DNA of 64,000 nucleotides. Origin: Desulfobacterales bacterium. GTDB taxonomy: Bacteria > Desulfobacterota > Desulfobacteria > Desulfobacterales > UBA5852. The stretch is taken from assembly GCA_963674755.2 (NCBI GenBank), contig CAXXVS010000003.1:1184001-1248000 (forward strand), written 5' to 3'. A program made the translations under genes and the position numbers. The notes beneath the pieces were generated by a model, which saw nothing but the letters and a program-made list of their open reading frames with translations, did no database searches and was not told the DNA's origin. This document shows positions 1-64,000 of the stretch, in pieces. Numbering within the stretch: the first letter of the stretch is position 1; every line of letters begins with the position of its first letter.

Positions 1-97
1 CATCCGAGGGGTTGTCGTGAGGGCGCTTCGAGTTATGCAGCATGACCCATTGCGATTCAATGCTCGGTTAGGTTTTGCTAATGCCCGATAACCGCCG

Positions 98-250
98 TTA
101 CGGTTTATAATACCGCCTGGCTTCCGGCAGGTTCGCACGGATGCGCTGCATGCGGGTCTGGTAGGCGGGGTGGGTACTTAAAAATTCGGGCGGCTGACCG
201 CCTTCGGACTGCGACGCCATGCGCTGCCGGAAATCCAGCGCGCGTGGGGA
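98..250 (-). pseudogene. C-terminal relic of an M48 family metallopeptidase
   Basis: Manual translation (not in ORF track): SPRALDFRQRMASQSEGGQPPEFLSTHPAYQTRMQRIRANLPEARRYYKP*. PEFLSTHP is the M48 C-terminal signature. An in-frame TAG lies just upstream and there is no HExxH part. Confidence 0.7.
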
Positions 251-422
251 CTAAAAGCAATCTGTTTCGCATCATGGTTGGTTCCTTGGTCTGTCGTTTG
301 GGCCCCCAGTAAGCTAACGTGCTTTTACGTACGGGGCCGGCCGACAGCAGGCACAATGTCATCATCCCCAGGTCTGGCCGGGAAAACAGGCGCTATCACC
401 CCGTCTTAAACAATGATCACTT

Positions 423-1280
423 TCAAGGATGCGATTCACGGATCGAGGCGTTGCGGTCCGGTCTGACCTGGGCGTGGTTGATGGCGGCCACGAAGGCCAC
501 GCCGCCGACGATATTGCCCAGCAGAGTGGGGATCAGGAAGCGCAGCAGAAAATCCGCGATGGAAGCAGCCCCGGCCAGGAGGGTGTAGAAGGCGTTGACC
601 GAACCGGCGATGATGTGCGAGAACCCGCCCAACCCCACCACATAAGTGATGATAATGATGATGGCCACCCGCCCGGTTTCGGCGAAGGGCAGCAGCCAGA
701 CCATCATCGCGATCAGCCACCCGGCAAAAAGCCCGCTGATCAACGTGGCGAAAAAGCCCGAGGCATGGACCTTCATGCCGATGGTGGTCAGTTCGGCGCC
801 CAGGCTCCCGTCGAAGTACACCAGCGCATGCAGCAGCAGGGCGAATACGAGTGCCCCGCCCAGGTTGGCGCAGAACACCGTGGTCCACAGGCGGAGGACA
901 TGCTTCAGGGTCCGTCGGTTTTTGCGGTGCAGCAGTTGCAGGATCGGCGTGAGGGTGTTTTCGGTGAAGAGCTGCTGGCGGCCCAGGACGACCATGATGA
1001 AGCCGATGCAGTAACCTAATTTCGACACCAGGGGTGCCCAGGCGGCCTGGGGGAGATGCTGCGCCAGCAGGGCCTCCATCAGAAAGGAAAAGCCCATGGA
1101 GAGGCCGGCGGCCAGGCCCGACCAGACCAGGGCCGCCGTGTTGCGGGCGAGCTCTTCTTCGCCCTCCTGACGGATGGCTTCGTAGACCACGGCGGCCTTG
1201 GGCGCCGAACGCCGCCGGGCATCCTTCTGTTCGTGCTTGTCGAGCCAGTCCAGGCCTTTGTTGTTCTTCTCTTCGGTCAT
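423..1280 (-). CDS. Formate/nitrite transporter (FNT) family protein, YfdC-like
   Basis: Motifs SGLAAGLSMGFS, QQLFTENT, HIIAGS and TLLGNIVGG; multiple TM segments. Start taken at MTEEKNN. Confidence 0.85.
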   Translation of the reverse strand: MTEEKNNKGLDWLDKHEQKDARRRSAPKAAVVYEAIRQEGEEELARNTAALVWSGLAAGLSMGFSFLMEALLAQHLPQAAWAPLVSKLGYCIGFIMVVLGRQQLFTENTLTPILQLLHRKNRRTLKHVLRLWTTVFCANLGGALVFALLLHALVYFDGSLGAELTTIGMKVHASGFFATLISGLFAGWLIAMMVWLLPFAETGRVAIIIIITYVVGLGGFSHIIAGSVNAFYTLLAGAASIADFLLRFLIPTLLGNIVGGVAFVAAINHAQVRPDRNASIRESHP

Positions 1281-1382
1281 GGCAAAAGGGTTTCCATTTT
1301 GGTCCTTGGCCACTGGCCATTGACTGAAGTTAATGATCACTGACCAACGACAGGTGTTCCCACTGACCCATGACGGCTTTTC

Positions 1383-1925
1383 CTACCCCCCGACCGCAGC
1401 CGATGTCGGCACGCCGACCACAGCGAAGATCAGGGCCATGATGAGCAGTTGGACCAGCCAGCCGATCAGGCAGACCACGACGGCCCGCAGGGTACTGTTA
1501 TAATCGAGGGCCTGGCGCACCGCGATGATCGTGGCCAGCAGCATCCAGATGCCGGCCGCCAGAAAGACGACGTTCATGAGGCCCGGCACGATGCCGATGA
1601 TGCGGGCGATGCCCGGAGCGCTGGCAAAGCCGATGGTGCGCAGCAGTTCGCCGTAGTCGGCCTTGGTCTGGGGTTCGGGCAATAGCCGCGTGCCGATGAA
1701 ATAGATGATGGCGGCCCAGGCCGCCCAGCCCAGCAGGGCCGAGAGGGTTCCCATCAGCAGCCCGCCCGCGCCGATGCGCTGCATGCTGCCGATGCCCGCC
1801 GCCAGGCTGGACAGGATGACGACCCCCATGGCCTGGCCCATGGCGCTGCGGTCGGCCTCCACTTCCTCGTAGAGGGCGGGATTCAGTCGGACCGCGCGTA
1901 CGATGCGGTTGAAGAAGATATTCAT
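1383..1925 (-). CDS. YIP1-like membrane protein
   Basis: About 5 TM helices; YEEVEAD, LLRTIGFASAPG and AVRQALD pattern; GAGGAGG RBS before MNIFF. Confidence 0.7.
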   Translation of the reverse strand: MNIFFNRIVRAVRLNPALYEEVEADRSAMGQAMGVVILSSLAAGIGSMQRIGAGGLLMGTLSALLGWAAWAAIIYFIGTRLLPEPQTKADYGELLRTIGFASAPGIARIIGIVPGLMNVVFLAAGIWMLLATIIAVRQALDYNSTLRAVVVCLIGWLVQLLIMALIFAVVGVPTSAAVGG

Positions 1926-1938
1926 GGGCCCTCCTCTC

Positions 1939-2157
1939 TCAATGGGTATGGTCGTGGGGGGTGTCATCCCCGGGTTGGTGCGGATTCTGATGGGGATGCG
2001 GGTGGTCGTGGACCGTGTCCCCGTGACGATGTTCATGGCTGTGGATGATGATCTGGCCGGTGGCATTGCACTTGGTGCAGTTGCCGGCGGCGATTTTGCC
2101 GGTTCCCCGGCATTCGATGCATTCTTCCACGCGATGGGTGATCTTTGCGGTTGTCAT
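1939..2157 (-). CDS. Small protein with a DnaJ-type zinc-finger pair and His-rich tail
   Basis: 72 aa with CIECRGTG and CTKCNATG, then 12 His in the last 34 residues; GAGGAGG RBS. Confidence 0.75.
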   Translation of the reverse strand: MTTAKITHRVEECIECRGTGKIAAGNCTKCNATGQIIIHSHEHRHGDTVHDHPHPHQNPHQPGDDTPHDHTH

Positions 2158-2354
2158 CGCGGCCTCCTCGATGTCGAATCGTTGTCTCGTTTCCAAATGT
2201 TTTTTCGATCGCCGGGTTGCGGCCGGGCGCGTAATGCTAAAAGTTAATCTCAGGAAAGGCCCTTGGCCATAGGCTATGGCCTCTATTCCCTGCCGGCGAA
2301 GACTCTATTTGGCCTGCCGGGCCGATGATCCGTTCCACGAAGGGATGGCATAAA

Positions 2355-3257
2355 ATGAATATCTTCATAACGGGTGGCACAGGGTTTGTGGGTCGGCGTC
2401 TGTCGAAGGCTCTCCTGGAAGCCGGTCATCATGTGACGGCGGTTGGCCGCACCCCGGACCCGCAAGGCATCGATCATCCCGCCTTCCGCTACATCGCGGC
2501 GGACACGACCCTGGCCGGCGGCTGGCAGGCGGAAGTGTCCGACCACGAGGCGGTGGTCAATCTGGCCGGCAAATCCATCTTCACCCCCTGGACCAACAAG
2601 GCCAAAAAGGAGATTTACGACAGCCGCATTCTCACCACCCGCAACCTGGTGGTCGCCCTGCCGGAAGGCCGGGAGACGATCCTGTGCAGTACCTCCGCCG
2701 TGGGCTACTACGGTGACCGGGGTGAGGACATCCTGACCGAAGACCAGCCGTCGGGCGACAACTTTTTGGCCGAAGTGGGGCGGGATTGGGAGGCCGAAGC
2801 CCTGGCGGCCGGGAAGAAAGGGGCCCGGGTGGTGCTGCCGCGCTTCGGCATCGTGCTCGACCGTGACGGGGGCGCCATGGCGAAAATGATCCCGGCCTTC
2901 CGCATGTTCGTGGGGGGGCCTTTGGGCAGCGGCCGGCAGTGGTTTCCCTGGATCCATTTGAACGACCTGGTGGCGGCCCTGCGTTTCCTGATCGAGACGC
3001 CAGGGTTGCACGGACCTTTCAACTGCACCGCGCCGGCGCCGGTGCGCAATGCGGAGCTGGCCAAGACCCTGGGCCGCAAGCTGCATCGCCCGGCCTGCAT
3101 GCCGGCTCCGGCTTTCCTGATCAAACTCGTGCTGGGGGAATTCGGCGAGGTGCTGCTCGACAGTCAGCGGGCGGTGCCCGAAAAGCTCACCGCGGCCGGC
3201 TTTACCTTTCAATATCCCGACCTCGACACCGCACTATGGGAAATCGTCGACCGTTAA
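2355..3257 (+). CDS. TIGR01777-family NAD-dependent epimerase/oxidoreductase (YfcH-like)
   Basis: ITGGTGFVG, VVNLAG, SAVGYYG, GSGRQWFPWIH and C-terminal GFTFQYPDL motifs. Confidence 0.9.
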   Translation: MNIFITGGTGFVGRRLSKALLEAGHHVTAVGRTPDPQGIDHPAFRYIAADTTLAGGWQAEVSDHEAVVNLAGKSIFTPWTNKAKKEIYDSRILTTRNLVVALPEGRETILCSTSAVGYYGDRGEDILTEDQPSGDNFLAEVGRDWEAEALAAGKKGARVVLPRFGIVLDRDGGAMAKMIPAFRMFVGGPLGSGRQWFPWIHLNDLVAALRFLIETPGLHGPFNCTAPAPVRNAELAKTLGRKLHRPACMPAPAFLIKLVLGEFGEVLLDSQRAVPEKLTAAGFTFQYPDLDTALWEIVDR

Positions 3258-3705
3258 AGGACGTATGCGCTTCCAGGCGGCGGAGTGGCGGTTATCCCTG
3301 AGCAATCAACCATCAAATGGGGATATCCGTACGCGCAGGTTAAGGGGCGACGATCCCTACAAATACGGGCTGGACCCCATGGCCCCTTCCGGTGGCTCGC
3401 GGTAAGAAATCATTCTAATCGGTCGACGGATGCATGCGCCGGTGAACGCGGCGATTCTTTTAAGATCTTATTTCCCCTTTCCAACAGAGAAGACCGTTTT
3501 GACACGGTCCCATCACGACTCCGCCTTGACACACGGTTTTTGCCGGCTGTTCCGGCTTAATGGTCTGTGGCGCTGAAGAACGGCGGCCGGCGAGACGCGC
3601 TGATACCGTTCGCGTATGGAACATGGCGGGGCGTTCGCTATCCAACCCCATCAACCGCTCCGGGAGGTGTGCCGCCTCTGGCGTTGCGGGAGGAAAGGAC
3701 GGCCT

Positions 3706-4467
3706 ATGAATGCGATTTACGAGGTGCTCGCCCGTATCGGTTATACCCATCCCCTGCACCCGCCCATGACCACCCTCCCGCTGGGGATGGTGGTCGGGGC
3801 GCTCATCTTCTCCCTGATCGCGCTTCTCCCGCGCTTCGGGAAATTCTCGGTCACGGCGCGCCATTGCTTCACCCTGGGCTTTATCGCGGTTTTCCCCACC
3901 GTCCTGCTGGGCTACATGGACTGGCAGCATTACTACGGCGGCCACCTGATCTTCCCCATCATGATGAAGATGATCCTGGCCGGCCTCCTGACGGCGCTCA
4001 TGGCGCTGGCCGTCTTCGTGTTGTATCGCAAGCTGCCGCGTCAGGACATGCGCATTTTTGCCGTTCAGGGGCTGAGTTTTGTCGCTGCCGTGGGGATCGG
4101 CTATTTCGGCGGGGATCTGGTCTTCGACGGTCAGGGCCCGGCCCAGGCGGCCGAAACGTCATCCCCGGCCGCTGCCACCGCATCCCACCTGACTTTTGCC
4201 GACGTCGCGCCGATCTTCAATCGCTCCTGCACGACCTGTCATTCCGGCAAAGATGCGCCCATGAAGCTGCACCTGGACACCTATGACGCGGTCATGGCCG
4301 GCAGCAAGTACGGTCCGGTCATCGTTCCGGGCAAGCCCGACGAGAGCGAACTGGTCAAACGTATCCGGGGCGAATCCACGCCGCGCATGCCCTATCACAA
4401 GCCGCCCCTGCCGCCGGATGAGATCCAGCGCATCGCGGACTGGGTCAAGCAGGGCGCCAAGAAGTAA
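3706..4467 (+). CDS. Membrane protein (DUF2231-like, 4 TM) fused to a monoheme cytochrome c domain
   Basis: HPLHP N-terminus, four hydrophobic helices, linker, then CTTCH...IVPGKPDESEL...RMP (planctomycete-type cytochrome c). Confidence 0.75.
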   Translation: MNAIYEVLARIGYTHPLHPPMTTLPLGMVVGALIFSLIALLPRFGKFSVTARHCFTLGFIAVFPTVLLGYMDWQHYYGGHLIFPIMMKMILAGLLTALMALAVFVLYRKLPRQDMRIFAVQGLSFVAAVGIGYFGGDLVFDGQGPAQAAETSSPAAATASHLTFADVAPIFNRSCTTCHSGKDAPMKLHLDTYDAVMAGSKYGPVIVPGKPDESELVKRIRGESTPRMPYHKPPLPPDEIQRIADWVKQGAKK

Positions 4468-4653
4468 TTGCCGCGGGCGCTTGTTGTCATCGAAGGGTTT
4501 TCCTAAACCCTGAAAAGACGCTTGCGACGCCCACGAGAAGGCCACCCCCCGGCCGTCATTCTCCGACTCGGCCGGAGCGGATGCCCGCCGCCGGTGATGT
4601 GCTTCCTTCGTCAGCGCATCCTATGGTCTACCGTTTATGGAGGGGCCCTGAGG

Positions 4654-4814
4654 TCAGGGGAGCGCGCGCACCACCCCGCCGTCCACCCGCTTTCCGTGCG
4701 CCCATTCATAATGACCCGGGTTCCCTCGGCGGGCATCCCCAGGGCGATGGCATAGCCGATGCCGGCCGTGGCGCCGGTAACCAGAGCGGTTTTGCCCGCA
4801 AGTTCCAAATCCAT
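4654..4814 (-). pseudogene. Internally deleted SDR oxidoreductase relic
   Basis: MDLELAGKTALVTGATAGIGYAIALG...NGRTE joined out of frame to a typical SDR C-terminus RVDGGVVRALP*. Confidence 0.75.
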
Positions 4815-4856
4815 GACTAGCTTTCCCTTATTTCTGCGCCGCCAGATGCCGCTCCG

Positions 4857-5819
4857 TCAGGCGGAGACGTCCGGTGCGCTGGCTTGATTCAACCTGTCGA
4901 GCGCTTCCGCTTCCAGCGCCACCGTGGTCGCTTCAATCAGGGTCCGGAGCTGCTCCAGGCTGGTGGCGCTGGCAATGGGGGCGGTGACCGCGGGCTGGGC
5001 CAGCAGCCAGGCCAGGGCGATGGCGGCCGGCGGGAGGCCCTGCTCCCGGGCCACCCCGTCCAGGGCGGCCAGGATGCGCTGGCCCCGTGCGTCCAGGTAT
5101 TTCTCGACCATGGCTGCCCGCGGCCGGCCGGCCAGATCCTCCGCCGAGCGGTACTTGCCGGTCAGGAAGCCGCTGGCCAGGGAGAAATAGGGAATTACCC
5201 CCAATTCCTGCTTGCGGCACAACGGTTCCAGTTCGGCTTCGAAATCGGCGCGGTCATAGAGATTGTAGAGGGGTTGCAGGCTCTGGTAGCGCGGCAGTCC
5301 CAGGCGGACGCTTGCAGCCCGGGCCTGGGCGAGTTGTTTGGCGTCGTGATTGGACGCGCCCAGGCAGCGCACCTTGCCTTCATGGATCAGCCGGTCGAAG
5401 GTCTCCAGGGTTTCCTCGACGGGCGTATCCGGGTCGAAGATATGGGATTGGTACACATCGATGGTGTCGGTCCGGAGACGCCGCAGGGAATCCTCGACCG
5501 CCTGCCGGATATAGGCCGCCGACAATCCTTTGCGCCCGGGTCCCATTTCCATCCCGACTTTGGTGGCGATGACGACCCGCGCGCGTTTGCCGCTGCGTTG
5601 CAGCCACTTGCCGATGATCGTCTCCGATTCGCCGCCCCGGTTGCCCGGTGCCCAGTGGGAGTAGACATCCGCCGTATCGATCAGGTTGAAGCCGGCCTCC
5701 ACAAAAGCGTCCAGGAGCCGGAAAGACATGGATTCGTCCACGGTCCAACCGAAGACGTTGCCGCCGAAAGCCAGAGGGGCGACTGCGATCCCGGAACGTC
5801 CCAGTTGGCGTGTTTGCAT
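4857..5819 (-). CDS. Aldo/keto reductase
   Basis: FGGNVFGW, IDTADVY, IATKVG, SLRRLRTDTIDVYQSH and LASGFLTGKY motifs. Confidence 0.92.
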   Translation of the reverse strand: MQTRQLGRSGIAVAPLAFGGNVFGWTVDESMSFRLLDAFVEAGFNLIDTADVYSHWAPGNRGGESETIIGKWLQRSGKRARVVIATKVGMEMGPGRKGLSAAYIRQAVEDSLRRLRTDTIDVYQSHIFDPDTPVEETLETFDRLIHEGKVRCLGASNHDAKQLAQARAASVRLGLPRYQSLQPLYNLYDRADFEAELEPLCRKQELGVIPYFSLASGFLTGKYRSAEDLAGRPRAAMVEKYLDARGQRILAALDGVAREQGLPPAAIALAWLLAQPAVTAPIASATSLEQLRTLIEATTVALEAEALDRLNQASAPDVSA

Positions 5820-6175
5820 GGTGTCACCTCGCTTTGCTGCGGTAAAAAACGCATTCCTGCACGCCGGTCCCCTTCGATGAGGGCTTGCCGTCCCCATCGG
5901 TGCGGGCCGTGCGGTTTAAAGCCTAACCACCACCGGTGTCCAAGGCAATAGGACGCATCCTGTAGTCGCCACCTGCCGGGTCCTGGAGCGCCCCTAAAAT
6001 TTAAACGGTAGGTTTGCCGCCCTTTGGAGGGAAGGGGCGCCCCTGAAAGCCGCTATAGCGCCCGTCGTCGGTTTGTTGAACACCAATGGGTTACAGACCA
6101 GGCGTGAAATCCCGCACTGTGCGGCGGGATCCGAAACTAAAATCGACCATCTCCGGATGGGGACGACCTAAGGCC

Positions 6176-6538
6176 CTATCCGCTGATTTGGCGCTCGCGC
6201 CTTTCCATAGTGGTCTTGCACTCGATACAATGGCGGGCCACGGGACGGGCCTTGAGCCGCGCGACGCCGATAAATTCACCACAGGACTGGCAGACGCCGT
6301 AGCAGCCCTCCTCGATATCCTGCAAAGACTGGCGGATCTTGCGAATGAGCAAGTTTTCCCGGTTACGGATTCGCAGGGAGAAATTGCGGCTGCTTTCTTC
6401 CACGGCCTGGTCCATGGGGTCGGGCCGGCGCGTATTGAGGTCCTGCATGTCCGATACGGTGCGTCCGGCTTGCAGCAAAAGGTCGTTGAGCCATTCGTTG
6501 AGCTGCTTTTGGAACTGCTGGGTGTTTTTGGCGTTCAT
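6176..6538 (-). CDS. dksA: RNA polymerase-binding protein, DksA/TraR family
   Basis: DPMDQA coiled-coil tip and C4 zinc finger (YGVCQSCG...RLKARP...CIECK). Confidence 0.85.
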   Translation of the reverse strand: MNAKNTQQFQKQLNEWLNDLLLQAGRTVSDMQDLNTRRPDPMDQAVEESSRNFSLRIRNRENLLIRKIRQSLQDIEEGCYGVCQSCGEFIGVARLKARPVARHCIECKTTMERRERQISG

Positions 6539-6769
6539 GGGCAGGATCCTTTGTTCGAGGAAGAGGTTGGCAGGGGGATAAGAAGCACTACCACGCCAAA
6601 ACGACAATACCGGCGGGACCCCATTCAGGCCGGCCCGCAACGGTAGGTCGGCGGAGCGCAAACCGCCTTCCGACGCCAGGGAGCGGGGTGGACGTCTTGC
6701 CCGCGTCGTCAATACCGTCATGGAAGGAACCGCCATGGAAGGACCGCCATGAAAGGATAGGACTCGCTC

Positions 6770-7198
6770 TCAGCCCTTCAGGGACGCTTCCAGCTCGATC
6801 CGGGTGCCGGCCAGGGCTTTGGATACCGGGCAGCCCTTCTTGGCGGCTTCAGCCTGCTCCCGAAAGGCCGTCGCGTCCATTCCAGGCACATCGGCGGTGG
6901 TCTTGAGCCGAATGCCGGTGATCGCGAAGCCGCCCTCAACAGGTCCAAGGGTCACCTCGGCGCTTGTTTCGATCGTGCGGGGCGGATGCCCGGCCTGTTC
7001 GAGCAACATGGATAGCGCCATCGAAAAGCAGCCGGCATGGGCTGCGCCGATCAATTCCTCCGGATTTGTTCCGGGGCGGCCCTCGAAGCGGGTGGCGAAA
7101 GAATAAGCGCCGTCGAAAGCGCCGCTGCCGAGCTTCATGGTGCCCTTACCTTTTTTCAGCGTTCCTTCCCATCGGGCGTTCGCTTTGCTTGTGGGCAT
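6770..7198 (-). CDS. osmC: OsmC family peroxiredoxin
   Basis: GTNPEELIGAAHAGCFSMALS and AKKGCPVSKAL motifs; GAGGAGG RBS. Confidence 0.93.
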   Translation of the reverse strand: MPTSKANARWEGTLKKGKGTMKLGSGAFDGAYSFATRFEGRPGTNPEELIGAAHAGCFSMALSMLLEQAGHPPRTIETSAEVTLGPVEGGFAITGIRLKTTADVPGMDATAFREQAEAAKKGCPVSKALAGTRIELEASLKG

Positions 7199-7646
7199 GG
7201 ATCGATCCTCCTCCGGTGTGGTTTTGGGACGTCAGGTGTCGCTCCGGCATTCCTGTCCTTCATCGTGTAGCAGGCGGGTTCCCCCACGGCTATGGGGTGT
7301 GATGCGTATCTCGTTCTTCTCGGCAGGGTATCCGGCACGATGCGTCCGAAAAATCATACGGTACACCAGTCCCGGGAAATCCGGTGAACGGACCGCCCCC
7401 GTCACCCTGCGCAAGAACTTCCCAGGGTCGATCAAATACCGTGCGCCGCTTCCTGGAATACATCCGATAGCCTATTGGGCTGCGACACGGGACCCTCGTA
7501 GAATAACAACTCATAAAGGAGCCTTGCGGATCCATGCGACCCTGTCACGGAAAGACATCGAAGATTCGCTGAAAGACGCCGGTCCGGCCAAATCGAAGCC
7601 GCCGGCAAAACCCTCATGCCCCAACAACGCTAAGAAGGAGGTTAGG

Positions 7647-8042
7647 ATGACAACCATTGGCGACATTTATCAAACCGCGGACTGGAAATCGGAGAAGCAT
7701 GTGCCCGTGATCGAATGCCCGGACCGTGTGAAAGCGGACGAGGTTTTCGACGTCAAGGTATCCCTCGGCAAGGAAGTGGCCCACCCCAATACCACCGAGC
7801 ATCACATCCGCTGGATTCAGCTCTACTTCAAACCCGAGGGGGGCAAATTCGCCTATCAGGTGGGCAATTTCGAGTTTACGGCCCACGGCGAATCCACCGA
7901 AGGGGCCAACCAGGGCCCGGTGTACACCAACCACACTGCCACGGCCAGCATGAAGATCAACAAGCCGGGGACCCTGCTGGCCACCGCGTTTTGCAACATT
8001 CACGGCCTGTGGGAAAACGCCAAGGCGGTTTCCATCGGGTAA
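7647..8042 (+). CDS. Superoxide reductase (neelaredoxin type, single iron site)
   Basis: EKHVP, HPNTTEHHIRWI and CNIHGLW iron ligands; AAGGAGG RBS. Confidence 0.92.
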   Translation: MTTIGDIYQTADWKSEKHVPVIECPDRVKADEVFDVKVSLGKEVAHPNTTEHHIRWIQLYFKPEGGKFAYQVGNFEFTAHGESTEGANQGPVYTNHTATASMKINKPGTLLATAFCNIHGLWENAKAVSIG

Positions 8043-8172
8043 AAGATGGTCGAGCCCCGGGATTCCCTGGGGCGCAGGCCTATGGTCTGCCGGGGCGACC
8101 AATCGGATACAGGGTCGACGGCGGCCGTCGCTGCCGACCGCCAACGCAGAATCATTGATAAAAGGAGACGAT

Positions 8173-8502
8173 ATGCGGATGACATATCGTGCCATCGGAA
8201 CCGCCTTGGTGCTTTTGGGTCTGTCCGGGGCGCTATGGGCGGTGCATGCCCAGGATGATAAGATCTACACCCAACAGGGCGTGCTTGAGGACGTGAATGA
8301 TCAAGCCTATACCATCAAGGTGCAGGTACCGCTGGACGATGGTCAGCAGATGACGGTTGCCGGGCCGCTGGTGGAAGGCGCCGTCATACGCATCGAAGGC
8401 CACACGGGTGGGCTGCCCGACCTCATGGTGGGGGAGAACGTCACCGTCACATGGAAAACGACCCCCGAGGGCGTTGCCATTCTGTCCGTACAGCAGCGTT
8501 GA
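8173..8502 (+). CDS. Exported small hypothetical protein (beta-rich)
   Basis: AAGGAG RBS, signal peptide ending VHA, alternating beta-strand pattern. Confidence 0.65.
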   Translation: MRMTYRAIGTALVLLGLSGALWAVHAQDDKIYTQQGVLEDVNDQAYTIKVQVPLDDGQQMTVAGPLVEGAVIRIEGHTGGLPDLMVGENVTVTWKTTPEGVAILSVQQR

Positions 8503-8557
8503 CCGTTCCCTTGCATTGATTTCTCGTCCGGAAAGGCGGCGGTTCCCGCCGTGGGTG

Positions 8558-8857
8558 TCAAAAATGGGTCCGACAGCGGGTGCAAAGCGGCGGATGCGGG
8601 ATGGGCGCGCCGCAGGACCTGCAGCGGGTCGGGGAGACCGTCCGATTCGGCGGCACGGAAGACGCATGCAGTTCGATTCCGTCCAGGACGCGGATCAGGG
8701 GCAGGTGGAAGCGGCGCTGGTGAATGAAGCCGAGAAGGGTTGACCGGAAGTCGCGGTCGATGACCGGGTTGACATTGCCCGACGGCTCCGCCAGCGCAGT
8801 AGCGTGCGGCGCCGGAATTTGATCGCCGGTCGACGTGTGGGTCGCAAGAGGTTTCAT
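8558..8857 (-). CDS. Hypothetical protein with C-terminal CxxC-x9-CxxC zinc ribbon
   Basis: AAGGA RBS before MKPLAT; ends CRSCGAPIPHPPLCTRCRTHF. Confidence 0.5.
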   Translation of the reverse strand: MKPLATHTSTGDQIPAPHATALAEPSGNVNPVIDRDFRSTLLGFIHQRRFHLPLIRVLDGIELHASSVPPNRTVSPTRCRSCGAPIPHPPLCTRCRTHF

Positions 8858-9220
8858 GGGCCTGTCCTTTCGATGGCATTGCGTGCCGCTGGAATGAACG
8901 CTCTTGGTTCTTTGTAGACCATTCCGCAGATCGGACCCATCCGCAACAGACCCCATCCAGGCGGTTATTCACCCCTAGACCTCACCTCCGAAAGCCTTTA
9001 GCCTGGCGATCCCGTTGCTGCTTCCGGATACATCTCCGCTTCTATTTGGATGAAACGCTATGGTGTCTTATTATTATAGTAAAGGCGGATACGGGCCATC
9101 CGTTGGCGGTGTCGGCCCGGCCGGCGTGAATAGATTCCAATCGCGCCTTCTATAGGCGGCAGCTGCGCGGGGCTTCGCGAACGCCCGCCGGCCCTGTGGA
9201 AGGCAGGAAGGAGGCATCCC

Positions 9221-9673
9221 ATGCTGCCTGTCCGAAAAATTCTGGTGTCCACCGATTTCAGTGAACCGGCCAAAGAAGGCTTCCGGAAAGCCTGCCAGAT
9301 CGCCGATCATTTCGGCGCGGAGCTGCTGGTGATCCATGTCAATTCCAACGTCCCCATCGTACCGGCCGGAAACGGTGCGATACCGTTCAATGTGGCGGGC
9401 TACCAGGAAGAGATCCGGCAAATCTCCAAGCGCAACCTGGAAACCTTTATCGTTGCGCAGCAGACCGCCCCAGTGCCCATTACGCCCCTTGTCCGGGAAG
9501 GGGAGATAGCCCACGAAATCGTCCGGGCGGCGGAAGAAAACCAGGCCGACCTCATCGTCATCGCCACCCACGGTTACTCCGGATGGAAGAAGTTCCTCCT
9601 GGGGTCGGTAACGGAAAGGGTGATCCGCATCGCCACGATGCCGGTGCTGACCATTTGCGCGCCGGAGGATTAG
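9221..9673 (+). CDS. Universal stress protein (UspA family)
   Basis: KILVSTDFS, ADLIVIATHG and LLGSVTERVIR motifs. Confidence 0.92.
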   Translation: MLPVRKILVSTDFSEPAKEGFRKACQIADHFGAELLVIHVNSNVPIVPAGNGAIPFNVAGYQEEIRQISKRNLETFIVAQQTAPVPITPLVREGEIAHEIVRAAEENQADLIVIATHGYSGWKKFLLGSVTERVIRIATMPVLTICAPED

Positions 9674-9843
9674 GGACCTTGGGGGGCCTTCATCCTTCGT
9701 AATCGATCTTTTACGTGTACAATTTCGTCGATACGTCTATCGGGTACGCTGATATCCCTGGCCAGTCGAATCGGGCGCGCCGACATGCCCTTATTCTCGG
9801 GCTTGGTCCGAGAATAAAGATGCCATTTCCGGATGGCCACGTC

Positions 9844-10290
9844 TTAACCTTTCTGGATCAGGTAGAGGCTGACCAGCAACCCCGCACTCCCGAGCAATCG
9901 GGAAAGGCCTATGGGATGCCGGGCAAGGCCGAACAGGCCGAAGTGGTCCAGGATTACCGACAGGATGAGTTGACCCACGATCGTGGCGACCACCGTGCTG
10001 GCGATGCCGATATGGGGGGTCAGCACCAGCAGGGTGGTGACGAATATGACGCCGTAGATGCCGCCCGTATAGTAGATCGGCGGAATGGCTCTGAGTTGGG
10101 CCAAGGAGGGCAGGGCCGGGTGCAGCGCCAGCAGGACGACGATGAGCAGGAGCACCGCGCCGAAAAACGAGATGAAGGTGGCCTGCAGCGGATGGTTGAG
10201 GCCTTCGCTCAAGCGGGCATTGATTGATCCCTGGATCGGCACCAGCCCGCCGGCGCATAACGCCACCACAAGCAGCAGCAGATTTTTCAT
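9844..10290 (-). CDS. DMT superfamily transporter (YdcZ-like)
   Basis: Q..IN..L pattern, YYTGGIYG, GQLILSVILDHFGLFG; 5 TM. Confidence 0.85.
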   Translation of the reverse strand: MKNLLLLVVALCAGGLVPIQGSINARLSEGLNHPLQATFISFFGAVLLLIVVLLALHPALPSLAQLRAIPPIYYTGGIYGVIFVTTLLVLTPHIGIASTVVATIVGQLILSVILDHFGLFGLARHPIGLSRLLGSAGLLVSLYLIQKG

Positions 10291-10505
10291 ATTTCCCCTT
10301 TCGGATATTTATCCTATCAGCAATATCGAGATCTTCCTACTCTAGTCACTTTTCCTGATCAGGAAATGGCAACCTTTCGAAAAAATATGAATGAGCTGCA
10401 ATGGCGATTGCAAAAATAGATCTGGCGAGGCCGGATTCTCGACCGTTGTTTTATAGAAAGGAAACGAACAATTTTGCGTAAATGTTTAATGCGTATCGAT
10501 ACGCA

Positions 10506-11651
10506 TTAAACCACCGTCAGATGCATGAAGCAGTGCGAAAACCGCCCGCTTTCCGGGATGAAGCACAGCAGGCGCTGGCCCGGTTCCAAGTCCCCGGATT
10601 TGAAAAGCGCCTCCATGATGAGGTAGATCGAGGCGGCGCCCACGTTGCCGGTGGTGTAGAGGTTGGTGAACCACTTCTCGTAGGGGATTTCGAAGCCGGC
10701 TTCCTGCATGCCGGCGTAGAACTTGTCCCGGAAGAAATGGGAGGAGTAGTGGGGCAGGTACCAGTCGATATCGGCGGGCTTGAGATTGTGTTTTGCGGCG
10801 GCCCGGCGCAGGGCGCGGGTCATGGTGGGGACGATCTCGCGGCCCAGCAGGCGCGCGTCCTGGCGCACGGCCAGAAAATTGCAGCAAGCCGCTTCCTTGG
10901 CCGAGGAGGCGGCCCGCCAACCGCTGACCGTGCGGTCTTCGTTCTTCCAGCCGCCGGCGTACATGCAGGTCTCCAGCTCGCCGGCAAAGCTGACATTCTC
11001 GATCCAGTCCACCCGCAGGGAAATACCCTCCGGATTTTTCTCCCCGGAGATAAAGGCCGCCCCGGCCCCGTCGGAAAGCATCCAGCGCAGGAAGTCGGCG
11101 TCGAAGGCCAGGATGGGTTTCTTGGCCAGATCCGCTTCGGGGTCGTCGGCAATCACCGAGAAGAAATCGGCCCGCAGATAGGATGAGGACAATTCCGATC
11201 CGGTGGCAACGGCGTTGGATGAGAAGCCCGCCGCCACGTTCATGCAGGCATGCTTCAAGGCCGTCATCCCGGCGATGCAGATGCCGGCCGTGGTCACGGC
11301 GTCGCAGGCCGGCAGGCAGAGCTCTCCCATAACCATCAGGGCGTGGCCGGGCAGGAGCACGTCCGGGCTGGTGGTGCCGCAGCACAGGCAGGCGATGTCT
11401 TCCAGGTTGAAATTCGCGTAGGGTTTGAGGCGCCGCACAGCCTCGGCCGTGAGCTGGGCGTTGCTGTGGGTGAATTCACCGGTTTCCGGATCCAGGGCGT
11501 AATAGCGCTGCTTGATCTTGTTGTTGCGCAGCATGATGGCCTTGGACCTGGACGGAATGGCCTTGATCCGGCCGAGCACGTCTTCGATGCGCTCGTTCGT
11601 GACCGGTTCGTTGGGCAGAAAGGAGGCGAGATCGGTAATATAGGCGTCCAT
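10506..11651 (-). CDS. darB: DarB/StlD-type beta-ketoacyl-ACP synthase III
   Basis: FLPNEPV, CGTTSPD.LLPGH, catalytic AGIC, FLRWMLSDGAGA, PHYSS, GNVGAAS, PESGRF. Confidence 0.8.
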   Translation of the reverse strand: MDAYITDLASFLPNEPVTNERIEDVLGRIKAIPSRSKAIMLRNNKIKQRYYALDPETGEFTHSNAQLTAEAVRRLKPYANFNLEDIACLCCGTTSPDVLLPGHALMVMGELCLPACDAVTTAGICIAGMTALKHACMNVAAGFSSNAVATGSELSSSYLRADFFSVIADDPEADLAKKPILAFDADFLRWMLSDGAGAAFISGEKNPEGISLRVDWIENVSFAGELETCMYAGGWKNEDRTVSGWRAASSAKEAACCNFLAVRQDARLLGREIVPTMTRALRRAAAKHNLKPADIDWYLPHYSSHFFRDKFYAGMQEAGFEIPYEKWFTNLYTTGNVGAASIYLIMEALFKSGDLEPGQRLLCFIPESGRFSHCFMHLTVV

Positions 11652-11663
11652 TGATACCTCAAA

Positions 11664-12593
11664 TCAGGATTCGTAGCGATTGCTGCGGTAATAGGCCACG
11701 GCCTTCTCGATAGAGGCCTTCCTGAGCCACAGGGTGACCTTGGCGGCCAGGGTGGCCAGCGGCGCCAGCACCACGATGGCCGCCAAAAGATAAAAGAAAA
11801 AGGCCAGCACCCGGCGCTGACGGGTCGGCGCTCCCGGGCCGCCCTTTTGGCGGATGAAGCGGGCCCAGATGCGAAAGACGCGCCGGATGCGGTGTTCGAA
11901 AATAATGTAGGCCGGCTCCACCGCCACCGCTCCCACGGCGTTCAGCACCTCTTGGTCAAGCCTGGTGATATCTTCCTGCAAAGCCTTGCGCAGGATGATG
12001 CCGAAGCGCGATGCCCGGCGGATGTCCTCCGCGTCCACCCCCGGTTTGGGGAGAAGCCCCAACAGACGGTCCTTGCGGCCGGTGAGCATCCAATAGGCAA
12101 TGGTGGCCACCCCGGTCAGGTTGCCGGCCCGGTCTCCCAGCACGATATTGCCCACCAGGCGCGCGTCCAGCTCCTGGAGACGCTGTTTGACCTGTTCCTG
12201 GGCCAGGAGCCACATATTGCGGCAGCCGATCACGGTTACCACCGGAGTGCCCGGAAAAAGCCGCGCCGCCGCGGGGGATCGCAGAAAGGCCTGCACCGGC
12301 AGGGAAGGCGACAGGTACCACACCGTGTAAGCCAGCACGATCAGGTCGAAGCGGGCTTCGGGATCGAGTTCGAGGGGCGCCAGTTCGCAGGGCACGCCTT
12401 CCACCGACTCCGGGAACACGTCGCAGAAACGCTGGGTCGTCCAGGGGAAAGGATAGGCCGGCTGGGGTTTGAGCGCCAGGGGGGTGATCGCGATCTTGGG
12501 AGCCTCGGCCAGGGGGCCCAGGAGGGAATCGACAATGTCCGTCAACTGGCCGGTCTGGGAATAGTGGACTACGAGAACCTTTGTCATCGTCAC
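11664..12593 (-). CDS. darA: Dialkylresorcinol condensing enzyme DarA-like
   Basis: VLVVHYSQTGQL, YPFPW...FPES, YTVWYLSPSLP, GCRNMW; directly upstream of darB. Confidence 0.8.
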   Translation of the reverse strand: MTMTKVLVVHYSQTGQLTDIVDSLLGPLAEAPKIAITPLALKPQPAYPFPWTTQRFCDVFPESVEGVPCELAPLELDPEARFDLIVLAYTVWYLSPSLPVQAFLRSPAAARLFPGTPVVTVIGCRNMWLLAQEQVKQRLQELDARLVGNIVLGDRAGNLTGVATIAYWMLTGRKDRLLGLLPKPGVDAEDIRRASRFGIILRKALQEDITRLDQEVLNAVGAVAVEPAYIIFEHRIRRVFRIWARFIRQKGGPGAPTRQRRVLAFFFYLLAAIVVLAPLATLAAKVTLWLRKASIEKAVAYYRSNRYES

Positions 12594-12647
12594 TCAGCCA
12601 GGCGCTTTCCCGGCCCCGTAAAACGTCTATTGAACGAAACGCTTGGC

Positions 12648-12718
12648 GCCACGAAGATTACGAAGAAATGCCGGGAGGTTGACCCGCTATGCTCCGTTTT
12701 CTTCGTGCCCTCCATGGC
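12648..12718. repeat. Intergenic imperfect palindrome (REP-like)
   Basis: GCCACGAAGATTACGAAGAAA ... TTTCTTCGTGCCCTCCATGGC form an imperfect inverted repeat. Confidence 0.45.
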
Positions 12719-12812
12719 GAACGCTGGTGCTGGTGTTTCCAAGCAACTGAAGCGTTCACTTAAACAAAAAAGCAAGCTAATTTGACCATTTTCCGGCCAA
12801 AAGTCAACCGGG

Positions 12813-13862
12813 TCAATTGGCGGTATGGCTGTTCTTCCAGCACAGGGGATCCGATGCCAGATAATCACCGGTCATCTGGAAGGCCGCCCCCCGGCAGCCG
12901 TAACATTCCGCCGCCCGCTCGCACTCCCGGCAGGGTCCCTTGATGGTCTCGCGGTGGCGCTTCAGGTTCCGGATGACCTCGCTCGTGCGCAGGATGTCAG
13001 CCAGGGGCGTTTCGCGGATATTGCCCACGGCTAGGGTCACCCCCACGCAGGGCAGCACATCGCCCCGGGCCGTGACCAGACAGGAGAAGCGGTGGCGCAG
13101 GCATTTGTTGCCTACCAGGGGCGGCTGGGGCTCCCAGACAAGGCCGTAGCGTTCCCGGTCCAGTCGGGCAATTGCGTAGAAGAGCCGCTCCAGTTCCTCG
13201 GGAGGGACGTTAAGCTCGGGATGATTCGCGGCGTTGGCCTGGGGGGTGATGATTTCGAAATAGGGGGCGATGCCCCGGTCGCGCAACCACTGCCACATGG
13301 TGAGGATGTCGCCCCGATTTTCCCGGCAGATGACGGTGCTCACGGCCAGGAAGCGATCCTCGGACGGATAGCCGGCCTGCCGCAGACGGTTCAGGGATTC
13401 CCGAATCTGCCGATAGCTGCCCTTGACGCCGGTCAGCCGATCCTGGGTGGCTTCGTCGAAGGAGTTCATCTTCAGGACGACCCGCACCGATCGCCCGGCC
13501 AGGGCATCGGCCAGGGCCGGGGTGATCCCCGAGCCGTTGGTGAACATTTCCACGGCCATCCCCTGACCGCGGATAAAGTCGATCATCGCGATGAGATGGG
13601 GGTAGATGCTGGGCTCCCCGCCCAGGATGATGATCTTGCGGGCCCCCAGGGCGTGCGCCTGCCGGATCACGTCGTTTATCTCGCTGCGGCTGAGCTCCTG
13701 GGACACGTCCGGGTTCCGGGGCACGTAGCAGTATGGGCAGCGATAGTTGCAGCGCAGACTGAACTCGATCTCCATGGACAGCAGCCCGCCGCGTGCGGCC
13801 GTCTCCTCGATATCCGCTAGGGGAAACTCAAAATCCGAGGTTTGGATAAAACAGCTGGCCAT
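12813..13862 (-). CDS. Radical SAM/SPASM domain protein
   Basis: CNYRCPYC, GGEP, and SPASM cysteines (KCLRH..SC, GDVLPC, CRECERAAECYGCR, DPLC). Confidence 0.9.
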   Translation of the reverse strand: MASCFIQTSDFEFPLADIEETAARGGLLSMEIEFSLRCNYRCPYCYVPRNPDVSQELSRSEINDVIRQAHALGARKIIILGGEPSIYPHLIAMIDFIRGQGMAVEMFTNGSGITPALADALAGRSVRVVLKMNSFDEATQDRLTGVKGSYRQIRESLNRLRQAGYPSEDRFLAVSTVICRENRGDILTMWQWLRDRGIAPYFEIITPQANAANHPELNVPPEELERLFYAIARLDRERYGLVWEPQPPLVGNKCLRHRFSCLVTARGDVLPCVGVTLAVGNIRETPLADILRTSEVIRNLKRHRETIKGPCRECERAAECYGCRGAAFQMTGDYLASDPLCWKNSHTAN

Positions 13863-13995
13863 AAAGCAAGTCTTTCCATCCTATGAAAAAAGTCCCCACA
13901 GGGACCTCGATCCATCCGAGCCGGTATTTCGGCCCTGTGTCCATAACATGCCCGTCAACGTGTTGTCCATGGACCATTCCGGCACGGCAGTGCCG

Positions 13996-15012
13996 CTAAG
14001 GCGATTCAAACAATTGGGCCAGCTCGGCGGCCATCTCCGGATGGGTGCTTTTCAGCAAATCGTAATGCGCCCGGGCCTGATCGGGTCGCCCCAGGTGCTT
14101 CAAGAGCACCGCCAGGTTGAAGTGGGGGGCCGGCATGGTGGGATCGGCCTGCAGGGCCATTCCCCAGGCATCGAGGGCCAGGTCATATCGCTTGAGACGG
14201 TCATAGCAGTTGCCCAGGTTGTACCAGGCCTCCCCATCGTCGGCGTCGATGCGCACCGCGGCCTGAAACGCCAGCATGGCATCGTGATAGAGGGCCTGCT
14301 CCCCATAGATGACGCCCATATTGTAATAGGCCCGGCCGTAACCGGGATCGATCCGCAGGGCGGACTGGAAGGCCTGCAGGGCGTCATCCTTCTGTTCAAG
14401 GCGCCACAGGCACAGGCCAAGATTGTAGTAGACCTTCTCGTCTGCACCGTAGAGTTTCAGTCCCAGCCGATAGGCCCGGGCGGCTGCTTCATACTTCCCT
14501 TCCATGGCAAGCTGGTTGCCGAGCGCGATCCAGTCTTCTTCCTGGGCAACCGCCTCGGGGTCGGCCGTTTCCGTCTCCGGTGCCATCAGACGGACCAGCT
14601 CCGGATAGCCCCCGACGCGTGCCAGGTGGAGGGGGGTGCGCCCCAAATTGTCCGCCAGGGTGGCATCGGCGCCGTTTTCCACCAGCAGGGCCGTCATCTC
14701 CGCATAGCCCTTGAAGGCCGCCAGGTGCAGGGGCGTACGCCCGTCCCGGTCCCGGGCGTTTGCGTCCAGCCCGGCGGCGATCAGCAGACGGCCCGCCGCC
14801 ACGGCGTTGCTGTTGGCGGCCACATGCAGCAGGGTTTCACCCTTGAAGCCTTTCTTATGGGGATCGGCCCCGCGGTCCATCATCTGCTGCAGCTGGGCCG
14901 CATCATCGGTCCGCACCGCATCCTGGATGTAAGGCCCGCAGGCGTTTAGAAGAAGGAGCAACCAGAGAAAGGTCCCCCCAATAGCCAGACGCAAACGAAT
15001 TTCTTGTTGCAT
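13996..15012 (-). CDS. Ankyrin + TPR repeat lipoprotein
   Basis: Lipobox LNAC; ankyrin repeats GETLLHVAA, GRTPLHLAA, GRTPLHLA; TPRs YYNLG, YYNMG, WYNLG, HFNLA. Confidence 0.85.
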   Translation of the reverse strand: MQQEIRLRLAIGGTFLWLLLLLNACGPYIQDAVRTDDAAQLQQMMDRGADPHKKGFKGETLLHVAANSNAVAAGRLLIAAGLDANARDRDGRTPLHLAAFKGYAEMTALLVENGADATLADNLGRTPLHLARVGGYPELVRLMAPETETADPEAVAQEEDWIALGNQLAMEGKYEAAARAYRLGLKLYGADEKVYYNLGLCLWRLEQKDDALQAFQSALRIDPGYGRAYYNMGVIYGEQALYHDAMLAFQAAVRIDADDGEAWYNLGNCYDRLKRYDLALDAWGMALQADPTMPAPHFNLAVLLKHLGRPDQARAHYDLLKSTHPEMAAELAQLFESP

Positions 15013-15126
15013 CACTTTACAAGCATTAGCGCATAATCGTACAAAAGTAAGCCGCAACCCCATGACCCTTCAGATAAGCTCATTACGCCCATCCTCTCTT
15101 CTGGTAGCGTACAAGTTTGTTTCCAG

Positions 15127-15246
15127 AAAAGAGGCGTTTTTGCTCTGACCAAGGCCGCACAAGGGTTTTGCGGTGAGGCGTACGCCGGTACGCCGCAGCC
15201 GAAAAACCCGCTGCGACCGGCCGGTCAGGGGAAAAAAGACCATTTT
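15127..15246. repeat. Intergenic palindromic element (MITE/REP-like)
   Basis: Nested inverted repeats: CTGACC/GGTCAG, GGGTTTT/AAAACCC, central GGCGTAC-GCCG-GTACGCC-like stem. Confidence 0.45.
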
Positions 15247-15256
15247 GGTTCGGGTA

Positions 15257-16912
15257 CTAGCGGCAGGCAACGCTGTCCTTGATCCGCTTCACATGCCCCC
15301 TGCCCAACCCTTTGACCTCGCAGCCCAGCTCGAAATAGCACCGGATCTTGGCATCGTCCAGCAGATTGAAGCAGTCGATGACCGCCACCGGCCGCCCTGT
15401 CATTTCCACCACAGCCTCGGGTGCCAGGTCGCGATAAGCTTGGTGGCCCACCGCCAGCACGAAGGCGTCGACGCCCGCCAGGGCCGTTTCCAGCCGGTCG
15501 CAGACCACCAGATCTTTCAGCCCCTCCTGGTTGCGGAAAAAGCGACCCATGGAATGCCCGGGGGCCGGGTAGCTCTCCTGCTTTTCCAGCTCCCACCAGC
15601 GCTTCACATAGGGATCGTGGACCACCACGTCGGCCCCCATTTCCGCCAGTTTGCGCACGATCAATTCGGAGCCGCTGTAGCGTGTGTCGCCCACGTCCTG
15701 GCGGTAGGACGCCCCCAGAAGCGCAATCCGCGAGGCCGCCACGATTTTGCCCATGTTGCGCAGGGCGTCGCGTACCAGCTGCACGGCATGCAGGGCCCGG
15801 GTATCGTTGATGTCGATGGCCAGGGGGGTGATTTTGAAAATGTCGTCCTCGAAGCCCATCAGGGTGTTGTAGGCCCAGACGCCCAGGCCGCCGTCCTTGG
15901 GCAGGCAATAGCCGCCGATGCCGGGTCCCGGAAAAATGATGTTGGAGTGGGTGGGACGCACCTTGATGGCGTCCACCACCTTGGTCAAATCCACGCCGTT
16001 GCGCTCGGAGAAAAGGCTCCACTCGTCCAGAAAGGCCAGCAGGGTGGCCCGGTAGGCGTTTTCCACGATCTTGCAGGTTTCGCTTTCGATGGGACGGTCC
16101 AGCACGGTCAGGGGAAATTTCTCAACGTTGAGCACCCGGGAGAGAAAGCGGACGACCTTTTCCCGGGCCGTGGCATCGATGCCGCTGCAGACCCGCCAGA
16201 ACTCCTTGATGGAGGCCACATAGTCCCGCCCGGGCATGACCCGCTCGAAGCTGTGGGCCAGGCAGGGTTCGGCTGTTTGCATCCCCCGGGCTTCAAAGGC
16301 CTTTTTCATGATGGGATAGGCCACGTACTCGGTGGTCCCCGGGGGCACCGTAGTCTCGATCAGGACCAGGCATTCCGGGGTGATCTTGTCGCCGATGACC
16401 TTCAGGCTCTCCTCCAGGGCCTTGATATCGGCATGCCCCTGGCGCACATTGCCTAGCGTCTCCTTGAAATAATCGCACTGCACGTCCACCACCACCACGT
16501 CCGCCAGGCGGAGGGCGTCGTAGGTATAGGTGGCCACAAGGGTCTTCTTGGTCTTGACGCAGCGTGCGATCAGGGGGGCCACTTCAGGGTCTTCGGCTTC
16601 CACCGGTGCCTTTCCCTGGTTGAGACAGGGGATCTTCCAGAAAGAGCGCACCGAAGGCCGCTGCATCCCGATGACGAAGTAGGGCGAATCGCCCGTGGCC
16701 TTATCCTCGGCATCGGCCACCACGCCGGCCATGACAGCCCCCACGAAACCCACCCCCATGACCACCACGATCTGCCGGCCGGCGGCCCGCTGTTTGTCGA
16801 CGAGGGTTTGCAGTCGTTCGAATTCCCGGTCATAATCTTCCTCTGCCGGGAGGGGGAAGGTTTCGCCGCTGGGGGACATGGACGTCAATTGATCCGGTGT
16901 GTTCACTGTCAT
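15257..16912 (-). CDS. Nucleotide-sugar dehydrogenase (UDP-glucose/GDP-mannose dehydrogenase family)
   Basis: GVGFVG, IETTVPPGTTE, KIVENAYR, PGPGIGGYCLPKD, VGDTRYS. Confidence 0.9.
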   Translation of the reverse strand: MTVNTPDQLTSMSPSGETFPLPAEEDYDREFERLQTLVDKQRAAGRQIVVVMGVGFVGAVMAGVVADAEDKATGDSPYFVIGMQRPSVRSFWKIPCLNQGKAPVEAEDPEVAPLIARCVKTKKTLVATYTYDALRLADVVVVDVQCDYFKETLGNVRQGHADIKALEESLKVIGDKITPECLVLIETTVPPGTTEYVAYPIMKKAFEARGMQTAEPCLAHSFERVMPGRDYVASIKEFWRVCSGIDATAREKVVRFLSRVLNVEKFPLTVLDRPIESETCKIVENAYRATLLAFLDEWSLFSERNGVDLTKVVDAIKVRPTHSNIIFPGPGIGGYCLPKDGGLGVWAYNTLMGFEDDIFKITPLAIDINDTRALHAVQLVRDALRNMGKIVAASRIALLGASYRQDVGDTRYSGSELIVRKLAEMGADVVVHDPYVKRWWELEKQESYPAPGHSMGRFFRNQEGLKDLVVCDRLETALAGVDAFVLAVGHQAYRDLAPEAVVEMTGRPVAVIDCFNLLDDAKIRCYFELGCEVKGLGRGHVKRIKDSVACR

Positions 16913-17051
16913 GGTGGCGGTCCTCTTTCGGTAAGGGGTAGTCGTTGGGCGTGTGTCGTCATTCTCCGGCTTGACCGGAGAATCCAGTATCGAGAATCCC
17001 ATATCCGGTCATGCCAATGGGCGTTAACCGGGCTCCACCTCGACAACTCCA

Positions 17052-18176
17052 CTACCTTAAAGTTTCGAGGTAGTCTCGATAGGTAGCCTCGATGCCTGCC
17101 CGTAAGGATATGGCCGGACGCCAGCCGAGCCGCTTGAGGCGCGAGACGTCGAGCCGTTTCCGGGGGGTGCCGTCGGGCCGGGATGCATCCCAGGCGATAT
17201 CGCCGCCATAACCCACCACTTGGCGCACCAGGTCGGCCAGTTCCCGGATGGTCTGGTCCTCACCTGTGCCCACATTGAGCAGATAGGTTTCCGGCCGCAG
17301 ATTTGGCGTCTCCTCCTCCGATCCTCCGGACGAGGGCGCGCAGACCCGAGCCAGGGCCTGTTCCGGCCGGGCCATGATAAAAAGGCAGGCCGCCGCCAGG
17401 TCGTCCACATGCAGGAATTCGCGGTAGGGCGTTCCGGTGCCCCACAGCACCAGTTGCGGTTTAGGCCCTTCCCGGGCTGCAGCTACGCCGTCGGCCACCG
17501 CCGAAGGAATTCCCAGGTGTGCCCGCAGATCATCGGGCAGGGGGCCGTGACAGTGTTCGTCCCGGGCAATGGCCGCCCAGTCTTGCTGCACCGCCAGTTT
17601 GGCCAGGTGGCACTTGCGGATGAGGGCCGGCAGGACGTGGGAGGTTTCCAGATCATAGTTGTCGTTGGGACCGTATAGATTGGTGGGCATCACGGCCCGG
17701 AAGTGGGTCCCGTACTGGCGGTTGTAGGATTCACACAGCTTGATACCGGCGATCTTGGCAATGGCGTAGGGTTCGTTGGTGGGCTCCAGCCAGCCTCCCA
17801 GGAGAGCCTCCTCCCGCATGGGCTGGGACGCCATTTTGGGATAGATGCAGGAACTCCCCAGAAAAAGAAGTTCCCTTACGCCGGACTGGTGGGCGGCGTG
17901 GATCACATTGGTTTGGATCATCAGGTTCTGGTAGATGAATTCCGCGGGGAAGGCGTTGTTGGCCTGGATGCCGCCCACCCGGGCGGCGGCCAGAAAAACG
18001 CAATCCACAGGAGTTTCCGCGAAAAATTGGCCCACGGCCTGCTGGTCGGTCAGATCCAGGGCGGCATGGGAACGGGTAATGACGTTGTGAAACCCTTCCC
18101 GCGCCAGGCCGCGCTGCAGGGCGGCCCCCACCATGCCGCCGTGCCCCGCCAGAAAAATGCGCGTATCAGTGTTCAT
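17052..18176 (-). CDS. fcl: GDP-L-fucose synthase
   Basis: AGHGGMVG, AAARVGGI, LGSSCIYPK, YAIAK, MPTNLYGP, REFLHVDD, PDGTPRK. Confidence 0.95.
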   Translation of the reverse strand: MNTDTRIFLAGHGGMVGAALQRGLAREGFHNVITRSHAALDLTDQQAVGQFFAETPVDCVFLAAARVGGIQANNAFPAEFIYQNLMIQTNVIHAAHQSGVRELLFLGSSCIYPKMASQPMREEALLGGWLEPTNEPYAIAKIAGIKLCESYNRQYGTHFRAVMPTNLYGPNDNYDLETSHVLPALIRKCHLAKLAVQQDWAAIARDEHCHGPLPDDLRAHLGIPSAVADGVAAAREGPKPQLVLWGTGTPYREFLHVDDLAAACLFIMARPEQALARVCAPSSGGSEEETPNLRPETYLLNVGTGEDQTIRELADLVRQVVGYGGDIAWDASRPDGTPRKRLDVSRLKRLGWRPAISLRAGIEATYRDYLETLR

Positions 18177-18200
18177 ACTAGATTGCCTTCTTACAATTTC

Positions 18201-18343
18201 GAATTGGTTTCAAAGCGTCAGATCACGTTCGAGGGCAAGGCGCAGCCTGATGAAAAAGCGCAGCATATATAGCATATGTGAGCATTTTGAAGAAGGCGGC
18301 AACGCCGCCATTCGGACGTTAGATGATGCTTTGAGACCAATTC
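18201..18343. mobile_element. 143-bp MITE-like element between gmd and fcl
   Basis: Terminal inverted repeats GAATTGGTTTCAAAGCGTCA (18201-18220) and TGATGCTTTGAGACCAATTC (18324-18343) match at 18 of 20 positions; non-coding. Confidence 0.6.
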
Positions 18344-18346
18344 TGG

Positions 18347-19462
18347 TTATTCGGTGTGCCGGGCCACCGGAAACCCGGCAATGTCACACAACCGGTCCCG
18401 ATCGGCGCCCTTCAGGTCTTCCTGCACCATGGCGCCCACCAACGCCTCAAAAGAGACCCGAGGCGCCCAGCCCAACACCTCCCGCGCTTTGCTGGCATCC
18501 CCCTGGAGATATTCCACTTCGGTGGGCCGGAAATAGGTGGGGTCGATGCGCACCACCGTATCACCCGGACGCAAGGCGCTGCCCTTGCCGCCGTCGACGG
18601 CGTCCACGATACCCATTTCCTCGATGCCCTCACCTTCCCAGCGCAGACCGACGCCCACCTCGGCAAAGGCCGCGGCCACGAGTTCCCGCACCGAATGGAC
18701 CTGCCCGGTGGCGATCACAAAATCATCGGGCTGGTCCTGCTGCAGGATGCGCCACATGGCATCGACATAGTCCCGGGCATGTCCCCAGTCCCGGTGGGCT
18801 TCCAGGTTGCCGAGGTAGACGCAGCGCTGGAGCCCCATATGCATGCGTGCCACGGCCCGGGTCACCTTGCGGGTAACAAAGGTTTCGCCCCGGATGGGGG
18901 ATTCGTGGTTGAAGAGGATGCCGTTGCAGGCATACATCCCGTAGGCTTCCCGGTAGTTGACGGTGATCCAGTAGGCATACACCTTGGCGGCCCCGTAAGG
19001 GCTGCGGGGATAAAAGGGCGTCGCCTCGGTCTGGGGGGTCTCCCGCACCTTGCCGTACATCTCGCTGGTGGAGGCCTGGTAGAAGCGTACGGTCTGCTCC
19101 AGACCCAGGATGCGGATCGCTTCCAGAATGCGCAAGGTTCCCAGGGCATCGGAATTAGCCGTATACTCAGGGGTTTCAAAGGAGACTTTGACGTGGCTCT
19201 GGGCCGCCAGATTGTAAATTTCGTCCGGTCGGGTCTCCTGGATGATGCGAATCAGGTTGGTGGCGTCCGTGAGATCCCCGTAATGCATGAAAAACCGGAC
19301 GTCCTGATCGTGGGGGTCCTTGTAGAGATGATCCACGCGCCCGGTATTGAAACTGGAGGAACGCCGTTTGATGCCGTGCACTTCGTAACCCTTGGTCAAC
19401 AGCAATTCCGCCAGATAGGCCCCGTCCTGGCCGGTAATGCCGGTAATCAACGCTTTTTTCAT
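18347..19462 (-). CDS. gmd: GDP-mannose 4,6-dehydratase
   Basis: [51 protein letters not shown]. Confidence 0.96.
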
Positions 19463-19553
19463 TGGTTTGTCCAACCTTTTCAAAAGATTTAAGTGGCTTA
19501 TGGGAAGAAGATTTTCCGGAAACCGCCGAGACCCCTCGCTATCGGAGAAAATG

Positions 19554-20975
19554 TCAGCGGCCGTAGTCGTCTTCGAAGCGGGTAATGTCGTCCTCCCCCA
19601 GATAGCTGCCGGTGCGGACCTCGATAATCTCCAGGGGAATTTTCCCCGGATTGGAGAGGCGGTGCGGCATGCCGGTGGGGATGTAGGTGGATGAATCCTC
19701 CCGCAGGAGAAATTCCTCCTCGCCTCGCTCCACCAAGGCGGTTCCCTTGGCTACGATCCAGTGTTCGGCCCGGTGGTGATGCTGCTGCCGGCTGATGCGG
19801 GCCTTGGGCTTTACAACCAGGCGTTTCACCTGAAACCGCTCGGAGGCGATAATACTGTCCACCGTGCCCCAGGGGCGGTAGACCTTGCGATGGCGCTCGA
19901 CTTCCCCGCGTTTCTGTTCCGTCAAGCGGGTCACCAGATGCTTCACGTCCTGGGCCCGCTCGCGGGGGCACACAAAAACGGCATCCGCCGTTTCGACGAT
20001 GATATGGCGGTCCACCCCGACGGCCGCCACCAGACGGTGGCCGGCGTGGATGACCGATTCGGTCACATCATGGAGCAGGGTGTCGCCCCGGGCGACATTG
20101 CCGTCCCCGTCCTTGCGGCCGGCTTCCCACAAGGCCTCCCAGGATCCCAGATCGCTCCATCCGGCATCCAGGGGCAGCATGGCCCCCAGGGTGGTCTTTT
20201 CCATCACCGCATAGTCGATGGAATTGGCCGGGCAGTTCCGGAAGGCTGCCTCATCCAGACGGAAAAAATCCAGATCATCGCGGCCGGCCGCCAGGGCCGC
20301 TTCACAGGCGGCCACCATTTCCGGCACCAGGCGCTTCATTTCCGCCAGCAGGGTGGATGCGCGGAATAGGAACATGCCGCTGTTCCAAAAATAGGTACCG
20401 GAGGCCAGATAGCCTTTCGCCGTGTCCCGATCCGGCTTTTCCACAAAGCGCTCGATGGCATAGGCCGGCGCTTCGGCGAAGGAGGATGGCAGAACGGCCC
20501 CGCGCTTGATGTAGCCGTACCCTGTTTCCGGCCGCGTGGGCAGGATGCCGAAAGTGACCAGACGTCCCTCTTCTGCCAGGGCCTGTCCCGCCGCCACCAT
20601 GCGGCGAAAGCGCTCCGGGCGTCCGATATAGTGGTCGGCCGGCAGGATCAAGAGGGCGGGATCGTCCCCCCCGCAGGAGGCCCTCAGGGCGGCCACGGCC
20701 ACGGCCGGAGCGGTGTTCCGTCCTACCGGTTCCAGGATGATGGCCGCCGGCGGCACGTCGATTTCGCGCAGCTGTTCGGCAATCATAAAGCGATGGTGCT
20801 CGTTGCAGATGACCACGGGCCGGGCCAGATCGTCCAATCCGTCCAGACGGCTGAGGGTCTCCTGGATCATGGATTGCGTTCCGACAAAAGGGAGCACCTG
20901 CTTGGGATGAAGCTGCCGCGAGAGCGGCCACAAGCGGGTTCCGGCGCCCCCCGCCAGGATAACCGGTACGATCAT
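19554..20975 (-). CDS. manC: Mannose-1-phosphate guanylyltransferase/mannose-6-phosphate isomerase
   Basis: [45 protein letters not shown]-terminal cupin (HHHRAEHW). Confidence 0.95.
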
Positions 20976-21447
20976 CCGTCTATCTCCTTGGATTCAGGGA
21001 TGATGCCCGCAGCGAGCTTAGCATGCTGCGAAATGATGCAGTTTAAAAATAAATCCCTGAAAAGGCAACCGGGTTTCGCCTTGGCTGTCAACCCGGCTTC
21101 CGGAAACACTTGCCTATTTCAGGGACTGGCGGAGGAATTGTGGAATTGCATGCCGAACACCGGGATGAGGGCGGGGAGACTTGCCGTCCAAAGGTTCGGC
21201 CAGGGGTGACGGCCCACACCGCATCACTTCGCTTGGTCGGCCGGAGGAGATCCGGTATCTTGGATGGGGCATTGCTGAAAAAAAGGGGATAACGAGCGGG
21301 CAAGGCACAGGTTTGGGATTCCGGTGGCACACATGGAGTGCCCGCTCGTTATCGGATGCCTTCACACGGTGAAGACAAGTGGGGTCGGCCGGCCCGGTGG
21401 CCGGCATTTCCTGAAGCCTTGGCAGGGCATGCGCCCCCGGCACTGCT

Positions 21448-22788
21448 TCAGGAGAAAAAGATCGACGGCAGCCAGGTCACCAGCCCCGGGAAGATCGCAA
21501 TAACCAACAACCCGATCAATTGCAGGAGCACGAACGGCAGGATACCCCGGTAAATGTGCATCATGGTGTAGTCCTCGGGCGCCACCCCTTTGAAGTAGAA
21601 CAGGGCATAACCAAAGGGCGGCGTCAGGAACGAGGTCTGCAAGTTGACGCACATCAGCAGGGAAAACCACAACGGGTTGAAATCCAGCTCCATGGCAATG
21701 GGCATGAATATGGGCACCGTCACCAGGAGGATGGCCGCCCAATCGATGAACATCCCCATCAGAAAAACGATCAGCATCATGATGAGCAGGGCCACCCAGC
21801 GGTTCAACCCGCTGCCCACCAGCACGTCGGCCACCACGTCGCCGCCCCCCATGCTCAGGAAGACCGTGCTGAAAAACTTGCCCCCGATAAACAGCATCAT
21901 GACCATGGCGGTGGTCTTGAGGGTCGCAAAACAGGAGGATTTGATAACCTCCCAGGTGAATTTGCGGTTGAAAACCGCCAGGATGGCCGCCCCGGCCGCT
22001 CCCATGCCGGCCGCTTCGGTGGGGGTGGCCACGCCCGCCAGAATGGTCCCCATGACGGCCAGGATCAATGCCAGGGGGGGAATCAGGGACTTGAGCGTCA
22101 TGATCCATTTCTGGGCAGCGCTCCAGCGGGCCGCTTCCTCCCGCGAAATGGGGGGGCCGATTTCCGGCCGGAGCTGGCAGCGGACCAGGATATAGAAGAA
22201 ATAGAGTCCCGCCAGCAGCAGGCCCGGGAAGATGGCCCCGGCAAAGAGGTTGCCCACCGAGGTCTCCTTCATGCCCGTCAGGCCACCGTAGACCACCATC
22301 ATGATGCTGGGGGGGATCAGGATGCCCAGGGTACCGGCCGCGCAGATGATCCCGCTGGTGATCTCCTTCTGGTAGCCCTTCTTGAGGAGGGCCGGCGTGG
22401 CCAGCAGACCCATGGCCACCACTGAGGCGCCGATGATGCCGGTGGTGGCCGCAAAAACGGTGCACACCACCACCACGGCCAGTCCCAGCCCGCCTTTCAA
22501 ACTACCCAACACCACATAGAGGGCCTCGAAAAGCTGATCCGCCACCTTGGAGCGATCCAGCAACTGGGCCATGAGGATAAACAAAGGGATCGCCACCAGG
22601 ACGTAATTGTTCATCAGGCCCCAGGTGTTGTTGGCAAACATGTCGAACAGGGCCTGCACATTGAAGCCGTTGTCGATCAGCCCGAAAAGGGCAGCCACGG
22701 CCGCCAGGGTATAGGCGAGCGGGTGGCCGAGGCAGATGGCGAAGATCAGTGTGGCGAACATGGCCACAGTCAGGAATTCTGGACTCAT
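21448..22788 (-). CDS. dctM: TRAP transporter large permease
   Basis: LVAIPLFILM, GTLGILIPPS, GVATPTEA, SFLTPPFG; about 12 TM. Confidence 0.93.
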   Translation of the reverse strand: MSPEFLTVAMFATLIFAICLGHPLAYTLAAVAALFGLIDNGFNVQALFDMFANNTWGLMNNYVLVAIPLFILMAQLLDRSKVADQLFEALYVVLGSLKGGLGLAVVVVCTVFAATTGIIGASVVAMGLLATPALLKKGYQKEITSGIICAAGTLGILIPPSIMMVVYGGLTGMKETSVGNLFAGAIFPGLLLAGLYFFYILVRCQLRPEIGPPISREEAARWSAAQKWIMTLKSLIPPLALILAVMGTILAGVATPTEAAGMGAAGAAILAVFNRKFTWEVIKSSCFATLKTTAMVMMLFIGGKFFSTVFLSMGGGDVVADVLVGSGLNRWVALLIMMLIVFLMGMFIDWAAILLVTVPIFMPIAMELDFNPLWFSLLMCVNLQTSFLTPPFGYALFYFKGVAPEDYTMMHIYRGILPFVLLQLIGLLVIAIFPGLVTWLPSIFFS

Positions 22789-22817
22789 TGTCGGTTACCT
22801 CTTGATTTCCCGCTCGG

Positions 22818-23318
22818 TCAGCGCGCGCTGCGCAGCGTCTGAAAGTCGTGGATCAGGTTGGCGATACCCTGCATCAGCAGGAAGAACAGCGTCAGGGCCA
22901 TGATGAACTTGAAGGGATAGATGGGCGGCGCCCAGCTGGTGGGATTCAGCTCCCGGCCGATAATCGACAAGTAGGCGAATTTGAAAGACCAGATGGTCAG
23001 GCAGGTCATCACCGGCAGAAACAGCACCAGAGTGCAAAAAATTCCCAGGATGGCCTGGGTGCGCGTCGAAGCCCGGGCGGTGAAGATGTCGACCTTCACA
23101 TGGCCGCCGGTGACATCGCAATAGGCCAGCCCGAACATGTAGTGTATTCCGTAAAGAAAGGTCGTGGCCTCGAAGCCCCAGGTGGTGGGGGCGTTGAACA
23201 CGTAGCGCATGACCACTTCATAGACCACCACCAGCAGCAGGGGCAGCACCAGAAGGGAGCTGACCTCCCCCTGCTTGATGTTGAACGTATCGATTGCGTT
23301 GGCAATTTTTTCCAGCAT
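22818..23318 (-). CDS. dctQ: TRAP transporter small permease
   Basis: YEVVMRYVFNAPT.W, HVKVDIF; 4 TM; AAGGA RBS. Confidence 0.9.
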   Translation of the reverse strand: MLEKIANAIDTFNIKQGEVSSLLVLPLLLVVVYEVVMRYVFNAPTTWGFEATTFLYGIHYMFGLAYCDVTGGHVKVDIFTARASTRTQAILGIFCTLVLFLPVMTCLTIWSFKFAYLSIIGRELNPTSWAPPIYPFKFIMALTLFFLLMQGIANLIHDFQTLRSAR

Positions 23319-23437
23319 GCCTTGGTTCCTTTCAAACGGCATCTTATTCGGGCCCCGGCCAATGGACCGGCGGTCCGCCTCCATCGGAGGCGCGGACCGC
23401 CGATCCGCTGCTGCAAGGCGTCAGACCGCCACCGGCC

Positions 23438-24592
23438 TTATTCGGTGGTCCGGCCGCCGATGTAGGTTTCATAGGGCCAGGGGGTAACGCCGGAACGGGC
23501 ATCGCGCCAGTCGGCGAATTCCTCGACGAAGGCTTCCTGGGAATCGAGCACTTTTTTGACATCGGGGAACTTCGCTTTGAGCCCGTCCAGGTAGGCTTTG
23601 GTGGTCTTGCGGAAACTGATCCGGGTCTCCGGATCCATGGTCACGAATTCGATCTTCTCCTTGAACTTCTTGATGGCCTTGGCATTCAGGCCGTTGATCC
23701 AGTTATAGGACCACAACTGGGTTTCCTTGGCGCAGATCTTGACGATCCATTTGAGATCCTCGGGCAGTTTGTCCCAGGCTTCCTGGTTCATGATGATATC
23801 GCATTGGAAGGCCGGCTGGTGGACGCCCGGCTCAATCGCGTATTTGGTGATTTCATCGAACCCCATCGGATAGTTGATGGCCGGGGTCGAATATTCCGCG
23901 GCATCGATGACACCGCGCTCCAGGGCCAGATAGACCTCGCCGCCGGGCAGCGGGCTGACCGAAGCGCCCAGATTGTTCATGATGTCCATGTACCAACCCG
24001 GCGTACGGATCCGCATGCCTTTGAAATCGCCCATCTTGGTGGCCCGTTTGTTCGAAAACAGGCCCATTTCCTGACCGGTCTGGCCCGCCGGCAAGGCATA
24101 CAGGTTAAAGGGCTTGTAGAGTTCCTGAAGCAGTTCGAGCCCTCCCTTTTCATAGAGCCAGATGTTGTAGCCTTCGGCATCCAATCCGAAAGGCACCGAG
24201 GCAAAGGCTACGAAGGCTTCATTTTTCCCTTTCCAGTAGAGGGGCGAGGAGTGGGCGATCTGAGCCGATCCCTGGGAGACCGCGTCAAAGGTTTGATTGG
24301 CCGGAACGAGCTCGCCAGCGGAAAAGGGTTTGATGTCCAGCCGGCCGGCGGAGGCCAGACGCACGCTGTCCGCGAAATGCACGGCGATATCGTAAAACAG
24401 CAACCCCTTGGACCAGGGCATGACCATTTTCCAGCGGATGTTCTCATCCGAGGTCTTGAACTTCACGCGTTTGGCAACGTCGTGGCGTTCGTCGGTGCCG
24501 AACTTGCCACGTTTTTCAGCGGCATTGGCCAATGTCGCGATAAACGTCAAAACGAGCAATGAAGCGATGACAAGGCAAAACGTTCGTTTCAT
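23438..24592 (-). CDS. dctP: TRAP solute-binding protein (TakP/monocarboxylate-type)
   Basis: Signal peptide, FSAGELV, YWKGK, PFG, KGMRIRTPG, EVYLALERGVIDAAE. Confidence 0.9.
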   Translation of the reverse strand: MKRTFCLVIASLLVLTFIATLANAAEKRGKFGTDERHDVAKRVKFKTSDENIRWKMVMPWSKGLLFYDIAVHFADSVRLASAGRLDIKPFSAGELVPANQTFDAVSQGSAQIAHSSPLYWKGKNEAFVAFASVPFGLDAEGYNIWLYEKGGLELLQELYKPFNLYALPAGQTGQEMGLFSNKRATKMGDFKGMRIRTPGWYMDIMNNLGASVSPLPGGEVYLALERGVIDAAEYSTPAINYPMGFDEITKYAIEPGVHQPAFQCDIIMNQEAWDKLPEDLKWIVKICAKETQLWSYNWINGLNAKAIKKFKEKIEFVTMDPETRISFRKTTKAYLDGLKAKFPDVKKVLDSQEAFVEEFADWRDARSGVTPWPYETYIGGRTTE

Positions 24593-24644
24593 GATTCTCC
24601 CTCACTTGTTGGGGTTTGTGTTGGACAGCCGTCCAAACCCCTTA

Positions 24645-24660
24645 ATCAACAAGCGTGCCA
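24645..24660 (-). promoter_or_regulatory. Sigma-54 (-24/-12) promoter candidate for dctPQM
   Basis: Minus strand TGGCAC-GCTTG-TTGAT (GA instead of GC at -12), about 50 nt upstream of the dctP start. Confidence 0.6.
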
Positions 24661-24748
24661 CGCGCCGTTATCGATAAATAATGAAACATATTCAACTGGT
24701 TGTGACGTATTAGGCACCCTCTGCCCACAACGGGGGAACGGACCTCTG

Positions 24749-24968
24749 ATCCGAAAAATCAGACATCCGGGATGCGTGGCATCCCAGCCCGGAGCCGGCC
24801 CATTCGGACGTAACCCGCCAAGGCCGCCATTGGAGGGAATGGCTGTGAAAAACGTAGCCAAACAACTGGAAAGCCTGTGGGAAGGAAGACGATCGTGCGT
24901 CTTTTCGGACGGTTAAGAACGAAAGTCTGAAAAATCAGACTGCGGAGGCTGATTCCGAATTTTCAGAC
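24749..24968. promoter_or_regulatory. Four 16-bp palindromic activator sites (GTCYGA-N4-TCRGAC)
   Basis: 24749 ATCCGAAAAATCAGAC; 24895 GTGCGTCTTTTCGGAC; 24925 GTCTGAAAAATCAGAC (perfect arms); 24953 TTCCGAATTTTCAGAC. Confidence 0.75.
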
Positions 24969-24999
24969 AAGGCCGTTGAAAAGGGATGAAAACAGCCGA

Positions 25000-26445
25000 T
25001 CAGAAAGGAATGCCGTGCTTTTTCAGCATGGCGTAAAAGTGGGAGCGGGACAGGCCCGAATGGCGCACCATGTCCTGGATGTCACTTCCGCTGCGGCGCA
25101 CTATGGTCTCCAGATAAAGTCTTTCCATCTGCCGCTTGAAATCCTTGAGCGGCGGGAGATCGTGGCCTGCGAGCTGCCGGCCGGCGGCATCCTCCAGCGG
25201 GGACGCTCCCCCCCGATCCCCGGCAGCCGTTCGGGCGGAAGGGGCTCCGGATGACGCCCCCACTTTCGTACGGGTCACCTGGATGCGCAGTTCCTTGGGG
25301 AGGTGCAGGGGGAAAAGCATCTGGTTGGCGCCCGCCGCGACCACGGCCTGCTCCAGGGTATGGAAGAGCTCGCGTACGTTCCCGGGCCAGCGGTAGCCCT
25401 CCAGGGTTTTGAGAAACTCGGCGTCAAACCCTTTGGGGCTGGCGTTGATCTTGGCGGCCAGACGATCGAGATAGGCCAGCGTCAACGGCCGCAGGTCCTC
25501 CCGGCGCGCTCTGAGGGGCGGCAGATGCAGGGTGATGGTTTTCAGTCGGTAGAAGAGGTCCTCCCGGAACTGTCCGGAACTCACCATGCGGGGCAAGTCC
25601 CGGTGGGTCGCCGCGATCAGGCGAAAATCGCAGGGGACTTCCTGGCTGGCCCCGACCGGCCGGACCCTTTTCTCCTGCAGGACCCGCAGAAACGCTTTCT
25701 GGGAGTTGAGGGGCAGTTCGCCGATTTCGTCCAGGAAAAGCGTGCCCTGATGGGCCTGGCGGATCAGGCCCGGCCGGTCCCGGTCCGCCCCGGTGAAAGC
25801 GCCCTTGCGATGGCCGAACAGCAGGCTCTCCAAAAGGTTTTCGGAAAGGGAGGCGCAGTCCACCACCACGAAGTCCCGGGCGGCCCGGGGGCTGTTGTGG
25901 TGGATGGTGCGGGCGAAAAGCTCTTTGCCGGTACCGGTCTCGCCCGTGATCAACACCGTGAAATCCGTGCGCGAGGCCTGAGCGATCTTCTCGAAGCAGG
26001 CTTTGATTTCAGGGCTGTGGCCGATGATATCCCGCGTATTGAGCACCTCCAGGTCATGGCGCGAGGTTTTTTCAGACCGGTAGGCCAGCGCCCGCTGGAG
26101 GCTCAGCTTGGTGTTTTTCACCGGCGAAGGTTTGACCAGGTAATCCCAGACGCCGCCCTGGATGGCCAACTCGGCGCCGTCCGGATCGCCCTTGCCGGTC
26201 AATATAATAACCTCCGGACGGGAGGGAGCTTCCTTGATTTCCGGCAAGGCGTCGATGCCGTTGCCGTCCGGCAGCCGGACATCGAGGAAAACCACATCGA
26301 AGGCCTCGTCCTGCAGCCACCGCAGCCCTTCGCCCAGGGTCTCGGCGTAGCGGCCGTCGAAGCCCATGCGCTGGACCATGCTCAGCATGGTTTCGCACAC
26401 CTGGCGGTCGTCATCGACAATGAGGATATGGGGCGTGTCCACCAT
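25000..26445 (-). CDS. Sigma-54-dependent response regulator (REC-AAA+-HTH)
   Basis: Receiver (VDDD, FLDVRLPD), GETGTGKE, GAFTGA, LFLDEIGE, WPGNVREL. Confidence 0.95.
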   Translation of the reverse strand: MVDTPHILIVDDDRQVCETMLSMVQRMGFDGRYAETLGEGLRWLQDEAFDVVFLDVRLPDGNGIDALPEIKEAPSRPEVIILTGKGDPDGAELAIQGGVWDYLVKPSPVKNTKLSLQRALAYRSEKTSRHDLEVLNTRDIIGHSPEIKACFEKIAQASRTDFTVLITGETGTGKELFARTIHHNSPRAARDFVVVDCASLSENLLESLLFGHRKGAFTGADRDRPGLIRQAHQGTLFLDEIGELPLNSQKAFLRVLQEKRVRPVGASQEVPCDFRLIAATHRDLPRMVSSGQFREDLFYRLKTITLHLPPLRARREDLRPLTLAYLDRLAAKINASPKGFDAEFLKTLEGYRWPGNVRELFHTLEQAVVAAGANQMLFPLHLPKELRIQVTRTKVGASSGAPSARTAAGDRGGASPLEDAAGRQLAGHDLPPLKDFKRQMERLYLETIVRRSGSDIQDMVRHSGLSRSHFYAMLKKHGIPF

Positions 26446-26451
26446 GGGCGC

Positions 26452-29400
26452 TTATTCCAGAACTTCCCGAATCGCCTCGGACAGGATGGCCTTATTATAG
26501 GGTTTGATGACCACTTTGCGGATGGAATCGATCCGTGCTGCCATATCCACCGGGGCCTTGCGGCCGGTGACCATCAGGATCGGCGTCTCGGGATGCTTGA
26601 CCTTGACGGCTTCTGCAAGTTCGATGCCGTTGACTTCGGGCATGTCGAAGTCCGTGATCACCAAATGAAACGGTTCCCGGGCCTCATCGATGGCCGCCTT
26701 GGCGGCCTGGCCCCCATTGCGGGCTACCACCTCATAACCGAGGTTGCCGAGCACCCGCGGAATGAGCTCCAGCTGATCCGGGTCGTCTTCCACAAAGAGA
26801 ATGCGGCCTTTGCCCCGGTGAACAGCGGTCCGGGTTTCGGCGACGTCACTTGCCGTTCCGCTGCCGGCCGGCAGGAAAATATCGAAGGTGGTCTCCACAC
26901 CGGGCTGGCTGCCGACCCGGGCCGCGCCGTTGTGCCCTTTGATGATGCCGTGGGCCACGGCCAGACCGAGGCCGGTGCCTTCGCCCTTGCCCTTGGTGGT
27001 AAAAAAGGGATCAAAGATCTTGTCCTGGATATCAGCCGGAATGCCCGGACCGTTGTCGGAAATCGCGAGATTGAGATAGGCCCCGGCCTGGATGCCCAGC
27101 AGTTCCGCCTCGCCGGCATTGAGCAAGACCTGGCGAAGCCGGATGCGAATGTGTCCCCCGTGGCCCTTCAAGGCCTGGTAGGAGTTGGTGCAGAGGTTCA
27201 TCACGATCTGATGGATCTGGGTGGGGTCGGCCATGCAGGGGCTCAGATCCGGCGCGATCTGCAAATCCACTTCGATATTGCGGGGCAGCGAGGTGCTGAT
27301 CAGCTGCACCGCCTCCTGCACCACGCCGGCGATATCCGTCCGGCGGATCCCCTCCTGGTCCGCCCGGCTGAAAGTCAGGATCTGTTGCACCAGCTGACTG
27401 CCCCGTTCGGCCGCCTTGAGACTGCGCCGCAGGTCGCGGCCCGCCTGGCTCTCGGGGGCCACATCCTCCAGGGCCAATTCGGTGGAGTTGTAGATCGAGG
27501 TCAGGATGTTGTTGAAATCGTGTGCGATGCCGCCGGCCAGGGTGCCGATGGCCTCCATCTTGGTGGATTCGAGCATGCGGCGTTCCATGATGATGTTTTG
27601 GGTAATGTCCTCCGCGCTGGACAGCACTCCCACCACCGCGCCCTGATCGTCAAGCAGGGGCAGCCGGTTGACGAGCATCCAGCGCTTTTCCCCTCTGTGG
27701 TTGTGCACCGGCCAGCGCATGCGATAGGAGGGACGGTTGGCCTCCGCCACCTTGCGGTCTGTCTCCATGCTCTTGAGGCCCTCGGTCTTCTCCGGGAAGA
27801 GGTCGCTGTCCTGCCGGCCGATAATGGCATCCACGTCCGCAATGCCGAAAAAGTCCCCGAAGCTCTTGTTGGCCCCCAGATAGCGCAGCTTGCGGTCTTT
27901 CCAATGCACGAGCTGGGGGATGTTGTCCAGCACCAGTTTGAGCATCTGTCGGGAGGCACGCAGGTTCTTCTCCGCGGTTTTACGCTGGGTGATGTCTTCG
28001 ATGAAGCCTTCATAGTAGCCGATCCGGCCGTCTTCCCCCTGCACCGCACGCAAATGTTGGGTCACGATGATGCGCCGCCCGTCCCGGGTGCGGCATTCGC
28101 GCTCGAATTGGACCGGCGTCGGGAGGTCTTGGGCGTCGGCCGCCGCTTCCAGCGGCCGGATGCAGAGGGCTTCCGGCATCTCGGCCCCGGCGGCCGTCAG
28201 GGCCTCCCGGCTGTCGAACCCCAGCATCTGGGCCAAAGCCGGATTGGCGTCCAGGATGCGCCCGTCGGCCGACGATCGGAAAATGCCCAGGGCTGAATTT
28301 TCAAAAATGCTGCGATATTTTTCTTCGGCCTGAATCAGCTCGCGCTCCGCTTTTTTACGCGCCGTGATGTCGTAGATCACGCCCACCAGGCCGGAGATTT
28401 CGCCCTTGGCATTGCGGTAGCCGGCCTTGTGCAAAATCACGTCCCGCGGGGCCGTGTCGGCGCCCGGCAGTTGGACTTCATAGATGCGCACCCCGTCCCG
28501 GGCCATCAACTCGTCATCCACCCGATCCATCAGTCGGGCCGGGCCGTGGGCATCGAAGCTCTTGATATCGCAACCGATGATATCGCCGCGCGCCAGGTCG
28601 TACCATTTCTCGAAAGCCTCGTTGCACTCGGTCACCACGCCGTCACGGTCTTTAAAATAGATGGGGATGGGGATGGTGTTGACCAGGAGCTTGACAAAGG
28701 CCAGCTGTTCCTTGATGCGCTGTTCGATGGCGCGCCGCTCGGAGATGTTGAACATGAGCACCACCAGGGTCGCGGTGATCACCGTCATGGCGATGGCCAG
28801 CGCCCAGAAGAGCTGGGGGTTGATCTGAAACAGGTAGGAGGTGTGATTGATCAGGGCGCTTTCCGGCGGCAGGTCAGACGTGGATATATGAAACCGCTTC
28901 AATTGGTTGTTGTCGAAAATGATGGGTTCGTCCTGGGGGGTCTGGATCGGGATTCCGTCGATGGGCTCCCCCCGGAGTACCCGCACCAGCAGATCGCCCG
29001 CCGCCGCGCCGTGGGCATAACCGCTCAGCACTTTGCCGCCCACGATGCCCGAGCCCAGCATGAATTCCCAGTTGCTGTAGATGGGGGCGCTGGTGATCTG
29101 GCTAAGCTTGGCCACGATATCGTTGGCGGAATAGCGCTCCCCCTCGAAATCCATGTAAAAGGGGATGAAATAAAAAATGACATCGTCGGCCGCGTTCCGG
29201 GCCCGCTCCAGGAGCGGCTGGAGCTGGTCGGAGATCACGAATTCGATTTCCGGCCGGTCGTGAAAATCGGCGATGGCGGCCTTGATCTGGTTGCTGATGG
29301 CCGTGGCGGTGGTGGAGCGGTTGCCCATCACCACGATCTTGCGGCGGCCGGGATGAAACCGCAGGGCCATGCGCAGATTGGTCTTGACGTCGAAATCCTC

Positions 29401-29868
29401 GGTGACGCCGGTGATGTTGGCCTGATCCCGGATCATGGACGGATTGAAATCGTTGATTCCGCAGAACACCAGCGGTACGCCGGGGAAAAGCTCCTCGCGG
29501 AACTTCAGAATGAAATCGAAGGCATTGTTGTCCGACACAATGACGGCATCGAAATTAATGCCCTGATATTTATGGGCATAAATGCCGTAGAGATACCGCT
29601 CGACGTTGGCGTCGTAACGCTGTTTGGTATCCATGTATTCGATATGCAGGGCCACATTGAGCCCCGAGTGTTCGATGGCGCTCTGGATGCCTTCCATCAG
29701 GCTGTCCGACCAGGTGTAGCCGTTGTGGTAGGAATTGAGATAGAGTACATTCAGGCGATCGTGTCCGTCGGCCTGGACCCTATCGGCCGCACTGAGCAGC
29801 AAAATCCCGCAAACCGCCGTCCACCCAAGCATCGCGGCCGTCTTCCGCTTTTTCATAGCAAAACTCAT
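26452..29868 (-). CDS. Hybrid sensor histidine kinase (periplasmic binding-protein-like sensor, 3 PAS, HisKA/HATPase, REC)
   Basis: Signal/TM, YLNSYHNGYTWSD domain, TM, PAS repeats, AHDFNNILT, DPFFTTK, GTGLGL, C-terminal receiver. Confidence 0.93.
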   Translation of the reverse strand: MSFAMKKRKTAAMLGWTAVCGILLLSAADRVQADGHDRLNVLYLNSYHNGYTWSDSLMEGIQSAIEHSGLNVALHIEYMDTKQRYDANVERYLYGIYAHKYQGINFDAVIVSDNNAFDFILKFREELFPGVPLVFCGINDFNPSMIRDQANITGVTEDFDVKTNLRMALRFHPGRRKIVVMGNRSTTATAISNQIKAAIADFHDRPEIEFVISDQLQPLLERARNAADDVIFYFIPFYMDFEGERYSANDIVAKLSQITSAPIYSNWEFMLGSGIVGGKVLSGYAHGAAAGDLLVRVLRGEPIDGIPIQTPQDEPIIFDNNQLKRFHISTSDLPPESALINHTSYLFQINPQLFWALAIAMTVITATLVVLMFNISERRAIEQRIKEQLAFVKLLVNTIPIPIYFKDRDGVVTECNEAFEKWYDLARGDIIGCDIKSFDAHGPARLMDRVDDELMARDGVRIYEVQLPGADTAPRDVILHKAGYRNAKGEISGLVGVIYDITARKKAERELIQAEEKYRSIFENSALGIFRSSADGRILDANPALAQMLGFDSREALTAAGAEMPEALCIRPLEAAADAQDLPTPVQFERECRTRDGRRIIVTQHLRAVQGEDGRIGYYEGFIEDITQRKTAEKNLRASRQMLKLVLDNIPQLVHWKDRKLRYLGANKSFGDFFGIADVDAIIGRQDSDLFPEKTEGLKSMETDRKVAEANRPSYRMRWPVHNHRGEKRWMLVNRLPLLDDQGAVVGVLSSAEDITQNIIMERRMLESTKMEAIGTLAGGIAHDFNNILTSIYNSTELALEDVAPESQAGRDLRRSLKAAERGSQLVQQILTFSRADQEGIRRTDIAGVVQEAVQLISTSLPRNIEVDLQIAPDLSPCMADPTQIHQIVMNLCTNSYQALKGHGGHIRIRLRQVLLNAGEAELLGIQAGAYLNLAISDNGPGIPADIQDKIFDPFFTTKGKGEGTGLGLAVAHGIIKGHNGAARVGSQPGVETTFDIFLPAGSGTASDVAETRTAVHRGKGRILFVEDDPDQLELIPRVLGNLGYEVVARNGGQAAKAAIDEAREPFHLVITDFDMPEVNGIELAEAVKVKHPETPILMVTGRKAPVDMAARIDSIRKVVIKPYNKAILSEAIREVLE

Positions 29869-30028
29869 GTCAATTCAAACCCTTTCCAGCCCATCTCTTC
29901 CGGACCATCCCCCTGCATCCGGCATCCAGTACCCGGCCCCATGTCCCCGCCGATAGGCAACGGCAACAAGAAAACATGATGCCACGCCATTGCTGAGGCT
30001 TTGGACAACAAACCAATCCATTTCCATC

Positions 30029-30044
30029 TGCAAAATATACGCCA
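30029..30044 (-). promoter_or_regulatory. Sigma-54 promoter candidate upstream of the sensor kinase
   Basis: Minus strand TGGCGT-ATATT-TTGCA (GG-N10-GC). Confidence 0.45.
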
Positions 30045-30091
30045 TGGGATGCCGGCCGATCGCCCCTGATAGGCCGGGAATAAACGGCCTG

Positions 30092-31483
30092 TCAAACGTC
30101 GTGCGCGTCGATGACCTTATTGAGATCGATTCCGTACTTGCGCATGCGGTTCCACACCGTGACCCGGTTGATTCCCAGGAGCTCCGCCGCCCGGGTCTGA
30201 TTACCGCCGGTTCGGCGCAGGGCCTCGATCAGCGCCTGCCGCTCCCTGGCATCGCCCACGGGTGCCTTGCGGGCAGCGGACGCCCGCGGTACCTCGGACA
30301 GGGCGGGCGGCAGGTGGTCGACGCCGATCTGGCCGCTGTCGGCAATCACGAAGGCGTATTCCAGGGCACTTTTCAACTCCCGGATATTGCCCGGCCAGTC
30401 GTGGGCCATGACGGCCTGCAGCGCCCCGGGGGTGAGTCCCTTGATGGCCTTGCCGGTGCGCACCTGCAGCCGCTGGACGAAACTGTTGACCAGTAGCGGA
30501 ATGTCCTCCCGGCGCTCCCGCAGCGGCGGAATGCGAATGGGAATGACATTGATGCGGAAATAGAGATCTTCGCGAAACTGCTGCTGTTCGATCAGGGCCA
30601 GCAGATTCCGATGGGTGGCCGATATGATGCGCACATCCACATCGACGGAACGGTGGTCGCCCACCCGCTCGATCTGTTTGTTTTCCAGCACCCGCAGGAG
30701 CTTGACCTGGACCGAAAGGGGAATATCCCCGATTTCGTCCAGAAAGATGGAGCCCCCGTCGGCCGCTTCGAAGCGTCCTTTGCGGTGGCGGTAGGCCCCG
30801 GTGAAAGCGCCTTTGATGTGGCCGAAAAGCTCGCTTTCCAGCAGGGCGGCGTTGAGGGCGGCACAATTGAGCTGCACATAGGGTCCGGTCTTGCGGTGGC
30901 TCCGTTCGTGGATGGCCCGGGCCACCAGCTCCTTGCCGGTGCCGCTTTCCCCGAAGATGATGACCGGCGCACTGCTCAGGGCCGCCTTCTCCACCACCTG
31001 GAAGACCTTGCGGATGGCCGGAGACGTTCCGATGATGCCATGATAATCGCTAAAGTCGTTCAGCTGGCGGGAGAGCAGCTCCACCTGCTGGTCCAGCCGG
31101 TCGATTTCGCTGAGATCGGTAATCGTCTCCACCGCCCCCAGCACGTTGCCTTCGTCATCCCGCAGGACCGAGGCATTCTTGAGGGCCGGCAGGCAGGTGC
31201 CGTCCTTGCGGACGATGCCGCAACGGCAGCGGCGCATATCGGGATGATGGGGCTCGAAGAGTTTGCACCACTGCCCCAACGGATTGTTCAAAGCCTGTTC
31301 GCAGGCATCGCACCCTAGAAAGGTGCAGACCCGGCCGATGGCTTCCTCGGCGCTGTAGCCGGTCAGCCGCTCGAAGGATTTGTTGACCATCAGGATGGTT
31401 CCCTCGGCGCTGATCAGCATCAGACCGTCGTTCATGGTGTTGATGATCCGTTTCCAGTGCCGGCTGATGTCCCCGGTTTCCAT
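30092..31483 (-). CDS. PAS-domain sigma-54 enhancer-binding protein with Cys-rich sensor
   Basis: PAS with CTFLGCDAC...WC...CRC...[22 protein letters not shown], Fis-type HTH; divergent from the cytochrome operon. Confidence 0.93.
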
Positions 31484-31534
31484 TTTCCTCCTCGCGATGC
31501 GGAAGCCTCAAATTGTAAAATCAAATCCTGCAAT

Positions 31535-31564
31535 TGTTTAATCACGTTTAAACACCTGTTTAAA
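31535..31564. promoter_or_regulatory. Probable upstream activator site (TGTTTAA half-sites)
   Basis: TGTTTAA-TCACGT-TTAAACA palindrome (31535-31554) followed by a third half-site TGTTTAAA (31557-31564). Confidence 0.65.
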
Positions 31565-31660
31565 TAGCATGACCGGCCAACCCTGACAACCGCTGGTCTT
31601 AAACCGTATTATTACAATTATTTTAATCAGTTGTATTGATTCCCAATTTTAAGGGGACAC

Positions 31661-31676
31661 CGGTATGCTTATTGCT
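31661..31676 (+). promoter_or_regulatory. Sigma-54 promoter of the cytochrome operon
   Basis: CGGTAT-GCTTA-TTGCT (GG 31662-63, 10 nt, GC 31674-75), just upstream of the ATG at 31703. Confidence 0.7.
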
Positions 31677-31702
31677 CTACCCGTTAACAGGGATAAACAA
31701 CC

Positions 31703-31951
31703 ATGGACGTCAATCTGCCGGATATCGCCGGACCGATCGGTATGCTGAAATGCCTGGCCGCACTCAGGAAGCTGCCGGCCGGTGACGCGGTGGCCTTTAC
31801 CGTGCGGGATGCGGATACGTATCACACCCTGGTAAAAATCTTCAGCCAGGATGCGCGCTGCCGCATGACCACGGAAGAAACCGCGCAAGGCCACTATATG
31901 GTTGTCCGTAAACTTAAGGAAGGAAAGATGACGACGGGAGGTACGCTATGA
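31703..31951 (+). CDS. TusA/SirA-like small protein lacking the canonical CPxP
   Basis: 82 aa; pattern NL....GPIGMLK...L..L..GD.V...V.D fits the TusA fold; ATGA overlap with next gene. Confidence 0.65.
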
Positions 31952-32868
31952 ATCTGAGCCGAAGAGGTTTTTTCAAAGTCGTGGGCGCCACCGGAACCGG
32001 CATGGCCGCCTCGCGTGCGCCGGCCGCGGCCTGGCAGTCCCGGGCCCCGGCCGATGCCTTCGGCTGTCTCGTGGATCTGACCCGCTGCATCGGCTGCCGC
32101 AAATGCGAACAGGCCTGCCAGACGGTCAACAGCCTGCCGGAGCCCGAACAGTCCTTCGACGACCTGACGGTCCTGGACCGCAAGCGCCGTCCGGACGACA
32201 AGAGCTTTACGGTGGTCAACCGCTACTATTCCGGCAAGATCGACGAACGCGACCAGCTCGTCCCCACCTTCGTCAAAATCCAGTGCATGCACTGCCAGGA
32301 TCCGGCCTGTGCCTCGGCCTGCATCGTGGGGGCCCTCACCAAAAAAGAAAACGGCGCCGTCCACTACGACGCCGGCAAATGCATCGGCTGTCGCTATTGC
32401 ATGGTGGCCTGCCCCTTCGAGATCCCGGCCTACGAGTACCACAACCCCATCACGCCTCGGGTAATGAAGTGCACCTTCTGCTACGAGCGGGTCGCCGAGG
32501 AAGGCAAGCTGCCCGGCTGCGCCCAGATCTGCCCGGTGGAGGCTATCACCTTCGGCAAGCGGGCCGACCTGCTCAAACTGGGCCGCCAGCGCATCAAAGA
32601 CAATCCAGGGCGCTACATCGATCACATCTACGGCGAAAACGAGGTCGGCGGCACGAGCTGGATGTACATCTCCGACCGGCCTTTTAAGGAGCTCGGGTTT
32701 ATCGATGTGCCGGAAAAGCCTTTGCCGCAGCTGGCGGAAACCATCCAGCACTCCCTGTTCAGTTATCTCTGGTCCCCCATCGTCCTGTTCGCCATGCTGG
32801 GCGGCGTCATGTGGGGCTTCCGGGATAAAGGCGACCGTCATGACGAGAACCAAGGAGGGAACCCATGA
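31948..32868 (+). CDS. Tat-exported 4x[4Fe-4S] protein (HybA/NrfC/HmcB-like)
   Basis: SRRGFFK Tat motif; [41 protein letters not shown]...PGCAQICP; C-terminal TM. Confidence 0.92.
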
Positions 32869-34070
32869 GCCATTCCCCAAGCCCGATGCGGACCAAGTTC
32901 TGGACGCCCGGGGTCGTTACCCTGGCCTTTCTGATGGCCGCCGGGGCCGCGGCCATCGTGGCCCGCTACACCGGTGGCATCGGTTATGTCACCAACCTGA
33001 CCAATGCCCGGCCCTGGGGCCTGTGGATCGGGGTCGACGTGGCTTCGGGGGTGGCCCTGGCCGCCGGCGGTTTCACCACGGCCTTCCTGGCCCACATCGT
33101 AAGCCGCCACTATTACGAACCGGTGGTGCGCCCGGCCCTGCTGACTGCCATGCTGGGCTACACCTTCGTCGTGCTGGGGCTGCTGGTGGACATCGGCCGC
33201 TCCTGGGCCATCTGGAAACCCCTGGTCTACTGGAATCCCAATTCGGTGCTCTTCGAGGTGGCCATGTGCGTCATGTTCTACCTCAACGTGCTCTACCTTG
33301 AATTCGTGCCCATCGTGGTGGCGCAGTACAAGGGACGGGTCAACCTGCCGGGGCCGCTGGCCGCCCTCAATGCGCCGCTGGAAGGCCTCCTCAAGGTGCT
33401 CGATGTGATCACCGGTAAGCTGATGTGGGCCTTCATTATCGCCGGAGTGGTGCTCTCCTGCATGCACCAGTCCAGCCTGGGCTCCCTCATGCTGATCGCC
33501 CCCACCAAGCTGCACCCCCTCTGGTATACGCCCATCCTGCCGCTGCTCTTTCTCACATCCGCCATTGCGGTGGGCTACCCCATGGTGGTCTTCGAAACCA
33601 CCCTGGTCACCTCATCCCTTAAGCTGGACCCGGAGATGCACATTCTCTCCCCCCTGATCCGCTTTACCGTCTTCCTGCTGGGGCTCTACCTGGCCCTGAA
33701 GATTGGCGACATGGGGGTGCGCGGCACCTACGTCTACCTGCTGGACGGCACGGCCCAGACCAACAGTTTCCTGGTGGAGCTCGTCTGCGGCGTGATCGTG
33801 CCCTGGGTCATGCTCCTGCTGCCCAAGGTGCGCCAGTCCCGCCGGGGCCTTTTCATCGCCTGCACCCTGATCGTGGGGGGTGTCCTCCTGAACCGCGTCA
33901 ATGTCTTCGTGGTGGGCTACCGTCCGCCCATCAGCGAGGCCAACTACGCCCCGGCTCTGCCGGAAATCATGATCACCGTCGGCCTCATCGCAGGCCTGAT
34001 GTTCCTCTATCGTTTTCTTGTGACCTATCTGCCGGTGTTGAACCGACCGGAACAGGAGGTGTCGGCATGA
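32865..34070 (+). CDS. NrfD/HybB/HmcC-family integral membrane quinol-interacting subunit
   Basis: [46 protein letters not shown]; about 10 TM; ATGA overlaps at both ends. Confidence 0.92.
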
Positions 34071-36184
34071 TCAACAAGTCATCTATCATTTTAGGGGTAA
34101 TACTCCTGGCGGGAATCAGCGGCGGACTGGTCGCACTCCCCCCGGTAGGCCCGGGAAGCGATGCGGTCTATGCCGCCGCAGCCCCGGAAACCGCCGCCAA
34201 GGAGACCCCGGCTGCCAAATGGTCGGCGCCGGACCAGGTGGCCGCCCTGGAACGGGCCCGGGAGACCCTGCCCTTCGTGGAAGCCGTCAAGGATGAGTGC
34301 AAGCTCTGCCGCCAGATGCGGCTGCGGGAGATGGGGCTTGGCACCAAGGACATCACCCACAACTACGTCGTCCTCAACAGCCCCATCATCAACACGGAGG
34401 AAGATCATTACGGACCGGTGCGCTTCATGCACGGCAAACACGCCTCCCAGATCCAGGACTGCGCGGTCTGCCACCACTACCGACCCCTGGCGGAAGACGC
34501 CAGCGAAACCACCCGCTGCTCGGCCTGCCACCAGGAAGCGTTTCGCCAGGACCATCCGGAGCGCATCGGGTTGAAGGCCGCCTATCACCAGCAGTGCATG
34601 GAATGCCATCGGGAGATGAACCAGGGCCCGGTGGACTGTATTGGCTGCCACGACAAGAACGCCCCCGACCACAAGGACAAAATCCAGTTGACCGCCGACG
34701 CGACCCCTTTCCAGGTGACCGCTGAGTGTCTGCGCTGCCACAAGGAGGCCGGCCAGGACATGCTGCAAACCGCCCACTGGAAGCTCAAGGGGCCGTCGCC
34801 TTATACTCTGGGCCACAGAAAGGAGGTCGAAATCGGGAAAAGCACCATTGCCACGAACAACTTCTGAATGAGCATCGCCAGCAACGAGGCTCGTTGCACC
34901 AGTTGTCACGTCGGCTATGGATGGAAAGATGCTTCTTTTGACCTCACGGATATGAGCAAGATCGATTGCCTGGTGTGTCACGACACCACCGGCACCTATA
35001 AAAAAGTCCCCACCGGCGCCGGTATGCCCGATCCGGAAGTGGATCTGGTGGCGGTGGCCAAAGCGGTGGGACCCACTTCCCGCAAAACCTGCGGAACCTG
35101 CCACTTCAACGGCGGCGGCGGCGAAGCGGTCAAACATGCCGATCTCTCCCGCCAGTTGTTGACGCCGGACCGCAATTGCGATGTGCATATGGGCGGCTAT
35201 GATTTCCAATGCACCGAGTGCCATCGCACCCGCAACCATAAAATCGCCGGACGCAGTTCTTCGGTTGCGGTGGTTGAAAGCAGTTTTTCCTGCGAAAACT
35301 GCCATACGGCCAATCCCCACCGGGGGGACGGTCTGCTGGACCATCATTTGAACAAGCACAGCCAAACCATCGCCTGCAACACCTGTCATTCCCCGGTCTA
35401 CGCCAAATGCAAGCCCACCAAGGTGTTCTGGGACTGGTCCAAGGCCGGAGACGTGGACCGCAAGCCCCAGAAGGACAAATACGGCATGCCGGACTATAAC
35501 TGGAAAAAAGGGGAATTCCGCTGGCAGGAATCCGCCAAACCCGTCTATGCCTGGGACAGCGGCTTCACCCAGCGCGTGCTGATCGGTGACAAGACGGATT
35601 GGCGAAAAGGGCCGATCAACATCTCCGAACCGGTCGGATCCATCAAGGACCCCAACTCCAAGATCGCGCCTTTCAAGATCATGAAGGGCATCCAGGCCGT
35701 GGACGCCGAATACGACTACCTGCTCGTGCCCCATCTGTTCCCACGGAACAAGGAGGACAAGACCGCCTACTGGAAGAACCGTGACTGGCAGAAATCTTTC
35801 GCGGACGGGATGAAGGCCGCCGGCTTGAAGTACAGCGGCACGTACGAATGGGCCACCTCCCAGATGTATTGGCGGGTGGAGCACGAAGTCATGCCGGCCG
35901 ACATGGCCCTCTCCTGTGTTCAGTGCCATGCCAGTCTGCAGTCCGAGGAGCGCACCTGCGACCGCTGCCACCAGGACAACCGCGCGGTGAATTTCAAAAA
36001 AATCGCCCACAAGGGAACCGACTTCAGCTACATGGCCTCCAAGGGGCGCGATGTGAGCCACCTCATCGGCACCACGGACTATATTGACTTCAAGGCCCTG
36101 GGCTACAAGGGCGACCCCATCATCTATGGCGGCCGCTTCAAGAAGCTGCCCATGGGGTACAAGGCCGAAGCGGAAAGAGAGTAG
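34067..36184 (+). CDS. Probable selenocysteine-containing 13-heme cytochrome c (cytochrome c3 domain fused to OTR-family octaheme domain); TGA 34865-34867 read as Sec267
   Basis: ORFs 34067-34867 and 34868-36184 are contiguous and in frame, reading GKSTIATNNF*MSIASNEARCTSCH where the OTR family has NNFC; 13 CxxCH in total; only the first part has an export signal and RBS. Confidence 0.85.
34865..34897 (+). promoter_or_regulatory. Bacterial SECIS-like hairpin after in-frame UGA
   Basis: Stem GCAACGA (34881-87) / TCGTTGC (34891-97), loop GGC starting with G, 20 nt after the UGA. Confidence 0.75.
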
Positions 36185-36248
36185 CCGGTCTCCGGTTTGG
36201 ATTTTCACCACCATCAAAAAGCTGCCGGGGACCTATGTTATAGATTTA

Positions 36249-36446
36249 TTAGATTAGTGATATCTTGTTCCCAATTTGTCGGGTTTTTGGAGATGTATCC
36301 CTAATGGCATTTAATGACCGTTCGTTCCGAATGATATGATCGTGGAATGATCGTTGCCAAAGAGGTTTGTTGAAGGGCGGCCAGCCGTTGTTTTTCACAT
36401 TTCTGATGTAATCATTGGTAGACATTGTTTTAAACCATTGAATCAT
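36249..36446 (-). pseudogene. REP-associated tyrosine transposase (RAYT/Y1) C-terminal fragment, frameshifted
   Basis: IQWFKTMSTN...LWQRSFHDHIIRNE..LNAIR, then YISKNPTNW continues in another frame; AT-richer than flanks. Confidence 0.8.
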
Positions 36447-36456
36447 GCCAGATACT

Positions 36457-36482
36457 GTAGGGGCGGACCGATGTGTCCGCCC
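36457..36482 (+). repeat. GTAG-type REP element
   Basis: GTAG followed by GGGCGGAC-CGATGT-GTCCGCCC (perfect 8-bp stem), adjacent to the RAYT fragment. Confidence 0.8.
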
Positions 36483-36489
36483 ATTAAAA

Positions 36490-36790
36490 CTAAACCCTTA
36501 AGAGCGGGAAAGTCACATCCGACTTGATGCCAAACAGGCGGCAGGATTCCCGGTCGCGGACAGCCTCCGGCGGCAGCTCCTCCAGCGAAGAGAAGCAAAC
36601 GATCCGACCGGACTGCATTTTTTGTAGGCACCGGGGAAAATGCTCTTGGTTCATATCGGAAGGTTGCAGACCGCCCGGAGCACTGTAAATGTGGGGAGGC
36701 GTCAATAAACCCGTGACCTCATCCGAGAACTGCCAGAGCGCCGCCAGATCCAACCCGAGGTATTCATAGACGCGGCGCCGGGCAGTGATG
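36490..36790 (-). pseudogene. Isolated GAF-domain fragment, paralogous to the N-terminus of the activator at 43945-45504
   Basis: ITARRRVYEYLGLDLAALWQ...ELPPEAVRDRESCRLFGIKS aligns by eye with IEAAQRRVCERLHIDRSTLFQ...DLPAEADRDRQSFIHYGTQS. Confidence 0.7.
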
Positions 36791-36794
36791 AAGC

Positions 36795-38441
36795 TTACCA
36801 GTCAGGCCATTGCCAATCCCGGCGATCCTTCTCGTCAGCAGGCGACTCCAGCCCCTGAGGATCCAGCAGGTCGCCCCAGTTGGTACGCTCGATCATTTGG
36901 TTGCGGTTTGCGGCCGAAAGCGGGTCTTCGCCCTCCCTGATTTGCCAGCCTCCCCCCAGGGCCTTGTAGGTGGCCACCAGATTTGTGCTCACCTGGCCGC
37001 TCACGTCGGTCAAAAGATCTTCCTGGGTGACCAGGAACCGCAGGGAGTCCAATACGCGCTGGTAGTCAGCGACCCCTTCGCGATATTGCACCAGCGATAA
37101 TTCCACCGATCGGCGGGCGGCCGCGACGCTGTCTTTCAGGAACCACTCTTCTTCCTTGGACCGCGTATACGCTACCAGTGCATCCTCGACTTCCCGTTGG
37201 GCGTTCAGCACCGTATTGCGGTAATTGACCACAAGCGCCTGAAGGCGCGCATCCTCGACCCGCACACGGTTGCGGATGCGCCCGTAATTCAGAATATCCC
37301 AGCTGAAACCGGGACCGGCGGTCCAGAACATACTGTTATGGTCGAACAAATCTCCCAGATCACGGTCGCCGGAGGCGGAACTGGCATCGGTCGAGCTCCA
37401 TCCAATGCTTCCGGCCAGGTAAAAATGCGGATACAGGTCGGCCTTGGCGATCCCGATCTGAGGGCTCTGGGCGGCGATGCGCAGCTCGTTGAGCCGAATG
37501 TCGGGTCGACGTCGGAGAAGATTGTTGGGGATGTCGATAACGACGGCCTCCGCGGCTACCGGAATCTTTGCCGGCCCATCCAACACGTCCTTCAGTTCCC
37601 CCGGCAGCACCCCCAGCAGGATGGCCATAGCGTTGCGGGCTTGGCGCAGGCCGATCTCCAAGCGGGGAATCGAGGCCTGGGTGTTGCGCAGCAACGTCCT
37701 GGCCTGGGTCACATCCAACTCCGAAACGGCGCCCTCCTTGAATCGGACTTTGGCAATCTGCAGTGATTGCTCCTGCGCCTTCACGTTCTGGCCGGCGATC
37801 ACCAGGCGTTTCTGCAAGGTGCGGATGACGATGTAGGTGCGCGCAACTTCCGCCGTCAGCGAGACGAGCAGGTCGTCATAGCTGGCGACCGTGGCCTCCA
37901 GGTTGGCGGTGCCGGATTGCACCGAACGGCGGAACTTGCCCCAGACGTCCAACTCCCAGGCCGCATCGAACCCCAGGCTAAGGGCATTGAAATGATCGTC
38001 GTAAATAGGGCTGTCGCCACCGGTGCTGAGTTTGTTGTTGGTGAGATCTCCGCCGGCCGACTGCTGCTGTGGGTACAGGGTGCCAATCGCAATCCCCAGC
38101 TGGGCGCGCGCTTCATAAATGCGGATGCCCGCGATCTGCAAGGAAAGATTCTGCCGATAGGCCTTTTCAATCAGGGTGTCGAGCACGGGATCGTCAAACA
38201 CCCGCCACCAGTCGCCATAGTCGGCCTTACCGACCCTCAGGCCGGGCGCCCGGGCCTCCGCCCAGTCTTTCAGCAGCGGCGCCTCCGGTTTGACAAAATC
38301 CGGTCCGACCATGGTGCAGCCGCTCATGATCAACACCATGGCAACTCCCGCCAGCCACAAAGACATCGTTGGTTGGGGCCGTCTCGCCAAGCGCCCTGTC
38401 CGGTCTTGATCGGTTAGCGCATCGCCTGTGCCTGTATCCAT
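36795..38441 (-). CDS. RND efflux outer membrane lipoprotein (NodT/OprM family)
   Basis: Lipobox MSGC-TMVGPDF, WW..F.DP.L, WELDVWG, LLRRRPDI, YKALGGGW. Confidence 0.93.
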   Translation of the reverse strand: MDTGTGDALTDQDRTGRLARRPQPTMSLWLAGVAMVLIMSGCTMVGPDFVKPEAPLLKDWAEARAPGLRVGKADYGDWWRVFDDPVLDTLIEKAYRQNLSLQIAGIRIYEARAQLGIAIGTLYPQQQSAGGDLTNNKLSTGGDSPIYDDHFNALSLGFDAAWELDVWGKFRRSVQSGTANLEATVASYDDLLVSLTAEVARTYIVIRTLQKRLVIAGQNVKAQEQSLQIAKVRFKEGAVSELDVTQARTLLRNTQASIPRLEIGLRQARNAMAILLGVLPGELKDVLDGPAKIPVAAEAVVIDIPNNLLRRRPDIRLNELRIAAQSPQIGIAKADLYPHFYLAGSIGWSSTDASSASGDRDLGDLFDHNSMFWTAGPGFSWDILNYGRIRNRVRVEDARLQALVVNYRNTVLNAQREVEDALVAYTRSKEEEWFLKDSVAAARRSVELSLVQYREGVADYQRVLDSLRFLVTQEDLLTDVSGQVSTNLVATYKALGGGWQIREGEDPLSAANRNQMIERTNWGDLLDPQGLESPADEKDRRDWQWPDW

Positions 38442-38522
38442 AGTGCGTTCCCCTTTATAACCTGCCGATCCTGAATGGTGTCCGCATCTCGTGGCGTCCT
38501 TCTCGTGCGGTTGTGTCGGGGG

Positions 38523-41500
38523 TCAGCCAGAGACATGGTCGACCGGCGGCTTGACCCGGAAAAAGACACTGTAGAGAGCTGGAACAAAGTTGAGCGTAAA
38601 CATGCTGCCGATACCCAGGCCGAAGAACATGATGCACGCCATCCCATAGAAGAGGGGGTCGTGATTGATGATCAACGGCGTGAACCCCAGCATGGTGGTT
38701 GAAACCGAAAGCAGGATGGGCCTGAATCGGCTGACCGCCGAATTGACCACCGCATCGTAGGGCGTCTGCCCCTCGCGCCGGTTTTCCTCGATTTTATCGA
38801 TCATCACGATACCGTTGTTCACGATGGATCCGGCCAGGGCCAACAGCCCGAGGATGACCATAAACCCGAAATCGGCCTGCATCACCAACAGGCCCACTAC
38901 GGACCCCACGACGACCAGGGGCATGGTCAGGATGATGATGGCGGCCCTACGGATGGAGTTGAACTGCCATACCAGCAGGAAGATAATGCCGCCAAAGCAT
39001 GGCAGCAGCCATTTGGCGAGGTTCTTCTGGGCCTTGGCGGAGTCTTCCAATTCGCCGCCCACCTCCCACTTGTAATTTTTGGGGAACGTCATCCCGGCCA
39101 GGGTAGGTTGCAGGGCGGCAAAGATCTCGGAGGCCTTCAATACCTGGTTTTTGGCGCTGACGGTGATGGTGCGCTCCTGATTGTAGCGCACGATCCGGTT
39201 CAGCTCGCCTACGACATACACATTCGTCACCTGGCTGAGCGGCACGCTGCCTCCGTTTGACGAACGGATGCCGAGCGTGCGCAGGCTTTCGGGAGAATCC
39301 CTTTCCGCCTTGACGCCGCGCCCGACGATGGGGATTTGAACATTGCCTGTGTGGTACGTGGTCGCCGTCACGCCGTCCACAAAGAAATCCAGGGTATCGG
39401 CCACATCCTTCGATGTCACCCCGGCACGCAGGGCGCGGGTCTGATCGACATCCGCCTTGACCGCAATCACCCGGTTGTTCCAATCCTGCTTGATGTCCAT
39501 GGTGCCGGGGATGTTGCGCAGCCCGGCCATCAACTGCGCGGCCTGCTCCTCCAGCACGGCGGTATCGGGACCGCTCAGCCGGATTTCCATCAGGCCGGTT
39601 TCGCTGCCGCCCAGCCACATGGGTTTAACCCGGCCGCGGACGTTGGGGAAATGATCGTTCAGGTATTCGCTGGTGCGTTGGACGAGTTCGGGCACCTCTT
39701 TGTTGGTCTGGGTGTTGACGATCAAAAACCCGACGAAGGGATCCGGGTCCAACGGCGACAGGGAGAGGAAGAAGCGCGGCCCGCCGTTGCCCACATAGGC
39801 GATCGTACTGGTGATTTCGGGGTTGGCCTGCTTGTCCTGCAGCCAGGCGCTGACTTCTCTTACGGTCCGGTCGGTTTCCGCGATGGCCGTGCCGGCCGGC
39901 AGGTCGAGATAGATCAAATACTGGTTGCGGTCCCCGCTCGGGAAAAAGGCCTGGGGGATAAACGTGGCCGCATACAATGCGGCCGCAAACGCGCCCCCCG
40001 CAAGGGCCAGCACCAGCACCCGATTGCGCAGGGAAAAATGCAGGACCTTGCGGTAGATCCCATAGAATTTCCCTTGGTAGGGATCGCGCGCCTGTTTCTG
40101 ATCACCGCGGCCGGCCGGTTCGGTCTTTAAAAACCAGTAGCACATGCTGGTGGAGGAGAACATGGAGAGGAACCAGGACCCCATGAGCAGAATGATCATC
40201 ACCGACCCCAGCGAGGAGGTGTAATCCCCGGTGGAACCGATTTGCAGCAGAATCGGTCCGAAGGCGAACACCGTCGTCAGCGTGCTGGTGAGCAGCGGGA
40301 CGGAAAGGGAGCTGCCGGTCTTCAAAACGGCCTCCCTGCGCGCCAGACCCCTTTCCATATTGACTTTAATATCGTCGGAGACCACGATGGCGTTGTCCAC
40401 GAACATCCCCAGGGCAATGATCATCGTGGCCAGCGACATGCGCTCCAGATCGATGCCCAGCGCCTGCATCGCCACGAGACCGAAAAGCATGACCAGGGGG
40501 ATGAACGAGCCGACGATCAATCCGGTTCTAAGCCCCAGCAGCAGCATGACCACCACCAGGACGATGGCCACGCTTTCGATCACGTTGATCACCATGCCGT
40601 TGACGGCCTTGTTGATGAGTTCCGGCTGGTAGGTCGCGAATTCGAGCACATAGCCCCACGGCAGGGACTGCTCCAACGCATGCACTTCCTTCTGCAGCCG
40701 CTCGCCGAACGCCACGGCATCGACCCCCCGGAGGATAAAGACGCTCAGGACGATGGCCTGGTGCCCATTGTAGTAGGCCGGATTGTTGATGGGCTCCACG
40801 TAAGCTTTGCGGACGGTGGCGATATCCCTCAGCGGAATCGAGGCCCGGGTGCCGGAAATCGGGATCAGAACCTCTTCGATCTCCTCGATGGACGTGAACC
40901 GGCCTTCGGTTTCCACGATCAATTCCACATCGTCGATGTCGATCCGGCCGCCGGGCAAAAGGATGTTCTGGGCCCGCAAACTTTTCCCGATATCGGCGGG
41001 ATCGATTCCCAGCTGCGCCATCTTGGCGTTGGACACCTCGAGATAGATGCGCTCGTCCTGCACGCCGGTCAGATCGACCTTCTGGATGCCCTTCAGCAGG
41101 TTGAGGCGCTCTCTGATCTGCCGGGCGGTTTCTTGCATTTCCGCCATGCTGAAGCCATCGCTCCACAGGGCGATGGTGGCCACCGACGTATCGCCGAAGG
41201 TATCGTTGACCATCGGTCCGACAGTGCCTTCCGGCAGTTCGGGTTTGACATCGTTCATCCGGTTGCGCAGCAGTTTCCATGTCGCCGGGAGCTGTTCGGC
41301 GGGCACTTCATCCTTGATGGTCACATGGATCAGGCATTCGCCGACCTTGGAGGTGGAATTCCTGATCTTGTCCACTTCGCCCATGCTCCGGATCTGCTCT
41401 TCGATGGGCCGGGTGATCAGGCGTTCCACCTGTTCCACGGGCATGCCCGGATTTTTTGCAACCACCACTGCCTCGCGGATCGTAATGAAGGGGTCCTCCA

Positions 41501-41606
41501 GTTTCGGGAGGTTTATAAATGCATACACGCCTCCCACGACGAGCAGCACCATCGACATGATGACGGTTCGCGAGTTGTTCAGAGCAAATGCGGTGATTCC
41601 CTTCAT
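38523..41606 (-). CDS. RND efflux permease (AcrB/AcrD/AcrF family)
   Basis: 1027 aa, two large periplasmic loops, GMFVDNAIVV, RFRPILL. Confidence 0.93.
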   Translation of the reverse strand: MKGITAFALNNSRTVIMSMVLLVVGGVYAFINLPKLEDPFITIREAVVVAKNPGMPVEQVERLITRPIEEQIRSMGEVDKIRNSTSKVGECLIHVTIKDEVPAEQLPATWKLLRNRMNDVKPELPEGTVGPMVNDTFGDTSVATIALWSDGFSMAEMQETARQIRERLNLLKGIQKVDLTGVQDERIYLEVSNAKMAQLGIDPADIGKSLRAQNILLPGGRIDIDDVELIVETEGRFTSIEEIEEVLIPISGTRASIPLRDIATVRKAYVEPINNPAYYNGHQAIVLSVFILRGVDAVAFGERLQKEVHALEQSLPWGYVLEFATYQPELINKAVNGMVINVIESVAIVLVVVMLLLGLRTGLIVGSFIPLVMLFGLVAMQALGIDLERMSLATMIIALGMFVDNAIVVSDDIKVNMERGLARREAVLKTGSSLSVPLLTSTLTTVFAFGPILLQIGSTGDYTSSLGSVMIILLMGSWFLSMFSSTSMCYWFLKTEPAGRGDQKQARDPYQGKFYGIYRKVLHFSLRNRVLVLALAGGAFAAALYAATFIPQAFFPSGDRNQYLIYLDLPAGTAIAETDRTVREVSAWLQDKQANPEITSTIAYVGNGGPRFFLSLSPLDPDPFVGFLIVNTQTNKEVPELVQRTSEYLNDHFPNVRGRVKPMWLGGSETGLMEIRLSGPDTAVLEEQAAQLMAGLRNIPGTMDIKQDWNNRVIAVKADVDQTRALRAGVTSKDVADTLDFFVDGVTATTYHTGNVQIPIVGRGVKAERDSPESLRTLGIRSSNGGSVPLSQVTNVYVVGELNRIVRYNQERTITVSAKNQVLKASEIFAALQPTLAGMTFPKNYKWEVGGELEDSAKAQKNLAKWLLPCFGGIIFLLVWQFNSIRRAAIIILTMPLVVVGSVVGLLVMQADFGFMVILGLLALAGSIVNNGIVMIDKIEENRREGQTPYDAVVNSAVSRFRPILLSVSTTMLGFTPLIINHDPLFYGMACIMFFGLGIGSMFTLNFVPALYSVFFRVKPPVDHVSG

Positions 41607-41750
41607 AATGGCTTCCTTCAGTTCCGCAGGGTAATGATGATCGGGCCGAGACCGCCGGAATACGTGGTGTCGGAATCGCCAACACCTTTGAATGTGGGCG
41701 GTTGGAGGGGGCCCAAGGGTGCCGACGGGCGGATGAATCCCAGCGACCCT

Positions 41751-42839
41751 TTACGGCTGCAGCAGTTTGACTTTCATTCCATCGGCCAGAAAACTCACAC
41801 CGGCCACGGCAATGATGTTTCCCGGTTCAAGACCTTCGGTTGCAACGGCATTTTTTCCCTGCAGGCTGCCGAAGCGGACCCTCGTCTTTTTGACCGTGGA
41901 TGTCTGGGGGTCATAAACGAAGGCGTACCCCTGGTTCGCTTCCGCGGCGGGCAAAATGGCCTGGAGGGGCAGCGTGTATCCGGGGGGCTGTTTTTTGCCG
42001 GCTATCGTCAGCGTTGCTTCAGCGGTCATGCCGGGCTTGATTTTGGCATTCGGCTCCAGCAGATCCACTTTGACCGGGAAGGCATTGGCCTGGACAGCAG
42101 CAGAACCGATGTAGGCGATACGTCCTTGGACGGACGTGTCCGGCAGTGTGGGGAAGGCGATCGTCGTCGCGTCATCGATGTTAATCTGGTCGATGGTGGT
42201 CTCCGGGACCGCCAACTGGACTTCCATCTTCCCCGAGGCATTGATTTCGAAGATCTTCTGCCCGGTCTGCACCTCCTCGTTCGGCTGCACCGAGCGCCAG
42301 GCGATGGTGCCGTCGTAAGGCGAGAGCAGTTTCGTTTTGCGCAGATTGCGCTCGGCCTGCGCCAGTCGGGCCACCTGATAATCGACCGCACTCTTGGCCG
42401 CTTTGTAATTGTATTCGGCGACATCCAAACGGCTTCTGACCCCCGCCCCCTGATCGAAAATCCGTTTTTCGCGTTCGTACTGGGACTTGGATTCATTGAC
42501 ATAGTCCCTGGCTTTTAGCAGCTCCGCCTGGATCGCACTGACATCGAGCTGATAGGGCTCCGGATCGAGCACGGCAAGGATTTGCCCTTTCGCCACGCGA
42601 TCGCCGATATCGACGGCCACCGACGCCACCTGCCCGCCGACCTGAAAACTGAGGTCGGCGGAATCGACGGCGGCGACAACCGCGGGGAATTTCCGCACCT
42701 GCGCGACCGCCTGCTCACTGACCGTCATGGTCTTGATCGCCCGGACGACATCCACAACCTCGGTTTTTTCTTTGCAGGCCGTCAGGGCGACCGACAGGCA
42801 AAGAAGCCAGACCATTCGCTTTAACGTCTTTTTGGACAT
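41751..42839 (-). CDS. RND membrane fusion lipoprotein
   Basis: Lipobox LTAC, LSFQVGGQV, GDRVAKGQ, LLSPYDG, KPGMTA; start at MSKKTL with GAGGG RBS. Confidence 0.9.
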   Translation of the reverse strand: MSKKTLKRMVWLLCLSVALTACKEKTEVVDVVRAIKTMTVSEQAVAQVRKFPAVVAAVDSADLSFQVGGQVASVAVDIGDRVAKGQILAVLDPEPYQLDVSAIQAELLKARDYVNESKSQYEREKRIFDQGAGVRSRLDVAEYNYKAAKSAVDYQVARLAQAERNLRKTKLLSPYDGTIAWRSVQPNEEVQTGQKIFEINASGKMEVQLAVPETTIDQINIDDATTIAFPTLPDTSVQGRIAYIGSAAVQANAFPVKVDLLEPNAKIKPGMTAEATLTIAGKKQPPGYTLPLQAILPAAEANQGYAFVYDPQTSTVKKTRVRFGSLQGKNAVATEGLEPGNIIAVAGVSFLADGMKVKLLQP

Positions 42840-42937
42840 CTTAACCCTCGTCTTTATAAAGCAATTGCTGTTATTGGATTCAGGGACGACCCGTCGCCGA
42901 ACAAGGCAAGTCCGGCCACCAAGCCGCCCGCGTCCGT

Positions 42938-43138
42938 TCACGACACGTAGCGCTTCAGCAAATTCTTCCATTGGGATGATTTCATAAAACCCGGCGGCCC
43001 GTTCATGACCCCCACCCGCAATGGCGGCGACAATGCGGGCGCATCTTGGGGAAACGCCTCTTCCAGGCAAGGCAAAGGAAGCCAGAACCCAGTGAGGCTG
43101 CATAGGATGAGGCGCGTTATCCTGGGTTGCGGTGGCAT
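42938..43138 (-). pseudogene. Possible internally deleted solute-binding protein (family 3) relic
   Basis: GGGAG RBS, signal-like N-terminus, LRVGVMNGPP joined directly to a C-terminus-like FMKSSQWKNLLKRYVS*. Confidence 0.4.
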
Positions 43139-43209
43139 ATGCGGAGTCTCCCAAAAGGGGGCTGTCCAGAAGACGTTACGGTGAAGGTTAATCCAATTAA
43201 TTCCATTGT

Positions 43210-43318
43210 ATTTTACGCCGCGCGTCTGATCCAAATAGCGTTTGACCCGCTCGGCCCAATACTTGAAAGCGTCCCCCGCCGATCCCCACTTCGAGCACCG
43301 TTCGGTGAGGCGGCCGTT
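43210..43318 (-). pseudogene. Possible C-terminal relic of a DUF3313-like lipoprotein
   Basis: Manual translation KWGSAGDAFKYWAERVKRYLDQTRG resembles that family's terminal helix; no start codon context. Confidence 0.3.
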
Positions 43319-43350
43319 TTAGCGTCCTGGCTACCGCGATCCCCCGGCAA

Positions 43351-43734
43351 TCACAATCCACCTCTGGCCTTTTTAATCGTACTGATGCCGGTTGAATGGG
43401 CAATCGTGTCGAATCGAATTTCGGGCGCTTCGGCCGCCATTTCGATCACCAGGAGCACCGTATGGAATTTGTCGCTCTGCAGATGGCGGTGCAGCGCTTG
43501 TTCACTCGTCCAGATTTCTTCGAGCATGAAAACACCCTTGATCAGAACATCCTGATATAGTCGGCAGCTGATACACCCCTCCTCGAATTGGGTCTGTTCG
43601 ATGATCGAGCCGAGAATCAGGCGCGCTTCCCGACGCTTTTTAAGCCCTATGTTCACCCGGATGGAAGCGTGGATGGGGATTTCAACGTCTTGGCCTTTAT
43701 CCATCACGGTCGGCACCGACGGCTTTTCAGGCAA
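43351..43734 (-). CDS. Antibiotic biosynthesis monooxygenase (ABM) domain protein
   Basis: EEGCISCRLYQD...LEEIW.SE.AL..HL.S..F; TTG start chosen from GGAGGTG RBS. Confidence 0.75.
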   Translation of the reverse strand: MPEKPSVPTVMDKGQDVEIPIHASIRVNIGLKKRREARLILGSIIEQTQFEEGCISCRLYQDVLIKGVFMLEEIWTSEQALHRHLQSDKFHTVLLVIEMAAEAPEIRFDTIAHSTGISTIKKARGGL

Positions 43735-43796
43735 GGGACTCACCTCCGGAGAGTTCGTGTTGAGCGACACAGCGGCAAGGCATATGGGCCATAGGT

Positions 43797-43812
43797 TGCG
43801 AAAACCATTCCA
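43797..43812 (-). promoter_or_regulatory. Sigma-54 promoter for the ABM-RND transcript
   Basis: Minus strand TGGAAT-GGTTT-TCGCA (GG-N10-GC). Confidence 0.6.
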
Positions 43813-43909
43813 GAAATGAAACCGAATGAAACGGCCGTCCCACTCATTGGAATCAAATGAGAATTGCGGAGGGAATCAACTTTTGAAGGGAAGATGATAA
43901 AAGGCCGGA

Positions 43910-43944
43910 TGCCGAAATATCGGCAAAATGCCGCTAATTCGGCT
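43910..43944. promoter_or_regulatory. Tandem palindromic activator sites
   Basis: TGCCGA-AATA-TCGGCA (43910-25) and TGCCGC-TAAT-TCGGCT (43929-44), about 100 bp upstream of the -24 box. Confidence 0.7.
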
Positions 43945-45504
43945 TTATCCGGTGGGGCGTTTGATACCGAGTTTTTTCATTTTGGATTGGAGGGTCGTGC
44001 GTTTCAACCCCAGAATTTCGGCTGCGCCCTGGGCGCCCGTGACCCGCCAGCCGGTTTTCTCCAGGACGCTCCGGATATGCCGGCGTTCGACATCCTCCAG
44101 TGTGCGCGCCGGTGTCCCGCCATCGGCTTTATACGTGGGCGGTTGCGGATGCAGGGTGCTCCCGCTGCTGAGGATCATGGCGTGTTCGATAATGTTTCGC
44201 AGTTCCCTGGCATTCCCCGGACAGGCGTAACGTTGCAGGGCCTCCATGTTCCGACGGGGAATGTGGTCGATGCGTTTGTTCAATTTTTTCTCGTTTTGTT
44301 TGACGAACAGCCAAATCAGGGGAGGGATGTCCTCGACGCGCTCCCTGAGCGGCGGAATCGAAATGGGAAACACATTCAGCCGGTAGAAGAGGTCGCGGCG
44401 AAATTTTCCCGCGACGACCTCCTGGTCCAGGTTGCGATTGGTGGCGGCGATGAAGCGAACATCGACCTTCAGGGATTGGGTGGACCCTAGTCGCTCAAAG
44501 CGCCCCTCCTCGACGACGCGCAGCAGTTTCGCCTGCAGGTCAGGGGGCAGTTCGCCGATCTCGTCCAGAAAAAGGGTGGACTTGTCAGCCACCTCGAAGC
44601 GGCCGGCCATGCGGGTCAGAGCCCCGGTGTAGGCGCCTTTCTCACGGCCGAAAAGTTCGCTTTCGATCAGCGTAGGAGGCAGGACGGCGCAATTGATGGT
44701 GATAAGCGGTCGCTCCTTCCGAAGGCTTAGATTGTGAATGGTGTGGGCCAGGAGTTCCTTGCCGGTGCCCGTCTCCCCCGTGAGAAGGACGGTGGCATCG
44801 GTGCGGGCCACTTGTTCCACTTGGGCGAGCACCTGCTTCATGGCCGCGCTACGACAGACAATCTCCGCGTGCCCATACTGGGGCATGATTTCATCCCGCA
44901 GGTATGTGTTCTCCTCCTCCAACAGGAGTTTCAATCGCTGGATCTCTTCCAGCCGTTCGCGAAGGGCTTGCTCCGTCTGCTTGCGGACAAGCGCGTTGGC
45001 AAAAATCTGTGCGACCAGTTCAAACTGTTGCACGACCGCCGCCGGCCAGTTCCTTTCCTTCCCCAGAACCGCAAAAGTGAGCAAGCCGACCACTTCCCCC
45101 CCGCCGACCGACAACGGAACGCCCACCATGGATTGGGTGCCATAGTGGATGAAACTCTGCCGGTCGCGGTCCGCTTCCGCCGGAAGGTCGCTCATTCCCG
45201 AAATAACGAGCGTTTCTCCTTGCAGCACTTTTCGCAATGACCAGGGCCAAAAATCCTGTATGTCCATTTTCTCAGGAGGCGTCGCGCTTTCCGGCGGCTG
45301 ATGCAAATGGGTTAGCAGCAGCGTCCCGGGTTTTCTCCTGGAGACTTGAAAAAGTGTGGAACGATCGATATGGAGGCGCTCACAGACGCGGCGTTGGGCA
45401 GCTTCAATCTCGCTATCAACCTGATCGGCAGGGAGATTGATAAAAAGGGTCGATATTTCAGCCAGCAATCTCTCGAATTCCATTGCCCGACCCTGTTTGT
45501 GCAT
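43945..45504 (-). CDS. GAF-domain sigma-54 activator (FhlA-like)
   Basis: GAF, coiled coil (EENTYLRDEI), GETGTGKE, GAYTGA, FYRLNVFPI, HTH GAAEILGLKRTTL. Confidence 0.92.
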   Translation of the reverse strand: MHKQGRAMEFERLLAEISTLFINLPADQVDSEIEAAQRRVCERLHIDRSTLFQVSRRKPGTLLLTHLHQPPESATPPEKMDIQDFWPWSLRKVLQGETLVISGMSDLPAEADRDRQSFIHYGTQSMVGVPLSVGGGEVVGLLTFAVLGKERNWPAAVVQQFELVAQIFANALVRKQTEQALRERLEEIQRLKLLLEEENTYLRDEIMPQYGHAEIVCRSAAMKQVLAQVEQVARTDATVLLTGETGTGKELLAHTIHNLSLRKERPLITINCAVLPPTLIESELFGREKGAYTGALTRMAGRFEVADKSTLFLDEIGELPPDLQAKLLRVVEEGRFERLGSTQSLKVDVRFIAATNRNLDQEVVAGKFRRDLFYRLNVFPISIPPLRERVEDIPPLIWLFVKQNEKKLNKRIDHIPRRNMEALQRYACPGNARELRNIIEHAMILSSGSTLHPQPPTYKADGGTPARTLEDVERRHIRSVLEKTGWRVTGAQGAAEILGLKRTTLQSKMKKLGIKRPTG

Positions 45505-46039
45505 GTAAGATATCTTTCAAGGTCATTCAGCCCCTCCTAATTCTAAGAAGAGCGCTAACCTTAAGTTCCGCAGCTTAAACGAGCGCCTGAAAATAACACC
45601 ACCCCGGACCGACAGCACCATCTGCTAACAAGTTGCAGGCCTCCTGCAGTGCCGCTCCGTTTTTTAAGGCACAATTTACCTAAACCGTTGATCGATATGG
45701 CCACGCCGGAAGCAAGGTGCTTTTTATCGTTTGCAAAAGATGTTCGATCGCATGGTGTGATTTGCGTTTCGGCAGGCTATCTTGACATTCTTGATTAACA
45801 TGAATTGTGGCCCATTGCGACTATCTCAATGAAATCGTCGGTGTCAAAACCTGTGATTAGGTGCCACGAAACGTAACTGCGCCAGCTACTCGGGCAAATC
45901 AATATCCTGCGTTTCCGATGAATGTTCAAATGAGGGTGCTATCGTTCTGAAGGAGCACGGGGCGGAATCCAAACCACCAACAGGGCTTCTTGAATTTTCC
46001 CTATTAAGCACCCGCGCCTGATCCGCCAGCAACGACGAA

Positions 46040-46350
46040 TTGGAACGCAAGGCGGTTCACCGCAGCCAGGGCTATGATTTCGATTGGCTCGTCGGGCGGG
46101 TTGCCGAATTGCTGGCGATGGACGTCGGGGATGTCTTAAAATTAGGGCGGTACCCGCAAACCGTCAAGGCCCGCAGCATTCTCTGGTACTGGGTCCACCG
46201 CGAGTTCGGTATCCCCACCACGGAATTGGCCCGGCGAATGAGCCTATCGCAGCCGGCAGTCAGCCATTCGGTGGCACGGGGAGAAAAGCTTGTCCGCGAA
46301 AACGGATATACTTTGTCGGTCCATTCATAATTATAGATGAATGGACGTCA
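46040..46350 (+). pseudogene. C-terminal HTH fragment of a RAYT/Y1-type transposase
   Basis: VKARSILWYWVHREFG....ELARRMSLSQPAVSHSVARGEKL; catalytic N-terminal domain absent. Confidence 0.65.
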
Positions 46351-46739
46351 AATTTCCCTGTTTGGTGTGTTTGAGATCAATTCCAGGATTTTTGCAATAT
46401 TCAATCGATTTTGGTAACGTGTGTTCGTTCCTCCTTTTTGAAGCCGGTCCCACCCCATAGCGCGCAATGCGACCCGATGGTTTTTTTTAATACATAGAAG
46501 ATGCAATCCTGCAGCCTGCGTGATTGCGCGATGTCAAAGGCTTAAAAGCGAAGAGACTTATCGCTTGGGGCGTCCTTAGAATGCTCGCAGGCTATTGTTG
46601 TCGAGCTCCGAACGGAGAATGCTCCAAATACTTTCCGTGAATTATACAGATTTTCCACATCAGCGTGTTAGTTGGCGGTTAAGGTGAGCGGTGCCTCAAA
46701 AAATAGAAACAAAAACCTAAGCATTGAGGAGATCGAACT

Positions 46740-47192
46740 ATGAAACGCTTTTTTGCTCTTTCAGTGATTCTGATGATCATCGCTGGCATTACCTCAGGCT
46801 GCGGGAAGCGATACGTTGGGACATCGGTCAATTACAGTTGGGACGGATGGTGCATGTACTATGGGGGGGAGAAACATTGCACGGTCAGCACTGGCGCTTT
46901 GATTTTCGATTTCGACATCATGGAGGGTCCAAATACCGGGGAATACATCATTGACGGCTACATAGACCCTACGCAGGGTGCAGTGAAAAGCTGGTCGAGA
47001 ATATCGGAAGGTTCAGGCACGCACTTTAGCTTGATCATTGCAAATGATGGTTTCGTCGTAGATAATCTCGGTTTTCGTCCTAAAACAGCTTATGGCAATC
47101 TTGTTGACCAGATTCCTTTCAGAATTGAATTTACGAGACCTGAAGGATTTGATGCGGTAGCATTTTCTTGGGAAATGAGGGTGCGAGGATAA
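46740..47192 (+). CDS. Hypothetical lipoprotein
   Basis: GAGGAG RBS, lipobox TSGC, lower GC than flanking core genes. Confidence 0.75.
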   Translation: MKRFFALSVILMIIAGITSGCGKRYVGTSVNYSWDGWCMYYGGEKHCTVSTGALIFDFDIMEGPNTGEYIIDGYIDPTQGAVKSWSRISEGSGTHFSLIIANDGFVVDNLGFRPKTAYGNLVDQIPFRIEFTRPEGFDAVAFSWEMRVRG

Positions 47193-47305
47193 GCGCAATG
47201 TGATCTGATGAATCATTTCCGATACAAAAGGGATGCAACCCTGCAGTCTGCGGGGACAGAAATGGGGACTCTCGGAGGTATATTCTCCAACTATTTCAAT
47301 AGATA

Positions 47306-47508
47306 ACGTTGTTGACAAAATGTGCAAAAAAATTTGGCGTTCGAGCCATTTCCATATTTTGGCATAACAGGAATCAACAATGTCCAGAGGACCTCGGCTG
47401 GACGCACCCGGAACACTTCATAACGTGACTGTTCGTGGTATCGTGTCATTGCTTCGAGCATCTCCCAAATTCTCTGCCGGGAAAGTTAGTGCAGCTTGTC
47501 AACAACGT
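47306..47508 (+). mobile_element. Miniature internally deleted RAYT/Y1 element with 13-bp inverted ends
   Basis: ACGTTGTTGACAA (47306-18) / TTGTCAACAACGT (47496-508); ATG 47380 reads MSRGPRLDAPGTLHNVTVRGI, a RAYT-like N-terminus, then breaks off. Confidence 0.7.
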
Positions 47509-47775
47509 CCCCACTAACCCCCAATTCTTCCTGCCCACCAGTCCCCACTTTTTAATATATCCTAAAGAAATCACGTGGTATGGCCGATCTTAGATGAACG
47601 GCAGATTGTTTGCCGATTAGACAGATCCTAGTCGATTTATATCGGTCACCGTTCAACTTCTATAGGGCCAAGGCCGCGTTCCATGTTTCTGAGTTTCGAT
47701 TTGGGTTCCAACTCACTCTGGCGATACCGCACACCAGAAAATGGCGAATTCTTTTTTAAGACAAGGAGGCGTCGC

Positions 47776-48288
47776 ATGACCCGATATCTTTTTGTTCTTA
47801 TTGCCGGGCTTTTCTTTTTGGGAATTTCAACGGCCGAGGCCGAAATGTACAAATGGGTGGATGAAAACGGCGTGGTCCACTTTTCCGATTCTCCGGTTCA
47901 AAACGCCGCAAAAGAAAAGGACATGGAGACTGTCGAGAGCGTTGGCAGCTCGGGCAGCCAGCCCTCCCTTTCCAATGAATGGATGGACAGGGACGCCATT
48001 TTCAACCAAGCCGGACTTGCAGCAGAAGCCTTTTTGCTGGAACATGAAAACTGGCCTGAAAAGCCGCTATTTTCTCAATTTCATACCGTGGAGGCTGGTC
48101 AGTTCATCTCGAATCTTATCCTGCAGGTTAAGCTGCCGGCCGTTATGCTGGAGGGCAAAGATTGCTACATGGCCTATCAGCGCGTAAGGGTGAAAACAGA
48201 AATAGACCCTAACGACAGGACTAAGGCCCGCATTACCGGCGTAGAGCTTGCCGGCCGCGTATTGGAGCCGCAGGACTGCCTGGAATGA
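47776..48288 (+). CDS. Exported DUF4124 domain protein
   Basis: AAGGAGG RBS, signal peptide (AEA), MYKWVDENGVVHFSDSP. Confidence 0.85.
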   Translation: MTRYLFVLIAGLFFLGISTAEAEMYKWVDENGVVHFSDSPVQNAAKEKDMETVESVGSSGSQPSLSNEWMDRDAIFNQAGLAAEAFLLEHENWPEKPLFSQFHTVEAGQFISNLILQVKLPAVMLEGKDCYMAYQRVRVKTEIDPNDRTKARITGVELAGRVLEPQDCLE

Positions 48289-48769
48289 AGCGTTTCCTTC
48301 TATTGTTTTTGATTTTTTGCCGGCCGGGGACCTTGCACCGCTGGCAACCTTCAGTTCAGCGCGCGACAGCGTCGCGCAACATCCGGACCTTATGACGGGC
48401 CCGAAAACACCCGCAGCCAAAGCACCTGCGATAGGTTTGAGACGTTAGAATGCCGCCCATTCAGGGCGGTTTAAGGGATATCGACATCCATATCTCTTTA
48501 TATGGGTCGGAATTTTATGGTAATGATATCCATACGTCATTGATTAGAAGGCACCTCAAAAGTGTCTTTTGGGGCCATCCGCCGGAGGCGGACAAGTAGT
48601 TGCGTTGGGCGATCGAATTGAATCCTCGAAATACCGGTGCATTCCTCCGGTGCAATAATCACGGCCGCCTTGCGCTGAAGCCCAAAGCTCACTTTTTCGA
48701 TACCTTATAGCATAGCCCAACTTACACCGGCTTATACACGGATACCTACTTCTATACCTGCTGCGGGGA

Positions 48770-51556
48770 ATGTACATGGTAGCTCTAGGTCAGCACTCGA
48801 ATTTTGGGAAAAGCCGATCGAAGATCGTATATTTCGTTTTGGGTGCCGTCGGGTGGTTTATCGGCAGTGTGATCTCTGAACTTTCGCTTTCCATTTATGG
48901 CCTGGCGCTAGGCCTCATGGCTGCGGAAATCGTCAACCTGCGGAAACAGCTGACGGCTTTGGAAGAGCAGCGACCGGCGATGCCGCCGTCTGCTGAGCCT
49001 TCTCGCGAAAAGGCCACAGCGCGCGTTGCGCCGGACCAGCCCGTTGCCGCCCCGGAGTTCCCCACCACGGAACCGCCGCCTGTGGCAATCGAAACCCTTG
49101 AAGATTCGGAGACGGCGGCCGCGGTTCCCACCGGCCCTACGGCGCCTGTTTCAGATTCCCGGCGTCAGGCGCCCCCCCAACAGCCCTTGCCGTACAAACC
49201 GGAACCCCAGGCAACGCTTTTTACCTACATCGAGTCCTACGTGAAGACCTTTTTTACCACCGGCAATGTGGTTACCAAAATCGGCGTTATCGTGCTCTTC
49301 TTCGGCGTGGCCTTTTTGCTCAAATACGCGGCCCAGCGCAACCTGGTGCCCATTGAGTTCCGTTTGATCGGCGTGTTTGCAGGCGGTCTGGCCCTGCTCG
49401 CCGCCGGCTGGCGTCTGAGGGAACGTCGGACGGTATACGGGCTGCTCCTCCAGGGAGGCGGGGTGGGCGTGCTTTATCTCACCGTCTATGCGGCCGCGCG
49501 GTTTTACCATCTGCTGCCCTACGGCTTGTCTTTTGTGGTCATGTTCGCCCTGGTGGTCTTTTCCAGCCTCCTGGCCGTATTCCAGGAGGCCAAATACCTT
49601 GCCGTATGCAGTATCGTGGGGGGATTTCTGGCCCCGGTATTGATGTCCACCGGCAGCGGCAGCCACGTGGTTCTTTTTTCCTATTACGCCCTGCTCAATT
49701 TGGGGATCGCCGGCATTGCCCGTTACCGCGCCTGGCGGGAACTCAACCTGATCGGGTTTTTGTTTACCTTCGGCATCGCTTCCCTATGGGGAAGCAATTA
49801 CTACCAGCCCCGTTATTTCCAGAGCAGCGAGCCGTTCCTGATCCTCTTTTTTCTTTTTTACGTCGCCATATCGGTTCTGTATGCCCTTCGCCAGCCGCTT
49901 CACCTCAAGGGCTATGTCGACGGCACGCTGGTTTTCGGCGTGCCGATCGTGGCCTTTGGCCTGCAGTATGGTCTTGTGCATGACTTCCCCTATGGACTCG
50001 CCATCAGTACCTTATGCCTCGGTCTTTTTTACTGCGGGCTGGCAACGATCCTGTGGCGCCGGACTAAAAACGACCTGCGCATGCTGACCGAGTCTTTCCT
50101 GGCGCTGGGAATCGTTTTCGGCAGCCTGGCGATGCCCCTGGCCCTGGACGGCCGTTGGACCTCCGCCGCCTGGGCGCTGGAAGGCGCCGCGATCCTCTGG
50201 GTCGGCATTCGCCAGAACCGCCTTCTGCCCCGTATCTTCGGTCTTCTTCTCCAGGTCGGGGCGGCCATTGCCTTTCTGATCGCCGCCTATCAGCCCTCCG
50301 GCCAGATACCCGTCCTCAACAGCATCTGGGTCGGTTGTGCCCTGATCAGCCTGACCAGCCTCTTTTCAAGCTGGTACCTTACCCGGCAAAGTGAAACCCT
50401 GCACCCATGGGAGCGGCAGGTCGCGCTGCCCCTCATGGTATGGGGACTCGTCTGGTGGTTCGGCGCGGCCGTATATGAGATTGACCGTTGCCTGGCCTGG
50501 GGGGACCGTGAAGCCGCCCTGCTGATCCATGCCGCCGCCAGTTTCATCGTGATCGATATGGCCAGCCGACGCCTGGGATGGAAACAATTGTCCTTTCCGG
50601 CCATCGTCCTGCTACCGCTAATGGCGATGGCCTGTCTTTGGCATTTAACCGCGGCCGGCCATCCGTATTTCTTTGCCCGCCTGGGATCCCTGGCCTGGAT
50701 CCTTGTGTTTGGGGCCCACTACCGCCTGCTCTTCAATTGTGAAAAAATCTGGCCCGAAAAGGTCGTGCCCCTCTGGCATCAAGGCGCCCTCTGGCTCCTG
50801 ATCCTGATTCTCACGTCGGAAAGCGCTTACGGCGTCGATCGGTTGGTTGCGGCGGGATCCGCTTGGTCCTATTGTGCCTGGGGGGTTGTGCCGGGCTCGA
50901 TGGTGCTCGCCCTGCTGGCGCGTGGCGATCGCCTTCGCTGGCCGGTGGAACGTTTCCATGACGCTTATTTCAGAATCGGTGCCGCCCTGCCGGTGGCTTA
51001 CCTGTTTATCTGGGCCGTCGCGGCCAACCTCTACCACGGCAACCCGTCCCCCTTGCCATTTGTGCCCCTTTTAAACCCCATCGCACTGACCCAGATTTAC
51101 CTGCTCCAGATTGCCCTGTTGTGGATCGGCAACCAGGCCGAGTGGCTTCACCGGCCGGAGCGCAACATCGACAGCAGCGTTTTTAAAATGATGGTCTGGG
51201 GGGCCGGATTCCTGCTGCTCAACGCTACGGTGGCCCGCACGATCCATCACTGGGGGCACGTTCCTTATACATTTGCCGGCCTGTATCGATCGGTTCTCTT
51301 CCAGGCGGCCATTTCGATTCTGTGGGGTGTGATCGCCCTGGCGGCGACCTTCGGCGCCACTAAAAAGCGCAGCCGCCGGGGCTGGATCGCCGGCGCCACG
51401 ATTCTGTCCCTGGTGGTGATCAAGCTTTTCTTTGTCGATCTGGCCGGTACCGGCACCGTGGCCCGGATCGTGTCGTTTATCGGCGTGGGCTCACTCATGC
51501 TGCTGATGGGCTATCTTTCACCTCTGCCACCCTCTCGCAGCGGGGAAACCGAATGA
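48770..51556 (+). CDS. DUF2339 large polytopic membrane protein
   Basis: Pro-rich linker, GN..TKIG...LFFGVAFLLKY, LQGGG, GGFLAP, WALEG, RIVSFIGVG; start uncertain. Confidence 0.88.
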   Translation: MYMVALGQHSNFGKSRSKIVYFVLGAVGWFIGSVISELSLSIYGLALGLMAAEIVNLRKQLTALEEQRPAMPPSAEPSREKATARVAPDQPVAAPEFPTTEPPPVAIETLEDSETAAAVPTGPTAPVSDSRRQAPPQQPLPYKPEPQATLFTYIESYVKTFFTTGNVVTKIGVIVLFFGVAFLLKYAAQRNLVPIEFRLIGVFAGGLALLAAGWRLRERRTVYGLLLQGGGVGVLYLTVYAAARFYHLLPYGLSFVVMFALVVFSSLLAVFQEAKYLAVCSIVGGFLAPVLMSTGSGSHVVLFSYYALLNLGIAGIARYRAWRELNLIGFLFTFGIASLWGSNYYQPRYFQSSEPFLILFFLFYVAISVLYALRQPLHLKGYVDGTLVFGVPIVAFGLQYGLVHDFPYGLAISTLCLGLFYCGLATILWRRTKNDLRMLTESFLALGIVFGSLAMPLALDGRWTSAAWALEGAAILWVGIRQNRLLPRIFGLLLQVGAAIAFLIAAYQPSGQIPVLNSIWVGCALISLTSLFSSWYLTRQSETLHPWERQVALPLMVWGLVWWFGAAVYEIDRCLAWGDREAALLIHAAASFIVIDMASRRLGWKQLSFPAIVLLPLMAMACLWHLTAAGHPYFFARLGSLAWILVFGAHYRLLFNCEKIWPEKVVPLWHQGALWLLILILTSESAYGVDRLVAAGSAWSYCAWGVVPGSMVLALLARGDRLRWPVERFHDAYFRIGAALPVAYLFIWAVAANLYHGNPSPLPFVPLLNPIALTQIYLLQIALLWIGNQAEWLHRPERNIDSSVFKMMVWGAGFLLLNATVARTIHHWGHVPYTFAGLYRSVLFQAAISILWGVIALAATFGATKKRSRRGWIAGATILSLVVIKLFFVDLAGTGTVARIVSFIGVGSLMLLMGYLSPLPPSRSGETE

Positions 51557-52941
51557 GATATCTGCTCCTGCTTACCGCACTGCTTGTGTTGCCGCCAGTC
51601 ACAGCGGCGGCGGTCCAGCCCGATGATTTCGCCTACGGACGGCCCCTGTCCCTTGCGTCGAAAGGGGCGGTCTATCGCCTGAATGTCCCCCGGGATATTT
51701 ATGCCACCGTAACGCAGGGTGATCTGGGGGATATCCGGATTTTCAACAAGGCCGGGACGGTCGTGCCGCATGTCCTGCGGCGCCCTCAAAAACCACAAGA
51801 ACAACTGATGATTTCTATCATTCTGCCATTTTTTCCTCTCTATCGCCAGGATGCGCGGACAGGACAGGACGGGTTATCGGTGCGGGTCGAGAAAGGTGTG
51901 GACGGCGCCGTCATCGATGTGCAGTCCGAGGGCAAGCAGGGGGGCGATGAACAGGAACTGACCGGCTATATCATTGACGCCAGCAAGCACACATCCCGCA
52001 TCGACGAGCTCGATATCGCCTGGGAGGCGGAAAAGACGAACAACGTTGCAACAGTCTCCCTGGCCTACAGTCATGACCTGACTCACTGGACCCCTCTGGT
52101 TCCCCAGGCGACTCTGGCCCGGATGCAGTTCGGCGGCCATCATATCAGCAAAACAAAAATCCCTTTGCAGGTTCAGGGAGGCGGCTATCTCCGCTTGTCA
52201 TGGCCAACCCCTCAAAACCGGATCACGGTCCAAAAGATTACGGCCATAAGAAACCGTACGAAGCCCGGCCCGGCAAGATCATGGGCCCTGTTTCCGGGCG
52301 CACCCGGCCCCGACAATAAAAAATCGGGCGCGCAGGCATTTGAATACGACAGCGCCGCCCATTTGCCCGTGGACCGCCTGCGGCTCGGCTTCGATGATCA
52401 AAACATACTGGTTCAAGCCAGGGTCTATTCCCGATCACATCCCGATGCAAATTGGGTGATTCGTCAAAGCGGGCTTATTTACGACCTTCGTTTTGAAGCG
52501 GAGACGCGCATCCGGAATACGCTCTCCTTCGGGTGCACGCCGGACCGCTACTGGCGGGTGGAAATCGAGAAGGGAAGCGGCGGCGGTTGGGGCGATCCTC
52601 CCAGGGTCGAGCTGGGCTGGCGGCCCGATGAACTGCTCTTTGTCGCCCGTGGCGGTGGGCCGTTCATGCTGGCCTATGGTTCGGCCCGGCTGGAAGGGGA
52701 AGGGCGGGACAGCGGTTCGTCCGACCTGTTGACCCACGTTTTGGGGTCCGATGAAGAATTCCTGATCAAAGAAGCTGGGCTCATGCCGCAAATCGTACTC
52801 GGCGGCCCTGATCGGCTGACACCTATACCACCTCCGCTGCCCTGGCGGCAGTGGCTGCTGTGGGCCGTACTGGTTATCGGCGTTGGCCTTGTGGCCTGGA
52901 TGGCCATCGTCCTGGGGAAGGGGATGCGCAAGGAGACCTAA
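51553..52941 (+). CDS. DUF3999-like exported protein with C-terminal TM anchor
   Basis: Signal peptide, DLGDIRIFN..G..VP, LLFVARG.GPF.LAYG, WLLWAVLV; ATGA overlap with DUF2339. Confidence 0.8.
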   Translation: MRYLLLLTALLVLPPVTAAAVQPDDFAYGRPLSLASKGAVYRLNVPRDIYATVTQGDLGDIRIFNKAGTVVPHVLRRPQKPQEQLMISIILPFFPLYRQDARTGQDGLSVRVEKGVDGAVIDVQSEGKQGGDEQELTGYIIDASKHTSRIDELDIAWEAEKTNNVATVSLAYSHDLTHWTPLVPQATLARMQFGGHHISKTKIPLQVQGGGYLRLSWPTPQNRITVQKITAIRNRTKPGPARSWALFPGAPGPDNKKSGAQAFEYDSAAHLPVDRLRLGFDDQNILVQARVYSRSHPDANWVIRQSGLIYDLRFEAETRIRNTLSFGCTPDRYWRVEIEKGSGGGWGDPPRVELGWRPDELLFVARGGGPFMLAYGSARLEGEGRDSGSSDLLTHVLGSDEEFLIKEAGLMPQIVLGGPDRLTPIPPPLPWRQWLLWAVLVIGVGLVAWMAIVLGKGMRKET

Positions 52942-52999
52942 TGGCCTGTCAACGGGTAAGGGTGAAAACCGAAATCGACCCTGACAACTCCGTTGCGGC

Positions 53000-55252
53000 C
53001 TAGAACCGCCAGCTCAGGAACGCGGAAAACATGTGGCTCTGTTCCGAGCTGCTCATCTCACCGTCATATTCCAGATTGAAGGTGTAGTTGTCTTTGACAA
53101 AGGCGACACCGGCCTCACAGGTGAAGTGGGTGTCGTCGTTGTCCGTGGTCACCCGGGCCGAAGTGGTGGGAAGGTACTGGCGGACGGTAATATCGTTGGA
53201 GGACAGGCTCTGGCGCACGCCAACCCCGAGATAGGGGGAAATCTTCTTATTCTGCTGCTGATAGTGCCCGAAAGCCAGCAAAGAGGCAGTCCCTTCGCAA
53301 AAGACCTTGTCCAGGTCATTGTAGGACACGGCATTCACCGCGTTTTTTTCAGAAAAGGATTCGCGGTGCAGCCATGTGGCGGAAAGTCCGGCCCTGGGCG
53401 TAAGGTCCCAGTTGTCCGAAACATTCCATTCATAAGCGCCGGTGAGCTGGTTGCGCAAAAGGTTGCTCGCGTAGTCGGCATCGGCGGTTTCATTCAGGCC
53501 GGCGTTGCGCTCATAGGTATTGCTCACCCGCGAATAGGTAAGGCTGTCCGTCACACGCCACGGGCCGGTACGATATCCCACATAGGGTCCCACGGTAAAC
53601 ATGACCTGGCGTTCCCGATCATCTCTATAGAAGACATCCCCTGTGAAGTCCACGGTGGTGTGGCCCACCCCGGCCATTACACCCACCAACCAGTTCCTGC
53701 TGACGAGGGTGTCCATCCCGGCGATCATTTCAATGAAATCCGCATCGTACCCTTCGGAGCTCCCGGCGTCTCGCTGGGACCTGCCGGCCACGGGGCGCAA
53801 GAAAAAGTATTTACCGGGATCGTCCAGGCGGAGGAGTCCCGTGATGTCTTCGGTGCTGGCCAGCATCTGCCGCTTTTCCCGGGAGGGAACGCCCGTGTCG
53901 GCGAGGCGCGAGGTGGCGCGCTTCATAGCGGTCTGCGCGAACCTGCCCGTGGCGGCAAGGTTATTCATGGCACCCAAGGAGCTTGTGTCCGCCTGCGGGG
54001 TGAACGCCGTGGATACGGTGATGGCGCTGGTCGAGGACGTGGTGTCGGTGATAGTGAAGTTGGGGTTCTGGTCCGTGATCAAGGTGTATCCGTCGATGAC
54101 GCCGGAAGTGGATACCAGGGTGCTGGTGGTGGCGGCGCCCGCGGCCGTGCTGTACACGACGATGCTGCCGCTCAGGTTCGGGCTGTTGGCGCTGGTGACG
54201 CTGGCCGTGCCCTGTCCGGAGGCGTAAACGCCCAAGGTGGCCCCGGAGGCGAGGGCCAGATCACCGGTGGCGTAGCTGATGCCCCGGGCCACGCGAAACG
54301 TGCCCGCTTGAATATCCGTGCCGCCGACGACACCCGAGGCCACGTCCTTGGTGATGGTCCAGAGCCCGGAACCGGTCTTGTGCAGGGTTCCCCAGGCGCC
54401 GGTGATGGTAAAGTCCACCGTGCCTTCGTTGTCCAGGTAGAGGTTGTTGTTGATGGACGAACTATAAACCTCTCCGGACAGAATATGGGTTCCAGGCAGC
54501 AGGTGCACGTCGCTGTAGTTGTTTGCATAAATGGCGTATGCGGTGCCGCCGCCCAAGGCTGTGGCGGATATTGTGCCGGAGTTGCGAAATGTCACGCGTT
54601 CGGTGCCGTACCCGTTGGCGTAAACGGCCTGGGCGTCACTATTGGCACCGTGGGTGACGGCGGCGACCGTACCGGAGTTCGCGGTTGCAATGTTTACGCC
54701 GGACGCCATGAAGGCCCGGACCATGCTGCCGTCGCCATATGAGGTGACGGTGACCGTGCCGGAATTGGTCAGCATGAGGTTATCGTTAAGTCCATCAACA
54801 CCCTGGGTACGGGAATGATCGCCATACGAGGTGACGGTGACAGTTCCCTGGTTGATGATCGCCTTAGCCGATGCCTCCGAATGCATTCCTCTTGGACCGA
54901 GAAAATCGCCATAGGCGGTGACGTTGATATCGCCCCGGTTGATCAACACGCCCGTGGCGTCGACGTGCATGCCATATATGTATATGGTTGAGCTGTCGTT
55001 GTTGGTCGCGGTCAGAGAGATGGACCCCTGGTTGGTGACGGTGTTGGATCCGGTGACATTGATGCCGCCGAAAAAATTGCCTGCCGAAGAACCACTGGGC
55101 CGGACCCAGGTTCCGGTGAGGGTGTCGGTAAATACCAGGTCGTCTGAGGTGGACAGGGCGTAGCCGCCTTCGCCCGAATAGGTGATGTCCGCCGCATGGA
55201 TTCGGTGCGGGAGCAGAACCGTGAGTGAACAGAAAAGCAGGATCGGCAGCAT
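53000..55252 (-). CDS. Autotransporter (type Va) with repetitive beta-helical passenger
   Basis: Signal peptide, NxGTVTVTxYGD repeats, LHKTGSG.W.I passenger repeat, beta-barrel ending LSWRF; start uncertain (55252-55378). Confidence 0.85.
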   Translation of the reverse strand: MLPILLFCSLTVLLPHRIHAADITYSGEGGYALSTSDDLVFTDTLTGTWVRPSGSSAGNFFGGINVTGSNTVTNQGSISLTATNNDSSTIYIYGMHVDATGVLINRGDINVTAYGDFLGPRGMHSEASAKAIINQGTVTVTSYGDHSRTQGVDGLNDNLMLTNSGTVTVTSYGDGSMVRAFMASGVNIATANSGTVAAVTHGANSDAQAVYANGYGTERVTFRNSGTISATALGGGTAYAIYANNYSDVHLLPGTHILSGEVYSSSINNNLYLDNEGTVDFTITGAWGTLHKTGSGLWTITKDVASGVVGGTDIQAGTFRVARGISYATGDLALASGATLGVYASGQGTASVTSANSPNLSGSIVVYSTAAGAATTSTLVSTSGVIDGYTLITDQNPNFTITDTTSSTSAITVSTAFTPQADTSSLGAMNNLAATGRFAQTAMKRATSRLADTGVPSREKRQMLASTEDITGLLRLDDPGKYFFLRPVAGRSQRDAGSSEGYDADFIEMIAGMDTLVSRNWLVGVMAGVGHTTVDFTGDVFYRDDRERQVMFTVGPYVGYRTGPWRVTDSLTYSRVSNTYERNAGLNETADADYASNLLRNQLTGAYEWNVSDNWDLTPRAGLSATWLHRESFSEKNAVNAVSYNDLDKVFCEGTASLLAFGHYQQQNKKISPYLGVGVRQSLSSNDITVRQYLPTTSARVTTDNDDTHFTCEAGVAFVKDNYTFNLEYDGEMSSSEQSHMFSAFLSWRF

Positions 55253-55979
55253 GGCCCGTTGCCGAGCCCATGCCTCTGAGAACATGAGAACCGGGATGCC
55301 CTTCAATAAAAGGGCATGATGAAGAGAAAGAGCGCTTGGCAGTCTGCTTTTTGCAAGGAGAGATATTTGAAAATACACGTTTACCCCCGGTTTTTATGAA
55401 TGCCGTCGATTTCGAACACCAAACGAAGCCAAACATTTATGATGGATTTTGCGCAAAGTCAATATATATAACAATATCAATATGATATATGCTATTGCGC
55501 TATCGTAGTGGGCATCGAAGAGAATGCAGGTGGGAGATTGGAGGGCGAGATCCGCGACCCATGATTCGAAGGCATCGGCAAACTTCGTATAGGTCGAGGC
55601 ACAACGGGCGGCAGCAATGATTAGAGGATTGGAGAAGCTGAAAGCAATGCTCATTCTCGGAGCATCCGGCCCTGAAACAAGTGCGCCGCGGATCTCGTTA
55701 ACTGGCCTTTTTGATATGATACATGACTCGTAATGTCAATATTTACTTTTAATATCAAATAGACGGGATGGTTGGCATTGGCTTTCTGGATAGGGGCGAC
55801 CCATTTGCAAAGATTTTTTCGATGCATCGCCGGGCGTTCCAAGGCCCTGAACGGATAACCTCCAATTGTTCGAGACGGTTTTGTGATTTCGCCTGGATCA
55901 GAGAAGAAGCAATGAGCGGCTTTTCTAAACCACACAATTGATGAATGTCGGCCAGACCACGCCAAAGATTGGTCCTGCG

Positions 55980-56222
55980 CTAGAGACCGCTCCAGGGATC
56001 ATCTCGGAGTAGACCTGCGAATCGTGGGGAACGATGACTCGCCGCGGGCCTGATGCGTTCTCCGGCGGCGATCAGGATGTCGGCCAGTCGCAGCCGGGCC
56101 GCTTGGAGCGCCCGCCGTCGGTTGCGGCGGGACAGGCGGCTAAGGCCGAGGCCGGCCGCCTCGCGGTCCAGATCCTTCAGTCGTTCAGCATTCAACCGCT
56201 GCATCGTGTAAGGATCGATCAT
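55980..56222 (-). CDS. Small basic hypothetical protein
   Basis: AAGGAG RBS; R..L..EA...RLRLA..LI..GERI pattern; overlaps the end of DUF2917. Confidence 0.6.
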   Translation of the reverse strand: MIDPYTMQRLNAERLKDLDREAAGLGLSRLSRRNRRRALQAARLRLADILIAAGERIRPAASHRSPRFAGLLRDDPWSGL

Positions 56223-56487
56223 GCTGCTTCTCCTTTCCATGCACCGCCGGGGCCAAGGGGCGGATCCGGACCACGGATGGTGCGAAGGCCTGAACGCAGA
56301 TGCTGCCTTTGGAACGCAGCATGACCTGCTGGCCCTCCTGGACAATGCGATCGCCGCATACCCCATCGGTAATCCAAAGCAGGCCGCTCAGGCAGGTGAT
56401 TTCCAGTTGCCGGCCTTTCAGGGTCAGGACCTGGTTGTCGGTCATCGCAATGCGCTGTGGCCGGCAAAACATGGATAGGCTGGACAT
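56185..56487 (-). CDS. DUF2917 domain protein
   Basis: ITCLSGLLWIT..G..DRIVQEGQ motif; AAGGA RBS; divergent from a MocR regulator. Confidence 0.75.
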   Translation of the reverse strand: MSSLSMFCRPQRIAMTDNQVLTLKGRQLEITCLSGLLWITDGVCGDRIVQEGQQVMLRSKGSICVQAFAPSVVRIRPLAPAVHGKEKQHDRSLHDAAVEC

Positions 56488-56602
56488 GACCGTCGTTCCT
56501 TTCGAAAAGGTTCTCCGTTATTAAGGACAAAATAGATCGGGAACGGCGGAACCGGTAGCAGCAGCCCGCGAAAAGCCGATGGGCACACTTCATTTTTTCA
56601 GG

Positions 56603-56634
56603 CAACTGTACCCGTCGATTTGACGGCCAACTGT
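56603..56634. promoter_or_regulatory. Candidate MocR operator (CAACTGT direct repeat)
   Basis: CAACTGT at 56603 and 56628, flanking CCGTC-N5-GACGG, in the divergent intergenic region. Confidence 0.5.
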
Positions 56635-56903
56635 GTATTTTATTAATTTTCGCGTTAGGATATGGATGCGATAAGGCACGGGTCTCCCGGAAACCGGGAT
56701 GGCATCAGCCGTTATATAATGCCCATCCAGAGATGGTAGATTTCGGTTCCGGCCAAGGCCGCAGTGATTTGGAAACGGACGGCGTAGCCGTATGAGCGAC
56801 AGCGTTGCGTAGCCCGGCTACGTCGAGGATTTCCAAAGAGCGAGAACGCAGGCCGGGGTCGAAAGATGCCTTCTATGGATGGACATTATCCAGGGAGACG
56901 GAC

Positions 56904-58364
56904 ATGCATGCTAAAACCACCCTCTATAAACAGGTTTCCCAGCGTATCAGCCATTTGATCGAAAACGGCGTGCTCAAGGAAGGGGACCGCCTGCCCTCCT
57001 TGCGCCGGCTGAGCGAAGAGATGCAGGTCAGTATCAATACCGTCAAAGAGGCTTATTGGCGGCTGGAAAATCAGAATCGAATCACGGCCGTGCCGCAATC
57101 CGGCTATTATGTCCGCAAACAACCGCAGCTCAGCTCGGCCCATTGCCCAGTGGACCCCACAAAACTGGACCCCCAGGAGATCACCCTTTGCCAGATCTTC
57201 GGCGCTTTTCAGGACGTGGGGCAGTCCACCCCGGAAATCCGTCTGGCGGTGGCCCACATGGATCCGGCCTTTTGGCCGGCCAAGACCCTGGGCCGCTACT
57301 TCCAGGAAGCCGCCCGCCACCAGCCGGAGGAAGCCTTTACCTATCGCATCGCACCGGGCAGCCGGGCGCTGCGCGAGCAAATCGCCCACCAGAGTATCGC
57401 CTGCGGTCTGGATATCGCGCCCGATGATGTCGTCATCACCAATGGGTGTCAGGAGGCCCTCTTTCTGGCCCTGATGACGATTTGCGAGCCCGGCGACACG
57501 GTGGTCCTGGAAAGTCCGATCTATTTCAGCCTGATTGATCTGCTGCGGCAGCTCAAGCTGAAAATCATCGAGATTCCGACGACCGACGACGAAGGCATCT
57601 CCCTGGAGACGCTGCGCTTCGTCCTGGACAACCACCCGGTCAAAGCCATGTTTTCCATCCCCAATTTCAACAACCCCATGGGCTTCACCATGCCGTCCTG
57701 GAAGAAAAAGAAGCTGGTGCAGCTCCTGGCGCAGCGCCGCATTCCCTTGATCGAAGATGATATCTACGGTGATCTGTGTTTTGGATCGCGCCCCGAACCG
57801 TGCAAAGTCTACGATAAGCGAGGCGAGGTGATCATGTGCTCGTCTTTTTCCAAAACCATCACCCCGGGACTGCGGGTTGGCTGGATGCTGCCGGGAAAGT
57901 ATGCCGCCCAGGTCAACCGGCTCAAAACGCTCATCAACCTTTCCAATGCCCCCATCAACCAGATGGTCGTGGCGCGCTTTTTAAAGGAGGGCGGCTACCG
58001 ACAGCACATGCGCCGGGTGCGCCGGCAACTCCACGTTCAAGTGGAGGCGTTGCGCGCGGCGATATTGAAATATTTCCCTGCCGGAACGAACGTCACCCGT
58101 CCGGACGGCGGCCTTTTCGTCTGGATCGAACTGCCGGAGGCCTTCGACACCGATCTTCTCTACCGCCGGGCGGTCCGGTCCGGCATCATGTTCGCCCCCG
58201 GCACCCTCTTTTCCTTTCACAATCGCTACAACCACCACCTGCGCCTGAGTTCCGGGACATGGAACGACCGGGTGGAAAAAGCCATCGCCCATCTGGGGCA
58301 CCTGTGCGTCCGAATGCGGCCCGATCGAACCGATGACAAGGACCGTCAGTTCGCAGTCGGTTAG
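56904..58364 (+). CDS. MocR/GabR family PLP-dependent transcriptional regulator
   Basis: GntR wHTH (GDRLPSLR...VSINTV..AY) plus aminotransferase-like domain (IEDDIYGDL, SSFSKT..PGLRVGW). Confidence 0.93.
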   Translation: MHAKTTLYKQVSQRISHLIENGVLKEGDRLPSLRRLSEEMQVSINTVKEAYWRLENQNRITAVPQSGYYVRKQPQLSSAHCPVDPTKLDPQEITLCQIFGAFQDVGQSTPEIRLAVAHMDPAFWPAKTLGRYFQEAARHQPEEAFTYRIAPGSRALREQIAHQSIACGLDIAPDDVVITNGCQEALFLALMTICEPGDTVVLESPIYFSLIDLLRQLKLKIIEIPTTDDEGISLETLRFVLDNHPVKAMFSIPNFNNPMGFTMPSWKKKKLVQLLAQRRIPLIEDDIYGDLCFGSRPEPCKVYDKRGEVIMCSSFSKTITPGLRVGWMLPGKYAAQVNRLKTLINLSNAPINQMVVARFLKEGGYRQHMRRVRRQLHVQVEALRAAILKYFPAGTNVTRPDGGLFVWIELPEAFDTDLLYRRAVRSGIMFAPGTLFSFHNRYNHHLRLSSGTWNDRVEKAIAHLGHLCVRMRPDRTDDKDRQFAVG

Positions 58365-58478
58365 CCGTCGCAATACGCCCGTCCTCAGATAAGAAACACC
58401 GGGTGGTTTCGCTAAGCCATGCGACAGATGAATATCGTCGAAACGACCGAATGGTTTCGGCCGCGCTAGGGTGTCGCC

Positions 58479-59453
58479 TCACACTCGGGTAAACCCGTAT
58501 GTGGCTGTGCGCTTATCCCCGCTTTTTTTAAGGCGCCCCGTTTGAACGCCGAGCTGGAGATCGCGGCTGGCGGTGGCGGTGGAGATGGTTTTGAAAATGG
58601 AAAGATAGTCTTTGCGTGTGAAGGATTGACGGCTGAAAGTGCTTTGGGCCAGTTCAAGCCTGGCCGCGGCATCGAGGGAGACGGGTCCGGTTTGGCTGAT
58701 TAATTCGTCTAACGCTTCACTGATCAGCGCCAGCATCAGGGCCACAAAACCCGTGCAGTCGCCGGTATCGTCGCCAGCCGCCAGTTCACGGTAGTAGTCC
58801 TGCTGGTGGTTTTTAATGTAGGCTTCAACGGGTAGAAATTCGAAAATCGAGTGATAGCGCATCAGAATCAGGGTTTGCCAAAGCCGGCCCATACGCCCGT
58901 TGCCGTCCATAAAGGGATGAATGCATTCCAACTGGTAATGGAAGCGGCAGGATTGAACCAGCAGGTGGTCGTTTGTCGTTCCGAGGTAATCGAAAAGGGC
59001 TTGGGCCATGGGCGCCACCTCCGGCCACGGGGGCGCTTCATGAAACCGATCGCCCGGGCGGAGCACCCCGATCGGCCCTTTTCGAAATGCGCCGGCCGAC
59101 GGGATCAAGCCTTGCATCATGATCCGGTGGGCCCTTAAAAGCGAATCCAGGGAACCTGGATCGAATTTGTCCAACTGGTCATAAACGGCAATGGCATTCC
59201 GGACTTCGAGGATATCCTGGCTGGGACCGATGACGCGTTTGCGATCGATCAATGCGGTTACCTGATCGTGCGTAAGGGAATTGCCTTCGATGGACAGGGA
59301 GGCCTGGATGGTCTGGATGCGTTTTTCCCGGCGTAGTTTTGGCGTGGGCCGTTGAAGATTGATTCCCTCCAATTGGCCAATCCGTTTGGCGATATCCGTC
59401 AAGCGGTGAATCACATCGGCGGTTGCGCGGTAAGGGGCTAATGGTTGTTTCAT
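58479..59453 (-). CDS. Fic domain protein (class II) with C-terminal HTH
   Basis: HPFMDGNGRMGR catalytic motif, N-terminal inhibitory SLSIEGN, C-terminal TASRDL helix. Confidence 0.92.
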   Translation of the reverse strand: MKQPLAPYRATADVIHRLTDIAKRIGQLEGINLQRPTPKLRREKRIQTIQASLSIEGNSLTHDQVTALIDRKRVIGPSQDILEVRNAIAVYDQLDKFDPGSLDSLLRAHRIMMQGLIPSAGAFRKGPIGVLRPGDRFHEAPPWPEVAPMAQALFDYLGTTNDHLLVQSCRFHYQLECIHPFMDGNGRMGRLWQTLILMRYHSIFEFLPVEAYIKNHQQDYYRELAAGDDTGDCTGFVALMLALISEALDELISQTGPVSLDAAARLELAQSTFSRQSFTRKDYLSIFKTISTATASRDLQLGVQTGRLKKSGDKRTATYGFTRV

Positions 59454-59459
59454 TTTAGA

Positions 59460-59489
59460 GATAGTATCATACGATACTATCATGGTCAA
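59460..59489 (-). promoter_or_regulatory. Sigma-70 promoter with overlapping palindromic operator upstream of fic
   Basis: TTGACC-N17-TACTAT-N7-ATG; perfect inverted repeat GATAGTATC-ATAC-GATACTATC (59460-59481). Confidence 0.75.
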
Positions 59490-59676
59490 TGGCCAGGCGA
59501 CCCGCAATCGATGCGCCGTTTCTTCAAGCGGGTGCAATGACGCTAATCGAGGCCCCAAGGCCAACCAGTGTACCTTCTACCGGGCTCCGCCGGCACGGCA
59601 ATGCGGCGTTGGGTTTCCGGTCGCGCCATCCGTTACACAAGCGCCGCCGAGGGAGAAAAAGGCCATCCGCTGGGGA

Positions 59677-60765
59677 TTATAAGGGCTGGGTTGCCGCCAA
59701 AACAGCGCGTTCCGCACTGGAAAGGGCGCCTTCAAGGTAACCGCGCAGATGGTCTGCGGTTTCTGTGCCGGCAAAATGCAAGGTGCCGTCCCAGATGCTT
59801 GTTTTACCGGAAGGCGGCTGGAACTCGGGATGGTTGTGGGCCGCCCGCTGGTCATATTCAGTGGCGGTAAATTCTTCCCTGGCCCAATCCTGATAATAGG
59901 TTCGGACGGGCCGTCCGGCCGCCGGTCCGTAAAGCAGAGGCAGCTGGCTGAGGATGGCCTGGATCATGCTCGCGCTATGTTTGCGCCGCAAGGCCGGGAT
60001 GCCGACAAATCCGGTCAGGCCATAGGGCCTGTTGGTTTCACTGGATCCGTCGTGAATCTCCCCCAGGGGGCCGCACAGGCTGAACCCCTGGCCGGAAAGG
60101 CCTATTTCCCGCCAGTCGGCTTCATCATACAGGGCAAAAAATTTCGCCTGGCCCGCCATCCAGGTGCTTGATTTCAGCATGGCCTGGATAAGACCGAAGG
60201 CCAGATCAGGTGTAAACAAAATGGAGCGCGCGGCAAGCCGGGGTGGCAAAGCGAGAATGATCCCGGAGGCCTTCAGCCGGCACCTGGGTTCCTGGTCCAG
60301 ACGCCCCACCGTAACCTGAACACCCTTCTCCCGCCGATCGATCTCGCATACCGGATGATTCAGCCGGATGACATTTGGGGGAATCCGGGCGCAAAGCCCC
60401 TCGACAAGCGAGATCATACCGCCACAAAGCCGATATCCGGGCGGCTCCATGGGATAGCCTTCAATGGTCTCCGTATGGCCATCCTTGGCCTGGAATCGGC
60501 ATAGGCCCGTTTCAAACTGGGGATAGCCTTTAAGGCCCAGGGTTTGTATCAGCGCGTTGACCTTGGGGTTGATCGCGGGCCAATACCAGGATGGCCCCAG
60601 GTCGGCAAAAAAGCCGCGATGCTCCGGACTTAAAATCCGGCCGCCCAGGCGGGATCGGGCTTCAAGCAAAACAAAAGAGGTTTTCCTGGCCGCCAGCAGA
60701 AAGGCCGCATAAATTCCGCTGAGGCCGCCCCCAATGATGATGGTATCCACTTCTTCCGTTTGCAT
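59677..60765 (-). CDS. Flavin monoamine oxidase family protein
   Basis: IIGGGLSG, LEARSRLGGR, DLGPSWYW, FAGTET....GYLEGAL. Confidence 0.88.
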   Translation of the reverse strand: MQTEEVDTIIIGGGLSGIYAAFLLAARKTSFVLLEARSRLGGRILSPEHRGFFADLGPSWYWPAINPKVNALIQTLGLKGYPQFETGLCRFQAKDGHTETIEGYPMEPPGYRLCGGMISLVEGLCARIPPNVIRLNHPVCEIDRREKGVQVTVGRLDQEPRCRLKASGIILALPPRLAARSILFTPDLAFGLIQAMLKSSTWMAGQAKFFALYDEADWREIGLSGQGFSLCGPLGEIHDGSSETNRPYGLTGFVGIPALRRKHSASMIQAILSQLPLLYGPAAGRPVRTYYQDWAREEFTATEYDQRAAHNHPEFQPPSGKTSIWDGTLHFAGTETADHLRGYLEGALSSAERAVLAATQPL

Positions 60766-61055
60766 ATCGACTTTGTGTCCTCGTTTCCCGGATCGCCATC
60801 AAACCGTCCGTCTTTGGCGCAAAACCGTTATGCGCATGCAACATCAAAGAATCAATGCTTTCTATCCGGAAAATAATTAAAAAAAACGTCCCATCTTTGA
60901 TTCCGCTACCAGGTTTTCATCGCCACAAGGCGGCCTGCGATAGCCCGGCAATTTGGGGGAACCCGGCTTGACAGGGTTCGCTTCGGTAGCCAGCTTATTT
61001 CTAATTTTAACCGGGACTAAGTGGTCCTTTTCGAAAAAACGGTGACGCGCTGAGG

Positions 61056-62648
61056 TTGCGAAGGAGCACCCCCGTCGCGCATGGCCTGGAGTTCGATCCA
61101 TGGAACAGCGCCCGGGGGGAATGCCGCGAAGCCGACGAGAACCTGATCGACGAAAGAAATGGGTTTCCGAAAACGAACGCAAGCAATCCAACCATCATCG
61201 TGATCTTCGGGGCCACGGGGGATTTGACCCGGCGCAAGCTGATGCCGGCCCTGTTCGATGCCTTTCGCAAGGGACGCCTGCCTGCGAAGCTCTACATCAT
61301 GGGGTTTGCGCGCACCACCTGGGACGATGACGCCTTTCGCGCGGCCATGCGGCAGGGCCTGGCGGAGTTCAACGGGGCGGTGGACCGGCAGGCCTGGGAA
61401 GCCTTTGCGCCCTGTCTGCACTTCCAGTCCGGCGACCTGACCGCGGATGCCGATGTGGCTGCTCTGGAGCGGGCCCTGGGGGCCCTGACGCCCGGCGAAA
61501 GCGAGCGCCTTTATTACATGGCCGTCTCCCCCCGTTTTTTCGTCCCGGCCGTCAAGCATCTGGGGGCCAACGGCATGGCCGAAGAATCCCGCGGCCGGCG
61601 GCGCATCGTGATCGAGAAACCCTTCGGGCAGGATCTCGACTCGGCCACGGCCCTGGACCGCTCGGTGCACGCGGTGTTCGACGAAAGCCAGGTCTTTCGC
61701 ATCGACCATTACCTGGGCAAGGAAACCGCCCAGAATATCCTCTATTTTCGCTTTGCCAACGCGGTCTACGAGCCCGTCTGGAACCGCAACTACATTTCCA
61801 ATGTTCAGATTACGGTGGCCGAGAGCGTGGATGTGGGGCATCGGGCGGCCTACTACGACCAGGCCGGGGTGCTACGCGACATGTTTCAGAATCATTTGCT
61901 GCAGCTGCTGACCCTGGTGGCCATGGAGCCGCCGGCGCCCTTTAACGCCACCACCCTCAGGGACGAGAAAGTCAAGGTGCTCAGCGCCATCCGCCCTATT
62001 GATCTGTCCCACACGGTGCGCGCGCAATATGCGGATTACAGCGAAACGCCCGGCGTGCCGGCCGATTCGCAAACCCCCACCTTTGCGGCCCTCAAGCTCT
62101 TCATCGACAATTGGCGCTGGCAGGGGGTGCCCTTTTATCTGCGCTCGGGCAAAGCCCTGGCACACAAGGCCTCGGAGATCAATATCGAATTCAAGCGCCC
62201 GCCCTATGCCATGTTCCAGGCCTTTCACTGCCCGACCCCCAACCGCCTTTCCTTTTGCGTGCAGCCGGACGAAGGGATCCATTTTCGGTTGGAGGCCAAG
62301 GTACCGGACGAGCCCCGCCAGATCAAATCCGTGGAGATGCAATTCCATTTCCGGGAGGCCTTCGCGCACAACCAATTGCCCGAGGCTTACGAGCGGCTGT
62401 TGCTGGATGCCATTCACGGCGACGCCTCTTTATTTGCCCGCAGCGATGAAATCCAGTGGGCCTGGCGGTTGGTGGACCCCGTGATCCGGGGCTGGGAGAC
62501 ACCCGCGGCACCGCCCCTGGTCACCTACCCGCGCGACTCCTGGGGCCCCCAGGCCGCCGATGATCTGCTGGCCCGCGAGGGGCATGCCTGGCAAATGGGC
62601 TGCATCGACCATCATGGGAACGATCAGTCGGATTGCGACCTGAAATGA
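61056..62648 (+). CDS. zwf: Glucose-6-phosphate 1-dehydrogenase
   Basis: [48 protein letters not shown]; start codon uncertain. Confidence 0.95.
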
Positions 62649-62920
62649 TGACGCGGAGCCTGTCGGTGGAGCTCGCCCCTTACGGCATTACCATCAATTC
62701 CATCGCCCCGGGCGCGATCGAAACGCCGATCAACACGACCCTGCTGAACAATCCGGCAAAGCTGAAGGCGCGGGAGGCGAACATTCCCCTCAGGCGCCTA
62801 GGCGCGCTCCGCGACGTGGCGGGCGCCGTGGTGTTTCGGGCGTCACGGGCCGCCGATTACATTACCGGTACGACGCTTTTGGTCGATGGAGGCCTGGTGT
62901 GGAATTATCAGGAACGATGA
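62633..62920 (+). pseudogene. C-terminal fragment of a glucose 1-dehydrogenase-like SDR
   Basis: TRSLSVELAPYGITINSIAPGAIETPIN...YITGTTLLVDGG; Rossmann fold and YxxxK missing. Confidence 0.8.
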
Positions 62921-64000
62921 CAGCCGAGCAGGAACGTCTGGTCGCCGATGACCAACGCACGGCCAATTGGAAGCGCTGGGGGCCTTACCTGAGCGAGCGG
63001 CAATGGGCCACCGTGCGGGAGGATTACTCCGCCGAGGGTACCGTTTGGGACTACTTCCCCCACGACCATGCCCGCAGCCGCGCCTATCGCTGGGGCGAGG
63101 ACGGCCTTCTGGGCATCACCGACCGGGAGTGTCGGCTGTGCTTTGCTCTGGCGCTCTGGAACGGGAAGGATCCGATCCTGAAGGAGCGGCTCTTCGGCCT
63201 GACCGGTCCCGAGGGAAACCACGGGGAGGATGTCAAGGAAGAATACTTCTACCTGGCATCGACGCCCACCCATTCCTATCTCAAGGGGCTCTACAAATAC
63301 CCGCAAAGCGCCTTTCCCTACGAGGGGCTGGTTGACGAAAACCACCGGCGGACCAAACGCGAGCCTGAGTTCGAACTGGTGGATACCGGCGCCTTGGCCG
63401 ACAACCGCTATTTCGACGTGTTCGCGGAATATGCTAAAAGGGCACCGGATGATATCCTCATCCGCCTCACCCTGGCCAATCGCGGCCCCGAGGAAGCCCG
63501 CGTGCATCTGTTGCCCACCTTGTGGTTCCGTAACACCTGGTCGTGGCATTGCCTCCACGAATGCATCTGGCCCAAACCGCGCCTGCAGCGCGAACAAGAG
63601 GGGCGGATGATCGCGGTTCGCCATGAATCGCTGGGCCGTTTCCACCTGGCGCTCGGATCCCATCCCGACGGCTCCCGGCCGCCGCTGCTCTTCACGGAAA
63701 ACGAAAGCAACACCCAACGCCTCTGGGATTCCGGCGAAGAGGGGTTTTTCAAGGACGCCTTCCACGATTACATCATCGCGGGGCGCCGGGCGGCGGTCAA
63801 CCGGCGGGGCGTCGGCACCAAGGCGGCGGCCCATTACATCCTCGACATTCCGGCCGGCGAGGCGCGGACCGTAAAATTGCGGCTATTTTCCGAAGCCGAG
63901 GCGCCCGCGGCGGCCTTCGGAGCGGAATTCGACCGGATTTTCGCGACCCGTATCAGTGAGAACGATGCCTTTTATGACGCTGCTTCGCCGGCCACCCTCG
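62917..64000 (+). CDS. MGH1-like glycoside hydrolase (GH63-related), runs off window end
   Basis: Manual translation MTAEQERL...WKRWGPYLSERQWATVREDYS...HDHARSRAYRWGEDG...LKERLFGL..EGNHGEDVKE. Confidence 0.85.
   Translation, partial: MTAEQERLVADDQRTANWKRWGPYLSERQWATVREDYSAEGTVWDYFPHDHARSRAYRWGEDGLLGITDRECRLCFALALWNGKDPILKERLFGLTGPEGNHGEDVKEEYFYLASTPTHSYLKGLYKYPQSAFPYEGLVDENHRRTKREPEFELVDTGALADNRYFDVFAEYAKRAPDDILIRLTLANRGPEEARVHLLPTLWFRNTWSWHCLHECIWPKPRLQREQEGRMIAVRHESLGRFHLALGSHPDGSRPPLLFTENESNTQRLWDSGEEGFFKDAFHDYIIAGRRAAVNRRGVGTKAAAHYILDIPAGEARTVKLRLFSEAEAPAAAFGAEFDRIFATRISENDAFYDAASPATL

Follow-up and report, generated by a model that had tools for sequence, protein, structure and literature searches.

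We analysed a stretch of 64,000 nucleotides from a Desulfobacterales bacterium (GCA_963674755.2, contig CAXXVS010000003.1, positions 1,184,001 to 1,248,000; hereafter the window), in which a regulatory gene faces away from an operon of four genes. The features are as follows, in window coordinates:

30092..31483, − strand: sigma-54 enhancer-binding protein, 463 aa, with Cys-rich PAS, AAA+ and Fis HTH domains (Pfam)
31547..31564, unstranded: palindrome TTTAAACA-N2-TGTTTAAA, predicted to bind the activator, ~100 bp before the sigma-54 site
31660..31676, + strand: sigma-54 −24/−12 promoter-like site, GG-N10-GC spacing
31703..31951, + strand: TusA/SirA-fold small protein, 82 aa, without the CPxP persulfide cysteine (Pfam, below cut-off)
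31948..32868, + strand: HybA/HmcB-type subunit with four [4Fe-4S] clusters, 306 aa, with a Tat RR motif and a C-terminal membrane helix (HybA/HmcB models)
32865..34070, + strand: NrfD-family integral membrane subunit of the HybB/HmcC/NhcC type, 401 aa (PF03916)
34067..36184, + strand: 13-haem c3-OTR fusion cytochrome, 705 aa including U267, with an N-terminal hydrophobic signal segment
34403..34651, + strand: class III tetrahaem c3 domain, residues ~113-195, predicted FeS docking site (PF02085)
34667..35935, + strand: OTR octahaem catalytic core, residues 201-623 (TIGR04315)
34865..34867, + strand: in-frame UGA, selenocysteine 267, at the OTR Cys64 column
34881..34897, + strand: SECIS hairpin, 7-bp stem, GGC loop 20 nt past the UGA (81-nt fold)
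35957..35971, + strand: thirteenth CXXCH, in a C-terminal extension that Shewanella OTR lacks

All open reading frames of 30092..36184 were recovered at these coordinates, and the layout described in an earlier note on this DNA was borne out: the three gene junctions of the operon each read ATGA, the sigma-54 site precedes it, and the divergent activator has the Cys-rich PAS, sigma-54 and Fis-HTH domains. The overlap of the TusA-like and FeS genes is specific to this genome; in most relatives a short gap separates the two. The strict sigma-54 pattern lies between the activator and FeS genes in 30 of 40 loci, and a relaxed −12 box was found in all nine further loci examined. The palindrome occurs with at most two mismatches in 28 of 39 intergenic regions versus 2 of 3900 base shuffles, a contrast that is inflated because the pattern was derived from those same regions; at one mismatch or fewer, the genome has no site other than 31547..31564.

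The activator is divergent from the operon in 42 of the 46 loci with room for it. Its cysteines C53, C58, C61, C73 and C88 are each present in 40/40 orthologues and C86 in 37/40, and an Fe-S or metal centre is predicted in the Cys-rich PAS domain. The sigma-54 activator OrpR of D. vulgaris likewise has PAS cysteines, which bind a redox-sensing [4Fe-4S] cluster (PMC8359166), the cluster in the present activator being a prediction. However, the cysteine spacing of OrpR (C52/C61/C65) was not found here (C53/C58/C61/C73/C88), and the predicted binding palindrome also differs. Five paralogous activators retain five of the six PAS cysteines, and all five face TusA-HdrA-DsrE, CCG-HdrA, CoA-disulfide-reductase-like, TrxR/Trx or OTR-cytochrome b genes. 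This supports disulfide/persulfide-redox or OTR genes as the probable targets of the activator subfamily, and is better support for sulfur chemistry than the TusA-like protein.

The latter had been taken to favour sulfur chemistry, a claim that was not supported. The window ORF scores 19.7 bits against Pfam TusA PF01206 (cut-off 28.6), a cut-off passed by four of nine scanned relatives; its cluster is found in 37 loci, two of them duplicates. The CPxP motif with its persulfide cysteine defines the TusA sulfur carrier (PMC8528874). This cysteine occurs in 0 of 23 aligned orthologues; 15 of the 23 have a cysteine five residues after the CPxP position, and some, such as that of L003, have no cysteine. 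Support for sulfur chemistry from this gene is therefore weak, and its product would be an accessory protein without a canonical persulfide cysteine.

The FeS subunit marginally passes the HybA model (264.1 bits, cut-off 263) and scores below the cut-off of HmcB (369 bits, cut-off 420). All 16 cluster cysteines are invariant in 31 alignment rows, and residues 270-288 form its single hydrophobic helix. PF03916 (NrfD) is the sole Pfam match of the membrane subunit, which falls below the cut-offs of HybB (320 bits, cut-off 450) and HmcC (267.5 bits, cut-off 550). Hydropathy gives nine helices for this subunit, and its best match is the 10-helix rather than the 8-helix type. Residues D58, D109, S127, E131 and R344 are conserved in every covering row and correspond, by spacing rather than by direct alignment, to the quinone-site and gate residues D68/D119/S137/E141 and R345 of NhcC (PMC8076601).

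The cytochrome contains 13 CXXCH motifs (four of a class III c3 domain, eight of the OTR core and one extra), and its AlphaFold model has a mean pLDDT of 83.5 and a pTM of 0.83. The c3 domain is similar to those at the C-termini of 9Hc and HmcA. The OTR core scores 493.7 bits against TIGR04315 (cut-off 375), and so belongs to this family, and aligns to 1SP3 with an E-value of 1.4e-112. Its eight CXXCH motifs are those of C221, C277, C301, C342, C382, C409, C437 and C617. K258 aligns with Lys56, the OTR haem II ligand, and is kept in 93/93 rows, from which the same ligation is predicted; C631, C634 and H635 of the thirteenth motif are invariant in 93 rows.

A contig from a second study spans the in-frame TGA with zero differences; it is therefore not an assembly error. 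The hairpin agrees with the bacterial SECIS model (loop of 3-9 nt with an early G, stem of 4-16 bp, 16-37 nt from the UGA; PMC13188914), and covaries with the UGA: the identical hairpin is present at 40 of 42 UGA loci versus 0 of 32 Cys loci. The genome also carries selA, selB, selD and tRNA-Sec (selC). Based on these sequence features, UGA267 is almost certainly read as Sec through the hairpin, in agreement with the recoding proposed in the earlier note. The folding energy of the hairpin is unremarkable (z −0.58, not significant), and a 40-nt window around it folds differently from the 81-nt window. That the UGA is a true stop, giving either a broken gene or two proteins with a restart at the following ATG, has a negligible probability. 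An ATG does directly follow the TGA in this genome, and fragments of 434-438 aa are present in databases, gene callers having cut the Sec form in two at this codon. However, the codon after the UGA is ATG in just 9 of 40 loci, the downstream piece would lack both a signal segment and Lys258, the hairpin tracks the UGA exactly, and both halves of the cytochrome are conserved across 42 loci.

Among 92 full-length homologues, the U267 column is Cys in 85 and Leu or Ala in seven, so that neither Cys nor Sec is there in some complexes. Cys versions are common, thus Sec is not required, and they occur in genomes that retain selA; the first reading accordingly overstated the importance of Sec. The novelty of Sec-OTR was likewise overstated, as such members are already annotated in GenBank according to the table of a 2026 review (PMC13188914). 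We propose that Sec improves the active site and that Cys can replace it. Alignment, taken with the OTR structure, would place U267 near haem II.

The FeS, NrfD and cytochrome genes occur together in 53 loci, with the activator at most loci as given above, consistent with the earlier expectation that the genes are conserved as a unit. In six loci and in P0104 the NrfD subunit and the cytochrome are fused in a single reading frame. Complex prediction for the FeS subunit and cytochrome of a Cys-type orthologue (L049/P0007) gave a score of 0.76 against 0.00 for the best control, although this score may reflect likeness to FeS-partner structures; this mark was reached by 116 of 157 solved pairs and 2 of 215 mismatched pairs. 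The model runs share at least 88% of contacts, the partner pLDDT is at least 85, and the c3 helix (residues 132-159) lies against FeS residues 46-50 and 192-215. The earlier suggestion that a quinone module joins an OTR cytochrome is supported by the orthologue model, in which c3 docks on the FeS subunit; the docking c3 domain, the NrfD-fused forms and the sulfur-redox genes faced by the activator subfamily had been missed in the first reading. The three subunits likely assemble into an undescribed respiratory complex.

Each part has relatives in known systems. The cytochrome shares its eight-haem core, the position of the Lys ligand of haem II and the Cys64 column with the OTR of Shewanella oneidensis (1SP3, TIGR04315), but unlike that soluble protein it has an N-terminal c3 domain, a thirteenth haem, Sec in place of Cys and an FeS/NrfD module of its own. 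The OhcBAC locus of Desulfovibrio vulgaris comprises an FeS gene, an octahaem cytochrome, a membrane subunit, a sigma-54 promoter and the divergent one-component activator DVU3142 (PMC4641369). Compared by published description, the FeS subunit and the divergent sigma-54 activator are alike; however, OhcC is a haem-b protein whereas the membrane subunit here is NrfD, so that the locus differs from Ohc as defined, and the cytochrome here has 13 haems and Sec. One related locus (L118) has an Ohc-like layout with an OTR-family cytochrome, and cytochrome b561 is found at other OTR loci. NhcABCD, HmcABC and Hyd-2 HybAB resemble the present module in the HybA/HmcB-type FeS subunit, the HybB/HmcC/NhcC-type NrfD with the same quinone-site spacing and the c3-type domain as partner, but there the partner is either a hydrogenase or a multi-c3 cytochrome without catalytic function, in contrast to the OTR active site here. 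The cytochrome scores 51 bits against the 9Hc model (cut-off 640) and 67 bits against HmcA (cut-off 400). Nhc or Hmc identity was rejected because the 9Hc, HmcA, HmcB and HmcC cut-offs were all missed, and Hydrogenase-2 because the HybB cut-off was missed and NiFe hydrogenase subunits are absent from the operon.

MccACD/SirACD and NrfABCD follow a similar plan, a multihaem terminal reductase that FeS and NrfD subunits link to quinol, but with another catalytic family, with another NrfD type by the best match given above and without Sec; identity with MccACD or NrfABCD was rejected, as the cytochrome matches only OTR and c3 models and the genome has no PF02335. MccSep (ExtKL) of Geobacter sulfurreducens is also a periplasmic multihaem cytochrome of Desulfobacterota with a catalytic Sec (predicted here) and with Sec and Cys forms, yet it belongs to an unrelated family with five haems, one of them a His/Cys haem. 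NF040886 (MccSep/ExtKL) was not among the five families reported for the present cytochrome, and the main text of the MccSep paper does not mention NrfD (PMC13510729). Taken together, these comparisons indicate that the complex is a hybrid of known modules and is not Ohc, Nhc, Hmc or Hyd-2. The earlier statement that the combination was unrecognised therefore stands as regards these four systems as defined. The modules themselves are all known, which makes the complex interesting rather than startling to a specialist.

We consider the operon product to be a periplasm-facing, menaquinol-linked reductase that would probably cleave S-S bonds (polysulfide, polythionates, persulfides), a reading to which we give about an even chance. 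Bound at the palindrome, the activator would switch on the sigma-54 promoter in response to sulfane-sulfur or thiol-redox load, and the hairpin would direct the decoding of UGA267 as Sec. Menaquinol would be oxidised by NrfD at the conserved D109/S127 site, perhaps with proton movement, and the four [4Fe-4S] clusters would carry electrons to the c3 domain, whose predicted docking position is at the cluster that usually receives catalytic subunits. Electrons would then run through the haem chain to Lys-ligated haem II, beside which, by analogy with MccSep, the S-S bond would be attacked by the Sec267 selenolate, leaving a selenylsulfide for the haem chain to re-reduce. In MccSep, haem plus Sec is able to reduce polysulfide (PMC13510729), and tetrathionate gave a 36-fold induction of otr in an acidobacterial MAG (PMC8528874). 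Among 41 Sec loci, the Sec-peroxiredoxin PrxU is nearby in 12, an MBL-rhodanese in nine and YeeE in two, and a PhsA/PsrA-like molybdoenzyme follows four of the six NrfD-cytochrome fused forms. The PrxU, MBL-rhodanese and PhsA-like neighbours are better support for sulfur chemistry than the TusA-like protein. These sulfur-related neighbours are found in a minority of loci, in related genomes; none is adjacent to the operon in this window.

Several observations bear against S-S bond reduction. Deletion of otr in Shewanella ANA-3 left tetrathionate respiration unaffected, the authors suggesting sulfite instead, and OTRs in vitro are chiefly nitrite and hydroxylamine reductases (PMC12949373). The closest membrane modules, Nhc and Qrc, are described as passing electrons from c3 to quinone, in the opposite direction. 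Electron transfer from menaquinol to polysulfide is energetically uphill, which also counts against this reading. At one of the Cys loci (L019), the next genes encode NrfH and an HAO-like protein, which counts against sulfur chemistry. The seven homologues with Leu or Ala at the U267 column weigh against the proposed mechanism as well. The complex might instead run in reverse and reduce menaquinone, with electrons either from the periplasmic c3 pool or from sulfide, sulfane sulfur or thiosulfate oxidised at the Sec-haem site, for example in disproportionation or sulfur detoxification. This is unlikely, if not strongly so: NhcABCD and Qrc are c3:quinone oxidoreductases with this NrfD type, 9Hc and HmcA have similar c3 domains, and the sulfur-redox context fits both directions, but a pure relay would not need the full OTR catalytic core and Lys ligand that are kept here, and assayed OTRs are mostly reductases with very low thiosulfate oxidase activity.

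An unlikely role is that of a protective or ammonifying quinol-linked nitrite or hydroxylamine reductase in place of NrfABCD. It would match the main in vitro activities of OTRs, the failure to find NrfA (PF02335) in this 97%-complete genome and the L019 neighbours; on the other hand, two NrfH plus HAO-like clusters are already present in the genome, none of the five paralogous activators faces a recognisable nitrogen-oxide gene, and a selenol would have no clear use in haem nitrite reduction. A periplasmic sulfite reductase, as a functional twin of MccACD/SirACD, is improbable given that dsrA is present in the genome and that MccSep, the sole haem-Sec enzyme studied, is inactive on sulfite, even though MccACD likewise combines a multihaem catalyst with FeS and NrfD subunits and an otr mutant showed slight build-up of sulfite. 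Most improbable of these roles is an oxidant sink within a redox-stress regulon, in which quinol would supply the electrons for reducing peroxides or selenite at the Sec-haem site: the operons of L024, L025, L040 and L041 include Sec-peroxiredoxin or thioredoxin genes, one paralogous activator faces TrxR/Trx and MccSep reduces selenite, but OTR peroxidase activity was not found in the parts of the literature consulted, and a 13-haem membrane complex would be costly for scavenging.

Returning to S-S bond reduction, a more complete version is tentative and, on balance, doubtful: an overlooked, inducible respiratory complex of Desulfobacterales, in which S-S bonds would be cleaved by a selenolate next to an open haem with a Lys ligand, constituting a second haem-selenium site, independent of MccSep and gained more than once in OTRs, with a c3 adaptor to a proton-coupled NrfD, and switched on by a family of sulfane-sulfur-sensing, Cys-rich PAS activators. 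If true, the missing physiological role of OTR would be energy-conserving polysulfide/polythionate respiration, or one arm of sulfur disproportionation. Reduction of sulfane sulfur would mean that abundant sediment sulfate reducers hold an unrecognised route for cycling sulfur intermediates, the Sec form having been hidden because gene callers split the cytochrome at the UGA.

Which substrate OTR acts on physiologically has been a question since 2004. Here, an OTR occurs with its own electron supply and an activator with a predicted binding site, its active-site column switches naturally between Sec and Cys, and it is found in cultured strains; substrate, direction and the role of selenium are therefore directly testable. 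The Sec form is present in Desulfosarcina variabilis Montpellier (L007), and Cys forms are present in Desulfobacter curvatus, D. vibrioformis and Desulfospira joergensenii (L019, L020, L022).

The operon comprises genes for a TusA-like protein, a HybA/HmcB-type FeS subunit, NrfD and a multihaem cytochrome, linked by three ATGA overlaps and facing a divergent Cys-rich PAS activator. All gene positions proposed in the earlier note were recovered as ORFs, and the features of the locus are as follows:

30092-31483, minus strand: activator
31547-31564: palindrome TTTAAACA-N2-TGTTTAAA, between activator and operon
31660-31676: sigma-54 site, upstream of the TusA-like gene
31703-31951, plus strand: TusA-like gene, first of the four overlapping operon genes
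31948-32868, plus strand: FeS subunit gene, second operon gene
32865-34070, plus strand: NrfD gene, third operon gene
34067-36184, plus strand: cytochrome gene, last operon gene

The palindrome is the sole site within one mismatch in the host genome. A terminator scan gave weak sites only (10 found vs 7.0 expected), and an Rfam search over window positions 29000-38000 returned nothing credible. dsrA is encoded in the host genome, and the nearest named loci belong to Desulfobacterales records.

Readthrough of the TGA at 34865-34867 gives a 705-residue cytochrome with 13 CXXCH motifs. A class III c3 domain contributes four of these, a core of the octahaem tetrathionate reductase (OTR) family eight, and a C-terminal extension the remaining one. 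This OTR core scores 493.7 bits against TIGR04315 (cut-off 375), and the best solved relative is the Shewanella OTR (1SP3; E 1.4e-112), with whose NNFC cysteine U267 aligns. Because the haem II motif of OTR is given as C74-H78 and its ligand as Lys56 (PMC3769277), U267 is placed in the Cys64 column and K258 in the Lys56 column. K258 is kept in 93/93 aligned proteins; at position 267, 85 of 92 homologues have Cys, six have Leu and one has Ala. Presumably, Cys64 of OTR sits at the exposed side of haem II; our search of mostly open-access literature returned nothing on the chemistry of this residue. AlphaFold models the cytochrome with confidence through the UGA position (mean pLDDT 83.5, pTM 0.83), with pLDDT about 70 around residues 251-280.

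Among 74 loci covering the site (after dropping duplicates L091, L092 and L105 and partial L085, and omitting L056-L078, which are Hmc-like, partial, or superseded by longer fetches), the codon is TGA in 42 and Cys in 32. A 17-nt hairpin is exact in 40/42 TGA loci and 0/32 Cys loci; the remaining TGA loci are L098 (one mismatch) and L107 (another hairpin instead). The operon hairpin fits the bacterial SECIS model presented in PMC13188914. Folding energy was discarded as proof of a SECIS (z -0.58; a 40-nt window folds otherwise), and since it is not unusual by itself, the SECIS case rests on conservation. The host genome encodes selA, selB, selD and tRNA-Sec, and a contig from a second study covers the UGA codon with no change. 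That the UGA is a true stop is scarcely credible: a restart at a following ATG was rejected, as ATG is present in just 9/40 loci and is not conserved. An origin of the Cys forms through lost Sec machinery was likewise rejected; selA is over the cut-off in all 30 genomes checked, of which 15 are Cys-type, which argues that Sec is an optional tuning and not a trait lost with the machinery.

In a FastTree tree of 181 rows with the Sec and SECIS columns removed, the sampling of which is biased because protein databases have full-length Cys forms only, a single clade (support 0.987), nested in a wider Cys-type family, unites the 13-haem Sec forms. Its tips number 38 with Sec and 15 with Cys, some being one gene twice, and parsimony gives seven changes; stand-alone OTRs with Sec sit elsewhere on the tree.

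The SECIS (window 34880-34897) overlaps the S-N-E-A-R-C codons, a stretch with Ala in Sec forms and Pro in most Cys forms. NEAR is kept in some Cys proteins (P0009, P0016, P0040, P0053, and P0101), possibly a vestige of former Sec use. The stand-alone Sec OTR of L107, which has its own hairpin past the UGA and adjoins a CoA-disulfide-reductase-like gene, likely represents an independent Sec gain. The host genome (G000, contigs C1-C3) has one selA, two selB, two selD (in-frame TGA in each), and two tRNA-Sec calls (G000:C1:776949-791365, C2:1226048-1226145, C2:1902839-1904731, and C3:2083622-2084545). The second selB adjoins the second tRNA-Sec, and the doubled selB, selD and tRNA-Sec may constitute a second Sec-insertion set.

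The FeS, NrfD and cytochrome genes stand together in 53 fetched loci (window counted), and the divergent activator is present in 42 of the 46 loci with upstream room; the earlier note's proposal of a conserved unit is thus borne out. The full form occurs in a minority of 60 sampled relatives. In six loci and in the homologous protein P0104, NrfD and the cytochrome are a single frame, which may be cleaved, because the joint retains a signal-like segment. In these fusion loci (L099-L104), one haem motif is CX3CH. A Tat motif, a C-terminal helix and 16 invariant Cys mark the FeS subunit, whose sequence matches among solved structures are formate dehydrogenase and Psr-type beta subunits. NrfD matched no solved structure by sequence; it conserves D58, D109, S127, E131, and R344, which agree by spacing with quinone-site and gate residues described for NhcC (PMC8076601).

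For a natural Cys-type pair of FeS subunit and cytochrome (L049/P0007), complex prediction gave 0.76 vs 0.00 for the best control, a mark reached by 116/157 solved pairs and 2/215 mismatched pairs, with contact agreement of at least 88% and partner pLDDT of at least 85. The predicted interface places the c3 helix (residues 132-159, corresponding to about 158-185 of the protein encoded in the window) against FeS residues 46-50 and 192-215. The cluster at this docking site is the one that we take to face the catalytic subunit in the CISM architecture. Such a prediction had been suggested in the earlier note, and the orthologue pair passed; it supports FeS-cytochrome binding as a predicted contact, and the pass may be owed to resemblance to FeS partners already described.

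The predicted complex has a plan of working in common with MccACD and NrfABCD, a regulatory layout in common with OhcBAC/DVU3142 as set out in PMC4641369, and a membrane arm in common with Nhc, Hmc and Hyd-2. It lacks a defining feature of each, including Ohc and Nhc, and is therefore none of these, consistent with the initial impression that it matched no described system. In mostly open-access literature, we found no FeS-NrfD-c3-OTR complex; one may be described in proteomics papers or supplements. The gene set is real and conserved and, as a complex, apparently undescribed; it is assembled from known modules, and the Sec variant is already annotated (Sec-OTR is listed as GenBank-annotated in PMC13188914). 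In L118, a locus of Ohc-like layout, FeS, OTR and cytochrome b561 genes stand in a row after a CoA-disulfide-reductase-like gene, which suggests that OhcA is an OTR-family protein.

The TusA-like gene is kept as first gene in 37 loci (two duplicates among them), and had been taken to favour sulfur chemistry. This argument fails, as the CPxP cysteine is present in 0/23 aligned proteins; a role as persulfide carrier was rejected on the same count. A later Cys occurs in 15/23, some members have no Cys at all, and Atlas leads for the protein were all under 0.9.

The activator PAS domain has five invariant Cys (40/40), spaced unlike those of OrpR, the D. vulgaris sigma-54 activator, as described in PMC8359166. 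Of 19 other PAS matches in the host genome, five retain 5/6 Cys. These paralogues face TusA-MvhD-HdrA-DsrE genes; CCG-HdrA genes; a CoA-disulfide-reductase-like gene; TrxR/Trx plus a further CoA-disulfide-reductase-like gene (reductase matches under cut-off); and genes for a Cys-type OTR and cytochrome b. Together they point to a disulfide or sulfane-sulfur signal for the activator. At L121:3997-10249 (G000:C1), canonical TusA, MvhD, two HdrA-like genes and a DsrE gene stand behind a paralogous Cys-rich activator. The host has a second OTR (L108; G000:C1:346601-347884), a Cys form with 8 haems, accompanied by cytochrome b561 and, divergently, by another activator of this Cys-rich subfamily. 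L106, a similar locus from a genome of the same genus, encodes a Sec form and carries the identical SECIS.

Electrons would pass from menaquinol via NrfD, four [4Fe-4S] clusters and c3 through the haem chain of OTR to haem II, where Sec267 would attack an S-S bond, as proposed for the haem-Sec cytochrome MccSep (PMC13510729). In this picture, gene content, conserved residues, SECIS covariation and regulatory sites are established, the docking is a prediction, and signal, direction and substrate are inferred. We regard this as the most likely mechanism, with about an even chance of being correct; operation of the complex in the reverse direction is unlikely. The OTR literature is split on role: tetrathionate is reported to induce otr 36-fold (PMC8528874), and in Shewanella ANA-3 OTR is reported to have no role in tetrathionate respiration, with reduction of nitrite and hydroxylamine dominant in vitro and sulfite suggested (PMC12949373). 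Nitrite as the substrate agrees with the in vitro activity, and L019, with NrfH and HAO-like genes downstream, counts against the sulfur reading; we consider nitrite distinctly unlikely, and sulfite, as suggested for OTR, quite improbable. A function as an oxidant sink is very improbable.

As for neighbours, Sec-peroxiredoxin PrxU (over cut-off) occurs in 12/41 Sec, 0/9 Cys and 0/6 fused loci, MBL-rhodanese in 9/41, 1/9 and 0/6, YeeE in 2/41, 0/9 and 0/6, and a PhsA/PsrA-like molybdoenzyme (under cut-off) in 1/41, 0/9 and 4/6, respectively, in genomes that are akin and loci many of which are short. In the four fused loci (among L099-L104), the molybdoenzyme gene follows the fusion. In the window, no PrxU, MBL-rhodanese, YeeE or molybdoenzyme gene adjoins the operon.

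Two NrfH and HAO-like clusters in the host genome (G000:C3:1497177-1499200 and 1849846-1851840) are candidates for nitrite reduction; NrfA was not found there. Directly past the operon lies a short ORF (36249-36446, minus strand) that has no match in Pfam or NCBIfam and resembles a REP-associated transposase fragment; close relatives have PrxU and MBL-rhodanese in its place. A gene of the desulfoferrodoxin family (superoxide reductase type) at window 7647-8042 has no relation to the operon.

Follow-up and report, generated by a model that had tools for sequence, protein, structure and literature searches.

Closest described systems

In Shewanella oneidensis, the multiheme cytochrome octaheme tetrathionate reductase (OTR; PDB 1SP3) has a catalytic heme that is ligated by a lysine (PMC13562315). 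The physiological substrate of OTR is not settled, with the reduction of nitrite and hydroxylamine also cited (PMC13510729). Selenocysteine (Sec)-containing members of the family have already been catalogued: Table 1 of a 2026 review (PMC13188914) lists Sec-containing TIGR04315 proteins, with WP_331457571.1 as the example, in an entry that is marked just "GenBank annotated" and that gives neither a Sec motif nor a primary paper. No biochemistry of Sec-containing OTR-family proteins was found in print, and no paper was found on the chemistry of a catalytic heme that has a lysine ligand and a selenolate next to it.

MccSep/ExtKL, the polysulfide reductase of Geobacter sulfurreducens, serves as a working model of how Sec attacks S-S and selenium substrates; it was described in 2026 as essential for sulfur respiration (PMC13510729), and no other characterised multiheme selenoenzyme was found in the literature. 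Much like the protein considered here, MccSep is a periplasmic multiheme cytochrome c whose single Sec neighbours a catalytic heme of unusual ligation, its gene is split at the UGA by gene callers, and its Cys forms branch from within the Sec forms. In contrast, MccSep belongs to another family, carries five hemes with a His/Cys-ligated heme among them, and is a tetramer, whereas the present protein combines 13 hemes with a motif for a lysine ligand.

Two further systems are relevant. The Ohc, Hmc, and HybA-HybB modules of sulfate reducers combine a periplasmic multiheme cytochrome with an Fe-S protein and an integral membrane subunit, and divergent transcription of a sigma-54 regulator is described for ohcBAC and DVU3142 (PMC4641369). 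In addition, a subgroup of Desulfobacterales is reported to carry a selC* tRNA-Cys(UCA), SelB*, and CysRS* in a characteristic layout with distinctive tRNA features, and for E. coli the same work reports the insertion of Cys at an opal codon (PMC5389517).

The locus described here lies in a 64,000-nucleotide stretch of DNA from a Desulfobacterales bacterium, which is termed the window. Very probably, the UGA at positions 34865-67 is recoded as Sec, so that positions 34067-36184 constitute one gene for an exported, 13-heme, 705-aa cytochrome of the OTR family. The gene is another member of the catalogued Sec-containing TIGR04315 family, with which it shares the family model and a single Sec, and it is not new as a type; in this respect, the original prediction of a hidden selenoprotein at this site had overstated its novelty. 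The checks proposed with that prediction, as far as they can be made computationally, all spoke for it.

A probable single gene across an in-frame UGA

The frame from 34067 to 36184 on the forward strand is interrupted only once, by the TGA, and its read-through translation is 705 aa long. An upstream open reading frame (ORF) of 266 aa (34067-34867) terminates with this codon and is followed in the same frame by an ORF of 438 aa (34868-36184), just as had been predicted, the residues around the junction being GKSTIATNNF-U-MSIASNEARCTSCHVGYGW. The original prediction placed one OTR-type CxxCH, CLRCH, before the stop; the motif is indeed there (residues 221-225), in the company of four c3-type CxxCH motifs that had gone unmentioned. 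The peptide proposed earlier for its detection, NNFUMSIASNEAR, should, as a tryptic peptide, read STIATNNFUMSIASNEAR (residues 259-275). Features of the locus are collected in Table 1.

Table 1. Features of the cytochrome locus, in window coordinates
Feature	Coordinates	Strand	Evidence
Sigma-54 enhancer-binding regulator with N-terminal PAS, divergent; probable operon regulator	30092..31483	-	Pfam Sigma54_activat 237.9 bits, PAS, HTH_8
Candidate sigma-54 -24/-12 promoter, CGGTAT-N5-TTGCT, weak	31661..31676	+	7/11 consensus positions
Small 82-aa ORF, weakly TusA-like; stop overlaps start of next gene	31703..31951	+	Pfam TusA E 7.8e-4, 19.7 bits vs cut-off 28.6
HybA/HmcB-like periplasmic poly-[4Fe-4S] subunit; twin-arginine signal SRRGFFK, C-terminal membrane anchor	31948..32868	+	HybA NF008134 264.1 bits; signal and anchor by eye
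HybB/HmcC-like NrfD-family integral membrane subunit; presumed quinone/quinol site	32865..34070	+	NF008133, NF045714, Pfam NrfD 75.1 bits
Cytochrome gene, predicted 705-aa exported 13-heme selenoprotein (c3 domain, OTR core, extra heme) with UGA267 read through	34067..36184	+	Translation, profile and structure-database matches, orthologs
Sec-type signal peptide, about residues 1-36, cleavage site uncertain	34067..34174	+	By eye: MINK, hydrophobic stretch, AVYA/AA
Tetraheme cytochrome c3 / HmcA C-terminal-like domain, residues 113-199 (CAVCH, CSACH, CMECH, CIGCH)	34403..34663	+	Pfam Cytochrom_CIII 49.4 bits
OTR-family core, residues 201-623, eight CxxCH	34667..35935	+	TIGR04315 and 1sp3_A matches
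Lys258 codon, aligned with Lys56 of 1SP3	34838..34840	+	Alignment; invariant in 30/30 loci
UGA codon, probable selenocysteine 267, aligned with Cys64 of 1SP3	34865..34867	+	TGA/TGC in orthologs
Probable SECIS hairpin, stem GCAACGA/UCGUUGC, loop GGC (34888-34890), beginning 13 nt past UGA	34881..34897	+	Folding of orthologs, nucleotide invariance
13th heme motif CDRCH, residues 631-635, insertion relative to Shewanella OTR	35957..35971	+	Invariant in 30/30 loci

Family membership is clear from both profile and structure-database matches. The protein reaches 493.7 bits with TIGR04315 (cut-off 375), its core covering profile positions 2-429 of 440, and chain 1sp3_A is matched at an E of 1.4e-112. 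The ExtKL model NF040886 is absent from the protein's five NCBIfam matches (E <= 0.001), which places it outside the MccSep/ExtKL family. The core CxxCH motifs start at residues 221, 277, 301, 342, 382, 409, 437, and 617, and these eight, together with the other five motifs of the protein and K258, are invariant in all 30 of the best loci. Upstream of the core, the c3-like region also gives partial matches to the HmcA and TmcA profiles and matches nine-heme and Hmc cytochromes of the PDB at an E of 1e-15. Downstream, the 1sp3 alignment reaches residue 622 and resumes at 673-685, thereby flanking the CDRCH insertion.

With Shewanella OTR the protein thus shares an alignment over the whole chain, all eight CxxCH motifs, the aligned lysine, and the motif NNF-x...SNE-x-RCTSCH-x-GYGW. 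It differs in having a probable Sec in place of Cys64, in the added N-terminal tetraheme domain and 13th heme, and in that its gene shares an operon with genes for a HybA/HybB-like quinol module. The assignment of U267 to the conserved Cys of OTR homologs, made in the original prediction, is borne out by this alignment, in which U267 lies nine residues C-terminal of K258 and between that lysine and the CxxCH of the catalytic heme (277-281). In 2004, Mowat et al. reportedly placed Cys64 of Shewanella OTR at the active-site pocket; by alignment with Cys64 and Lys56 of 1SP3, and given that report, Sec267 would be expected near the active site.

The UGA codon among relatives

A survey of 301 genomes of the same order listed 150 family matches, and the 30 best loci were compared closely. 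By hand count, 58 of the 150 listed matches contain an in-frame TGA, and wherever such genes were inspected (46 of 46, from many families of the order), the TGA falls exactly at the U267 column with the frame intact on both sides. Its occurrence there exceeds what chance would explain. Among the 30 best loci, the codon at this column is TGA in 26 and TGC in four, an alternation of the kind that had been anticipated. Short paralogs, of which 20 were picked because they bear a TGA, have it at this same column in every case. In full-length database relatives, the column is occupied by Cys, although Leu or Ala is found there in a few relatives. A FastTree tree requires at least eight changes between Sec and Cys which, together with the rare Leu and Ala forms, indicates that a chalcogen residue is dispensable for the fold.

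The recoding signal

Elements that direct Sec insertion (SECIS) are in general stem-loops situated shortly 3' of the UGA, with a G in the apical loop. The 7-bp hairpin at 34881-34897, with its GGC loop, conforms to this description, and its loop occupies nucleotides 24-26 counted from the U of the UGA, which is the spacing seen in the host's selD gene on contig C1. Most orthologs fold the hairpin. Among the genes of one type, all 41 keep it invariant at the nucleotide level, synonymous sites included, and a 19-nt element, GCAACGAGGCTCGTTGCAC, is unchanged in all 41, with five synonymous sites among its positions; just downstream, the codons for Cys, His, Gly, and Tyr residues of equal conservation are split 22/19, 26/15, 26/13/2, and 18/23, respectively. 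Paralogs that share this frozen element are only about 45% identical. In the Cys forms (five of five), the synonymous sites of the element differ and the hairpin is lost.

Five other genes have an alternative hairpin at the same place, UGGUGC-(AGGU, AGUU, or GGGU)-GCACCA, in which a closing base pair is C:G at locus L054 and U:A at locus L067. Covariation is absent from the main hairpin type, whose sequence is constant. An Rfam scan of positions 34700-35100 returned no SECIS family at E <= 10 and just three chance-level miRNA matches (E 3-9), although Rfam may hold no model for bacterial SECIS elements of this sort. The 66-nt fold at the UGA is no more stable than shuffled sequence (z = 0.02), and the minimum-energy structure of these 66 nt, a different hairpin that starts at the A of the UGA, was rejected as a SECIS element, since orthologs do not keep it.

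Recoding machinery and competing readings of the UGA

The Sec machinery expected of a host that reads UGA as Sec (selA, selB, selC, and selD) is present in the genome. SelA and SelB are matched at 604.8 and 346.1 bits, two selD genes at 371.3 and 367.7 bits contain one TGA each, and a tRNA-Sec with anticodon UCA scores 75.6 bits.

A second recoding cluster occurs elsewhere in the genome, outside the window, and is relevant here solely to the residue that is inserted at the UGA. It opens with another tRNA(UCA), selC*, at C1:791277-791366, which has an A1:U72 pair, U73, and an encoded CCA. Directly after this tRNA comes a gene for a 646-aa SelB paralog (selB*) that shares 30% identity with SelB and retains the SelB-wing_2 and SelB-wing_3 domains, and this gene overlaps a 491-aa cysS paralog (TIGR00435, 403.6 bits) whose product keeps the DALR and anticodon-binding (CysS_C) domains.

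One alternative is, accordingly, that the UGA is read as Cys, either wholly or under selenium shortage, by way of the selC* tRNA-Cys(UCA), the dedicated CysRS paralog, and SelB*, yielding a Cys product or a Sec/Cys mixture. The host cluster agrees with the one described from Desulfobacterales in its gene order, its overlap, its A1:U72 pair and U73, and its UCA anticodon (PMC5389517), and Cys forms of the cytochrome occur naturally in four of the 30 best loci. The CysRS paralog, however, differs from the CysRS* of that work in retaining the DALR and CysS_C domains. Moreover, the genome possesses the full canonical Sec system as well, and a plain TGC codon would suffice for Cys, a switch that related lineages have made repeatedly. 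Overall, this reading is judged quite improbable; Cys as the exclusive residue is unlikely, while its use as a conditional side route is conceivable.

Still less probable, to the point of being hard to credit, is that the TGA is a true stop, either within a pseudogene or between two genes for a 266-aa pentaheme and a 438-aa heptaheme protein. Standard gene callers do yield exactly this split, as had been predicted, and fragments of 432-438 aa that start just past the Sec column make up 11 of the 120 best database clusters. An ATG also follows the TGA directly in the host genome. Competition from release factor 2 probably generates some truncated 266-aa product even where Sec is inserted. Against two genes, the 438-aa part begins MSIASNEARC and shows by eye no hydrophobic leader, and inspection found no Shine-Dalgarno sequence (GGAGG-like) before the ATG at 34868, which upholds the earlier observation on both counts. 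In 16 of the 41 genes, the TGA is followed by ATC or GTC, so that a separate downstream gene would often lack a start there. A stop would also sever the lysine, and with it heme 1 of the core, from the very heme that this lysine ligates, and it is at odds with a TGA that keeps to one column, in intact flanking frames, in all 46 genes inspected from many families.

Finally, no support was found for a sequencing or assembly error in place of TGC or TGT, an explanation that reads and orthologs refute, as contigs of run X3 (another study and organism label; positions 34580-35034) and of run X1 (possibly the source sample; 34597-34885) keep the TGA with zero differences, and the four closest same-genus relatives have the identical TGA. 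Contigs of runs X5 and X7 also span it, with 22 and 18 differences; none lies at 34865-67 among the 40 rows listed (255 more rows exist), and these two runs do not enter into the conclusion.

The operon and its neighbours

The cytochrome gene, read through as Sec, is the last of an operon whose gene order is preserved in 29 of the 30 loci, and its start overlaps the stop of the membrane-subunit gene (ATGA). This latter gene adjoins the cytochrome gene upstream in 29/30 loci, at 64-91% identity, and the Fe-S gene likewise lies upstream in 29/30. The Fe-S subunit passes the HybA model by about one bit (cut-off 263) and falls below HmcB NF045715 (369 versus 420 bits), and the membrane subunit is below the cut-offs of both HybB NF008133 (320.4 versus 450) and HmcC NF045714 (267.5 versus 550).

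Expression of the operon is probably sigma-54 dependent. The divergent regulator has a homolog upstream of the operon in ten of 14 related genomes examined. The candidate promoter is a weak match when scored against the -24/-12 consensus, and better matches (at least 8/11) are found in six of ten orthologous upstream regions; a pattern search of the whole window gave 116 loose matches and was uninformative. As for the 82-aa ORF, its role as a sulfur carrier of the core system was rejected, given a TusA match below the cut-off and its occurrence upstream in only four of the 14 related genomes.

In its combination of cytochrome, Fe-S protein, and integral membrane subunit, and in its divergent sigma-54 regulator, the operon resembles the Ohc, Hmc, and HybA-HybB modules and the arrangement reported for ohcBAC and DVU3142, respectively (PMC4641369). 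It departs from modules of the Hmc type in that its cytochrome is an OTR-family enzyme and not an HmcA-type carrier, and in that HybA is the only model whose cut-off is passed.

Proposed working of the enzyme

The SECIS hairpin would recruit SelB carrying Sec-tRNA(UCA) to the UGA, and the product would be exported by the Sec pathway and matured by the Ccm system with 13 c-type hemes, arranged as a tetraheme c3-like entry domain, the OTR octaheme core, and one C-terminal heme. Its presumed partners are the Tat-exported HybA-like Fe-S protein and the HybB/NrfD-like membrane protein. Electrons from the menaquinol pool could pass through the membrane subunit to the Fe-S subunit and then through the chain of hemes to the one with the lysine ligand, where the selenolate may attack either a bond between two chalcogens or an oxyanion substrate. 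Tetrathionate, polysulfide or thiosulfate, or selenite would be the likeliest substrates.

It is conceivable, although on balance doubtful, that residue 267 is facultative, with SelB and Sec-tRNA serving when selenium is available and SelB* and Cys-tRNA(UCA) when it is not, both acting on the same UGA and hairpin, and that the enzyme is a new lysine-heme/selenolate reductase of S-S or selenium substrates at the end of a sigma-54-controlled quinol module. A constraint imposed by two such factors could be part of the reason why the 19-nt hairpin is frozen. If decoding were facultative in this way, one respiratory enzyme would switch between a selenium and a sulfur form without the need for a second gene.

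Significance

The selenoprotein family being already listed, the contribution of this locus is mainly a well-documented member together with comparative detail. Split annotation of so widespread an enzyme leads to wrong heme counts, selenoproteome sizes, and respiratory inventories for those relatives of sulfate reducers in which it occurs. The locus also provides a clean test case, with its conserved three-gene quinol module, its natural Cys variants, and a host that possesses two UGA-recoding systems.

Reading Frame and Protein Architecture

The cytochrome locus is very probably one recoded selenoprotein gene, and the original prediction that its UGA encodes Sec267 in an exported cytochrome of the octaheme tetrathionate reductase (OTR) family is supported by alignment to OTR homologs, TGA/TGC alternation among orthologs, conservation of a SECIS hairpin, the recoding machinery of the genome, and independent contigs. 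Translation confirmed the predicted layout of two ORFs abutting in the same frame across a single TGA, and their read-through yields 705 residues with that one internal stop, in the context GKSTIATNNF-U-MSIASNEARCTSCHVGYGW. The upstream part starts with a typical signal peptide; as predicted for the downstream part, inspection found neither a Shine-Dalgarno-like purine run before its ATG (34868) nor a hydrophobic leader. The open frame lying antisense to it most probably represents a shadow ORF, the gene itself being GC-rich and codon-biased.

Residues 201–623 of the read-through protein match TIGR04315, the NCBIfam model for tetrathionate reductase family octaheme cytochromes, at 493.7 bits (cut-off, 375 bits), and residues 113–199 form a domain resembling tetraheme cytochrome c3 and the HmcA C-terminus. 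A 13th CxxCH lies at residues 631–635, in an insertion beyond the last OTR heme motif. In the alignment with chain 1sp3_A of Shewanella oneidensis OTR (E 1.4e-112), U267 falls on Cys64 and K258 on Lys56, the former being the correspondence that the prediction had called for. The OTR active-site pocket is reportedly lined by Cys64 (Mowat et al., 2004). According to a 2026 paper, the ligand of the catalytic heme of OTR is a lysine of a neighbouring helix (PMC13562315).

Features of the cytochrome locus (window coordinates) and of related loci on contigs C1 and C3 of the host genome
Feature	Coordinates	Strand	Remarks
PAS-domain sigma-54 activator	30092-31483	minus	Divergent from operon
Candidate -24/-12-like site	31661-31676		Weak
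82-aa ORF, weakly TusA-like	31703-31951		TusA match sub-threshold; translationally coupled to Fe-S subunit gene
HybA/HmcB-like poly-ferredoxin	31948-32868		Twin-arginine signal and C-terminal anchor
HybB/HmcC-like NrfD-family membrane protein	32865-34070		Stop overlaps cytochrome ATG
Multiheme cytochrome, read-through frame	34067-36184	plus	
ORF upstream of stop	34067-34867		Ends at TGA 34865-67
In-frame ORF downstream	34868-36184		Directly after TGA
Hairpin	34881-34897		13 nt past UGA
Antisense open frame	34091-36217	minus	708 aa; spans entire cytochrome gene
RND efflux pair	36795-41606	minus	NodT-type outer membrane factor (324.5 bits), AcrB-family pump (498.3 bits); downstream of cytochrome
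Short OTR paralog	C1:346601-347884		TGT (Cys) at Sec column
selD, first copy	C1:776949-777875		Sec-type selenophosphate synthetase; one in-frame TGA
selD, second copy	C3:2083622-2084545		Sec-type selenophosphate synthetase; one in-frame TGA
selC*/selB*/cysS* cluster	C1:787903-791366	minus	Loci L017, L074; outside window

Sequence Accuracy

A sequencing error, which was raised beforehand as a possible source of the stop codon, is countered by public sequencing runs whose contigs reproduce the TGA with no differences, namely X3 (spanning 34580–35034), whose study and organism label differ from those of the best-matching run, and X1 (34597–34885). Contigs of X1 and a third run, X7, break at 34885 and restart at 34900, and summed depth in these two runs rises 6- to 18-fold in the bin 34848–34918. 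The break and depth rise seem to fit an invariant hairpin-plus-heme-motif stretch, common to many genes in the samples and collapsed in assembly.

Distribution and Evolution of the UGA Codon

A protein search of 301 genomes of the same order returned a match in 189. By hand count, an in-frame TGA occurs in 58 of 150 among the matches listed, with 126 further matches beyond these; within the same list it is found in 35 of 54 c3-fused types, 23 of 68 short OTR-only types, and none of 28 with a ~1100-aa open frame. The latter represent a third architecture in the order, with the OTR core (query residue 186 onward) embedded in the long frame (e.g., contigs G163:C409 and G208:C50 of other genomes). 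The predicted alternation of codons in orthologs was borne out in the 30 best loci (61–100% identity, own locus included), where the NN[F/Y]-x column holds TGA in 26 and TGC in 4, and where K258 and all 13 CxxCH motifs are invariant. The TGA occupies this same column in 20/20 short-type genes examined, which were fetched from the 23 TGA-bearing short matches, selected for TGA, and are ~45% identical to the query. In full-length protein-database relatives the column is Cys, with Leu or Ala in four.

For 81 OTR cores, a quick tree was computed with FastTree from the 30 best loci, the 20 TGA-selected short forms, the host's own paralog, and every third full-length database protein in which a motif could be recognised. 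It places the Sec forms in three clades, and the c3-fused Sec clade (99% local support) has six Cys forms nested within it. At least eight Sec/Cys changes are required on the tree, at least six of them forced by well-supported branches; being quick, unrooted, and of biased sampling, the tree does not give their direction.

The SECIS Hairpin

The hairpin following the UGA pairs GCAACGA with UCGUUGC around a GGC loop at nt 24–26, counting from the U of the UGA, which is the spacing of the GGA loop after the UGA in selD of C1. A 19-nt stretch, GCAACGAGGCTCGTTGCAC, is identical in 41 of 46 TGA genes, with no variation even at the third codon positions of Asn, Glu, Ala, Arg, and Cys. Slightly downstream, residues that are just as conserved (Cys, His, Gly, and Tyr) are encoded in these 41 genes by different synonymous codons, split 22/19, 26/15, 26/13/2, and 18/23, respectively. 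In all five of five Cys forms, silent sites of the stretch are changed and the stem cannot form. The remaining five TGA genes (L054, L055, L056, L059, and L067), a clade of short Sec-type OTR, replace SNEARC with SNWC(R/S/G)C and carry another hairpin at the same place, UGGUGC and GCACCA flanking a 4-nt G-rich loop, with a closing pair that is C:G in L054 versus U:A in L067. This hairpin is an alternative SECIS solution inside one protein family. An Rfam scan around the TGA gave no SECIS family match, the stability of the local fold was not above that of shuffles, and the minimum-energy structure of the local region is a different, non-conserved hairpin.

Recoding Machinery and a Possible Cysteine Reading

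The machinery that a Sec reading calls for is present in the 6.7-Mb genome, as selA (604.8 bits), selB (346.1 bits), tRNA-Sec(UCA), and two selD genes. Three cysS-like genes are also present. C1 carries a second tRNA(UCA), which has U73, an A1:U72 pair, and a CCA end encoded in the gene. Next to it comes the gene of a SelB paralog (646 aa) with winged-helix domains retained, and this gene overlaps a 491-aa cysS paralog (403.6 bits) that keeps the DALR and anticodon-binding domains. This arrangement is that of selC*/selB*/cysS* in a Desulfobacterales subgroup, for which Mukai et al. (2017, PMC5389517) proposed a cysteine-inserting opal suppressor, and U73 is described as a CysRS identity element (PMC8762117). 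With this arrangement and U73 on C1, UGA267 might therefore also be read as Cys.

Genomic Context and Proposed Function

Of 30 loci, 29 share the gene order HybA-like, HybB-like, cytochrome. Among related genomes, a sigma-54 activator homolog lies upstream in 10 of 14, better -24/-12-like matches occur in 6 of 10 upstream regions, and the TusA-like ORF is limited to near relatives (14 genomes compared). Desulfovibrio ohcBAC is a similar sigma-54-regulated module (PMC4641369), although the query cytochrome differs in being an enzyme-type OTR. The RND efflux pair is probably unrelated to the operon.

In the Sec reading, UGA267 would be decoded by SelB and Sec-tRNA, aided by the hairpin, and the product would be exported and heme-loaded. 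The quinone pool and the lysine-ligated catalytic heme could then exchange electrons through the NrfD-like and Fe-S subunits, the c3 domain, and the heme chain, with the Sec267 selenolate presumably attacking the substrate. MccSep of Geobacter offers the best parallel, as a five-heme selenoenzyme with Sec beside a Cys-ligated heme, where Sec is essential for polysulfide reduction (PMC13510729). The MccSep family differs from the OTR family, however, and its model NF040886 gives no match to the query protein.

Public gene calls split the gene, such that C-terminal fragments of 432–438 aa make up 11 of the 120 best database clusters. Members of TIGR04315 that contain Sec are entered in Table 1 of a 2026 review (PMC13188914) and marked there as GenBank annotated. 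To a selenoprotein family that is thus already catalogued, and for which full-text literature searches found no paper on the biochemistry of OTRs with Sec, this gene adds a well-documented member.
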